Source of the DNA: a virus | Taxonomy: Duplodnaviria > Heunggongvirae > Uroviricota > Caudoviricetes | Length of the DNA: 5,747 nt | Strand: one strand, 5' to 3' | Virus record (IMG/VR): IMGVR_UViG_2617270951_000013 | Shown: piece by piece, positions 1-5,747 of the stretch | Layout of the letters: each line of letters begins with the position of its first letter | Position numbering within the stretch: position 1 is the first letter of the stretch | Notes under the pieces: generated by a model | Told to the model about the DNA's origin: nothing | Databases searched by the model: none | Seen by the model: the letters and a program-made list of their open reading frames with translations, nothing else | Position numbers and translations under genes: made by a program

Positions 1-597
1 TTATGCCTGGACAGTATGCATCAGACCGGCCATTTCATCTTTTACTGACTGAACTTGTGGCCCGATAACAACCTGCAGGTTATGTTGATTAAGTTGTACT
101 ACGCCAATTGCCCGATTGTCCTTCAGTGCCTGCACATTAACAAGCGACATATCTTTCACAGACAAACGCAGACGGGTAATGCAGTTATCGAGGCTGACAA
201 TATTGTCGGCACCGCCTAATGCTTCGAGGATTGCAGGAACGTTGTAACCTGATTTACCCGGCGCACCGGCAACGGCTTTTTCGATTGAGCTGGCAACTTC
301 GCTATCGCGCCCCGGGGTTTTCAGATTGAAGCGGGTGATAGCGAAACGGAAGATGACGTAGTAAACGACAAACCAGATTGCCGCCACCACTGGCACCATG
401 TACCACTTGGTTGACAGACCATGCAAAATACCGAACACCACGAAGTCGATGATATTGCCGTCGGTATTACCGATGGTGACGCCGAGCACAGACATGACGG
501 TGAAGCCGAGGCCGGTTAACAGCGCGTGGATGACATACAGAACTGGCGCTACGAACAGGAACAGGAATTCCAGCGGTTCGGTAGTTATAGCGCGGCG
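1..597 (-). pseudogene. 3' fragment of a glucose-family PTS EIICB permease gene (PtsG/MalX-like); roughly the N-terminal 60 percent of the gene is absent
   Basis: Minus-strand frame ending at TAA (3..1) encodes EIIC C-terminal helices (TTEPLEF, FVAPVLYVIHALL, KTPGR) followed by the EIIB phospho-cysteine motif CITRLR. PTS-like sequence stops near 597 and the frame meets a stop at 624..622, leaving about 195 C-terminal codons of what is normally a ~480-530 aa protein. Confidence 0.75.
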
Positions 598-602
598 ATT
601 TT

Positions 603-667
603 TTTGATACCGATTTGCATTTCATTTGATACCGCTGAAAAACGCCGATACGCAACTTATTTGATAC
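603..667. repeat. Three direct copies of TTTGATAC (603-610, 625-632, 660-667) next to the element boundary; candidate recombinase/transposase or arm-type binding sites
   Basis: Copies 1 and 2 are 10/10 identical (TTTGATACCG) and exactly 22 bp apart; copy 3 is TTTGATACTA. They sit between the PTS fragment and the mom stop. Confidence 0.35.
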
Positions 668-683
668 TAAATCGGCGCTTTTC
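637..683. terminator. Hairpin flanked by A/T runs on both sides, about 30 nt downstream of the mom-like stop; possible bidirectional intrinsic terminator
   Basis: Perfect 7-bp stem CGCCGAT (643-649) / ATCGGCG (671-677), extendable to 13 bp with one mismatch (637-649 vs 671-683), 21-nt loop. On the minus-strand RNA the stem is followed by UUUUUC; on the plus strand by CUUUUCUUUUG. Confidence 0.35.
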
Positions 684-713
684 TTTTGAGTTTTAGAATG
701 AGTTTTTAAGCGT

Positions 714-1451
714 TCATTCACTCTCTTTCAAACCAGTTTTAACTGTTTGTGGTTTTGGGTAAGGCTGGACTTTGAATAGCTTTGTGTTAAGGCGTTTTCT
801 GGCTCTCTTGTCCAGAAACCGGATGTAACGAAACTGACGGAATTTATGAACACTGGCTCTGTCGATATTAGCCCGCAGATGTTCACCTCGCTGTCCTCCT
901 CGTTTGATTGCATTCTTGCAAATCTCGTGATACCACTCGCCATCAAGTTCATAGAATGTTGTTTCATGACTGCCTACATAATCAAAATTGCTTGCCTGGT
1001 ACACGACACCAAGACAGCCACAACGCTCATCTGCAAACGACTGAACCCACTGCACCTGCGGATAAAGTTGTCTGATTAGTTTGAGCGCGTAACTGATTGC
1101 CCTTGATTCGGAGTTTCTCGGCATACAGTCATGCAGCCATAACCGGTTAAGCTCCATATATTCGCGGTTCTGCGTGCCAGTTACGACGCGTGCACCATTG
1201 TTTGGATTAAGGGCATAACCCCATTGCATTACGCCAACCAGCTCCCGTTCTGAAAATATGCCCAGATGAAGGTAGGAATTATTTACGAAACGATGGCTGT
1301 AATGTTTATTGACGACGACCAGCCGGGCCAGCCAGCAACTTATTGTCTCAACCCGTAACTCACGGGAGCCATAACCGACGATATTGTCGTTATAGTGAAT
1401 AAGTTCAGGCGTGCTGATGATACGGGATGTAACTTGCTTTCTGTTCCCCAC
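714..1451 (-). CDS. mom: Mom-like DNA modification enzyme (phage Mu Mom family, adenine-modifying anti-restriction function); start codon uncertain
   Basis: Long minus-strand ORF ending at TGA (716..714) whose 5' end overlaps the 3' end of a Com-like zinc-finger gene in another frame, as in Mu com-mom. The only in-frame ATG upstream (1613) would overlap all of com, so the proposed start is GTG 1451..1449, preceded by AAGGA (1466..1462). The track ORF 714..1646 is an over-extension. Confidence 0.6.
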
Positions 1452-1605
1452 GACAGGATTTCCTTGTGTATGTGGGGTGCTCTGTGGCGCTCTGAGATGT
1501 GATTTGATTGAGGGTTTTACAGCGCGGACATTTAACTTCCAGATAACTGAAGCTGGCTCGTGCCAGTAGCTTGTTACAATGTCGGCACCGTATGTTTCGA
1601 TACAT
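1405..1605 (-). CDS. com: Com-like zinc-finger translational activator of mom (66 aa)
   Basis: ATG 1605..1603 preceded by GGAGG (1620..1616). Product [14 protein letters not shown]...VKCPRCK has a CxxC-15 residues-CxxC zinc-finger at residues 7/10/26/29 and an EHPT motif, both recalled from Mu Com. Its stop (1407..1405) lies inside the mom frame. Confidence 0.75.
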
Positions 1606-1648
1606 GGCCGCATAACCTCCTGCTTTGTTGTTGATATCTTTATCACTC

Positions 1649-1673
1649 AATCGATCGACAAAAACGATCGATT
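1649..1673. promoter_or_regulatory. Perfect 9-bp inverted repeat AATCGATCG / CGATCGATT (7-bp spacer), each arm containing a GATC Dam site; candidate methylation-sensitive operator or promoter element for com-mom
   Basis: Arms at 1649-1657 and 1665-1673; GATC at 1653-1656 and 1666-1669, with a third GATC at 1735-1738. The repeat sits about 45-70 bp upstream of the com ATG on the transcribed side. Confidence 0.4.
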
Positions 1674-1861
1674 TGATTTATTTAATTGATACAACAAATA
1701 ACACGAAATGTCATTAGCGAAAATTTATGAGTTTGATCACTAATTTTAAACGGTGCTGTAACGCATAAGTGCTGAATGATTGTACATTTGAATACCGCAA
1801 AGCAAACAAATCAACTAATTTATAGAAGTCAATTGGTTAATTGCCAGCGTAAGAGGCTGCT

Positions 1862-2155
1862 ATGGACAATCATGTAACGACGAGAAATCGAAAAATGATT
1901 GAAAATGCGGAAATCTATAATGATTATTTTTCCGATTATTCAGATGCCTGCAAATACAGTTCGAGTGCGGGAGAGTTCATATGCTTCAACTTTTTTATTA
2001 AATCTTATGTTTTTCCTCCACAGCAAGAAGATGGAGGTGTGCCACCTCCTGAAATCACTTTGCACCGTATAGCCTCCGTCTCAATGATGGAGCAACAGGC
2101 TAATGAGCTGTATAGCATTCTGGGAACGATTCTACAAAAGCGTGAATCGGACTAA
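1862..2155 (+). CDS. Hypothetical 97-aa protein (orphan ORF in AT-rich island), divergent from com-mom
   Basis: ATG 1862 preceded by AAGAGG (1851-1856) with a 5-nt spacer; a 291-nt open frame in markedly AT-rich DNA where stops are frequent; TAA stop at 2153-2155. No recognisable motif. Confidence 0.4.
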   Translation: MDNHVTTRNRKMIENAEIYNDYFSDYSDACKYSSSAGEFICFNFFIKSYVFPPQQEDGGVPPPEITLHRIASVSMMEQQANELYSILGTILQKRESD

Positions 2156-2322
2156 TGATACCGGTTCATTTGCCTGCCCGGATGGGGAAGCAGGATTGAC
2201 TGCTCCATAAGCAGCTATATTTCTGAATACGAAATACTATCCAGCGATTACATATGGCTGGATAGCGGCAAAGATGTTTTCATTAGTGTCAAACCGGCAG
2301 AGGACACCACCGGTTTGTATTG

Positions 2323-2577
2323 TTACATCATGGTACTGTCAGTTCCGGGCTGAGCCGGGTCTGGTTGCTCTGGCTGCGCGTCGGTTTTCGGCTCATTATC
2401 AGCATCACTGGCCGCAACTGCTGGCCCAATAAGTTTTGCCAGCACTTCATCAACGTAAGTGTCGATTTGTGCCTCAAAATCCTTGCGGACCTGCGCTTTC
2501 AGCAACTTATTTACTTCACCGGAATACAGTGCCTGTTTTACCAGGTCTTCAGTGACGGTGCCTTTAATTTCTGGCAT
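2323..2577 (-). CDS. Hypothetical small acidic protein (84 aa) with predicted N-terminal amphipathic helix and Pro/Asp/Glu-rich tail
   Basis: ATG 2577..2575 preceded by a strong SD AAGGAGGA (2590..2583); net acidic composition (about 16 D/E vs 8 K/R); TAA stop 2325..2323. Confidence 0.6.
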   Translation of the reverse strand: MPEIKGTVTEDLVKQALYSGEVNKLLKAQVRKDFEAQIDTYVDEVLAKLIGPAVAASDADNEPKTDAQPEQPDPAQPGTDSTMM

Positions 2578-2612
2578 GTATATCCTCCTTATGCGGGAAT
2601 AAAGCCCTGCAA

Positions 2613-2795
2613 TCAGGGCTGGGTCGGGTCTTTTGGGAGCGGAGTTACCTGCGCTGTTTTACTGAGTTTTTCAGCTGCTGCGTCCTCAATTTTGCGGCGA
2701 ACATAATTTCTGATGGCCTTATAACCACCACTCACCAGATATAACGCACATACTGCCGTGCAGAAATACAATAAAATAAGCTGTAAAAATGTCAT
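2613..2795 (-). CDS. Hypothetical small membrane peptide (60 aa): one N-terminal hydrophobic helix plus a basic/charged tail
   Basis: ATG 2795..2793 just downstream of GGGAGGG (2805..2799); product MTFLQLILLYFCTAVCALYLVSGG... then KAIRNYVRRKIED...; TGA stop 2615..2613. The track ORF starts at a TTG (2807) that lies inside the SD, so the ATG is preferred. Confidence 0.5.
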   Translation of the reverse strand: MTFLQLILLYFCTAVCALYLVSGGYKAIRNYVRRKIEDAAAEKLSKTAQVTPLPKDPTQP

Positions 2796-2810
2796 TATCC
2801 CTCCCAATTA

Positions 2811-2827
2811 TTGACATGGTGTTGACA
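2811..2827 (+). promoter_or_regulatory. Two tandem consensus -35 hexamers (TTGACA at 2811-2816 and 2822-2827); candidate plus-strand promoter with only weak -10 candidates
   Basis: Exact TTGACA twice, 11 bp apart. Downstream -10 candidates are imperfect: TAATAT at 2832-2837 (15-bp spacer from the first hexamer) and TAAAAA at 2846-2851 (18-bp spacer from the second). Confidence 0.25.
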
Positions 2828-2890
2828 CCGGTAATATCTGTTAGGTAAAAAGGTGCACTGCATTTTTTGCTTTGGATATAACGATCTTTT

Positions 2891-2932
2891 TGCCGCCGGT
2901 TTCTTGTTTTCCCTTACCGGCGGCATTTTTTT
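2891..2932 (+). terminator. Strong plus-strand rho-independent terminator
   Basis: Perfect 10-bp GC-rich stem TGCCGCCGGT (2891-2900) / ACCGGCGGCA (2916-2925), 15-nt loop, then T7 (2926-2932). On the minus strand the stem is followed by A-runs, so it is oriented for plus-strand transcripts only. Confidence 0.6.
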
Positions 2933-2939
2933 ATCCTGC

Positions 2940-4994
2940 TTACGCGTTATTCACTTCCACCACGATACTGTCAATCAGTACCGGGTAAGTCGCATTTTTA
3001 GTGATATCGGTCACGCGCAACTTGTCTGCCGTAAACGTGCCGACCGGAGACTGCGACAGCATGAATGGTGTCCCGTCCTTACCATCAATGACCGGCGTCA
3101 CCTCAATACTGTTGTTACCGGCAAAACGGAAGCCCAGCGTATGCCATTCGTTATTAAATGCGCCGAATGACCCCAGCTTCGTGTTCTGCGCCGTGTTTCC
3201 TTTGTGATACATCACGTTAAGGTCTGTGGCATCGCTCTGTACGTAAAACGATGCCAGCAGGTTATGACCGGCATTACCTTCCAGTGTGACGCCCTGAGGA
3301 AGCGAAGAAACCGGCCAGTACAGCGCCAGTGCGTACTGATTAGCCGTAAGCGCGCCATCAAGTTTAAAACGACAGCTGACAAGGCCACCTTTTTCCAGCA
3401 GGTCGGCACCATTACCGGCATCATGCTCAAGGTACCAGGGGGCTCTTCCTGTTTCCTTAGTCATTTTCATTGCCTTACCCCCGCTGGCTCCGGCATCATC
3501 CACGATTTGAGCCTTGCCACCTCCGGCAGCCCAACCCTGTGGTGTCAACCGTCCTTCAGACTCAGATGCCCGGTAAGCAAATAGCGTACTCATCGTCGTG
3601 GTGTCTGCGGGTGGCGTGGACGGTTTTGATGGTGTATCAGGTGACGGCTTCTCATCCGGTGGTGTCACGGTCTGCCCGCGCATCAGTTCAGCCGTGCGCC
3701 CTGCATGGAGCATAATAGCTGAGGCCAGACGGTCTGAAATGACGCCCCTGCGTGCCCATGAGCTGAAATGGCTGTCACGCTGTGTCGAAACAAAACTGCC
3801 CTGGGTTCGGGATGCTGCACCGTAATACCCGACAGCCACAATATCCGGGTCTTCCGCCGGAGCATTCGTTGGCGTGCTCTGTCCATTCTCATCCGTCAGG
3901 AACGGTACAAAGAAAATTTTCTGTGCTTCCTTGCCTTTGTAGCCACCGTATACTGCCTCATATTTATCGGTGCCAGCGTTTTTCCAGTAATACGTGGTAT
4001 CACCGCAAATCCACGGCACCGTGGTGGCATTTCCACTCACGCACTGCGCAGCAAGCGGAGCCAGGTCAGTTCTGAACTGCTGAACCATGGCCGTGAATAA
4101 ACTATTATGCTGCTGGCTTCCTGAGGCAAGGTCTGCCTCTCCCTGCATCCAGACCACAGCCAGAAGTTTGTTTTTCGGGTTTTTCGCCAGCGCGACTTTG
4201 GTGCGGCTTACCAGGTCCTGATACAGAGGTTTACCGGCCCCCCAGCGTGAAGAATCAGCGGAAGCACCGCTGGCCTCACTGAATGAGCCGTCGGCTCCAG
4301 TGGTGAATGCTGACCCGCCACGACAACAGGGCACCAGAAGTATCCCGGCATTCTGTGGGATATAGGGAAGCAGTTTTTTGGCAATATGCAACCCCTGACC
4401 GACAGTCCCGTACTGGCCTTTTGCCAGATCAGCTTTCGGGTGGTTTATCCCGCTCATATCCTGAACATCATGCAGGCAGTGGTCTGCCGGAATGATGTCG
4501 TTGTATGTACACGACGTACCGTTGGGCGTTACCGTACTGCGGCGTGCCAGTTGCTTAATGCGTGGGTCCGGGCGGTCAAACGAATCCGGTAACGGCAGCC
4601 CCTCGCCGTAGGCCATGCCATTTGACTGACCCGCGAGAATGACAACAAAGTAATATTCCGGCTCTGAACTGCTGCCATTCGTGCTACCGGAAGGCCCGGC
4701 GTTATCCGGTGCATTCCAGTCGGAGGGCGTGAGCGTTCCGGCCACGTCAGATGTGATTGGAATGATGCCAGTCACGCCTGAACTGGTGATTTCTGCACTG
4801 GGATTACCGGATACCGGCATTACCCATAATGGCTCTTTCGTGCTGAAGCGGATCACGCAGTCTGCGAAGGTGATCCCCCCTTTATTACCCGAAGGGCGGA
4901 AAGGGCTTTCAATAAATGCCACCGTGCCACCGGCAACCTTGACTGAAAACTCTCCGGGCATGGCGGAGAGCATTTTCCACTTGGAGTCTGACAT
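2940..4994 (-). CDS. 684-aa multidomain esterase: N-terminal ~110-aa domain, SASA/SGNH-type carbohydrate esterase domain (sialate O-acetylesterase-like, comparable to prophage NanS-p), Pro/Ser/Thr-rich linker, C-terminal ~200-aa beta-rich putative lectin domain
   Basis: ATG 4994..4992, TAA 2942..2940. GQSN motif (residues 122-125, nt 4631..4620) and a downstream QGEAD block, which I recall as SASA-family hallmarks; linker TVTPPDEKPSPDTPSKPSTPPADTTT; C-terminal region rich in beta-type residues with no catalytic motifs. Confidence 0.8.
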   Translation of the reverse strand: MSDSKWKMLSAMPGEFSVKVAGGTVAFIESPFRPSGNKGGITFADCVIRFSTKEPLWVMPVSGNPSAEITSSGVTGIIPITSDVAGTLTPSDWNAPDNAGPSGSTNGSSSEPEYYFVVILAGQSNGMAYGEGLPLPDSFDRPDPRIKQLARRSTVTPNGTSCTYNDIIPADHCLHDVQDMSGINHPKADLAKGQYGTVGQGLHIAKKLLPYIPQNAGILLVPCCRGGSAFTTGADGSFSEASGASADSSRWGAGKPLYQDLVSRTKVALAKNPKNKLLAVVWMQGEADLASGSQQHNSLFTAMVQQFRTDLAPLAAQCVSGNATTVPWICGDTTYYWKNAGTDKYEAVYGGYKGKEAQKIFFVPFLTDENGQSTPTNAPAEDPDIVAVGYYGAASRTQGSFVSTQRDSHFSSWARRGVISDRLASAIMLHAGRTAELMRGQTVTPPDEKPSPDTPSKPSTPPADTTTMSTLFAYRASESEGRLTPQGWAAGGGKAQIVDDAGASGGKAMKMTKETGRAPWYLEHDAGNGADLLEKGGLVSCRFKLDGALTANQYALALYWPVSSLPQGVTLEGNAGHNLLASFYVQSDATDLNVMYHKGNTAQNTKLGSFGAFNNEWHTLGFRFAGNNSIEVTPVIDGKDGTPFMLSQSPVGTFTADKLRVTDITKNATYPVLIDSIVVEVNNA

Positions 4995-5069
4995 CGTCTT
5001 TTCTGCCTGTTTCTGAATTAAACAGAGTCAGAATAGCGACCGCTGAAAAATATGTGTTTTGCGGAAATT

Positions 5070-5099
5070 CAAAAAAGCGTCACGGTACTTTTGGTGACG
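5070..5099 (-). terminator. Candidate minus-strand intrinsic terminator overlapping the invertase stop codon
   Basis: 6-bp stem CGTCAC (5078-5083) / GTGACG (5094-5099), 10-nt loop; on the minus-strand RNA it is followed by CUUUUUUG (5077..5070). The stem is short, so confidence is modest. Confidence 0.35.
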
Positions 5100-5652
5100 G
5101 AGCTGGTGAGGCAGGAAAATAACGATAAAGGGGGGAAAGGCCAATATCAAATATCAGTGCGATTTGTTTACGGGACTCGCCATTAGCCAGCAAACGGGCG
5201 ATTTGCTCCCGCTCTTTCTCTGTCAGTTTCTGAGGTCTGCCGCCATGACGCCCCTGAGCACGGGCAGCAGCAAGACCCGCGCGTGTACGTTCAATAATGA
5301 GTTCCCGCTCCATTTCCGCCAGCGCGCCCATTATATGGAAAAAGAAACGTCCCATGGGAGTGGATGTATCAATATTGTCCGTAATGCTGCGGAAGTTAAC
5401 GCCGCGTTGCCGGAGTTCTTCTGTTAAAAGGACAAGGTGCTGCATACTGCGTCCAAGGCGATCCAGTTTCCAGACCAGCAGGGTATCCCCTGGCCGGAGT
5501 CGCTTTAATGCGCGTTTAAGTCCGGGACGCTCCCTTGTCTTACCGCTTATTCTGTCTTCGAAAAACAGCTCACATCCTGCACATTCCAGCGCATTTCTTT
5601 GTAGCGCCGTATTCTGGTCATTTGTTGACACCCTGATATACCCAATCAGCAT
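5080..5652 (-). CDS. Serine-recombinase DNA invertase of the Gin/Pin/Cin/Hin family (190 aa)
   Basis: Product begins MLIGYIRVSTNDQ (catalytic Ser motif) and carries GYIRVS, LDRLGRS and a C-terminal HTH-like region; ATG 5652..5650 preceded by AAGGA with a 6-nt spacer; TGA stop 5082..5080. Confidence 0.92.
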   Translation of the reverse strand: MLIGYIRVSTNDQNTALQRNALECAGCELFFEDRISGKTRERPGLKRALKRLRPGDTLLVWKLDRLGRSMQHLVLLTEELRQRGVNFRSITDNIDTSTPMGRFFFHIMGALAEMERELIIERTRAGLAAARAQGRHGGRPQKLTEKEREQIARLLANGESRKQIALIFDIGLSPLYRYFPASPAPSPKVP

Positions 5653-5717
5653 ACGATTTCCTTATTATAAAAAGCCGGAATTGTCGCATGAGGAATAAAA
5701 CAGAGTTAATCCTGGCT

Positions 5718-5743
5718 TTCCTGAAAACCTCGGTTTACGGGAA
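5718..5743. other. 26-bp gix/hix-type crossover site (TTCCTGAAAACC-TC-GGTTTACGGGAA) upstream of the invertase gene
   Basis: Two inverted 12-bp half-sites ending in AAACC / GGTTT around a 2-bp core, matching the Gin/Hin/Cin/Pin crossover-site pattern as I recall it; it lies about 66 bp upstream of the invertase start. Confidence 0.7.
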
Positions 5744-5747
5744 ACGG

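Follow-up and report, generated by a model that had tools for sequence, protein, structure and literature searches.

A probable right end of an Sp18-type Mu-like prophage within malX, bearing phased repeats as predicted transposase sites

The window analyzed here, a stretch of 5,747 nucleotides taken at its full length, begins with a 3' fragment of malX, the gene for a PTS maltose EIICB, on the minus strand (1-585; nt 1009-1593 of 1593, i.e., codons 337-530 and the stop codon). The DNA is from E. coli, and this fragment was 100% identical over 585 nt to the same part of the K-12 gene. An earlier sequence-only reading of this DNA had recognized a PTS EIICB gene on the minus strand, correctly, but had carried its homology to about position 597, which is 12 bp too far; the alignment with K-12 malX parts at 585/586 (...GGTAGT/GCCGCC in K-12 versus ...GGTAGT/TATAGCGCGG in the window). 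Since the two sequences diverge at exactly this point, malX is split after nt 1008 of 1593. The few unrelated codons that the reading had seen beyond the PTS homology are present, the malX frame continuing past the junction for 12 codons (of the ...KNRRAI type) to a stop at 624-622. By an exact-protein look-up with the truncated MalX, the identical junction was found in contig JAATAZ010000001.1 of assembly GCA_029999515.1 (L009), where malY and add lie downstream of the malX fragment. As described below, what follows the junction is prophage DNA, and the fragment is separated by it from its own promoter and 5' part.

In both the window and L009 there was no malX identity beyond 585 in any frame and no replacement 3' end, and PTS homology going on beyond 598 in another frame, which the reading had named as a sign of frameshift, was likewise absent from the K-12 alignment in every frame. 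The explanation that malX is only frameshifted or rearranged, with diverged malX or an unrelated local rearrangement downstream and no insertion at all, draws on several unrelated assemblies (L005-L008 and L010) in which malX is split by 1-nt indels, yielding the same 164-aa C-terminal ORF with no prophage; these are either real pseudogenes or assembly errors. However, the window and L009 match malX perfectly up to 585 and not at all thereafter, and the next 5.1 kb are prophage DNA known from elsewhere. We therefore give this explanation practically no weight.

The part of the window from 586 to 5747 carries, in this order, mom, com, a small ORF without family match, DUF826, DUF1378, a 684-aa SASA/DUF6645 protein and a Gin-like invertase. 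The last gene before the junction is mom (DNA adenine modification; 714-1451, minus strand; Pfam Mom, E = 8e-78), whose product is 78% identical to Mu Mom and which is annotated by RefSeq in sister copies of the element. Its start is overlapped by com, the zinc-ribbon translational activator of mom (1405-1605, minus strand; Pfam Zn_ribbon_Com, E = 7.5e-13). The com-mom pair, which the sequence-only reading had put at the right end in its Mu-like model, is located immediately beside the junction. About 50-65 nt upstream of com, at 1649-1673, lies a 9-bp inverted repeat, AATCGATCG...CGATCGATT, with two GATC sequences (1653 and 1666), an arrangement akin to the Dam/OxyR-controlled cluster of GATC sites that precedes Mu mom. 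The only plus-strand gene in the window is a 97-aa ORF at 1862-2155, which had no Pfam or PHROG match; Sakai Sp18, the relative introduced below, has a different, 154-aa ORF in its place. Between the invertase and com-mom, at 2323-4994 on the minus strand, stand the three genes for the 684-aa SASA (sialate O-acetylesterase-like)/DUF6645, DUF1378 and DUF826 proteins. Mu has nothing between its invertase and com-mom. The three-gene block resembles the nanS-p/DUF1378/DUF826 block of lambdoid Stx phages, and its identity to the corresponding block in Sp18 is no more than 70-79%. The Gin-like serine DNA invertase itself (5080-5652, minus strand) has Pfam Resolvase and HTH_7 matches. Next to it, at 5718-5747, is a gix-like crossover site, TTCCTGAAAACCTCGGTTTACGGGAAACGG, closely matching Mu gixL (TTATCCAAAACCTCGGTTTACAGGAAACGG), and the end of the window is the edge of the invertible tail-fibre segment.

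Between mom and the junction the sequence contains a hairpin and a set of short repeats. The hairpin that had been reported near the repeats corresponds to an inverted repeat of 13 nt, 92% complementary, at 637-649/671-683. Read on the minus strand from 683 to 637, the RNA forms a 13-bp stem followed by UUUUU, with a folding energy of -23.2 kcal/mol (z = -4.2; none of 200 shuffled sequences was as stable). The mom stop codon (714-716) is located 30 nt upstream of it. This hairpin, at 637-683 on the minus strand, is the intrinsic terminator of com-mom. A simple terminator scan missed it because of its 21-nt loop. Since an A/T tract is present on both sides, termination could be bidirectional, and the A-tract on the other side suggests that the hairpin may also stop transcription arriving from the host flank.

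The repeats share the motif TTTGATAC, which occurs three times, at 603, 625 and 660, always on the plus strand, where 0.21 occurrences are expected and none of 200 shuffles reached three. As the sequence-only reading had stated, two of the copies are identical 10-mers, TTTGATACCG, at 603 and 625, exactly 22 bp apart; the third reads TTTGATACT. The similarity extends beyond the motif to units of about 16-23 nt (595-610, 617-632 and 652-667), and 610-632 is 78% identical to 645-667.

In order to place the DNA beyond 585, we compared it with complete genomes and annotated prophages. At least 13 complete E. coli genomes carry the 5.1 kb from 586 onward at 99.6% identity, at differing chromosomal loci, and the matches to the prophage part in these genomes begin each time at window position 583-586; copies of the element elsewhere in chromosomes have sequence in common with the window only from 586 on. 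Positions 586-712 match the right end of prophage Sp18 (E. coli O157:H7 Sakai) without a difference, and 586-1714 (the mom region) is 94.7% identical to Sakai Sp18. Relatives of Sp18 in STEC include Phi804-3 and the Mu-like phages of CC119. Sp18 also shares with the window the gene order of invertase, esterase-like gene, DUF1378, DUF826, com, mom and end, and has the same left-end sequence as the window's sister copies; it differs in being inserted in sorM rather than malX, in the block 2294-5652, which is only 70-79% identical, and in the small plus-strand ORF. Sp18 has been described as Mu-like and as undergoing packaging without circularization (PMC2669165), the insertion sites of its relatives are strain-specific (PMC7430833, PMC10132054), and, like Mu, it has six putative transposase binding sites (PMC2628397). 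The element is of an already known kind, the Sp18 family. In the Sakai annotation both ends of Sp18 (5040971..5079729) are given approximately, and no duplication is mentioned. A megablast search of 50,697 phage records returned only short matches of 74-78% identity, none of them to Mu, and no close sequenced phage.

A full copy of the element, from strain AST198, is a Mu-like phage of 37,058 bp. It encodes a repressor, a ner-like HTH protein, a 680-aa transposase, a MuB-like AAA ATPase, gam, mor and lysis functions, as well as Mu-type portal, F-protein and protease head genes and a contractile tail. No integrase is present in the annotation of this full copy, in which the sole recombinase is the Gin-like invertase. 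The 337 bp of the left end were found in 233 of 5,426 genomes, inside many different genes. Of the two models offered by the sequence-only reading, that of a Mu-like transposable phage end has thus held, given the varied sites and the presence of a DDE transposase and a MuB-like ATPase without an integrase. The other, site-specific integration in the manner of e14 in icd, in which an integrase would recombine an att core within a gene's 3' part and the lost gene end would be replaced by one from the element, is suggested superficially by a prophage boundary that lies inside a gene and by a frame that stays open for 12 more codons. It is wrong on the evidence of the many unrelated loci at which the same end is found, the full copy that has a DDE transposase and a MuB-like ATPase in place of an integrase, the position within malX, which is broken mid-gene after nt 1008 of 1593 and receives no substitute coding sequence, and the flanking repeats, which are 4 bp long and different at each site. 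No combination of an integrase, a duplicated att core and a replacement 3' end was seen, the junction repeats varying from site to site, and we regard site-specific integration as having next to no chance of being correct. We conclude with high confidence that 586-670 (plus strand) is the right end (attR) of an Sp18-type Mu-like transposable prophage that was inserted by DDE transposition into malX at codon 336/337; it starts with 5'-TATAGCGCGG..., the transferred strand ending in ...TA-3'.

To define the termini and the target duplication, both junctions were read for seven independent complete Sp18-type insertions, in sorM, flgK, flgL, gspM, ypdB, glrR and betT (loci L001, L002/L004, L013-L016, L019/L020 and L042-L045), the window copy being the one in malX. 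The copy in AST46 is the same ypdB insertion as that in DLI.5a and adds no independent site, and NE 1092-2, in which the right end is deleted, was left out of the duplication test. An exact 4-bp direct repeat flanks all seven insertions and is specific to each site (TAAA, TGAT, TGCG, CCCG, CAGT, TACG and GTTG). Readings with shifted boundaries that would give a 5-bp or 6-bp duplication fail at every site (7/7). When the flanks were joined with one copy of the 4 bp, intact glrR and flgK were obtained (216/216 identity), and because these reconstructed empty sites match the intact genes, the copies are simple insertions with a 4-bp target duplication. The seven insertions share their right terminus, 5'-TATAGCGCGG, and, except for TATAACC in strain M3, their left terminus, 5'-TGTAACCAGG. 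Every copy read, like the ends from three other genera, has 5'-TA at the right; at the left most copies have TG, and strain M3 has TA.

Going by these seven insertions, TAGT at 582-585 is the predicted right-hand copy of the 4-bp target-site duplication in malX, and we infer a second TAGT at the left junction of this insertion, which lies beyond the window. If the model is right, the left junction would read ...CACCTGGTTACA/TAGT/GCCGCCAACGACG..., giving the Sp18 left end and then malX backwards from nt 1008. Look-ups with the truncated MalX and the 684-aa protein did not reach this left junction.

Of the hallmarks that the sequence-only reading had proposed for a Mu-like element, a transposase gene and a TG left end are seen, whereas the right end is TA and the duplication is 4 bp and not 5 bp. 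The target duplication of Mu is 5 bp, and one of 6 bp has been reported for B3. What is unexpected about the element is confined to the 4-bp duplication and the TA terminus. The searchable literature made no mention of either in Mu-like phages, although a 2002 comparative study of Mu-like prophages may cover them.

We then considered the repeats in relation to the termini, counting offsets from the terminal T (586 = +1). At the right end TTTGATAC(C/T) stands at +18, +40 and +75, and at the left end, inverted, at +18, +113 and +165, in two diverged Sp18 variants. In the whole 37,058-bp prophage TTTGATAC occurs seven times, versus 0.46 expected per strand, and six of the seven are the end copies; the sole internal copy lies between the transposase and MuB-like genes (prophage coordinate 33511 in AST198, L002/L004). 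Three binding sites are accordingly predicted in the window, all on the plus strand: R1 at 588-611 (core TTTGATACC at 603-611, +18), a putative end-binding site with an inverted counterpart at +18 from the left terminus; R2 at 610-633 (core TTTGATACC at 625-633, +40), 22 bp from R1; and R3 at 645-668 (core TTTGATACT at 660-668, +75), 78% identical to R2 over 23 nt. As a cross-genus footprint, Mom-linked right ends were compared in species representatives of other genera. In Edwardsiella anguillarum, Symbiopectobacterium and Sodalis, a TATAGCGCG terminus and the motif at +18, +40 and +75 are kept while the spacers have diverged; further genera have a TGTAGCG terminus and other motifs, also in 22-bp phase, including Mu-type GCGAAAG sites.

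These repeats could instead serve another protein or RNA role where the mom operon ends, for example as part of the terminator context or as binding sites for a host factor or the repressor/Ner, with the transposase recognizing other terminal bases. The location of R3 in the loop of the mom terminator would agree with this, as would the additional internal TTTGATAC between the A and B genes. However, a motif placed at +18 from both termini, inverted, and three times per end is the classical arrangement of Mu-type sites; the mom operon is absent at the left end; the positions of the motif are kept across genera while the spacers vary; and relatives with a different terminus have different motifs in the same 22-bp phase. 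Another role is accordingly improbable, and from their position, orientation and conservation 588-611, 610-633 and 645-668 are most likely the transposase sites R1-R3. In the 95-bp spacer between L1 and L2 of the left end we also observed a 9-bp inverted repeat, ATCACCTGT...ACAGGTGAT (about 12245-12285 of L004), kept in the AST198 and Sakai variants, which may serve to end transcription of the repressor gene or to bind a host bending protein.

The arrangement was compared with Mu attR, which likewise has com-mom and gin at the right end. The sequence-only reading had objected that the spacing of the repeats does not fit Mu; this was mistaken, because the cores of Mu R1 (GCGAAAG at 21) and R2 (GCGAAAA at 43) are also 22 bp apart, like R1 and R2 of the window, so that the spacing fits Mu and the recognition sequence alone differs. 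The two systems further share a terminal site at a similar distance from the terminus, three sites per end with L1 far from L2/L3, a DDE transposase with a MuB ATPase, and a terminus resembling T(G/A)(A/T)AGCG. In contrast, the Mu sites follow the MuA consensus with CGAAA, whereas direct comparison of the ends showed the motif TTTGATAC and no CGAAA-type sites in the Sp18-type element; Mu R3 is adjacent to R2 and inverted, while R3 of the window has the direct orientation at a distance of 35 bp from R2; and Mu has TG at its right terminus versus TA here, with a duplication of 5 bp in Mu versus 4 bp in Sp18-type elements. In site consensus, TG right terminus, 5-bp duplication and DNA similarity, the element falls outside Mu in the strict sense (Muvirus). 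Its right end works like Mu attR, and it belongs to the Sp18 family.

The transposase was examined in the AST198 copy (680 aa), which has a Mu-transpos_C match (E = 2e-17) and belongs to phrog_310; at Pfam E <= 1e-3 no domain besides Mu-transpos_C was found. Its catalytic and C-terminal parts share 25% identity with MuA, while in a BLASTP comparison with MuA no part of the N-terminal region, where the end-binding domains of MuA lie, could be aligned. The different recognition motif agrees with a transposase that is only 25% identical to MuA and cannot be aligned with it in the N-terminal region. The catalytic residues D293 and D359 align with D269 and D336 of MuA, and E399 is likely the third, as read from a conserved IER motif; BLAST did not bring this motif into alignment with MuA E392. 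By sequence, the transposase core scores better against the cores of retroviral integrases (E about 1e-4) than against MuA chains (E about 0.2). The B protein of the same copy has Phage-MuB_C and AAA_22 matches and is 49% identical to Mu B. The ends of Tn7-like and Tn552-type elements, with an rve-type DDE core and several sites of about 22 bp, resemble the window element in having several phased sites per end, and rve core similarity is detectable in the Sp18-type transposase too. Sp18-type elements differ from these in being complete myovirus-type phages with Mu-like head, tail, lysis, gam and mor genes, and no TnsA, TnsC, TnsD or resolvase-type module was seen in their annotation.

Taken as a mechanism, the phage would have inserted by DDE transposition at malX codon 336/337, splitting the gene. 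The direct sites R1-R3 and the three inverted copies at the left end would position transposase subunits at the termini, and the terminal 3' ends (...TA-3' at the right and ...CA-3' at the left) would be nicked and attached to target DNA whose two strands are cut 4 bp apart. Changing the TTTGATAC cores to TTTCTTAC would be predicted to abolish transposase binding. The com-mom operon is transcribed in the direction of the prophage end, and the hairpin around R3 is its terminator.

The L009 contig with the same junction as the window shows 20 mismatches to it, and the locus ends inside the transposase gene, whose product has HTH_Tnp_Mu_1 and Mu-transpos_C matches. The invertases of the window and L009 differ by one residue, and the look-up with the 684-aa esterase-like protein returned only a 4.1-kb contig. 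Nineteen of the 20 differences cluster in about 220 bp (window 3245-3463, in the DUF6645 gene), which looks like a recombination patch rather than point mutation. The prophage in L009 is internally deleted, the transposase gene abutting tail genes. L009 is the only contig found with the same junction, and with this deletion the malX copy may no longer be mobile. Internally deleted copies were observed at L009 1-4400 and L001 25100-30500, where a transposase gene or a truncated DNA-binding gene abuts tail-sheath fragments; with such deletions in several copies, many chromosomal copies are defective remnants in which both ends are retained.

It may be that Sp18-type elements, together with the related ones in Edwardsiella, Sodalis and Symbiopectobacterium, make up a separate branch of Mu-like transposable phages, a proposal that we make tentatively and hold at somewhat less than an even chance. 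Such a branch would be marked by an integrase-like DD(40)E core, TTTGATAC sites, a ...TA-3' right terminus that is tolerated or required, and a 4-bp stagger. This combination of DD(40)E core, TTTGATAC, TA and 4-bp stagger was not found described in the searchable papers, although Morgan et al. 2002 (J Mol Biol 317:337) may contain it.

For annotation, these results mean that malX of the strain from which the window derives is a pseudogene disrupted by a prophage, with the boundary of the element at 585/586, and that the repeats at 586-670 are the mark of a transposable-phage end and not of an att site. Automatic delimiting of these prophages would be helped by simple rules, namely TTTGATAC at +18, a target duplication of 4 bp and the termini TATAGCGCGG...TGGTTACA. 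For work on the geometry of the transpososome, the 4-bp stagger and the TA terminus would be of interest, although the system that they refine is a known one. Members of the Sp18 family are common among pathogenic E. coli, the left end being present in 233 of 5,426 complete genomes, and they inactivate genes at random.

Follow-up and report, generated by a model that had tools for sequence, protein, structure and literature searches.

Is the mom gene at the right end of an E. coli prophage kept silent by the translational lock known from phage Mu, and is the hairpin that can be drawn around its start codon part of that lock or an accident of the sequence? Mom is toxic to the host and shields phage DNA from many restriction enzymes. 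In this work, we have analysed a stretch of 5,747 nucleotides (the window), and our results argue that its com and mom genes form one operon that very probably carries a Mu-type com-mom translational switch in an E. coli Mu-like prophage. From 586 to 5747 runs the right end of a transposable, Mu-like prophage that has inserted into malX (PTS maltose IICB); the 3' part of this gene occupies 1..585 and is broken by the prophage end at 585/586. The malX gene is found in 5414 of 5426 complete E. coli genomes, and none of the complete E. coli genomes in the collection matched the insertion at 585/586. In other strains the sequence from 586 onward lies at other chromosomal sites (beside cmoM, or in yfcC of an O157:H7 strain), which is how a transposable Mu-like prophage behaves.

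On the minus strand the window reads, in order, a Gin-type invertase gene (5080..5652), a SASA/DUF6645 esterase gene (2940..4994, 684 aa), DUF1378 and DUF826 genes, com, mom and the phage end. In Mu the invertase gene and com adjoin, whereas here they are separated by about 3.4 kb of cargo (1700..5060) that holds the esterase, the DUF1378 and DUF826 genes and, on the plus strand, an orphan ORF of 97 aa (1862..2155); a phage-database search with this region returned nothing beyond one short 76% match. Three TTTGATAC repeats at about 600..680 resemble transposase end-binding sites. Between two of the minus-strand genes the plus strand carries an intrinsic terminator (2852..2934), built of GCCGCCGG...CCGGCGGC with a T run behind it, and a TTGACA-like box lies upstream. 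The EHEC small RNA Esr41 is matched at full length but weakly by the plus strand of 2852..2934, with 22 bits where the gathering score is 102, and the segment may be an unannotated small RNA.

Both proteins of the pair can be assigned. The gene com (1405..1605, minus strand; ATG at 1605, stop at 1405) codes for a 66-aa zinc-ribbon translational activator (RefSeq WP_014334043.1), which matches Pfam PF10122 (Zn_ribbon_Com) with an E value of 1.3e-12 and 47.4 bits, the curated cut-off being 22.9, and is 45% identical to the 62-aa Mu Com. As had been expected from the reading frame, it carries a CxxC-15-CxxC arrangement, an N-terminal four-cysteine zinc ribbon made of C7, C10, C26 and C29 (C6, C9, C26 and C29 in Mu Com). 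The gene lies directly upstream of the modification gene, and its end overlaps the start of mom, also as expected, by 47 nt (1405..1451), compared with 50 nt in Mu. A Shine-Dalgarno sequence AGGAGG (1616..1621, minus strand) can be read 10 nt ahead of the com ATG at 1605; in the relatives L108 and L110 this spacing is 9 nt. RefSeq labels such proteins "Com family DNA-binding transcriptional regulator" (L001 3820..4020; L163 5006..5206), while in the literature Com is an RNA-binding translational activator.

The product of 714..1451 (minus strand) is a 245-aa GNAT-fold protein, WP_000528246.1, named by RefSeq "tRNA(Gly)-dependent adenine aminoacyltransferase Mom". A profile search confirmed its identity as Mom: it matches Pfam PF25680 over the whole profile (positions 1-202 of 202) with an E value of 1.6e-77 and 260 bits (cut-off 27.1), matches the Mu Mom crystal structure PDB 8BV8 with an E value of 2.4e-123, and has 78% identity with Mu Mom across 233 residues. 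Both genes are annotated in RefSeq at the same coordinates and with the same starts as we read them, although in an NCBIfam scan neither Com nor Mom was matched by any model; in several genomes an intact Mom is labelled "hypothetical protein". The residues on which Mu Mom activity depends, R111, S124, D149 and R151 together with H58, Y59, W48, Y159 and W181 in the 241-residue numbering (PMC13219725), are all identical in the window protein, where they are R103, S116, D141, R143, H50, Y51, W40, Y151 and W173. The helix-turn-helix-like insertion that Mu Mom requires for activity (residues about 175-209) aligns without gaps. By analogy with Mu, the enzyme would form N6-carbamoylmethyl-adenine in DNA. 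The original prediction also took 245 against 231 aa as a possible sign of a diverged member of the family, and this found no support. The 14 extra residues consist of two near the N-terminus and a 12-residue C-terminal tail that follows the conserved PYPK; since tails vary within the family, whose proteins measure 226 to about 260 aa, length is no sign of divergence, and with 78% identity to Mu Mom the idea of a diverged, longer Mom can be rejected.

Where does translation of mom start? The GTG at 1449..1451 (minus strand), which is the start given by RefSeq and is homologous to the Mu GUG, is the sole in-frame start candidate conserved across the family, and in the Mu mRNA this GUG has been placed in the stem of an inhibitory structure (PMC6483171). 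The Mu record NC_000929 (locus L002 762..841) gives Mom a start ten codons before the GUG, at an ATG, and so 241 and not 231 residues, and Mu Mom tolerates removal of these ten N-terminal residues (PMC13219725). In the window no stop closes the mom frame in the 65 codons ahead of the GTG (1451..1646, minus strand), a stretch that spans all of com, and 2 nt past the com AGGAGG the frame contains an ATG, at 1613. A long, Com-independent Mom translated from this 310-codon open frame (to 1646; ATG 1613) was considered and rejected: in 97%-identical relatives the frame is closed by a stop codon 27 codons ahead of the GTG, and a spacing of 2 nt between AGGAGG and ATG 1613 is too short. The open mom frame across com looks accidental.

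The GTG stands in the 3' arm of a hairpin at 1446..1477 (minus strand). On the mRNA CCCCAC (1477..1472) would pair with GUGGGG (1451..1446) and enclose a 20-nt loop (1471..1452) that contains the Shine-Dalgarno sequence of mom, AAGGA (1461..1465, minus strand), 9 nt ahead of the GTG, recognised from the sequence and the fold. The coordinates proposed earlier for the arms, the GTG (1451..1449), the AAGGA (1465..1461) and the 20-nt loop are all exact on the minus strand, and the proposed pairing of the start codon, with the AAGGA in the loop, was borne out by RNAfold, which returned the six-pair stem in both the minimum-energy and the centroid structures, in a 76-nt and in a 241-nt context. The folds add an inner helix that the first reading did not contain (1467..1462 with 1457..1453; pairs A1467-U1453, C1466-G1454, A1465-U1455, G1463-C1456 and G1462-C1457), and in it the GG of AAGGA is predicted to be paired; also absent from that reading was a second hairpin at 1490..1477, a probable target of Com. 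The energy of the whole hairpin is -11.5 kcal/mol, and that of the six-pair stem alone -8.5, compared with -8.7 for the Mu hairpin.

By folding energy alone, this hairpin is not set apart from chance. The 76-nt fold has a z-score of -0.91, with 41 of 200 shuffled sequences as stable, and the 241-nt fold one of -2.05; when the pairing probability of the start codon was compared with shuffled upstream sequence, a comparison made in 19 loci, the window start was equally strongly paired in 14 of 100 shuffles. These tests do not discriminate because GUGGGG easily finds a partner within C-rich sequence. A permissive Rfam search (E up to 1) gave no family match at the com/mom junction (1400..1700), and Rfam appears to be without a model for this element. 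Could the hairpin then be a by-product of coding, arising from the Glu-His-Pro-Thr of Com, the Met-Gly of Mom and a C-rich upstream region, with no regulatory role in this lineage? The thermodynamic results would agree with it, and so would the five core pairs, which are invariant in the Mu clade and are hence silent on pairing, so that within this clade covariation can come from the outermost pair alone.

The comparison of related sequences speaks otherwise. From 160 related loci, with 21 unique arrangements of the region, we aligned 19 distinct Mu-clade sequences. The window reads GCGC[CACAGA]GCAC-CCCAC-AUACACAAGGAAAUCCUGUC-GUGGGG and Mu reads AUGC[CUGCGA]GCAU-CCCAC-GGAGAAACAUU-GUGGGA, and the likeness to the Mu arrangement that the original prediction had supposed proved to be a position-for-position homology with the Mu translation inhibition structure. 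In both phages the 3' arm of a stem of six pairs, with CCCAC/GUGGG as its core, contains the GUG, and the loop contains the Shine-Dalgarno sequence; in both a hairpin of four pairs and six loop nucleotides sits immediately 5', sharing one nucleotide with the stem. They differ in the outermost pair (U-A in the UCCCAC/GUGGGA of Mu, C-G in the CCCCAC/GUGGGG of the window) and in the loop, which is 11 nt in Mu and 20 nt, that is, 9 nt longer, in the window, where the predicted inner helix pairs the GG of the Shine-Dalgarno sequence. Among the 19 sequences the loop measures 11, 14, 17 or 20 nt, yet the CCCAC/GUGGG pairs are present in every one; the stem pairing holds in 100% of the alignment cells, compared with 34-62% in slid registers. 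Nine sequences have C-G as outermost pair, nine have U-A, and one has the intermediate U·G, a covariation signal drawn from a small number of independent events.

The stem is not explained by coding, since its 5' arm belongs to com only, and there the proline codon CCC has an invariant third base that would be free to vary and the histidine codon before it has a third base (C or U) that changes together with its G or A partner. Variation within the prophage family points the same way: across 11 haplotypes, 1 of the 47 positions of the whole RNA element is variable, compared with 23 of 192 flanking positions (one-sided Fisher p = 0.03), and the sole variant turns a C·A mismatch of the upstream hairpin into a U-A pair. 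Locus L087 has the change C1489U, by which this mismatch is closed. Third positions of the 5' arm that are invariant or covary with their partner, a stem retained while its loop changes in length and sequence, a start codon and an anti-start that match family-wide, and depleted polymorphism whose single variant restores a pair all tell against a mere by-product of coding, to which we give very little credence. Comparison, unlike energy, places the hairpin beyond chance.

The upstream hairpin is the candidate target of Com. In Mu the Com-binding hairpin lies just upstream of the mom stem, the sequence recognised by Com is CC(N)2-3GAG in a loop of six nucleotides with a C-G closing pair, and in-vitro selection (SELEX) with Com yielded the bipartite motif GAGNNCC(N)2-3GAGNNCC (all PMC6483171). 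The form GAGNNCC(N)3GAGNNCC is matched once in the window, by GAGCGCCACAGAGCACC (minus strand, 1476..1492), and not once among 200 shuffled sequences. This segment, by analogy with Mu a probable Com-binding site on the mom mRNA, contains the putative hairpin GCGC[CACAGA]GCAC (1490..1477), with C1487-G1480 as closing pair and a C1489·A1478 mismatch in the stem that the Mu hairpin does not have. It abuts the inhibitory stem, and C1477 is common to both. Across the Mu clade all four pairs of the Com hairpin have changed on both sides, and nucleotide 1477, as part of both helices, varies in step with both partners, which fits a model of competing helices. Even where Mom identity is as low as about 50%, the Com motif is found a short way upstream of mom.

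[quoted passage not shown] The layout lends itself to such translational coupling: the hairpin (1477..1446) lies upstream of the com stop at 1405, inside the com frame, and the two genes overlap by 47 nt. Wulczyn et al. (1989) reportedly found that Mu Com binds the mRNA and activates translation. Against coupling, Mu Com is described as an mRNA-binding activator of translation (PMC6483171), and the Com target motif, both here and in distant loci, is kept far more strictly than coding requires, which coupling alone would leave unexplained. We regard coupling as the whole explanation as improbable; coupling and Com binding could act together.

We propose that in this prophage, similarly to Mu, mom is released by Com. 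Our analyses identify both proteins, find the catalytic residues kept, and locate both RNA elements as conserved homologues of those of Mu; for the binding of Com, the melting of the stem, the use of the GUG and the chemistry, the model is the mechanism worked out in Mu (PMC6483171, PMC3378877). The operon would be transcribed late, and on its mRNA the AAGGA and the GUG would be locked in the hairpin 1477..1446, leaving mom untranslated by default. Translation of com would come first, from its own AGGAGG and the ATG at 1605. The zinc-ribbon Com could then bind GCGC[CACAGA]GCAC (1490..1477), whose loop is of the CC(N)3GAG type, next to the inhibitory stem, and in doing so would destabilise this stem and expose the ribosome-binding site and the GUG at 1451. 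Ribosomes translating com would also pass through the hairpin, and melting in cis may contribute. Once made, Mom would move glycine from Gly-tRNA(Gly) to the N6 of adenines in the phage DNA, and the adduct would rearrange to N6-carbamoylmethyl-adenine, protecting the DNA from host restriction enzymes.

Transcription of the operon may be controlled in a different way from Mu. Upstream of com lies a palindrome, AATCGATCG-N7-CGATCGATT, which contains two GATC sites (1649..1673, no strand assigned) and is probably the Dam/OxyR control region, a role known for the paired-GATC region from work on Mu (PMC3378877). Paired GATC sites in a palindrome are likewise present upstream of com in Mu and in other relatives. 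In the window the palindrome is 47 nt from the com ATG, about 30 nt closer than in Mu, where the distance is about 77 nt, and no recognisable site of the TTAT-N6-ATAA type bound by the Mu C activator was found upstream of com (1606..1680, minus strand); with both features, transcriptional control may differ from that of Mu. Between palindrome and leader, the sequence departs even from that of 97%-identical relatives.

Is the module still alive? Many E. coli Mu-like prophages are considered defective, and the window covers the right end of the prophage only, so one could think of com and mom as a decaying remnant that is no longer expressed or functional. Both frames are intact, however, with all functional residues retained, and the element occupies different chromosomal sites among genomes, indicating recent transposition. 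Moreover, about 233 of the 5426 complete E. coli genomes, O157:H7 among them, contain the com-mom region, counted where at least 80% of a 301-nt query over com and the mom start was covered at a nucleotide identity of at least 90%. A remnant seems very unlikely to us, and a probable Mu-type switch is the reading we retain.

Among the closest known systems, beside Mu itself, is a Mu-like prophage of E. coli O157:H7 inserted in yfcC and not in malX, with the same layout (invertase, DUF6645 esterase, DUF1378, DUF826, com, mom) and a com-mom region 94-95% identical in nucleotides to that of the window, from which it differs by a few substitutions. Judging from its location in yfcC, this copy would be Sp18, which encodes homologues of Mom and of its regulators (PMC3299994). 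In FluMu (HI1522.1/Hin1523), Pnm1 and phage B3, Com is paired with a DNA adenine methyltransferase, and Com sites have been proposed at the 5' end of the downstream gene (PMC3299994). As in the window, a gene for a Com zinc ribbon precedes a toxic DNA-modification gene in these elements, but their downstream gene is an unrelated methyltransferase, whereas that of the window is a true Mom.

How far does the principle extend? In 15 loci with a Mom identity of 50-70% (from Desulfovibrio, Rhodospirillales, Neptunomonas and others; L010, L019, L020, L025, L026, L030, L033, L034, L039, L046, L047, L048, L054 and L056 are in this set) an in-frame AUG, GUG or UUG lies in the 3' arm of a helix of 5-13 bp, and the 5' arm overlaps the Com motif itself, the start-pairing sequence standing about 100-170 nt before the conserved GYG codon. 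The anti-start follows the start codon, as AUG/CAU, GUG/CAC, UUG/CAA or wobble equivalents. These loci were chosen by eye and then checked by script, so they are supportive and do not amount to a formal test. As a tentative idea, and one that we regard as possible but not as the likelier case, Com-controlled genes could follow a general design rule: in distant loci the anti-start would be the Com motif, in the Mu clade, where one nucleotide (C1477 here) is able to pair in either helix, it would have moved to just 3' of the Com hairpin, and the inner helix of the window lineage would make a tighter double lock. The loci hint at such a rule, and we did not find it stated in the literature examined. 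If true, the Com switch would be a tractable and naturally varied model of protein-triggered RNA refolding. There are also mom homologues with no com upstream (L003, L007, L009, L149, L151, L154, L155 and the sphingomonad loci L063-L082); in the enterobacterial ones mom has an ATG start directly after a pair of GATC sites, and in the sphingomonad ones it is preceded by a G+C-rich hairpin (GCCCCGC...GCGGGGC).

What does the finding mean for these prophages? The com-mom module of the window is ordinary, common and annotated in RefSeq, and to our knowledge the hairpin of this lineage has had no separate description; apart from its longer loop it is plainly homologous to the Mu element, and its local peculiarities (the longer loop with an inner helix, and the C·A mismatch) are minor. 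Beyond correct annotation, the significance is little. The natural variants of the hairpin, with loops of 11 to 20 nt, a C·A mismatch and a shared nucleotide, could be test cases for the Com switch. A widespread family of E. coli prophages, O157:H7 included, carries an intact and apparently still tightly gated Mom, which is relevant to the conflict between phage and host and should be kept in mind when these prophages are cloned or induced.

Follow-up and report, generated by a model that had tools for sequence, protein, structure and literature searches.

A palindrome carrying two Dam sites upstream of com-mom in a Mu-like Escherichia coli prophage is the probable core of a Dam-methylation-sensitive OxyR operator

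Control of the phage Mu promoter Pmom by Dam and OxyR is well established (PMC3378877; PMC2909390). In the Mu sequence (AF083977, locus L003 of our set), the three GATCs are found at 2160, 2178 and 2191, ahead of com, whose ATG is at 2269; 2194-2260 is annotated as the late promoter, gin and com are adjacent, the GATC cluster adjoins gin, and the operator precedes both the binding dyad of the C activator and the promoter. The agn43 (flu) gene, which controls a host-type adhesin, is likewise an established Dam/OxyR switch (PMC13337833), with heritable ON/OFF switching as a shown feature and an operator that sits at or just after the promoter. At P22 gtr, a GATC pair with 13-bp spacing makes up each proven OxyR half-site, and OxyR no longer binds once the DNA is methylated; GATC3 and GATC4 are at -46 and -33 (PMC2909390), and the promoter-proximal pair overlaps the promoter. 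Our literature search found no published work on mom regulation or on unmethylated GATCs in the prophage type described here.

The DNA that we analyzed, a stretch of 5,747 nucleotides referred to below as the window, contains the right end of an E. coli Mu-like prophage; the phage genes run along the minus strand. Its features are as follows.

5652-5080, minus strand: serine recombinase (gin-like)
4994-2940, minus strand: SASA/DUF6645 esterase (acetylesterase)
2807-2613, minus strand: DUF1378
2577-2323, minus strand: DUF826
1862-2155, plus strand: divergent ORF without a family match
1649-1673: perfect 9-bp inverted repeat AATCGATCG-N7-CGATCGATT with two Dam sites 13 bp apart, invariant in this prophage type
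1616-1621, minus strand: Shine-Dalgarno sequence AGGAGG of com, conserved; the com ATG is at 1605-1603
1405-1605, minus strand: com, a 66-aa zinc-ribbon protein, translational activator of mom (Pfam Zn_ribbon_Com, E = 7.5e-13; RefSeq annotation)
714-1451, minus strand: mom, 245 aa, overlapping the 3' end of com (Pfam Mom, E = 7.8e-78; RefSeq annotation)
1-495: prophage end and truncated PTS EIIB gene

Whereas gin and com are neighbors in Mu, about 3.4 kb of other genes separates them in the window, namely the SASA/DUF6645 acetylesterase, DUF1378, DUF826 and the divergent ORF. This last ORF varies among prophage variants and is a 465-bp gene in the prophage at locus L006. The mom frame stays open upstream through all of com as far as a GTG at 1646 (minus strand, 714-1646), giving an ORF of 310 aa that begins 195 nt upstream of the annotated mom start at 1451. 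Among the products of the prophage is one C-like activator (L006 28441-28866), with 39% identity to Mu C. A copy identical to the window is found in strain DLI.5a (L005, NZ_CP103972.1 1239000-1282000), within a prophage remnant of ~10 kb inserted in ypdB; com-mom and the palindrome are intact there despite the loss of most structural genes.

The initial annotation of this DNA had described a perfect 9-bp inverted repeat with a Dam site in each arm, and the plus strand reads exactly so: AATCGATCG at 1649-1657, the 7-nt spacer ACAAAAA at 1658-1664 and CGATCGATT at 1665-1673, with GATCs at 1653-1656 and 1666-1669. Since com is on the minus strand, with its ATG at 1605-1603 and AGGAGG at 1621-1616, the palindrome does lie directly upstream of com, as had been claimed, at a distance of 44-68 nt from the start codon. 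Within this single window, chance is only moderately disfavored as the source of such an element. A perfect 9-bp inverted repeat with a loop of 3-12 nt arose in 17% of 2000 dinucleotide-preserving shuffles of the window, and 6.4% of these shuffles contained two GATCs at a spacing of exactly 13 bp; GATC itself is under-represented in the window (8 observed vs 18.8 expected), and three of the eight, including one at 1735-1738, fall inside 86 bp. The real case against chance is comparative, namely the invariance of GATC-N9-GATC within this prophage type and its recurrence before com in distant enterobacterial lineages with flanks that can no longer be aligned. The window holds a second perfect 9-bp inverted repeat, CTATCCAGC-N11-GCTGGATAG at 2237-2265, between the convergent plus-strand ORF and DUF826, which probably serves as a terminator in both directions; a further terminator-like site is at 2200-2214 on the plus strand.

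We compared the palindrome with the operator of Mu. In Mu, AAATCGATCGgtaatacaGATCGATT contains GATC sites 2 and 3 at a spacing of 13 bp, and the corresponding window sequence is AAATCGATCGtttttgtcGATCGATT; the core AAATCGATCG-N8-GATCGATT and the 13-bp spacing are common to the two, as is the adjacent ATCAATTAAA. Because core and spacing match, the window palindrome is the counterpart of Mu sites 2 and 3, and, like them, it stands immediately before com-mom on the coding strand. The proposed kinship with the Dam-gated GATC cluster of Mu is thus borne out by position as well as by sequence homology. The proposal that a single palindrome distinguishes this locus from Mu is not, as an equivalent palindrome is present at Mu sites 2 and 3, with 8/9 bp per arm and equal spacing. 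A genuine departure is that the GATCs are nearer the start, as had also been proposed: the distance from the proximal GATC to the com ATG is 51 nt, compared with 78 in Mu, so that the pair is 27 bp closer to com. Mu has three clustered GATCs (spacings of 18-19 and 13 bp) and the window two, the position of Mu site 1 reading TATC and lying 22 bp from site 2 instead of 18-19 bp. The Mu order, with the operator upstream of the C-activator dyad and the promoter, is not found in the window, where neither TTAT-N6-ATAA nor ATAACC occurs between the palindrome and com. The C-binding dyad, T6 spacer and TAAGAT -10 element of Mu have no counterpart here, except possibly a TAAAGAT. A stretch downstream of the palindrome, ATT-N5-ATAA, was considered as a remnant of the Mu C dyad and rejected, its spacing being wrong and its sequence not conserved.

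The palindrome also has the form of an OxyR half-site. Positions 1653-1669 read GATCGACAAAAACGATC, which is the GATCG-N7-CGATC form (the ATAGnTnnnAnCTAT variant, with a GATC at each end). The P22 gtr half-sites OxyR(A) and OxyR(C), GATCGgtaacaaCGATC and GATCGcttgtatCGATC, share this GATCG-N7-CGATC form. The agn43 regulatory region, acGATCaatatctattttatcGATCgtttatatcGATCgataagc, has GATC spacings of 19 and 13 bp, its 13-bp pair being spaced as in the window, and its core ATCGATCGTTTATATCGATCGAT is identical to the window's ATCGATCGTTTTTGTCGATCGAT at 21/23 positions, two of the 23 differing. The systems differ in what surrounds this core. The third GATC of agn43, 19 bp upstream at the annotated RNA start, has no counterpart in the window, and agn43 controls an adhesin whereas the operon here serves phage DNA modification. 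P22 gtr has three half-sites 32 bp apart, which offer OxyR two alternative positions, one activating and one repressing, unlike the one GATC pair of the window with a single weak neighboring candidate half-site at 22 bp. Across 169 fetched loci, GATCG-N7-CGATC is all but confined to positions before com and to agn43 and gtr. The one exception lies in a host gene, as GATCGCGTTTATCGATC at L006 39829-39845, inside the coding sequence of dgcP, immediately beyond the prophage; chance may explain it, with ~0.5 such matches expected in the fetched DNA. A scan of viral contigs for TCGATCG-N7-CGATCGA returned at least 120 matches, 17 of them adjoining com, and is uninformative because the remaining matches are scattered in G+C-rich contigs and are mostly chance.

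These comparisons suggest that the palindrome is an element of a known kind, belonging to the class of Dam-sensitive OxyR operators with a shifted position, and that the repressor bound there is most likely host OxyR. The initial annotation had predicted a site for a dimeric, methylation-sensitive repressor. The form of the site agrees with this prediction, matching the half-site for one OxyR dimer at P22 gtr and agn43; the repressor, however, would be the known host OxyR acting as a tetramer. OxyR binds as a tetramer and requires a second half-site. The two predicted half-sites are listed here.

1654-1668, minus strand: predicted OxyR half-site II, ATCG-TTTTTGT-CGAT, by its GATCG-N7-CGATC form (P22 gtr form, agn43 at 21/23, Mu homology)
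1676-1690, minus strand: candidate OxyR half-site I, ATCAATTAAATAAAT, 22 bp upstream of half-site II

Half-site I matches the consensus at 6/10 positions. The composite site 1654-1690 matches 13/20 consensus positions, compared with 13/20 for Mu and 14/20 for agn43, and is tied for the top score in the window with the unrelated 2827-2863 (also 13/20), so that the assignment of half-site I is weak. The block that contains it is conserved in this prophage type and in L090. On the minus strand, gtATCAATTAAa at 1681-1691 has its Mu equivalent at L003 2166-2174. In Mu, ATCAATTAA comprises the last codons and stop codon of gin, next to the GATC cluster; its presence beside the GATC pair of the window is apparently a relic of an old gin-com junction that has since been split by inserted genes. 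The GATC at 1735-1738, which the initial annotation had included as a third site, is present as described but falls outside the conserved element: it stands 66 bp off, past the end of the conserved block near 1700-1713, and is missing from most variants, being found only in the window type and L024.

The conservation of the GATC pair was followed at increasing distance. Matches to the 821-nt stretch 1380-2200 occur in 233 of 5,426 complete E. coli genomes (~4%), many of them O157:H7 or other STEC; most of the 233, many O157:H7 matches included, span only 1380-1700 of the window, which is com plus ~95 bp upstream. GATC-N9-GATC is invariant in all 26 IMG/VR loci of the type and in all five taken from annotated records (four E. 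coli, one phage). An alignment of 11 distinct upstream variants shows no change in the palindrome, in contrast to free variation over the 13 nt immediately downstream of it. Most of the enterobacterial Mu-like lineages sampled have a GATC pair with 13-bp spacing ahead of com, including those of Citrobacter, Salmonella, Edwardsiella, Apirhabdus, Pantoea and Symbiopectobacterium and further Mu-like contigs, with differing spacers and flanks. In distant Mu-like elements that have the pair, Com is 32-67% identical and the flanks no longer align; some of these elements carry Mu-like triplets (18-19 and 13 bp), and others carry the pair close to com. The host of the window prophage, E. coli, has Dam and OxyR, and the retention of the pair in enterobacterial com loci indicates that the GATCs are under selection.

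Three loci depart from this pattern. L052 and L094 keep only an 18-bp pair, the third site being degenerate, and L092 seems to carry a deletion between GATCs; all three would fit decay or deletion of sites. The L092 upstream region (~1100-1200) resembles that of Salmonella L091 with a single GATC, and looks like the product of a deletion between two of three GATCs. The record is titled Vagococcus sp. WN89Y, and an enterobacterial-type Mu-like com in a Vagococcus assembly suggests contamination. The 13-bp pair is absent before com in ~70 loci outside Enterobacterales (Acinetobacter, Methylophaga, Moraxella and others) and absent before mom genes that lack com. Within Enterobacterales, the comparison points to the 13-bp GATC pair as the conserved heart of mom control.

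The mom genes without com (L053-L086) encode Mom homologues 66-70% identical, on contigs of 13-81 kb with no com gene and no GATC cluster; mom is in mid-contig rather than at a phage end, and the elements are apparently not Mu-like. A conserved leader directly precedes the start codon, ~110 nt ahead of the mom match (for instance, L053 1390-1500 and L056 1390-1500). It contains covarying pairs, UA/CG and CG/UA, in GUCACGAGUACACC...UUGGAGUAC and a hairpin of variable sequence, GGCCCGG...CCGGGCC, and it is preceded by a terminator and often by a tRNA-like fragment. It matches no Rfam family at threshold. This leader may be a cis-regulatory RNA that replaces Com.

Taken with the likeness to Mu, agn43 and P22 gtr, the conservation of the pair makes it probable that the palindrome is the core of a Dam-methylation-sensitive OxyR operator that controls com-mom of this Mu-like E. 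coli prophage. The function is assigned by homology, and OxyR binding, the transcription start and the mode of activation are predictions. With a GATC in each arm, the two arms would form the half-site of one OxyR dimer (ATCG-N7-CGAT), and a second half-site, weaker than the first, is probably present at 1676-1690, at a distance of 22 bp upstream. By homology, OxyR would bind when the GATCs are unmethylated or hemimethylated, and bound OxyR would both block RNA polymerase and shield the GATCs from Dam, keeping the toxic Mom function off. Methylation of both GATCs by Dam would exclude OxyR, such that the weak promoter could fire late in lytic growth.

The position of the promoter relative to this operator is constrained by the short distance to com. 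Only 47 nt lie between the proximal GATC and the com ATG, the last 16 of which are the Shine-Dalgarno sequence and its spacer. The operator must therefore overlap the core promoter (-35 or spacer) or fall within the first 30 transcribed nt; put differently, for a transcript to include the ribosome site, the -35 element must be on the palindrome or the promoter must lie wholly upstream of it. Our sigma-70 promoter scan of 1400-2300 passed zero sites on the com strand, so that the promoter cannot be placed from consensus; an empty scan is what a weak and activator-dependent promoter would be expected to give. Two candidates were read from the sequence.

1636-1642, minus strand: candidate weak -10 element TAAAGAT (cf. 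Mu TAAGAT), 10 nt downstream of the proximal GATC
1686-1714, minus strand: alternative promoter candidate, ATGACA (1709-1714), 17 nt, TATCAA (1686-1691), which would place the palindrome at ~+7 to +31

The overlap of GATCs and promoter proposed in the initial annotation is compatible with the 47 nt, which leave room for an overlap with the core promoter, but they also allow a placement in the leader. Overlap is the geometry that we favor, with a confidence that falls a little short of even: the -10 element would be near 1636-1642, the start near 1629, and the GATCs at ~-40 and ~-27. Other relatives with the short architecture have TATACT, TATAGT or TATCAT 7-9 nt after the proximal GATC, which would put their pair at ~-36 and ~-23. 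The stretch that holds the candidate -10 element is the most variable in the type, and reads GAAAGGC in the common STEC variant.

The strongest competing view keeps the same OxyR/Dam operator and moves the promoter upstream, to ATGACA-17-TATCAA with a start near 1679, making the palindrome a block to transcription downstream of the start, as in agn43. We consider this possible, although less probable than overlap. Both hexamers and their 17-nt spacing are kept in all variants of the type, where the stretch after the palindrome varies, and homology between the window type and the STEC type begins at ATGAC. At agn43, the isrC RNA is annotated as starting at the first GATC, so that the agn43 operator is transcribed. 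Against this, TATCAA lacks the near-invariant T at position 6 of a -10 element and fails the scan, and the hexamers are not kept in L090 and L032, which retain the adjacent block together with a strong -10 element downstream of the pair. The string ATCAATTAA, moreover, looks like a relic of the gin stop region, which could account for its conservation.

Should the overlapping geometry be correct, a further and rather speculative step can be considered for the short com-mom architecture that lacks the Mu activator site and promoter spacer, as in this type and its Citrobacter, Salmonella and Edwardsiella relatives. There the OxyR operator would sit on the core promoter, Dam and OxyR would act by direct occlusion of the promoter rather than by gating an activator, and a heritable ON/OFF methylation pattern would be possible, as at agn43 and gtr. 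We hold this extension to be doubtful; if true, Mom-type DNA modification would be phase-variable among lysogens, or independent of a C-type activator.

A different protein could in principle occupy the palindrome, namely a phage-encoded dimer such as the C-like late activator or another prophage regulator, with the GATCs incidental or modulating. In Mu, the dyad bound by C, TTAT-N6-ATAA, is directly next to GATC site 3, and a separate activator site is unrecognizable in this type; in the intact prophage L006, the sequences preceding lys, the protease gene and com have no motif in common. The palindrome, like the conserved block upstream of it, nevertheless occurs only once in the 38-kb prophage and is not found at the other late operons. 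Furthermore, the near-identical agn43 operator and the P22 gtr form have host factors in common, not Mu proteins, and the pair is kept in Mu even though Mu C binds elsewhere. On this balance we judge binding by a phage regulator to be unlikely, and OxyR the better candidate.

It is still less probable that the palindrome acts as RNA, whether as a hairpin in the 5' leader that stabilizes or regulates the com-mom mRNA or as a plus-strand intrinsic terminator against transcription that enters the prophage end antisense to mom. The terminator scan does flag 1649-1673 on the plus strand, followed by TGATTTATTT, and the com strand of 1600-1700 (101 nt) has a folding energy of -22.7 kcal/mol (z = -2.2 vs shuffles), the palindrome forming one hairpin of the fold. 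On the com strand, however, the stem is followed by GAGTGATAAAG rather than by a U-run. An intrinsic terminator has a G+C-rich stem followed directly by a U-run, whereas the stem here contains only 4 G-C pairs and the plus-strand T-run is interrupted. A search of Rfam at gathering and E-value thresholds gave nothing relevant to the palindrome. In L034, L035 and L037, as in Mu, complementarity between the arms does not extend past the self-complementary GATC, yet the GATCs and their 13-bp spacing are kept; because those three loci retain only GATCs and spacing, the constraint appears to be one of protein binding and methylation rather than of an RNA stem. Finally, it is very improbable that the palindrome is a relic without function that decaying prophages have retained together with com-mom. 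Many copies are indeed in degraded prophages, and the commonest variant has lost the putative -10 element to decay, but the pair keeps its spacing in lineages whose Com proteins are 32-67% identical and whose surroundings cannot be aligned, and within the type the pair is invariant beside a freely varying 13-nt stretch.

The conspicuous palindrome of this Mu-like prophage can thus be explained as a predicted OxyR/Dam control site for the toxic anti-restriction function Mom. The earlier interpretation, a methylation-sensitive repressor site that gates com-mom and lies nearer the start than in Mu, appears right in substance and is partly supported by the comparisons made here. While the result opens no new mechanism, it indicates that the distance between operator and promoter varies, with the proximal GATC at ~-56 in Mu vs ~-25 to -27 here, as counted from the predicted start. 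The Mu-like com loci would accordingly offer a natural series for asking how the position of an operator alters Dam/OxyR logic. The two GATCs are expected to be unmethylated in SMRT or nanopore methylomes of lysogens, where such a signal can now be interpreted.

Follow-up and report, generated by a model that had tools for sequence, protein, structure and literature searches.

One described counterpart of the locus analysed here is the mom control region of bacteriophage Mu. There, Dam/OxyR control of mom acts on GATC sites, and the region also holds a divergent, overlapping promoter (momP2; PMC3378877). In Mu this region abuts gin; the distance from gin to com is 94 bp, no gene lies between them and the late promoter Pmom is annotated in the interval. 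Two other kinds of phage gene have a bearing on the locus. Variable accessory slots in temperate phages are reportedly known as 'morons', a concept said to come from Hendrix and colleagues. Exclusion genes of the rexAB or sieB type are co-transcribed with the repressor in lambdoid prophages.

The window, i.e. the whole stretch of 5,747 nucleotides that was analysed, covers the right end of a transposable prophage of E. coli/Shigella that is Sp18-like and belongs to the Mu type. Domains called in it are Mom, Com, a Gin-type invertase, a NanS-like esterase, DUF1378 and DUF826. Its features are as follows.

1–590: 3' part of a host PTS gene
591–713: attR, 37% GC
603, 625 and 660: three TTTGATAC repeats (0.2 expected by chance)
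714–1451, minus strand: mom (Pfam Mom, E=1.6e-77)
1405–1605, minus strand: com (Zn_ribbon_Com)
1606–1714, minus strand: conserved region upstream of com, read as the com-mom control region; 33.9% GC, outside the exchangeable insert
1649–1673: perfect palindrome AATCGATCG-N7-CGATCGATT with two GATC (Dam) sites, at 1653 and 1666
1715–2290, plus strand: replaceable 576-bp cassette made up of an upstream region, ORF97 and a structured 3' region
1851–1856, plus strand: Shine-Dalgarno sequence AAGAGG (GAGAGG in the divergent CI5 allele, where the ATG is kept)
1862–2155, plus strand: ORF97, 97 amino acids (in RefSeq an 86-aa form from the ATG at 1895, WP_000571916.1)
2200–2214, plus strand: terminator-like hairpin with a T-rich tail, candidate 3' end of the ORF97 transcript
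2237–2265, plus strand: hairpin with a 12-bp stem (inverted repeat), also a candidate 3' end of the ORF97 transcript
2291–2318: hairpin AAACCGG-N12-CCGGTTT followed by GTATTGTT, just beyond the DUF826 stop and within the block shared with FORC_069
2323–2577, minus strand: DUF826 gene
2613–2807, minus strand: DUF1378 gene
2940–4994, minus strand: SASA/DUF6645 esterase, 684 aa
5080–5652, minus strand: Gin-type invertase

Pairwise comparison reveals that similarity to related prophages starts at 583–586. Each relative examined occupies its own insertion site, among them ypdB, a fimbrial usher gene, flgL and sorM, and in another relative the molybdopterin-binding (xanthine dehydrogenase) gene adjoining xdhB. 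A different host gene in every relative examined fits what is expected for transposition. The prophage of strain DLI.5a is 99.6% identical to the window from position 583 onward and interrupts another host gene; this E. coli copy is a deleted remnant of roughly 10 kb. The copy in Sakai O157:H7 is annotated as 'prophage Sp18, Mu-like phage'. The block formed by the esterase, DUF1378 and DUF826 genes is similar to the late region of Stx-converting lambdoid phages.

An earlier sequence-only reading of this DNA had singled out positions 1650–2160 as an AT-rich island with an orphan reading frame between com-mom and the cargo genes. The stretch is indeed AT-rich: its GC content is 36.6% compared with a window mean of 49.1%, which places it in the lowest 2% of all 511-nt windows (the minimum, 35.8%, belongs to the one starting at 1502). 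By segment, the GC content is 34.4% in the intergenic region 1606–1861, 39.8% in ORF97 and 45–55% in the flanking genes. The low GC content is thus real, but 'far more AT-rich' overstates the contrast with the surroundings a little, since attR (37%) and other intergenic regions (39–41%) have similar values. The statement that 1650–1861 holds no ORF at all is right for ORFs of at least 60 aa, whereas mechanical ORFs of 30–36 aa do overlap it. Moreover, the annotated start of com is at 1605 and not at 1650, so the true com-ORF97 intergenic region is 1606–1861.

The com-proximal part of this intergenic region, 1606–1714, aligns to the gin-com interval of Mu. Strain M3 has it unchanged (100% identity) and CI5 at 86% identity, and it lies inside the 586–1714 block that the window has in common with FORC_069 at 95%. 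The perfect palindrome in its middle, which was also scored as a 9-bp hairpin by the terminator scan, is invariant in the window, CI5 and FORC_069. A third GATC is located at 1735, 69 bp beyond the palindrome pair, and thus three of the eight GATC sites of the window fall within the 86 bp from 1653 to 1738; the whole window would be expected to hold 22. Mu Pmom has three GATC sites, and two of them show the GATC-N9-GATC spacing of the pair. In both phages the region sits immediately upstream of com, and the flanks AATCGATCG and GATCGATT are common to the two. However, the GATC pair is about 26 nt closer to the com start here than in Mu, and neither the T6 run of Mu nor its sequence for binding the activator C, which we take to be GATTATGCCCCAATAACC, is conserved. 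The setting also differs, as an accessory cassette and the Stx-phage-like cargo intervene where the Mu region abuts gin. Taken on these alignments, 1606–1714 can be read as the conserved control region of the com-mom operon, related to the Dam/OxyR-controlled Pmom region of Mu. The sequence-only reading had counted 1650–1714 as part of a separately acquired insert, and in this respect its boundaries need to be moved: the actual insert is 1715–2290.

That an insert exists is borne out by comparison with other prophages. FORC_069 matches the window at 95% over 586–1714 and at 98.9% over 2291–5747, with 710 unrelated bp between the two blocks. Sakai Sp18 likewise matches on both sides with unrelated DNA in the slot, where it carries ECs_4996, a gene for a 154-aa protein which is also divergent from com; both relatives thus have alternative genes at this place. 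The breakpoints are sharp (1714/1715 and 2290/2291), and the GC content between them is 39.6%, compared with 48.9% over all prophage DNA in the window. From the FORC_069 and Sakai Sp18 comparisons, 1715–2290 is therefore a discrete replaceable cassette. In a set of 5,426 complete E. coli genomes, a com region of this type is present in 233 and the ORF97 cassette in 18, while part of the FORC_069-type alternative cassette is found in 216. About 200 E. coli genomes have com-mom at approximately 95% identity together with a different slot gene, and related Sp18-like Mu-type prophages have kept mom, com and the cargo around unrelated slot genes.

The cassette is a moron-type accessory-gene slot, i.e. 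ordinary prophage cargo. As in morons, otherwise collinear prophages differ by presence or absence and by allele replacement, the composition is unlike that of the neighbours and the gene is dispensable. The orientation of ORF97 is opposite to that of the neighbouring genes and terminator-like hairpins follow it, which is a further resemblance. The cassette differs from a moron in that ORF97 has no convincing promoter of its own and its transcription may come from the divergent mom-control side. Our consensus scan found three promoter-like sites where 3.0 were expected in shuffled sequences, the sole plus-strand site near ORF97 overlaps the start codon, and all candidates upstream of ORF97 that were judged by eye are poor. 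The 3' side is strongly structured: the segment 2150–2330 folds with z = -3.97 against shuffles, and it is possible that the hairpin at 2291–2318 is a terminator between the convergent genes ORF97 and DUF826. A search of Rfam families gave no match in 1500–2400.

The plus-strand frame of 97 aa at 1862–2155, with an ATG start and divergent from com, is present as described earlier, and the Shine-Dalgarno sequence at 1851–1856, followed by the 5-nt spacer CTGCT and the ATG at 1862, can be read directly from the sequence. In the CI5/L039 allele the frame is also open at 86.6% nucleotide and 79% amino-acid identity. Taken by itself, the open frame in CI5 says little, as the frame also survived in 20% of random-mutation simulations at the observed substitution density. 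Between ORF97 and CI5, pS is 0.243 and pN is 0.093 (Fisher p=0.003), and identity is about 85% within ORF97 compared with 60% in the 135 bp past the stop. The dN/dS ratio of ORF97 is 0.36, which is 3–4 times that of mom, DUF826, DUF1378 and the esterase (0.09–0.14). Strain M3 differs from ORF97 at only five positions, with about three amino-acid changes by our reading of the alignment. The bias towards synonymous changes and the drop in identity past the stop, together with homologues in other genera, indicate that ORF97 is a real protein-coding gene. The codon of CI5 at the RefSeq start 1895 is ACA, giving Thr in place of the internal Met12. Translation from 1862 is supported because the CI5 allele is without the internal Met used by RefSeq, and the start of WP_000571916.1 is therefore probably wrong: the protein has 97 aa from 1862 and not 86 aa from 1895.

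At least 1000 contigs, many of them from Shigella sonnei, encode a protein identical over all 97 aa. The ORF97 subfamily was not found in a one-genome-per-species collection. Disrupted alleles exist as well. In CP116919.1 an IS1 lies inside ORF97, and mom, com, DUF826 and DUF1378 are still called full length. Another variant has this read-through peptide at its end as well, joined after a different codon, which suggests a further IS1 insertion; the shared peptide presumably matches the IS1 end. Frameshifted alleles also occur, and ORF97 is dispensable. A frameshift that had been suspected in the ORF97 of the second JE86-ST05 copy turned out to sit in com instead.

ORF97 is acidic in nature (pI 4.7, net charge -6). 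The sequence-only reading had called it rich in Tyr, Phe and Ser, and the three residues do make up 6.2%, 6.2% and 10.3% of the protein, but the enrichment is moderate. No match was obtained in Pfam, PHROGs, NCBIfam or PADLOC, a search of its profile against PDB sequences gave PAS matches at chance level only, and nothing on WP_000571916 was found in the literature. An AF2 model built from the family alignment described below has a pLDDT of 79.7 and predicts a three-stranded beta sheet followed by a C-terminal helix, in the order beta-beta-beta-alpha. Foldseek of this model against the PDB returned nothing at E <=0.001, and the single match in a fold search of BFVD (E=1.6e-4), a 93-aa viral protein without a name, is uninformative. 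Neither the library searches nor any significant fold match point to a particular activity.

When 2.3 Gb of phage DNA were searched by tblastn, a hypothetical protein (98 aa) encoded by Escherichia phage vB_EcoS-733R5 gave the first lead to relatives, at E=0.01. Aligned by BLASTP, this protein and ORF97 are 29% identical over 80 residues (E=5e-11) and are collinear over the whole length. A search from the vB_EcoS-733R5 protein, followed by a joint profile, delimited a family that we call 'A'. Among 1.8 billion proteins it comprises 24 representative clusters of 78–108 aa, three of which are truncated ORF97 variants, and its named members come from Escherichia/Shigella, Klebsiella, Raoultella, Lelliottia, Enterobacter, Citrobacter and Brenneria. 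In the reverse direction, cassette A proteins recover ORF97 in the window at E=2e-8 to 2e-4. Family members (e.g. URC09907.1 of vB_EcoS-733R5, and Klebsiella/Enterobacter prophage proteins) resemble ORF97 in length and align collinearly with it; ORF97 also falls in the range of 85–107 aa that was used, along with the core columns, to judge membership. They share with it a core of I13, E14, D21, F23, Y32, F45, P52, G58, R69, S72, V73, A80, L83, L87 and L91. These are matched by 15 invariant columns in a 14-sequence alignment; in an alignment of 32 sequences F45 never varies and G58, S72, A80 and L87 hardly do. However, identity to ORF97 is only 23–31%, and the genome of ORF97 is of the Mu type whereas those of the relatives are of the lambdoid/sipho or myo type. 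The collinear similarity and the shared core place ORF97, as a diverged member, in this uncharacterised family of enterobacterial temperate-phage proteins.

Reading of the alignment shows D21, D25, N43, E56, R69 and S72 as conserved polar positions, with no His or Cys of a catalytic type. As conserved residues of a catalytic type are lacking, ORF97 is read as a non-enzymatic and probably oligomeric binding protein. One named family with some likeness is DUF3467 (PF11950), which is similar in size. Four of the 32 family 'A' members match it weakly (best E=0.0015), and one close relative of the member P0015 is so labelled in UniRef, but no match of ORF97 itself appears with the cut-off relaxed to E=10. 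In the literature searched, DUF3467 has one incidental mention and the family is uncharacterised.

The genomic setting of the relatives is uniform in one respect. Contigs were read for ten family 'A' members; in every case the gene belongs to a phage or prophage and comes first in a tight cassette, of which there are two types.

A-B-C: A is followed by B (80–145 aa) and by C (123–161 aa, with an invariant WHYH motif)
A-T: A precedes a coiled-coil protein of 156–175 aa that has a hydrophobic anchor at its C-terminus; P0041, to which ORF97 is most closely related, is of this type

A search of IMG/VR did not recover P0041. The cassettes are located at prophage ends adjoining retron, umuDC and invertase genes, in the nin region, between tail tube and tape-measure genes, and inside a myovirus baseplate module. 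In four independent lineages the cassette is situated directly downstream of a cI-type repressor gene and on the same strand, which is the position of exclusion genes of the rexAB/sieB type. The likeness has its limits, as no similarity to a PADLOC defence model was seen and ORF97 itself is not beside a repressor gene. In PADLOC-DB 2.0 there was no match for ORF97, four other A proteins or the B proteins, and only chance-level matches for C and the membrane partners. B, C and the membrane partners had no convincing match to any known family or defence model, and a profile of the C family found no solved relatives. In the window, only 167 bp separate the stop of ORF97 from the convergent DUF826 gene. 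A tblastn search with all B, C and membrane partners detected no remnant of a partner gene there, and ORF97 is solitary within this window, without cassette partners.

On balance, we lean towards the explanation that the AT-rich stretch is the com-mom control region plus an exchangeable cassette carrying a real gene, whose product is a non-enzymatic binder and not a regulator of com-mom. ORF97 would then be expressed in the lysogen, either from an unrecognised promoter of its own in the conserved 1715–1800 segment or by divergent, momP2-like transcription out of the mom control region, and its transcript might end at the hairpins between 2200 and 2318. The protein would bind a partner protein as an oligomeric binding or neutralising subunit without enzymatic activity, and the shared first subunit of the family 'A' cassettes presumably binds a partner likewise. 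As a solitary copy, ORF97 may serve to neutralise related cassettes in other prophages, may act independently of them, or may be no more than a relic on which selection has relaxed. The sequence-only reading had proposed that it might be a regulator or accessory factor of the adjacent modification module, for which adjacency and the divergent orientation from com are the only arguments. A role in com-mom regulation is not supported. Mu manages without a gene at that place, the roughly 200 genomes with the same com-mom have the slot filled by other genes, mom and com are called full length beside an IS1-disrupted allele, and no mom gene lies within 4–8 kb of the homologues at the loci examined; we therefore hold such a role to be very improbable. 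No more credible is the idea that the stretch is non-coding regulatory or silenced foreign DNA in which ORF97 is a chance frame. The low GC content and the simulations in which the frame stays open would agree with it, but homologues in other genera keep the core columns, there is a surplus of synonymous changes, conservation extends over the coding stretch but not over the DNA downstream, and the Rfam search was blank.

A decaying relic has a better claim, although we still consider it unlikely. ORF97 might be what is left of an A-B-C or A-T cassette, its first gene, after the loss of the effector genes, and be without present function; this alternative is kept because the partner genes of other family members are absent from the window. 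Its solitary state, when all ten relatives examined have downstream partners, would be explained in this way, and so would its raised dN/dS relative to the neighbours, the IS1 insertions and frameshifts, and the unconserved DNA past its stop. However, pN is significantly below pS, the family-invariant residues are all kept in both divergent alleles, the Shine-Dalgarno sequence and start codon are conserved, the partner genes have left no trace, and the intact gene is by far the commonest form. We give little credence to a nucleic-acid-binding regulator, a PC4/Whirly/Pur-alpha-like dimer acting on single-stranded or melted DNA such as the mom control region or its own promoter. A more elaborate proposal is equally doubtful in our view. 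Prophage cassettes of a class not yet described, often found behind cI where rexAB would lie, would serve in exclusion or abortive infection, and ORF97 might be an orphan 'antidote' copy of their conserved first subunit; a neutralising subunit carried alone beside the anti-restriction gene mom would disarm them in cells that the Mu-like phage infects or co-inhabits.

With respect to the mom system, the AT-rich island resolves into a control region of a known type and an exchangeable accessory gene, with no new element. The gene ties the locus to a small and entirely uncharacterised protein family which heads mobile cassettes of two to three genes in temperate phages of enterobacteria; several of these cassettes immediately follow the repressor gene. 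These cassettes, all outside the window, are missing from a 2023 defence-system library and may merit testing as lysogen-expressed exclusion systems; if they are such systems, the solitary copy in the Mu-like prophage would be a natural probe of the role of the shared subunit. The uncharacterised cassettes headed by its relatives are in this sense a more interesting lead than ORF97 itself. These links are of modest value, as is the probable correction of the RefSeq start of a hypothetical protein.

ORF97, the 97-aa orphan gene, has relatives (family A) which head uncharacterised cassettes of two to three genes. In four phage lineages, these cassettes are located directly downstream of cI-type repressor genes, a position similar to that of rexAB:

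L028, 1687-2605: cassette behind a cI-type repressor gene
L045, 5001-5951: cassette behind a cI-type repressor gene
L042, 1167-1948: cassette behind a cI-type repressor gene
L018, 7001-7751: cassette behind a cI-type repressor gene

The WHYH motif is invariant in the C proteins of the cassettes, and the alternative partner, present instead of B and C, is a coiled-coil protein with a membrane anchor at its C-terminus. PADLOC models gave no match to the cassettes, with C and the membrane partners at chance level. It is possible that the cassettes behind cI are exclusion systems, so far undescribed, which are expressed in the lysogen.

The most frequent occupant of the ORF97 slot is an unrelated protein of 154 amino acids belonging to phrog_26524 (function not assigned), the C-terminal part of which is Cys-rich. 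In FORC_069, this protein is truncated and is followed by extra small ORFs. In CP116919.1, IS1 interrupts ORF97, and mom, com, DUF826 and DUF1378 are called full length there. ORF97 variants P0011 and P0014 carry the same IS1 read-through tail, joined after different codons, which suggests a further IS1 insertion.

L023 (Sakai Sp18), 5316-5780: alternative slot gene ECs_4996
L002 (FORC_069), 4321-5025: alternative slot content (truncated gene and small ORFs)
L047 (CP116919.1), 4001-4881: IS1 within ORF97

The RefSeq start of com is the ATG at 1605, which has GGAGG just before it and is aligned with the Mu com start. The GATC palindrome, a perfect inverted repeat in the com-mom control region, therefore lies just 45-65 nt upstream of com in this prophage lineage, nearer to the com start than in Mu.

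Window 1405-1650, minus strand: com ORF, mechanical extent (TTG at 1650)
Window 2323-4994, minus strand: cargo block of NanS-p-like SASA/DUF6645 esterase, DUF1378 and DUF826
Window 2821-2935, plus strand: candidate small RNA (TTGACA and TAAAAA, then hairpin and U7 tail)

The gin-com interval of phage Mu is just 94 bp, whereas the window carries the cargo block between these two genes. Because parts of this block match ~300 phage records, Stx-converting phages for the most part, we infer from sequence that it is lambdoid late-region DNA taken up by a Mu-type phage. The candidate small RNA lies in the gap that separates the DUF1378 and esterase genes, and its strand is opposite to theirs. At 2821-2826 there is a perfect TTGACA, and a spacer of 18 nt separates it from a downstream TAAAAA. 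A GC-rich 10-bp hairpin ending in a U7 tail comes ~75 nt later, and the fold has z = -4.25. The full length of Rfam Esr41 can be aligned here, yet the score of 22 bits is well short of the gathering score (102), and the candidate cannot be given that name.

Window 5080-5652, minus strand: Gin-type invertase gene, intact
Window 586-713: right-hand end of the Mu-like element (onset of similarity, and repeats)

The invertase gene, intact in the window, is frameshifted in DLI.5a (L001, 9681-10252), whose element is a remnant of ~10 kb with an internal deletion. In CI5 and M3 (L003 and L040), the stretch from the esterase gene to the tail-fibre assembly genes has no annotated invertase gene. At the right end, similarity to the relatives begins at 583-586 and the host PTS gene is cut off at ~590. 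Three exact copies of TTTGATAC follow at 603, 625 and 660 (0.2 expected), which are plausibly end-binding sites of the transposase.

Follow-up and report, generated by a model that had tools for sequence, protein, structure and literature searches.

Discussion of NanS-p esterases has so far centred almost exclusively on Stx and lambdoid prophages, and the experimentally characterised members act as sialate O-acetylesterases and support growth on Neu5,9Ac2 (PMC8065619, PMC10462455). In the lambdoid Stx phages (933W z1466/L0105, phi24B vb_24B_21 and Min27 gp43), the esterase gene heads a cassette that lies between stx/Q and the holin gene. The lambdoid Min27 and PhiR12_2 show the order esterase-DUF1378-DUF826 at this place. 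A second point of reference is the right end of Mu, D108 and SfMu, where gin is followed by com and mom; in Mu only 94 nt separate gin from com, and Pmom overlaps the gin 3′ end. The two arrangements meet in Sp18 of E. coli O157:H7 Sakai (ECs_4992-ECs_4998), whose right end carries gin, esterase, DUF1378, DUF826, an orphan ORF, com and mom in that order.

The window analysed here, a stretch of 5,747 nt from an E. coli Mu-like prophage and its host, has the same gene order as Sp18. Positions 1-585 (minus strand) hold the 3′ part of host malX (PTS maltose IICB, residues ~337-530), which the prophage interrupts. This part matches profile positions 337-530 of 530 in NCBIfam PRK10110 (E = 1.7e-117) and is found in nearly all E. 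coli genomes. Homology to copies elsewhere in chromosomes begins at 583-586, and position 586 coincides with the annotated end of a Mu-like insert in LC727881. The element end within malX is a transposition junction, and the 'attachment site' of a preliminary description of this DNA has to be reworded to that effect. The right end of the Sp18-type transposable prophage (586-713) is followed by mom (714-1451, minus strand; Pfam Mom, E = 1.6e-77; 78% identity with Mu Mom), which encodes an adenine-modifying anti-restriction enzyme, and by com (1405-1605, minus strand; Pfam Zn_ribbon_Com and the RefSeq annotation of an identical copy), encoding the zinc-ribbon translational activator of mom. As in Mu-type com-mom operons, the Com zinc-ribbon ORF overlaps the start of the Mom-family gene (at 1405-1451) at a transposable phage right end. 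Nucleotide identity with Sp18 is 95% over com, mom and the right end; Sp18 itself is inserted in sorM rather than malX. At the far side of the window are a gin-type serine invertase gene (5080-5652, minus strand; Pfam Resolvase and HTH_7; 73% identity with Mu Gin) and a gix-like inverted repeat that borders the invertible tail-fibre segment (5724-5747), a 96% match to both Mu G-segment boundaries. The gin, com, mom order, the gix site and a GATC-rich motif upstream of com are common to the window and Mu, D108 and SfMu, whereas the C-terminal tail of Gin is different.

The distance between gin and com sets this locus apart. The gin stop codon and the com ATG are 3,474 nt (~3.4 kb) apart, compared with the 94 nt of Mu, 59-83 nt in Yersinia Mu-like phages and at most ~280 nt in those three cross-species loci where gin and mom are both present. 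The nanS-p cassette is absent from classical Mu, from the Yersinia Mu-like phages and from 19 cross-species mom loci, and contiguous gin-com-mom is present in 44 E. coli genomes. Because classical Mu-type elements show an empty site, the interval is supported as accessory DNA relative to Mu, where the cassette would have replaced ~40 nt at the junction of the gin 3′ end and the com promoter. The preliminary description was right that extra DNA lies here and that its four genes differ in base composition, with GC contents of 0.548 (esterase), 0.448 (DUF1378), 0.502 (DUF826) and 0.398 (orf97), compared with gin at 0.517 and mom at 0.463. It was also correct that pinE is followed by mcrA in e14. 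Like the window, e14 has an accessory gene between the invertase and the element end, but that cargo is an unrelated type IV restriction enzyme in a lambdoid-like, integrase-based element, and nothing beyond the invertase is shared.

The main gene of the interval (2940-4994, minus strand) encodes a NanS-p-type sialate O-acetylesterase of 684 aa (Pfam SASA and DUF6645; PDB 3PT5 and 6YP6). It consists of a Mu-type N-terminal domain (4668-4994), a SASA/SGNH catalytic domain (3711-4667; Pfam SASA, E = 1.5e-13) and a lectin-like DUF6645 domain (2946-3590; PF20350, E = 5.7e-69), all on the minus strand. The catalytic region (residues 110-428) matches NanS (PDB 3PT5, E = 1.8e-117), and the C-terminal lectin-like jelly-roll domain (residues 469-683) matches NanS-p (6YP6, E = 1.2e-98). 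This assignment is further supported by the SGNH blocks, defined for NanS-type enzymes as the GQSN Ser, a Gly, QGE and the R-x-S-H His (PMC10462455). In the alignment with Min27 and PhiR12_2 NanS-p these are intact and invariant as GQSN (S124), G226, QGE (284-286) and H409. The lambdoid Stx enzymes share the same catalytic blocks and DUF6645 domain at 54-62% overall identity, and relatives are encoded by 349 phage records, mostly of Stx phages. We found no signal peptide or hydrophobic N-terminal segment in the esterase (highest Kyte-Doolittle 19-residue average 0.92 over the first 45 residues), as judged by hydropathy alone and not by a dedicated signal-peptide predictor. By this measure the prophage-encoded enzyme lacks the signal peptide of chromosomal NanS, as do the lambdoid Stx NanS-p proteins.

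Taken together, we favour the reading, at a probability of roughly 70%, that the interval is a horizontally shared nanS-p cassette carried by an Sp18-type Mu-like prophage along with a small lineage-variable orphan gene, and that it has a role in host fitness. By analogy with the lambdoid NanS-p work, the enzyme would take the 9-O-acetyl groups off Neu5,9Ac2 and O-acetylated mucin glycans. The Neu5Ac would then become available to the sialic-acid catabolic pathway of E. coli, and the lysogens as a population would have an advantage in growth in the gut. Since the esterase has no export signal, it most likely reaches its substrate through lysis of a fraction of the cells after prophage induction. 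The position of the gene in or adjoining regions that are transcribed late in the model phages, in three backbones (lambdoid pR′, the P2 late operon and the Mu right end), would fit such release. A promoter search upstream of the cassette gave only a weak promoter-like site, at 5150-5122.

The N-terminus of the esterase departs from this otherwise familiar picture. Lambdoid and P2-type esterases carry DUF1737, while residues 1-109 of the window enzyme gave no Pfam hit and are ~20-25% identical to the lambdoid N-termini, which is noise level. The N-terminal ~105 aa are specific to the Mu type and stand in place of DUF1737. Because this domain is unlike that of every characterised NanS-p, the localisation or partners of the window esterase could differ. 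The remaining domains look mosaic: those of Sp18-like esterases are 80% (catalytic) and 82% (C-terminal) identical to Min27, against 69% and 74% to the window. This suggests that catalytic and binding domains have been exchanged with lambdoid alleles while the cassette diverged with its phage lineage. The Sp18 cassette is a diverged allele, with an esterase of 66% protein identity to that of the window.

The combination of exchanged catalytic and binding domains with an N-terminus that differs between the Mu type and the DUF1737-bearing lambdoid and P2 types also recalls the modularity of tail spikes, and the enzyme may instead serve the phage. As a virion-associated or released protein it would strip O-acetyl groups from glycans of the bacterial surface, either O-antigen or a capsule (for instance O-acetylated polysialic acid), and could aid adsorption or progeny release or cut the loss of progeny on the debris of lysed cells. 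This possibility has been raised in a review (PMC8065619). Tail proteins of phages can have SASA/SGNH domains, as seen from the match to PHROG 25867 'tail protein' (E = 1.2e-6) and from a minor tail protein of an Arthrobacter phage, and the esterase gene directly follows the tail-fibre/invertase module here and lies between lysis and tail genes in P2-like prophages. We nevertheless consider a phage-serving role unlikely: the gene is outside the structural module in lambdoid phages, the characterised alleles have sialic acids and mucin as substrates and give a growth phenotype (PMC8065619), and a backbone-specific N-terminus is equally explained by recombination limited to the homologous parts.

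Downstream of the esterase, the cassette includes genes for a single-pass membrane protein of 60 aa (DUF1378; 2613-2795, minus strand; Pfam PF07125, E = 1e-31), with a single hydrophobic segment at residues 3-21, and a small soluble protein of 84 aa (DUF826; 2323-2577, minus strand; Pfam PF05696, E = 6e-16; PHROG 311). The preliminary description spoke of unassigned genes, but three of the four make up the nanS-p/DUF1378/DUF826 cassette already known from lambdoid Stx phages. Each of these three is under purifying selection, since substitutions concentrate at third codon positions: those in DUF1378 and DUF826 are biased to that position, and in the esterase 150 codons show synonymous and 58 non-synonymous changes relative to the copy at locus L031.

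We further note that the order esterase-DUF1378-DUF826 is constant in nine out of nine compared right ends of the Sp18-type lineage and in four further places that were recovered through the ORF of the alternative, type B slot described below. Copies of the architecture are inserted in ypdB, a motility-associated gene, flgL, cho and sorM (Sakai Sp18), as well as in a molybdopterin-oxidoreductase gene adjoining torY and a molybdopterin cofactor-binding gene adjoining xdhB. An Sp18-type right end is present in ~230 of 5,426 complete E. coli genomes. The gin-com interval is therefore not hypervariable, and variability is limited to a ~0.6-kb slot next to com, occupied by one of two unrelated sequences, and to the position of mom, where a C5 cytosine methyltransferase replaces mom after the same com in 10 genomes. 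The preliminary description had itself named a conserved order of all four genes in relatives as evidence that would count against its view; such conservation is seen in part, for the three cassette genes and not for the slot.

These observations bear on the proposal that the interval is a hotspot of defence or anti-defence genes, with orf97, DUF1378 and DUF826 helping to evade restriction, exclude superinfecting phages or defend against phages. Its appeal lies in the company that the interval keeps: the neighbours are anti-restriction genes, including the exchange of mom for the methyltransferase, mcrA follows pinE in e14, and the com-adjacent slot is polymorphic and AT-rich with ORFans divergent from com, as is typical of recently acquired accessory genes. 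However, no restriction-related gene lies between gin and com in the ~30 loci examined. In lambdoid phages DUF1378 and DUF826 accompany the esterase, adjoining lysis genes, and therefore belong to that cassette, and orf97 has no detectable homologue or confident fold. The search for defence systems was mainly negative, as PADLOC-DB 2.0 gave no hit for the esterase, DUF1378 or orf97, and the match of PbeC to DUF826 (E = 0.0076, 12.9 bits) is marginal and was treated as noise. With no convincing hit for any island gene and esterase relatives that are sialate O-acetylesterases, the defence candidacy of these genes falls away for the most part, and we regard the defence hotspot as improbable. The expectation of host-interaction morons, in contrast, is borne out by the main gene, which the evidence supports as a moron of a known kind in a backbone that is new for it.

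Between the esterase and DUF1378, directly after the esterase stop codon, is a candidate antisense sRNA unit on the plus strand (2822-2932). It has a −35 TTGACA (2822-2827), a −10 TAAAAA (2846-2851), a predicted transcript of ~75 nt and a terminator hairpin (2892-2924) followed by T7 (2926-2932). Six Mu-type and two lambdoid cassettes keep both promoter-like hexamers at the same spacing, as well as the terminator, and five of the nine stem pairs are changed on both sides. The unit is thus shared, like the gene order, with the lambdoid Stx cassettes, where an antisense promoter/terminator is likewise conserved after the esterase stop. An identity with Esr41 (Rfam RF02676) was rejected, as the hit at 2852-2934 (plus strand) reaches 22.2 bits (E = 0.73) against a gathering threshold of 102 bits; a similarly weak Esr41-like hit occurs at the equivalent place in Min27, and true Esr41 is encoded on SpLE1 (PMC5286369). 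The position of the candidate would fit the prophage sRNAs PasA and PasC, which are located beside the sialic acid esterase gene: it comes directly behind that gene and ends in a 3′ hairpin and poly-U. Unlike the lambdoid Stx cassettes, that of the window has no detectable STnc100/PasD-like RNA upstream. Nor does it lie between a Q/pR′ late promoter and a holin gene, its flanks being gin and com-mom, and no holin, Q, stx or STnc100 was found in the window.

The linkage of esterase, sRNA unit, DUF1378 and DUF826 across two unrelated backbones, lambdoid and Mu-like, raises the idea that these four form a portable module, in which DUF1378 and DUF826 might carry the signal-less esterase out of the cell, anchor it or set the time of its release and the sRNA might tune host expression, with the com-adjacent ORFans (orf97 and ECs_4996-like) as lineage-specific partners of the mom/C5-methyltransferase anti-restriction switch. 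We hold this extended version to be rather improbable. The Mu context, which separates the cassette from lambdoid lysis genes, offers a natural experiment on the roles of DUF1378 and DUF826. In P2-like prophages (Peduoviridae, P88-type) the late-region esterase (DUF1737-SASA-DUF6645) lies by itself between lysC and tail genes, and neither DUF1378 nor DUF826 accompanies it. These prophages are very common (at least 80% of a P2-type junction query is held by 375 genomes).

The new element in these comparisons is that the nanS-p cassette is a fixed feature of Sp18-type Mu-like prophages, and that an esterase of the same family also resides in a very common P2-like prophage. Its presence in lambdoid, Mu-like and P2-like prophages suggests that sialic-acid de-O-acetylation has been spread by at least three phage lineages, one of them transposable and able to multiply within a genome. 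Scanning lambdoid prophages alone may thus underestimate how many nanS-p alleles a strain carries and how much they contribute to its growth on mucin.

The variable AT-rich slot adjoining com (1715-2322; ~0.6 kb, GC 0.40) is of type A in the window and has no similarity to the type B sequence of Sp18, L002, L027, L029 and L030. It contains orf97 (1862-2155), the only phage gene of the window on the plus strand, which RefSeq calls as an 86-aa form from 1895. Orf97 gave no Pfam, PHROG, PADLOC or NCBIfam hits, its relatives are confined to E. coli and Shigella (among 5.8 billion proteins and 1.84 billion representatives searched), and it is present in 18 of 5,426 complete E. coli genomes. We conclude that orf97 is a separate, recently acquired ORFan and the only gene that legitimately remains a defence candidate, although nothing found points to defence.

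Alternatively, orf97 may be a chance open frame in a slot that serves as AT-rich spacer or as a regulatory region of the com-mom promoter. A diverged copy of the slot, 81% identical (89% over the aligned ORF), speaks on both sides of this question. Amino-acid identity to it (79%) is slightly below the nucleotide identity of the slot, and non-synonymous codon changes outnumber synonymous ones (17 versus 9). Homologues outside this context are absent, and the AlphaFold model has low confidence (pLDDT 55). On the other hand, the frame is still open in the diverged copy (97-100 aa), and second codon positions change least (11/6/15 substitutions by codon position). A good Shine-Dalgarno motif, AAGAGG, lies 5 nt upstream of the ATG at 1862, with a promoter-like site at 1841-1870, and the type B slot has an unrelated plus-strand ORF at the same place (in Sp18 ECs_4996, 154 aa, with a C-terminal CxxC...CxxC motif). 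We therefore lean against a fortuitous frame, while granting it a real chance.

Between the slot and com, all variants have in common a com-proximal block (1606-1714, minus strand), which is ~82-94% identical across both slot types. It bears a GATC-containing palindrome (1649-1673) that is similar by sequence comparison to the Dam/OxyR region of Mu, but, unlike in Mu, this palindrome is only ~45 nt from the com ATG and no TTAT-N6-ATAA C-binding site was found near it.

The window represents the right end of a Mu-like transposable prophage that has landed in malX, the maltose PTS gene of E. coli. Positions 1-585 encode MalX residues ~337-530, malX (PTS maltose IICB) being interrupted at about codon 336; similarity to other copies of the element starts at 583-586, and position 586 is the counterpart of the annotated end of the Mu-like insert in LC727881. 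The malX/prophage junction at 586 has an exact match in no complete E. coli genome of the collection. Near-identical prophage copies sit in different genes across genomes, as expected for transposition; among the genes disrupted in other copies are ypdB, a motility-associated gene, flgL, a molybdopterin-oxidoreductase gene beside torY, cho, a molybdopterin cofactor-binding gene beside xdhB, and sorM. We further note that the 24 nt at 5724-5747 match both Mu G-segment boundaries at 96%. Judged by sequence, this gix-like stretch is the gix recombination site bordering the invertible tail-fibre segment.

The preliminary description had proposed that extra DNA separates the invertase gene from com-mom, and this is borne out. 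From the stop of gin (5652-5080, − strand) to the start of com (1605-1405, −), which is followed by mom (1451-714, −), we count 3,474 nt; this distance is 94 nt in Mu and ranges from 59 to 83 nt in the Mu-like phages of Yersinia. Among 19 mom-containing loci fetched from other species, gin, where present, abuts com-mom, and none of these loci encodes the island proteins. A contiguous Mu-type gin-com-mom arrangement is also found in 44 complete E. coli genomes. The four genes in the interval do differ in base composition, with GC fractions of 0.548 (esterase), 0.448 (DUF1378), 0.502 (DUF826) and 0.398 (orf97), and the adjacency of pinE and mcrA in e14, mentioned in the same description, is correct.

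Of these four genes, three make up the known esterase-DUF1378-DUF826 cassette. The island is a host-fitness moron of a known kind (nanS-p, encoding a prophage-borne sialate O-acetylesterase), with an N-terminal domain specific to the Mu type and one ORFan beside it. The 684-aa esterase (4994-2940, −) contains the Pfam domains SASA and DUF6645; its residues 110-428 match the structure of the chromosomal relative NanS (3PT5, E 1.8e-117), and residues 469-683 match 6YP6, the solved C-terminal domain of a phage NanS-p (E 1.2e-98). The SGNH blocks GQSN (S124), G226, QGE (284-286) and H409 are unchanged with respect to the lambdoid esterases. Relatives occur in 349 phage records, the majority from Stx-converting phages, and the lambdoid phages Min27 and PhiR12_2 have the order Q-(stx)-esterase-DUF1378-DUF826-holin, in which the three cassette genes are arranged as in the window. 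DUF1378 (2795-2613, −) is predicted to have one transmembrane segment, and it, DUF826 (2577-2323, −) and the esterase all show strong third-codon-position bias against diverged copies.

The esterase is thus an intact NanS-p-type enzyme with a carbohydrate-binding module, lacking an export signal (no hydrophobic segment is seen at its N-terminus), prophage-embedded and under purifying selection. According to published work, NanS-p enzymes of lambdoid phages remove O-acetyl groups from Neu5,9Ac2 and from mucin glycans and enable EHEC growth on Neu5,9Ac2, and their C-terminal domain has been proposed to be a carbohydrate-binding module (PMC8065619, PMC10462455). By analogy with these characterised relatives, the esterase would de-O-acetylate Neu5,9Ac2 on mucin glycans and so provide input to sialic-acid catabolism in the lysogen population; we infer that it may be set free on lysis of a subpopulation of cells. 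The esterase gene always lies within or beside regions that are late-transcribed in model phages (the lambdoid pR' region, the P2 late operon and the Mu right end). A role centered on the phage itself, in which the enzyme would act on bacterial surface glycans, we consider unlikely. The host-fitness reading is the one we retain. We found no discussion of nanS-p in a Mu-like backbone in the literature searched, nor any mention of ECs4993-4996, genes of the Sakai prophage Sp18. The architecture itself has been public since the Sakai genome and is domain-annotated in RefSeq, so the novelty is modest.

Pfam has no match for residues 1 to ~105 of the esterase, which bear no relation to DUF1737, the domain that heads lambdoid and P2-type esterases and is missing from the Mu-type enzyme. 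This N-terminus is common only to Mu-type alleles (58-97% identity); a homologue search returned only fragments of the same protein, and its AlphaFold model has a pLDDT of 34, too low to be of use. The remaining domains are mosaic. In the Sp18-like allele, the catalytic and C-terminal domains are 80% and 82% identical to Min27, compared with 69% and 74% to the window, and the STEC299 esterase has an altogether different C-terminal domain, so domains are swapped by recombination between alleles of the Mu type and lambdoid ones. P2-like (P88-type) prophages constitute a third phage backbone for this enzyme family: in E. coli 4/1-1 (L039 3874-5751), an esterase of the form DUF1737-SASA-DUF6645 stands alone, flanked by lysC and the tail genes R/S, with DUF1378 and DUF826 absent. 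The P2-type junction query is covered to at least 80% in 375 complete E. coli genomes. These lone esterases weaken the idea of an obligatory three-gene unit and indicate that DUF1378 and DUF826 are frequent but non-obligatory partners.

The interval qualifies as a hotspot, as had been suggested, to a limited extent: the slot beside com and the mom position vary, whereas the three-gene cassette is constant in order. Esterase, DUF1378 and DUF826 are identically ordered in nine of nine right ends of the lineage compared, including Sakai Sp18 (ECs_4992-4998), and in four further places recovered through the type B slot ORF described below. Divergence in the cassette is as deep as in the phage (66% protein identity for the esterase and 78% for Gin), and the cassette is a stable trait of the lineage rather than a site of shuffling. 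Variation is instead found in an AT-rich slot of ~0.6 kb, flanked by DUF826 and by a ~109-nt block next to com that is common to all slot variants. This slot has two unrelated contents, orf97 (type A, in 18 of 5,426 complete genomes) or a + strand ORF of 135-154 aa resembling ECs_4996 (type B), which is disrupted in several copies. The type B slots of L027 (4021-4874), L029 (4021-4953) and L030 (4022-4956) are 230-315 nt longer than that of Sp18; an internal partial duplication in them breaks up the ECs_4996-like ORF and gives rise to a 66-aa ORF on the − strand.

At the mom position, the same com is followed in 10 complete E. coli genomes by a gene for a C5 cytosine methyltransferase, a swap of one DNA-modification anti-restriction gene for another in which the incoming gene is possibly still under Com control. 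In LC727881 this enzyme has 350 aa and a PF00145 match (L002 6165-7217, −). The gin gene is also variable: it is deleted in the copies of strains M3 and CI5 (L028 7446-7750 and L031 7814-8118), where a 3' remnant of ~70 nt precedes the esterase, and frameshifted in DLI.5a (L001 10498-11069), presumably locking the tail-fibre segment in one orientation. The gin-com interval holds a restriction-related gene in none of the loci examined, and PADLOC returned no match for the island genes save a marginal one for DUF826 (E 0.0076). The proposal that these are defence or anti-defence genes is not upheld by these results, and we regard such a role for the small genes as very improbable. Taken as a whole, the earlier observation holds, and its interpretation is supported in part.

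The gene that sets the type A slot apart, orf97 (1862-2155), lies on the + strand, opposite to the other phage genes. A search among 5.8 billion proteins, and likewise an exhaustive HMMER scan covering 1.84 billion representatives, recovered only its own E. coli/Shigella cluster, which makes it a true ORFan. Scans of orf97 and the type B ORF against PADLOC, PHROG, Pfam and NCBIfam gave nothing beyond a weak Trm112p-like zinc-ribbon hint, and a Foldseek search of PDB with the single-sequence AlphaFold model of orf97 (pLDDT 55) gave no match below E 0.19. A real gene is favored by a good Shine-Dalgarno motif ahead of the ATG at 1862, by a frame that stays open in a copy with 81% identity across the slot, and by changes per codon position of 11/6/15, lowest at the second. 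The codon changes comprise 17 non-synonymous and 9 synonymous, so that constraint is weak, and that orf97 is non-coding is a possibility of some weight, though the less probable one.

The best nucleotide conservation between Mu-type and lambdoid cassettes (81%) falls in the intergenic stretch past the esterase stop codon. Between this stop codon and DUF1378, the + strand of the window (2822-2932) has a promoter-like TTGACA, 18 nt and TAAAAA, followed by ~75 nt and an intrinsic terminator. The same antisense layout, TTGAC(A/T), a 17-18 nt spacer, TAAAAA, 74-103 nt, a GC-rich hairpin and a run of 6-8 T, occurs in all eight cassettes compared, Mu-type and lambdoid (L003 5270-5347, −, and equivalents in L034, L002, L029, L031, L028 and L004), and five of the nine pairs in the terminator stem have changed on both sides in a compensatory manner. 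Rfam gives only a sub-threshold Esr41-like match, in the window and at the corresponding position of Min27; the unit is not the true Esr41, which is located on SpLE1. In lambdoid prophages, according to a 2026 preprint, the PasA/PasC sRNAs directly adjoin the gene for the sialic acid esterase, and by its position the unit is probably a prophage sRNA of this type.

Two further sites lie upstream of com and of the esterase. A palindrome, AATCGATCG-N7-CGATCGATT, with two GATC sites is present at 1649-1673, starting codon ATG of com being ~45 nt downstream. The palindrome is similar to the Dam/OxyR region of Mu but is much closer to com. Since, in addition, the Mu C-protein site TTAT-N6-ATAA does not occur beyond chance near com or the esterase, the geometry of the mom promoter must differ from that of Mu. 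Upstream of the esterase start, the − strand at 5000-5075 contains the motifs TGAATT..CGCAAAA and TTTAATTCAG.AACAGGC, including a TGAATT/AATTCA inverted repeat. These motifs are kept in the diverged Mu-type copies (L034, L002, L029, L031 and L028) and may act in the regulation of the cassette.

Follow-up and report, generated by a model that had tools for sequence, protein, structure and literature searches.

A putative EcOnc33-type regulatory RNA gene in the late-region module of a Mu-like prophage

Results

A lambdoid late-region module at the right end of a Mu-like prophage

The window, by which we mean the whole stretch of 5,747 nucleotides analysed here, joins a bacterial core gene to phage DNA. 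From position 586 onwards it matches the end of Mu_JNE082796, a record in which the boundary was annotated by the depositors. Judged by its sequence, this part is the right-hand end of a Mu-like prophage that has malX as its insertion site. Its genes and boundaries are as follows:

1-585: malX, a core gene
from 586: right end of the Mu-like prophage
minus strand, near the prophage end: Com and Mom genes (Pfam)
2323-2577, minus strand: DUF826 gene (Pfam)
2613-2795, minus strand: DUF1378 gene of 60 aa, with its ATG at 2795 (Pfam); divergent from the predicted sRNA promoter
2799-2805, minus strand: ribosome-binding site GGGAGGG of the DUF1378 gene
2940-4994, minus strand: esterase of 684 aa, SASA and DUF6645 (Pfam; RefSeq annotation of an identical copy)
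5080-5652, minus strand: Gin-type invertase (Pfam)

Read along the minus strand towards the prophage end, the order is thus invertase, esterase, DUF1378, DUF826, Com and Mom. The esterase-DUF1378-DUF826 block is a late-region module of lambdoid Stx-type prophages, in which it precedes the holin gene; in the window it has been placed between gin and com/mom. An identical module is found in a Mu-like prophage of strain JE86-ST05 (NZ_AP022815), where it lies beside rhsC/ybfB, and the two copies of the Mu-like prophage differ in chromosomal site (malX in the window, rhsC/ybfB in JE86-ST05). DUF1378 is a family of unknown function whose gene holds a syntenic place in the late region of many phages, before the holin gene, and the N-terminus of the protein is hydrophobic. 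The plus strand of the window also has a 97-aa open reading frame. The hairpin at the 3' end of gin is weak (z = -0.9), and we claim no terminator there.

A promoter and a terminator on the plus strand of the esterase-DUF1378 spacer

A preliminary description of this DNA had proposed a small plus-strand transcription unit at 2808-2935, in the spacer between the esterase and DUF1378 genes. The features assigned to it in our analysis are:

2811-2816, plus strand: distal TTGACA, a half-repeat situated 11 nt upstream of the -35 element
2822-2827, plus strand: TTGACA, -35 element of the predicted sRNA promoter, invariant in 12 type-1 variants
2846-2851, plus strand: -10-like TAAAAA, non-canonical, with A at -7, separated from the proximal TTGACA by an 18-nt spacer
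~2858-2932, plus strand: predicted sRNA of 75 nt, homologue of EcOnc33; 5' end deduced from homologues
2858-2877, plus strand: predicted single-stranded 5' seed CUGCAUUUUUUGCUUUGGAU, with 19 of 20 nt as in EcOnc33 and U for G at position 7
2891-2932, plus strand: predicted intrinsic terminator with a 10-bp stem, a 15-nt loop containing the invariant CUUGUUUUCCCU, and U7
2891-2900, plus strand: 5' arm of the stem, TGCCGCCGGT
2901-2915, plus strand: hairpin loop, 15 nt
2916-2925, plus strand: 3' arm of the stem, ACCGGCGGCA
2926-2932, plus strand: T7 tract

Both exact TTGACA hexamers lie where the preliminary description had placed them. The distal copy cannot serve as a -35 element because it stands 29 nt from the -10 element, which is too far; it is part of an 11-nt duplication, and two variants that lack this duplication (H96 and H97) keep a single TTGACA. 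Seven TTGACA hexamers occur in the window, compared with 3.8 +/- 1.9 expected, and 15 of 200 shuffled sequences reach the same count. Hexamer frequency alone is therefore not significant, and the evidential weight of these elements comes from their conservation. The -10 element had been called weak, rightly so, since TAAAAA is non-canonical and lacks the usual T at -7. The identical TAAAAA is present in O157 Sakai, whose RNA is expressed.

The layout that had been described was also borne out: the unit is divergent from the 60-aa DUF1378 gene, with its ATG at 2795, and is convergent with the esterase gene, whose stop codon (2940-2942) lies 7 nt past the T-tract. The further statement that no plus-strand reading frame lies between the hexamers and the terminator was not literally correct, as two mechanical open reading frames start inside the unit (from a GTG, 2853-3170, and from a TTG, 2872-2988). 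Its substance nevertheless held, in that the stretch is non-coding: both frames cross the terminator, and indels among the homologues include some of 1, 2 and 5 nt, which are not divisible by 3.

The hairpin had been named the strongest terminator in the window. In agreement with this, a custom scan that required a perfect stem of 9 bp or more, including 6 or more GC pairs, a loop no longer than 16 nt, and 7 or more T among the 9 bases that follow returned this as the sole site on either strand, and the pattern is expected 0.003 times per first-order Markov window. A standard terminator scan had missed the hairpin because its loop limit is 8 nt. The whole 75-nt RNA is predicted to fold with -23.0 kcal/mol (z = -4.6). 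Read along the minus strand, the hairpin has A7 ahead of it and AAAAAG behind it, so that a U-tract arises on the plus strand only; the hairpin would thus terminate only plus-strand transcripts and is not the terminator of the esterase gene.

The predicted RNA is homologous to EcOnc33 of O157 Sakai

In prophage Sp6 of E. coli O157 Sakai, the corresponding spacer, between ECs1527 (esterase) and ECs1528 (DUF1378), shares 81% identity with that of the window. The Sp6 spacer ranks 16th among the intergenic regions recovered by Hfq-CRAC, with more than 99% of its reads on one strand (PMC4104026). An RNA named EcOnc33 is listed for it in Table S2 of the same study, with Sp6 as its location, the minus strand, a terminator flag, presence in 5/5 datasets and a size of ~71 nt by Northern blotting (Tree et al. 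2014, PMC4104026). Comparison of ryhB, sroC and oxyS with spf, ssrA and micA in the Hfq-CRAC table shows that the strand given for EcOnc33 is the genome minus strand; because the flanking genes are on the plus strand, EcOnc33 is antisense to both the esterase and the DUF1378 gene.

The position of EcOnc33 could be fixed from RNase E-CLASH reads, whose sequences are printed in Table EV7 of Waters et al. 2016 (PMC5286369). The read CTGCATGTTTTGCTTTGGAT recurs verbatim in the Sakai spacer (L001, 4197-4216), as does an intramolecular hybrid of the two terminator arms, CCTGCCCCGGCGGCCTTT and ATTTGCCGCCGGTTCTGG (L001, ~4227-4272). These read strings place EcOnc33 at ~4197-4276 of L001. Rfam matches to AsxR, Esr41 and EcOnc03 had indicated an offset of ~135-140 nt between the older genome version and NC_002695.2, and the verbatim reads set it at exactly 140. 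A literature search of main texts found no paper using the name EcOnc33, and Rfam has no family for EcOnc33, PasA or PasC.

The window RNA and EcOnc33 are identical in 68 of 82 aligned columns (83%), and blastn aligns 2858-2884 with nt 1-27 of EcOnc33 at 96% identity (E = 5e-9), followed by further collinear pieces. Both lie at the junction of an esterase stop and a DUF1378 start, antisense to both genes. They have in common the promoter TTGACA-18-TAAAAA, the 5' sequence CUGCAU.UUUUGCUUUGGAU, the stem GCCGCCGG/CCGGCGGC, the loop core and the U7 tail. The seed of EcOnc33 as seen in CLASH hybrids, CUGCAUGUUUUGCUUUGGAU, is matched at 19 of its 20 nt, the exception being G7, which is U in the window. 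The two also differ in the loop, which is shorter in the window and lacks a CUGGCUC insert, and in the stem, which gains a U-A pair at each end and has 10 contiguous pairs compared with 8 in the Sakai form. Finally, EcOnc33 is carried by a lambdoid prophage, whereas the window RNA is carried by a Mu-like one.

The promoter, the RNA and the hairpin are conserved among prophages

Spacer 2796-2945 is matched over at least 80% of its length in 355 E. coli genomes. The best match is 80-90% identical in 326 of them, typified by the O157 Sp6 form, which is the commonest. In IMG/VR we found 66 loci representing 17 distinct versions. Those with a short loop, as in the window, lie mostly beside Mom or Gin (14 of 20), and those with the long loop of the Sakai type lie beside holin and lysozyme genes (43 of 46). 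All versions retain the hairpin, with energies of -14 to -22 kcal/mol and a U6-8 tract behind it.

When 12 type-1 variants were aligned, the -35 element, the A-run of the -10 element, most of the 5' CUGCAU.UUUUGCU..GGAU, the stem and the loop core were invariant, and this invariance persists despite indels adjoining the loop. Type-1 stems are so nearly invariant that the 12 variants offer almost no covariation, with one-sided changes only. The case for the structure thus comes from conservation and from the intramolecular CLASH hybrid of EcOnc33 that joins both terminator arms (PMC5286369), rather than from statistics. Comparison with type 2 does show compensatory differences: the basal pair, G-C in type 1, is C-G in type 2, and an A.C mismatch is replaced by A-U in L038. 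A contig scan with the type-1 terminator pattern gave 0 matches in species-representative genomes, and the element therefore appears to be confined to strain-specific prophages.

PasA and PasC occupy the same junction

PasA and PasC of enteropathogenic E. coli E2348/69 were recovered in abundance by Hfq RIL-seq, and Northern blotting confirmed both their sizes and the dependence of their stability on Hfq (PMC8550237). They are annotated between a sialic-acid esterase gene and lysis genes, antisense to both, in a '> < >' arrangement (PMC8550237); the order esterase, PasA/PasC, holin, lysozyme is also given by Zhu, Shabalina & Storz 2026 (bioRxiv 10.64898/2026.05.13.724894). The window agrees with this arrangement in its synteny of esterase gene, antisense sRNA and lysis region. 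The predicted 75 nt of the window RNA compare with 79-85 nt for PasA and PasC, and its promoter, TTGACA-18-TAAAAA, with their TTGACA-18-CAGAAA. PasA, PasC and EcOnc33 begin with CUGC, as the window RNA is predicted to do, and the PasC terminator likewise abuts the esterase stop.

The RNA bodies and terminators of PasA and PasC (AGCCAGCG/CGCTGGCU) are, in contrast, unrelated to the window RNA. A blastn-short search with word size 7 gave no match to PasA or PasC at 2808-2935. Since Pas variants are defined by Zhu et al. through a blastn match with query coverage above 75%, the window RNA would escape that definition.

Twelve alleles were then compared across these classes: type 1 (with the window among them), type 2, which is longer, the L040 form, PasA and a further unit that lies downstream of it, and PasC. 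Each of the 12 has TTGAC[A/T/G], a spacer of 17-18 nt (18 in 11 of the 12) and an A-rich hexamer, [T/C/G]A[A/G]AA[A/C], of which TAAAAA, CAGAAA and GAAAAA are examples. Most also carry TTGAYA or ATGACA 11-12 nt before the -35 element, PasA, PasC and type 2 among them. The CUGC located 5-6 nt after the -10 element coincides with the 5' end of PasA and PasC in RNA-seq coverage and with the start of the EcOnc33 portion of the arcA CLASH hybrid. From these homologous ends, C2858 is predicted as the 5' end of the window RNA. One paper suggests that the 5' end of PasA may come from processing rather than from initiation.

Taken with the homology to EcOnc33, the occurrence of PasA and PasC at the same junction and in the same orientation gives strong support to the idea of a small autonomous plus-strand unit put forward in the preliminary description. 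We consider it very probable that ~2811-2932 on the plus strand is a self-contained gene for a regulatory RNA of ~75 nt, an allele of EcOnc33 that would act in trans with Hfq and has arcA as a candidate target. The expression, the Hfq binding and the hybrids with arcA and dps on which this view draws were recorded for the Sakai homologue (PMC4104026, PMC5286369).

arcA is a candidate target of the 5' seed

In the two parts of the CLASH table examined, the best-scoring hybrid of EcOnc33 is with ECs5359; it is represented by 5 unique hybrids, was replicated, occurs in both orientations and has an FDR of 2.7e-4 (PMC5286369). ECs_5359 is arcA, and the mRNA half as printed there, AUUUAGGUAGCAAAC-AUG-CAGACCC, spans the ribosome-binding region and the start codon. 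A second hybrid in the same entries, with dps, is formed through the same sRNA segment (PMC5286369). On the evidence of these two hybrids, the 5' ~20 nt of the RNA behave as a seed.

Duplexes with arcA were predicted for the seed region, taken as the first 34 nt in the window RNA and as the equivalent ~32 nt at the 5' end of EcOnc33. EcOnc33 gave -22.4 kcal/mol (z = -3.0). The window RNA gave -17.5 kcal/mol (z = -1.8), a value that 5% of shuffled sequences equal or better; its duplex is weakened because the change of G7 to U puts a U opposite a C. Three other variants gave z between -2.4 and -2.8 and H97 gave z = -0.8, so that z lies between -2.4 and -3.0 in 4 of 6 variants. Of 5426 E. coli genomes, 5424 carry the arcA site with an identity of at least 99%. 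In our analysis arcA is the leading candidate target of the presumed Hfq-dependent, trans-acting sRNA, and we infer that the effect would be repression; the link comes from a high-throughput CLASH table.

Two pairings of the seed within the prophage itself were also considered. That with the esterase start (-21.9 kcal/mol, z ~ -2.8) was dropped, as it is not conserved in five other variants. That with the com start (-25.3 kcal/mol, z = -4) includes a 29-nt interior loop and lacks independent support, and is recorded here as a side note only.

Discussion

A model for the predicted RNA

The results presented above suggest a model in which transcription would start ~6 nt after TTGACA-18 nt-TAAAAA, at or beside C2858, both the start and the activity of the promoter being predicted from the homologues, and would end in the U7 tract, 7 nt before the esterase stop codon. 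The 3' hairpin, the U-tail and the U-rich body would bind Hfq, as in the relatives of this RNA. The unstructured 5' end, CUGCAUUUUUUGCUUUGGAU, would then be available to pair in trans with host mRNAs, and arcA, the best candidate, would presumably be repressed by pairing around its ribosome-binding site and start codon. The gene would travel within an esterase-sRNA-DUF1378-DUF826 module, both in lambdoid (Stx-type) prophages and in a Mu-like transposable prophage.

Alternative readings of the unit

A role in cis, comparable to that of lambda OOP and compatible with a role in trans, is in our view unlikely, though less so than the other alternatives. OOP, a phage RNA of ~77 nt, is read from a promoter of its own in the direction opposite to the operon around it, and ends at a strong intrinsic terminator; it overlaps the end of the cII coding region and acts in cis through RNase III. 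In the window, the RNA would form a duplex with a putative esterase-DUF1378 read-through mRNA, or its transcription would run head-on into that of the operon. During lysogeny, the resulting cleavage by RNase III, or interference, would hold down DUF1378 and DUF826 and, in lambdoid phages, also the lysis genes that lie downstream. By its geometry the RNA is fully complementary to the spacer of such a read-through mRNA. A consensus scan of 2796-2939, from which weak promoters could escape, listed no sigma-70-like site on the minus strand, so DUF1378 is probably co-transcribed with the esterase gene, and the hairpin does not terminate the minus strand. Also in keeping with a function in cis, the sRNA keeps its place and direction while its body is exchangeable (type 1, type 2, PasA, PasC, L040 form), and the RIL-seq partners of PasA include the 3' ends of two esterase mRNAs. 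Several points argue against it, however. The relatives are bound by Hfq and have trans partners in the core genome, and a purely antisense function would need far less conservation of the seed and the terminator loop than is seen. Moreover, a Mu-like phage has no PR' late transcript, and no cis hybrid appears in the two parts of the CLASH table examined. The likeness to OOP lies in a short RNA with its own (predicted) promoter and a strong terminator, running counter to a phage operon; the window RNA differs in stopping 7 nt before the esterase stop and in having relatives that act in trans with Hfq.

The preliminary description had allowed that the structure might be just a terminator. On this view the hairpin would only insulate the esterase gene from stray plus-strand transcription running antisense into it, and TTGACA would be no promoter element, as the non-canonical -10 element and the insignificant frequency of TTGACA might suggest. 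We judge this very unlikely, as it is contradicted by the conservation of both the promoter and the RNA body. The hexamer, the spacer length and the A-rich -10 element are maintained across alleles with detected transcripts, the segment between promoter and terminator is conserved, and the sole conserved plus-strand promoter feeding the hairpin lies ~65-70 nt upstream of it. In addition, the 5' ends of PasA and PasC, and that in the arcA CLASH hybrid, fall just downstream of the promoter.

The likeness to type I antitoxins that had also been drawn fails. IstR-1/tisB and OrzO/zorO are pairs in which an sRNA gene is divergent from the gene for a small hydrophobic peptide, and the window shares this layout, its neighbouring small peptide having a hydrophobic N-terminus. 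That the 60-aa DUF1378 protein is a membrane toxin held in check by this RNA is nevertheless extremely improbable: pairing of the first 34 nt of the RNA with the part of the DUF1378 leader and start region that lies outside the overlap reaches -9.2 kcal/mol, compared with -13.5 +/- 2.9 kcal/mol for shuffled sequences, 96% of which do as well or better; the consensus scan listed no DUF1378 promoter in the spacer; PasA fills the equivalent esterase-holin spacer of enteropathogenic E. coli, where no DUF1378 gene is annotated; DUF1378 belongs to the ordinary synteny ahead of holin; and EcOnc33 is bound by Hfq and has trans partners. Pairing with the 5' untranslated region of the 60-aa gene, which had been suggested as a check, thus proved worse than in shuffled controls, with no complementarity to the leader beyond chance. 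In contrast to IstR-1/tisB and OrzO/zorO, the window combines the divergent layout with a lack of trans complementarity to the leader of the peptide mRNA and of a separate peptide promoter listed by the consensus scan, and the relatives of its RNA are Hfq-bound with core-genome partners.

Relation to other prophage RNAs

A regulatory RNA acting in trans, the reading that we prefer, would place the gene beside AsxR, AgvB and Esr41 (RF02703, RF02702, RF02676), Hfq-dependent sRNAs of the prophages and islands of enterohaemorrhagic E. coli. Several sRNAs of this group are encoded antisense in the late 'moron' region. AsxR and AgvB, which sponge the core sRNAs FnrS and GcvB, map upstream of the esterase gene, and Esr41 lies in SpLE1. 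With a permissive threshold, the sole Rfam match of the window RNA is one of 22.2 bits to the Esr41 model (RF02676), for which the gathering threshold is 102 (E = 0.73) and a genuine Esr41 scores 108.6 bits. This match is generic, confined to the U-rich body and the terminator, and the promoter and body of Esr41 differ; we therefore rejected it.

What is known here is a barely characterised class of prophage Hfq-dependent sRNAs; what is new is an allele in a Mu-like phage with a variant seed. The prediction was made from the DNA itself and is anchored in existing Hfq-CRAC, Northern and CLASH data. If the interaction with arcA is real, the RNA would be a prophage-borne regulator of a global redox regulator, with a target site in essentially all E. 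coli.

A broader scheme can be offered tentatively, as a possibility against which the balance presently lies. The junction would be an 'sRNA socket' with interchangeable bodies, the module would have crossed from lambdoid to Mu-like phages, and the EcOnc33-type allele would repress arcA. The parts that appear fixed are the TTGAYA half-repeat, the TTGACA, the 18-nt spacer, the A-rich -10 element, the orientation and a terminator abutting the esterase stop; the bodies found are PasA, PasC, the EcOnc33 type, the ~120-nt type 2 and the L040 form. Were this scheme true, a transposing prophage would retune the aerobic/anaerobic (ArcA) regulon of its host wherever it inserted.

The comparison also connects EcOnc33, an uncharacterised entry in supplementary tables that no Rfam family covers, with the PasA/PasC locus through its position, its orientation and its promoter. 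It follows that surveys in which 'Pas' RNAs are defined by BLAST would miss at least one further class of allele at this junction. The esterase-sRNA-DUF1378 module is, besides, standard cargo of a Mu-like phage lineage.

Insertion site and phage context of the module

The esterase–sRNA–DUF1378–DUF826 module lies close to the right end of a Mu-like prophage, the boundary of which can be placed in the window as follows:
1-585, 3' part of malX
from 586, right end of the Mu-like prophage, opening TATAGCGCGGCGATTTTTTTGATACC...

This malX/prophage junction was absent from every complete E. coli genome in our collection. In strain JE86-ST05, which has an identical module, the same prophage instead adjoins rhsC/ybfB; such differing sites are as expected, since the phage transposes.

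Diverged copies of the module were present in a second Mu-like phage, Mu_JNE082796 (LC727881; locus L112), with identities to the window proteins of 66% for the esterase, 74% for DUF1378, 70% for DUF826, 78% for Gin and 98% for Com; a search of this phage for Mom gave no match. The module has therefore been cargo of this Mu-like lineage for a long time. Two further loci, L049 and L072, encode a Mu-like Gin or Mom (100% identical to the window proteins) together with a lambdoid holin and lysozyme, and may have arisen by recombination through the esterase module that both phage types carry, or else represent one prophage nested in another.

Variation of the sRNA at the esterase/DUF1378 junction

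Across 12 variants (alignment A2), the core CUUGUUUUCCCU of the sRNA terminator loop (loop at 2901-2915) was unchanged, with indels on its flanks. The invariance of the core despite these flanking indels suggests that the RNA has another functional site here, which might contact Hfq or act as a further seed. The seed itself is duplicated internally (CUGCAUUUUUUGCU CAGCAUAUUUUUGCU AAGGAU) in some of the type-1 (EcOnc33-like) alleles, namely those of L044 (variant H97), L049, L046, L066 and related loci.

Alleles other than type 1 were found upstream of DUF1378 at loci L023-L034, L038 and L040. Those of type 2 share the type-1 promoter and end in a related terminator (CCCGCCAG...CCGGCGGG); their body differs from that of type 1 and is longer, at about 120 nt. 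Beside type 2, L040 represents another form at the same junction; neither the type-2 alleles nor the L040 form matched any named sRNA.

At the equivalent junction of EPEC E2348/69, which encodes the sRNA PasA, an additional unit was apparent in prophage PP2:
L003 2467-2600, second promoter and terminator unit, downstream of PasA and abutting the esterase stop

Read-through from PasA to the terminator of this unit accounts for the minor PasA species of 236 nt.

Other features of the window

Two further features of the window were noted:
1862-2155, plus strand, 97-aa ORF, opposite in strand to all neighbouring genes
1649-1673, perfect palindrome, AATCGATCGAC...GTCGATCGATT; contains two GATC sites; ~45-70 nt upstream of the probable start codon of com

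The ORF belongs to no family in Pfam or PHROG, and its JE86-ST05 copy is labelled hypothetical protein in RefSeq. The palindrome gave only a terminator-like flag and a weak IS102 Rfam match in our scans; it recalls the control region of Mu mom, which is sensitive to Dam methylation.

Separately, the 5' 34 nt of the sRNA (2858-2891) are predicted to form a duplex with the com ribosome-binding/start region (1600-1700), pairing UGCUUUG with CAAAGCA beside GGAGG, and CUGCAU with AUGCGG. The predicted energy of -25.3 kcal/mol was reached by none of 200 shuffles, but the duplex contains an interior loop of 29 nt.

Follow-up and report, generated by a model that had tools for sequence, protein, structure and literature searches.

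A probable NanS-p-family sialate O-acetylesterase with a previously undescribed N-terminal module in a Mu-like transposable prophage of Escherichia coli

Why does a phage carry a carbohydrate esterase between its tail-fibre invertase and its DNA modification genes? The question is raised by a 5,747-nt stretch of DNA (the window, analysed here at its full length), in which a preliminary description had recognized a protein combining a GQSN/QGEAD esterase core, a Pro/Thr/Ser linker and a beta-rich C-terminal domain of about 200 aa. In the ORF listing, the gene is a single open reading frame (ORF) of 684 aa with an ATG start. Its proposed position between the invertase and com/mom was borne out, as was its relation to prophage NanS-p, here in an invertase/com-mom context and not beside stx and lysis genes. 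The window contains the following features, including three ORFs in the interval between the esterase gene and com on which the preliminary description was silent (those for DUF1378, DUF826 and an 86-aa product).

5080-5652, minus strand: Gin-type serine DNA invertase of the tail-fibre G-segment (Resolvase, E = 1.7e-51, and HTH_7; PHROG 125, DNA invertase)
2940-4994, minus strand: Mu-type nanS-p gene (N-terminal module, SASA esterase, linker and lectin-like C-terminal domain)
2613-2795, minus strand: DUF1378 small protein, 60 aa (Pfam, E = 1.2e-31; RefSeq coordinates via locus L001)
2323-2577, minus strand: DUF826 small acidic protein, 84 aa, third of the trio (Pfam, E = 6.4e-16)
1895-2155, opposite strand: 86-aa ORF between the esterase gene and com
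1405-1605, minus strand: com, translational activator of mom (Zn_ribbon_Com, E = 1.3e-12; RefSeq coordinates via locus L001)
714-1451, minus strand: mom, DNA modification, last gene of the prophage (Pfam Mom, E = 1.6e-77)
586-667: right terminus of the Mu-like element, bounded at 586 and containing three TTTGATAC(C/T) repeats (repeat family D1)

The genes listed belong to a transposable, Mu-like prophage of E. coli. Other genomes match the window only from position 583/586 onward, and the chromosomal site is different in each: the prophage is inserted in ypdB at locus L001, in a fimbrial usher gene at locus L040 and in a PTS gene in the window. This right end, which had been missed previously, matches the annotated end of Mu_JNE082796 at 93%, and its repeats are likely transposase-binding sites. 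A complete relative encodes MuA, MuB, Gam, Mor, gpT, sheath, baseplate and fibre proteins together with gin, the esterase, DUF1378, DUF826, com and mom. One complete prophage lies in E. coli FORC_069 (NZ_CP023061.1, 3,330,300-3,369,200). A 310-aa ORF at 714-1646 was rejected as an artefact of an upstream GTG, the true mom being 714-1451.

Within this element, the esterase gene comes after gin and is not part of the canonical late structural operons of Mu; the invertase gene is immediately upstream in the direction of transcription. The same prophage end holds other variable cargo, namely, orfX and, in some relatives, a cytosine methylase in place of mom. Genes for DUF1378 (a protein with a hydrophobic stretch at the N-terminus) and DUF826 follow nanS-p in phage 933W, in the lambdoid locus L005 and in the Mu-type loci, with DUF1378 present in all complete ones. 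In lambdoid phages, the same trio sits between Q/stx and the holin gene; that it is common to both phage types had also gone unnoticed. The Mu-type gene is located between gin and com and not between Q/stx and holin S, which rules out late transcription dependent on Q. A promoter and terminator scan gave counts not above shuffled expectation; it returned only a weak -35/-10 match inside the 3' end of the invertase gene and no terminator between gin and the esterase gene. A repeat search yielded no motif common to the regions upstream of the esterase gene and com, and PADLOC and NCBIfam returned nothing meaningful for the esterase, DUF1378, DUF826 or orfX.

The esterase is composed of four parts, as follows.

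4665-4994, minus strand: N-terminal module, aa 1-110 (an all-beta domain is predicted for about aa 5-80, followed by a disordered Ser/Gly/Pro linker, aa 83-110)
3675-4664, minus strand: SASA/SGNH catalytic core, aa 111-440 (matches to PDB 3PT5 and Pfam SASA)
3591-3674, minus strand: Pro/Thr/Ser-rich interdomain linker, aa 441-468 (TVTPPDEKPSPDTPSKPSTPPADTTT, read from the sequence)
2943-3590, minus strand: C-terminal lectin-like jelly-roll, aa 469-684, 216 aa (matches to 6YP6 and DUF6645)

The ORF matches PHROG 143 (E = 6e-297), and Pfam search with its product identified SASA at aa 117-312 (E = 1.5e-13) and DUF6645 at aa 533-650 (E = 5.7e-69). The core aligns with the crystal structure of E. 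coli NanS (PDB 3PT5) at E = 1.8e-117 and 58% identity over 315 aa, which argues for the SGNH/SASA fold. It contains the motifs GQSN (aa 122-125), GGS (aa 226-228), QGE (aa 284-286, within QGEAD at aa 284-288) and RDSH (aa 406-409), so that all four NanS/NanS-p blocks listed in PMC10462455 are matched. From these motifs, S124 in GQSN is the predicted nucleophile, G226/G227 and Q284-G285-E286 fall in the predicted oxyanion-hole blocks and H409 is the histidine of RDSH. The interdomain linker is little conserved (24-29% identity to relatives). The C-terminal domain, which appears carbohydrate-binding-like, matches the C-terminal domain of NanS-p (6YP6, E = 1.2e-98), and the proposed sugar site keeps all four of its aromatic residues (Y554, Y559, Y584 and F654, equivalent to Y510, Y515, Y540 and F611 in NanS-p; positions from PMC10462455). 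Because the full-length AF2 model, computed from a 36-sequence alignment, was unusable (mean pLDDT 34), the folds of the core and of the C-terminal domain are assigned from these sequence matches to solved structures. The core, the linker and the C-terminal domain were thus recovered much as first described, but the suggestion that the esterase-lectin combination might itself be undescribed has to be dropped: NanS-p of phage 933W (L0105) has the same SASA and DUF6645 pair, and an esterase with a lectin-like domain is the NanS-p architecture (2020 work, as cited in PMC10462455 and PMC8065619).

Residues 111-684 make up a canonical NanS-p payload of serine esterase core, flexible linker and lectin-like jelly-roll. 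This payload is 62-70% identical to NanS-p of 933W and up to 90% identical to alleles of the type that carries an N-terminal DUF1737 domain (DUF1737 type). That the gene product belongs to the already known NanS-p family, with the enzymology of that family, is very likely; RefSeq routinely names such proteins 'sialate O-acetylesterase' or 'DUF6645 domain-containing protein'. For the NanS-p alleles of EDL933 and O104:H4, esterase activity is known on both Neu5,9Ac2 and mucin (reviewed in PMC8065619). By extrapolation from the characterised homologues, the Mu-type enzyme would de-O-acetylate sialic acids at the 9 position, whether free or bound to mucin, converting Neu5,9Ac2 to Neu5Ac; the C-terminal domain would keep it on the glycan and, because the protein has no signal peptide, extracellular action would come only after phage-induced lysis. 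What is new is the Mu-like host element and the N-terminal module in place of DUF1737, and not the pairing of esterase and lectin-like domains. Our literature search found no paper on a Mu-like nanS-p or its Mu-like location, and no mention of DUF6645 or of a function for DUF1378 or DUF826. Taken as a whole, with the payload exchange and the N-terminal addressing part proposed below, a NanS-p-family sialate O-acetylesterase on an E. coli Mu-like transposable prophage is the best explanation of the locus, and we give it moderate confidence.

The N-terminal module, a difference from lambdoid NanS-p that the preliminary description had overlooked, is previously undescribed and replaces the DUF1737 domain. 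A Pfam search with aa 1-108 gave no match at E<=1, whereas in the same comparison the N-terminus of 933W L0105 matched DUF1737 at E = 4.3e-18; the two N-termini are 19% identical when aligned. In the AF2 model of the module, pLDDT is 70-87 across aa 10-80 and drops below 50 at aa 83-111, and the predicted fold is all-beta, versus a helix plus three strands in DUF1737. All 38 loci examined that carry the module are Mu-like prophages (34 from IMG/VR and loci L001, L002, L004 and L040). Identity of the module falls to 57-62% in diverged Mu-type lineages and to 30% in a Salmonella homologue, which is also encoded in a Mu-like prophage, downstream of an invertase gene. An HMMER search for remote homologues against 1.84 billion representatives retrieved nothing besides fragments of this gene and a single relative, from Salmonella, and a word-indexed search retrieved fragments only; fold searches gave no informative match, and a scan of genome contigs gave no match, the species representative there being probably devoid of the prophage. 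Among the 50,697 records of a phage collection, no isolated phage carries the module; the two records that contain it are both Stx-phage records with an inserted Mu-like prophage.

In contrast to the module, the payload moves between phage types. Its DNA lies within one tract:

2661-4662: tract 87.6% identical in DNA to the lambdoid DUF1737-type nanS-p locus L005 (blastn)

The 5' breakpoint of this tract is at codon 111 (PEYYF), and its 3' end is within the DUF1378 gene. Among the Mu-type proteins compared, the N-terminal cores are 95-100% identical, but the payloads of the same proteins share only 79-99.8% identity with one another, and the DUF1737-type (lambdoid-type) allele closest to each Mu-type payload is 86-95% identical to it. 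Mu-like and lambdoid prophages have repeatedly swapped the esterase-lectin payload by homologous recombination, and the account of the cassette together with its recombination history is, in our judgment, highly probable. Selection is also distributed unevenly along the protein: dN/dS is 0.03-0.04 in the N-terminal core, 0.09-0.14 in the esterase and 0.12-0.17 in the C-terminal domain. The N-terminal module is under very strong purifying selection and is the most constrained part of the protein. Because purifying selection acts on the ORF, a chance ORF at 2940-4994 is excluded. The module likely is a functional, phage-type-specific part of the protein. As a separate observation, phage-type specificity could merely reflect the birthplace of the fusion.

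The same values bear on whether the gene could be a decaying, non-functional remnant, passive in a defective prophage. Some of the material looks decayed, given that at locus L001 10 kb of prophage remain, with numerous pseudogenes and a frameshift in the invertase gene, and fragmentary and frameshifted copies of the esterase gene exist (P0002-P0005). However, in the window, the ORF is intact with all catalytic and sugar-site residues conserved; dN/dS is low across all three domains; and intact copies occur both in complete Mu-like prophages and in the lineages with diverged modules, including Salmonella. The selection analysis effectively refutes a remnant, which we regard as extremely improbable.

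What the module does is a matter of graded conjecture. In our proposed mechanism, it would be a phage-type-specific addressing part. NanS-p of phage phi24B (gp84) is a capsid-decorating protein, bound by DUF1737 to capsid hexons, as shown by cryo-EM and proteomics (bioRxiv 10.64898/2026.04.10.717836). By analogy, the N-terminal module might dock the esterase-lectin on the Mu-like virion, on either the capsid or the tail; we consider this a tentative reading, at somewhat less than even probability. The capsid binding of DUF1737-type NanS-p comes from one phage and one preprint, and DUF1737-type proteins occur in many lambdoid prophages.

The esterase could instead be a soluble, nutrient-releasing moron that never enters the particle, its release at lysis feeding surviving sibling lysogens with Neu5Ac from Neu5,9Ac2, while the module serves folding, oligomerization, stability or additional glycan binding rather than docking. 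Such a role corresponds to the established view of NanS-p, in which the enzyme removes O-acetyl groups from mucin O-glycans and lysogens are able to grow on Neu5,9Ac2 (PMC8065619). It is consistent, too, with the absence of the cassette from prototype Mu, typical of accessory cargo, with the location of the gene outside the head and tail operons at a prophage end occupied by variable cargo, and with the predicted small beta-barrel fold of the module, which is compatible with a binding or oligomerization domain. It leaves unexplained, however, why the module keeps strictly to one phage type when the payload crosses freely between types, and why the module is more constrained than the catalytic domain; moreover, in the single case where a family member was studied in the virion, it proved to be a structural decoration protein fixed there by its N-terminal domain. 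We regard a soluble moron as a real possibility, though well short of an even one.

Docking on the tail deserves separate consideration. In this case, the module would sit on the baseplate or tail fibres, and de-O-acetylation of O-antigen or capsule (for example, O-acetylated polysialic acid) would aid adsorption or alter the surface of the lysogen. The gene directly follows those for the tail fibre, tail-fibre assembly and the invertase, and tailspikes and tail fibres likewise combine a conserved N-terminal part with C-terminal payloads that can be exchanged. There is also a weak match to a PHROG annotated as 'tail protein' (E = 1.2e-6), an Arthrobacter phage minor tail protein contains a SASA segment, and SGNH deacetylase tailspikes exist, phage G7C gp63.1 being one. 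For NanS-p, a part in attachment by de-O-acetylation of LPS has been suggested (PMC8065619). Against this, the core is close to chromosomal NanS and to the lambdoid alleles of a sialic-acid-active family, the phi24B protein is on the capsid and not the tail, and the protein has neither the trimeric coiled coil nor the beta-helix typical of tailspikes, its tether being predicted to be disordered. A receptor-modifying tail enzyme thus appears improbable.

Returning to the addressing role, a broader joint reading would treat the N-terminal modules of NanS-p as interchangeable docking adaptors, DUF1737 for phi24B-like capsids and the beta-domain for Mu-like particles. Recombination at the PEYY junction would carry the payload from one temperate enteric phage to another, unrelated one, and DUF1378 and DUF826 would be accessory factors of the display system. 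This joint reading is speculative and rather unlikely to hold in full. If it did, a particle-borne esterase and lectin would be a general phage-autonomous trait directed at O-acetylated mucus, through adherence or penetration, and NanS-p would be more than a nutrient moron of the lysogen.

So far, NanS-p has been seen as a trait of Stx and other lambdoid prophages by which pathogenic E. coli can feed on the sialic acids of mucus. In the picture that emerges here, the payload is also common to Mu-like prophages of E. coli and Salmonella through recent recombination, and the most strongly constrained part, the N-terminal module, is alone phage-type-specific. Together with the 2026 finding of a DUF1737 capsid anchor, this amounts to a natural domain-swap experiment, which makes testable whether the esterase mainly serves phages in mucus, as part of the virion, or mainly favours the lysogen. 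The shared esterase genes are also relevant to genome stability, as substrates for recombination and, apparently, inversion between otherwise unrelated prophages.

Among known systems, lambdoid NanS-p is the nearest counterpart. It shares with the Mu-type protein the SASA/SGNH blocks, the linker, the DUF6645 jelly-roll with four aromatics, the absence of a signal peptide and the downstream DUF1378 and DUF826 genes. It differs in its N-terminus, an alpha+beta DUF1737 domain of ~53 aa versus the unrelated all-beta domain of ~80 aa with a longer tether here; in location, between Q/stx and holin S (loci L003 and L005) versus between gin and com; and in host element, a lambdoid phage versus a Mu-like transposable myovirus. 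Chromosomal NanS (YjhS, 3PT5) has a catalytic domain with the same GQSN, GGS, QGE and xSH blocks, but it is a single-domain protein of ~326 aa without the N-terminal module, linker or lectin domain. Its gene belongs to the nanCMS operon, and its N-terminus bears an export signal.

The phi24B gp84 protein resembles the Mu-type protein in its layout of N-terminal module, tether, esterase and lectin, and in neither does the N-terminal module travel with the payload. The anchor domain of gp84, however, is of another fold and family, and Mu-like capsids are unlike the T=9 capsid of phi24B. Prototype Mu shares with the window element the invertase, the overlapping com-mom genes, a GATC-containing palindrome upstream of com, terminal repeats and varied insertion sites, but only 94 nt separate gin from com, versus ~3.5 kb here, occupied by the esterase, DUF1378, DUF826 and one opposite-strand ORF. 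The PCR in the SfMu paper targets a 1.5-kb gin-mom region, and this size suggests that SfMu is without the esterase cassette. Finally, SGNH deacetylase tailspikes such as G7C gp63.1 would embody the same design principle if the Mu-type esterase were virion-borne, but no sequence similarity to them was detected, and the Mu-type core is of the sialate-specific NanS type, without trimerization or beta-helix elements.

The window is E. coli chromosome in which the right end of a prophage begins at position 586, interrupting a PTS gene. The following features were identified:

1-585, minus strand: 3' part of the PTS EIICB gene (Pfam PTS_EIIB), interrupted by the prophage
5080-5652, minus strand: Gin-type invertase, first in transcription order, intact in the window
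2940-4994, minus strand: target ORF (esterase), second in transcription order
2613-2795, minus strand: DUF1378 protein with a hydrophobic N-terminal stretch, third
2323-2577, minus strand: DUF826 protein, acidic, fourth
1405-1605, minus strand: com, fifth, overlapping mom
714-1451, minus strand: mom, last gene (annotated coordinates)
1895-2155, plus strand: 86-aa ORF of low GC content, lying between DUF826 and com

A 310-aa ORF at 714-1646 (minus strand) was rejected as an artefact of an in-frame GTG upstream of the annotated mom. In other complete genomes, similarity to the window starts only at 583/586, and the chromosomal site is different in each, for example, ypdB in strain DLI.5a and a fimbrial usher gene in FORC_069. 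Positions 586-686 show 93% identity to the end annotated for Mu_JNE082796, an “inserted Mu-like phage”, and the prophage end (586-667) contains three TTTGATAC(C/T) repeats, likely transposase-binding sites. The FORC_069 prophage (L040), a complete relative, follows the whole Mu plan, with repressor, MuA, MuB, Gam, Mor, and lysis genes, followed by genes for portal, protease, gpT head protein, sheath, tube, tape measure, baseplate, fibre, and assembly protein, after which come gin and right-end genes matching those of the window. In prototype Mu, gin and com are separated by only 94 nt, so that about 3.5 kb is extra here. The setting between a tail-fibre invertase and com-mom that the preliminary description gave for the esterase holds, with gin upstream and com-mom downstream in transcription.

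No terminators were predicted in the gin-esterase interval; the one promoter-like site, a weak one, falls in the 3' end of gin (5150-5122), and the promoter scan yielded no excess over background. In variants that lack gin, some 150 nt of homologous upstream sequence are retained. The invertase is absent in about one-quarter of the related prophages (L004, 9696-10001; L010, L011, L013, L015, L018, and L024-L026); there, a tail-fibre assembly gene in divergent orientation is found 305 nt away from the esterase. The annotation of the DLI.5a prophage gives its invertase a frameshift (L001, 24498-25069), and the tblastn match to the invertase is split in two others (L016 and L019).

The target ORF, 684 aa long, contains the motifs GQSN (122-125) and QGEAD (284-288), a Pro/Thr/Ser linker (~441-468), and a 216-aa C-terminal domain, in agreement with the three-part organization proposed from the sequence. 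It matches SASA (E = 1.5e-13) and DUF6645 (E = 5.7e-69) in Pfam, and PHROG 143 (E = 6e-297); residues 110-428 align with E. coli NanS/YjhS (crystal structure 3PT5; E = 1.8e-117, 58% identity) and residues 469-683 with the NanS-p C-terminal domain (crystal structure 6YP6; E = 1.2e-98), establishing membership in the NanS-p family. The suggestion that the esterase-lectin combination may be undescribed did not survive: NanS-p of phage 933W (L0105) consists of DUF1737, SASA, and DUF6645, so the SASA-DUF6645 pairing is the family norm. The C-terminal domain of NanS-p has a lectin-like fold (Franke et al. 2020, as cited in PMC10462455 and PMC8065619). All four NanS-type SGNH blocks (GQSN, GGS, QGE, and RDSH) are present, RDSH corresponding to RSSH/RASH of the published NanS/NanS-p blocks (PMC10462455). 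In vb_24B_21, the proposed sugar site of the jelly roll is made up of four aromatic residues, Y510, Y515, Y540, and F611 (PMC10462455); here, these are retained as Y554, Y559, Y584, and F654. The NanS-p alleles of EDL933 and O104:H4 have measured activity on Neu5,9Ac2 and O-acetylated mucin glycans (reviewed in PMC8065619). Given these structure matches, SGNH blocks, sugar-site aromatics, and active alleles, we are highly confident that the target enzyme, as judged from its sequence, shares the NanS-p chemistry.

The N-terminus is of a different kind. In the alignment, homology to 933W NanS-p begins only around residue 111 (PEYYF); residues 1-110 (hereafter, N-module) show 19% identity to the DUF1737-bearing 933W N-terminus and had no Pfam match, even with the cutoff relaxed to E<=1. 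AlphaFold2 modeling from a 7-sequence alignment predicted an all-beta domain (strands 7-10, 14-29, 41-44, 47-52, 56-71, and 74-79; pLDDT 70-87), followed by a low-confidence segment (83-111) that, in this model, can be read as a disordered tether. Fold searches with the N-module returned generic small-barrel matches only.

A pattern scan with the N-module alignment identified 34 loci in IMG/VR, in all of which the N-module is joined to SASA and the C-terminal domain. Every locus with an upstream flank encodes Mu-type baseplate, fibre, and assembly proteins there, and usually an invertase; downstream normally come DUF1378, DUF826, and com, with either mom or a cytosine methylase after them. The same arrangement is found in four Mu-like prophage loci (L001, L002, L004, and L040) and is retained in lineages with 57-62% N-module identity. 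The sole remote relative among 1.84 billion representative proteins (30% identity) is a Salmonella protein, P0006, fused to a SASA core and encoded downstream of a Mu-like prophage's invertase, past two small ORFs. In the phage collection, the N-module occurs in no record except two Stx-phage records with an inserted Mu-like prophage. It is present in 32 of 5,426 complete E. coli genomes (at most three copies each), and payload-like DNA (codons 111-684) in at least 1,249 genomes.

Several other N-termini meet Salmonella NanS-like cores (partial proteins) at the PEYY[FY]V junction as well, all via Pro/Thr-rich linkers: those of P0128 and P0138 are distant kin of the Mu-type beta domain, and those of P0130, P0133, and P0136 are short unrelated leaders. 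N-terminal modularity seems to be general in the NanS family.

At the DNA level, the swap junction is sharp. Positions 2661-4662 share 87.6% identity with L005, a lambdoid locus of the DUF1737 type, the shared tract starting exactly at codon 111, crossing the stop codon and the intergenic region, and ending within DUF1378. That locus has the classic lambdoid order Q, nanS-p, DUF1378, DUF826, holin, lysozyme, and Rz1, and 933W has DUF1378-like and DUF826-like ORFs between nanS-p and S; therefore, the same trio is common to two unrelated types of phage, with the difference in kind confined to the first 110 codons. Even in Mu-like phages, where about 25 kb separate them from the phage's own lysis genes, DUF1378 and DUF826 accompany the esterase. 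A functional tie of both genes to the esterase, rather than to the lysis cassette adjoining them in Stx phages, is suggested; we found no literature on their function.

Among the Mu-type proteins compared, the 82-aa N-core is 95-100% identical and the payloads are 79-99.8% identical to one another. The closest DUF1737-type (lambdoid-type) allele of each Mu-type payload shows 86-95% identity, near or above the median between Mu-type payloads (81-90%). This pattern indicates that the payload was repeatedly exchanged between phage types, the N-module staying with the Mu backbone. Measured against alleles with dS of 0.18-0.39, dN/dS was 0.03-0.04 for the N-core, compared with values of 0.09-0.14 in the esterase and 0.12-0.17 in the C-terminal domain; hence, conservation of the N-core does not just reflect recency. 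The N-module goes with Mu-like phages and is probably functional. In two IMG/VR contigs (L006, 754-5136; L011, 3545-12691), a Mu-type esterase precedes DUF1378, in a divergent form, and holin and lysozyme genes of lambdoid type with 89-100% identity to those of L005, and in L011, inverted mom, com, the 86-aa ORF, and DUF826 lie about 5 kb further downstream. These look like products of recombination or inversion across esterase genes that a Mu-like and a lambdoid prophage have in common.

Judging from characterised homologues, the enzyme would hydrolyse 9-O-acetyl esters of sialic acids, with the jelly-roll domain directing it to glycans. The protein has a hydrophilic N-terminus and no signal peptide, for which reason the substrate would be reached after lysis. 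The NanS-p of phi24B, gp84, is reported to be an abundant capsid-decorating protein whose DUF1737 forms a hexamer bound to hexons and whose linkers are proteolysed after release (2026 preprint, bioRxiv 10.64898/2026.04.10.717836). In the Mu-type protein, a different domain of equally small size sits at the N-terminus on a flexible tether and is strictly linked to another virion type. The most economical reading, which we advance tentatively, is that the N-module may be the counterpart of DUF1737, a docking adaptor for Mu-like particles. The main rival, a soluble moron released by lysis in which the N-module has another role, is a possibility we also hold below even chances. That the enzyme is borne on the tail and attacks O-acetylated glycans of bacteria is improbable, the catalytic domain being very close to sialate-specific enzymes.

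The right end varies further. The 86-aa ORF (RefSeq hypothetical WP_000571916.1), in a stretch of 33-39% GC, matched nothing in Pfam, PHROG, PADLOC, or NCBIfam; some related prophages have it and others lack or replace it, so its position looks like a variable cargo slot. In L002 (11420-12472), L021, L032, and L033, mom is exchanged for a C-5 cytosine DNA methyltransferase (PF00145, E = 2e-42); such relatives include the Mu-like prophage inserted in O157 Stx phages, and com and its upstream region are kept. The DNA-modification enzyme is swapped behind a retained regulator, com. Just upstream of com, 1649-1673 is a perfect palindrome with a 9-bp stem and two GATC sites, AATCGATCGACAAAAACGATCGATT, reminiscent of the region under Dam/OxyR control in the mom promoter of Mu. 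Positions 1438-1714 are 92% identical in L002.

No description of a Mu-type nanS-p was found in the paper library searched; databases already label the protein “sialate O-acetylesterase” or “DUF6645 domain-containing protein.” The enzymology is ordinary. Three things are new: the N-terminal swap, which is specific to phage type; the strong constraint on it; and the movement of payloads between lambdoid and Mu-like prophages. All are directly testable against the recent capsid-decoration finding. The target protein is expected to act as NanS-p does, and we class it as a variant of this known family that is new in architecture and context: it shares most of the defining features of NanS-p and departs in two, the DUF1737 N-terminus and the lambdoid location between Q/stx and holin.
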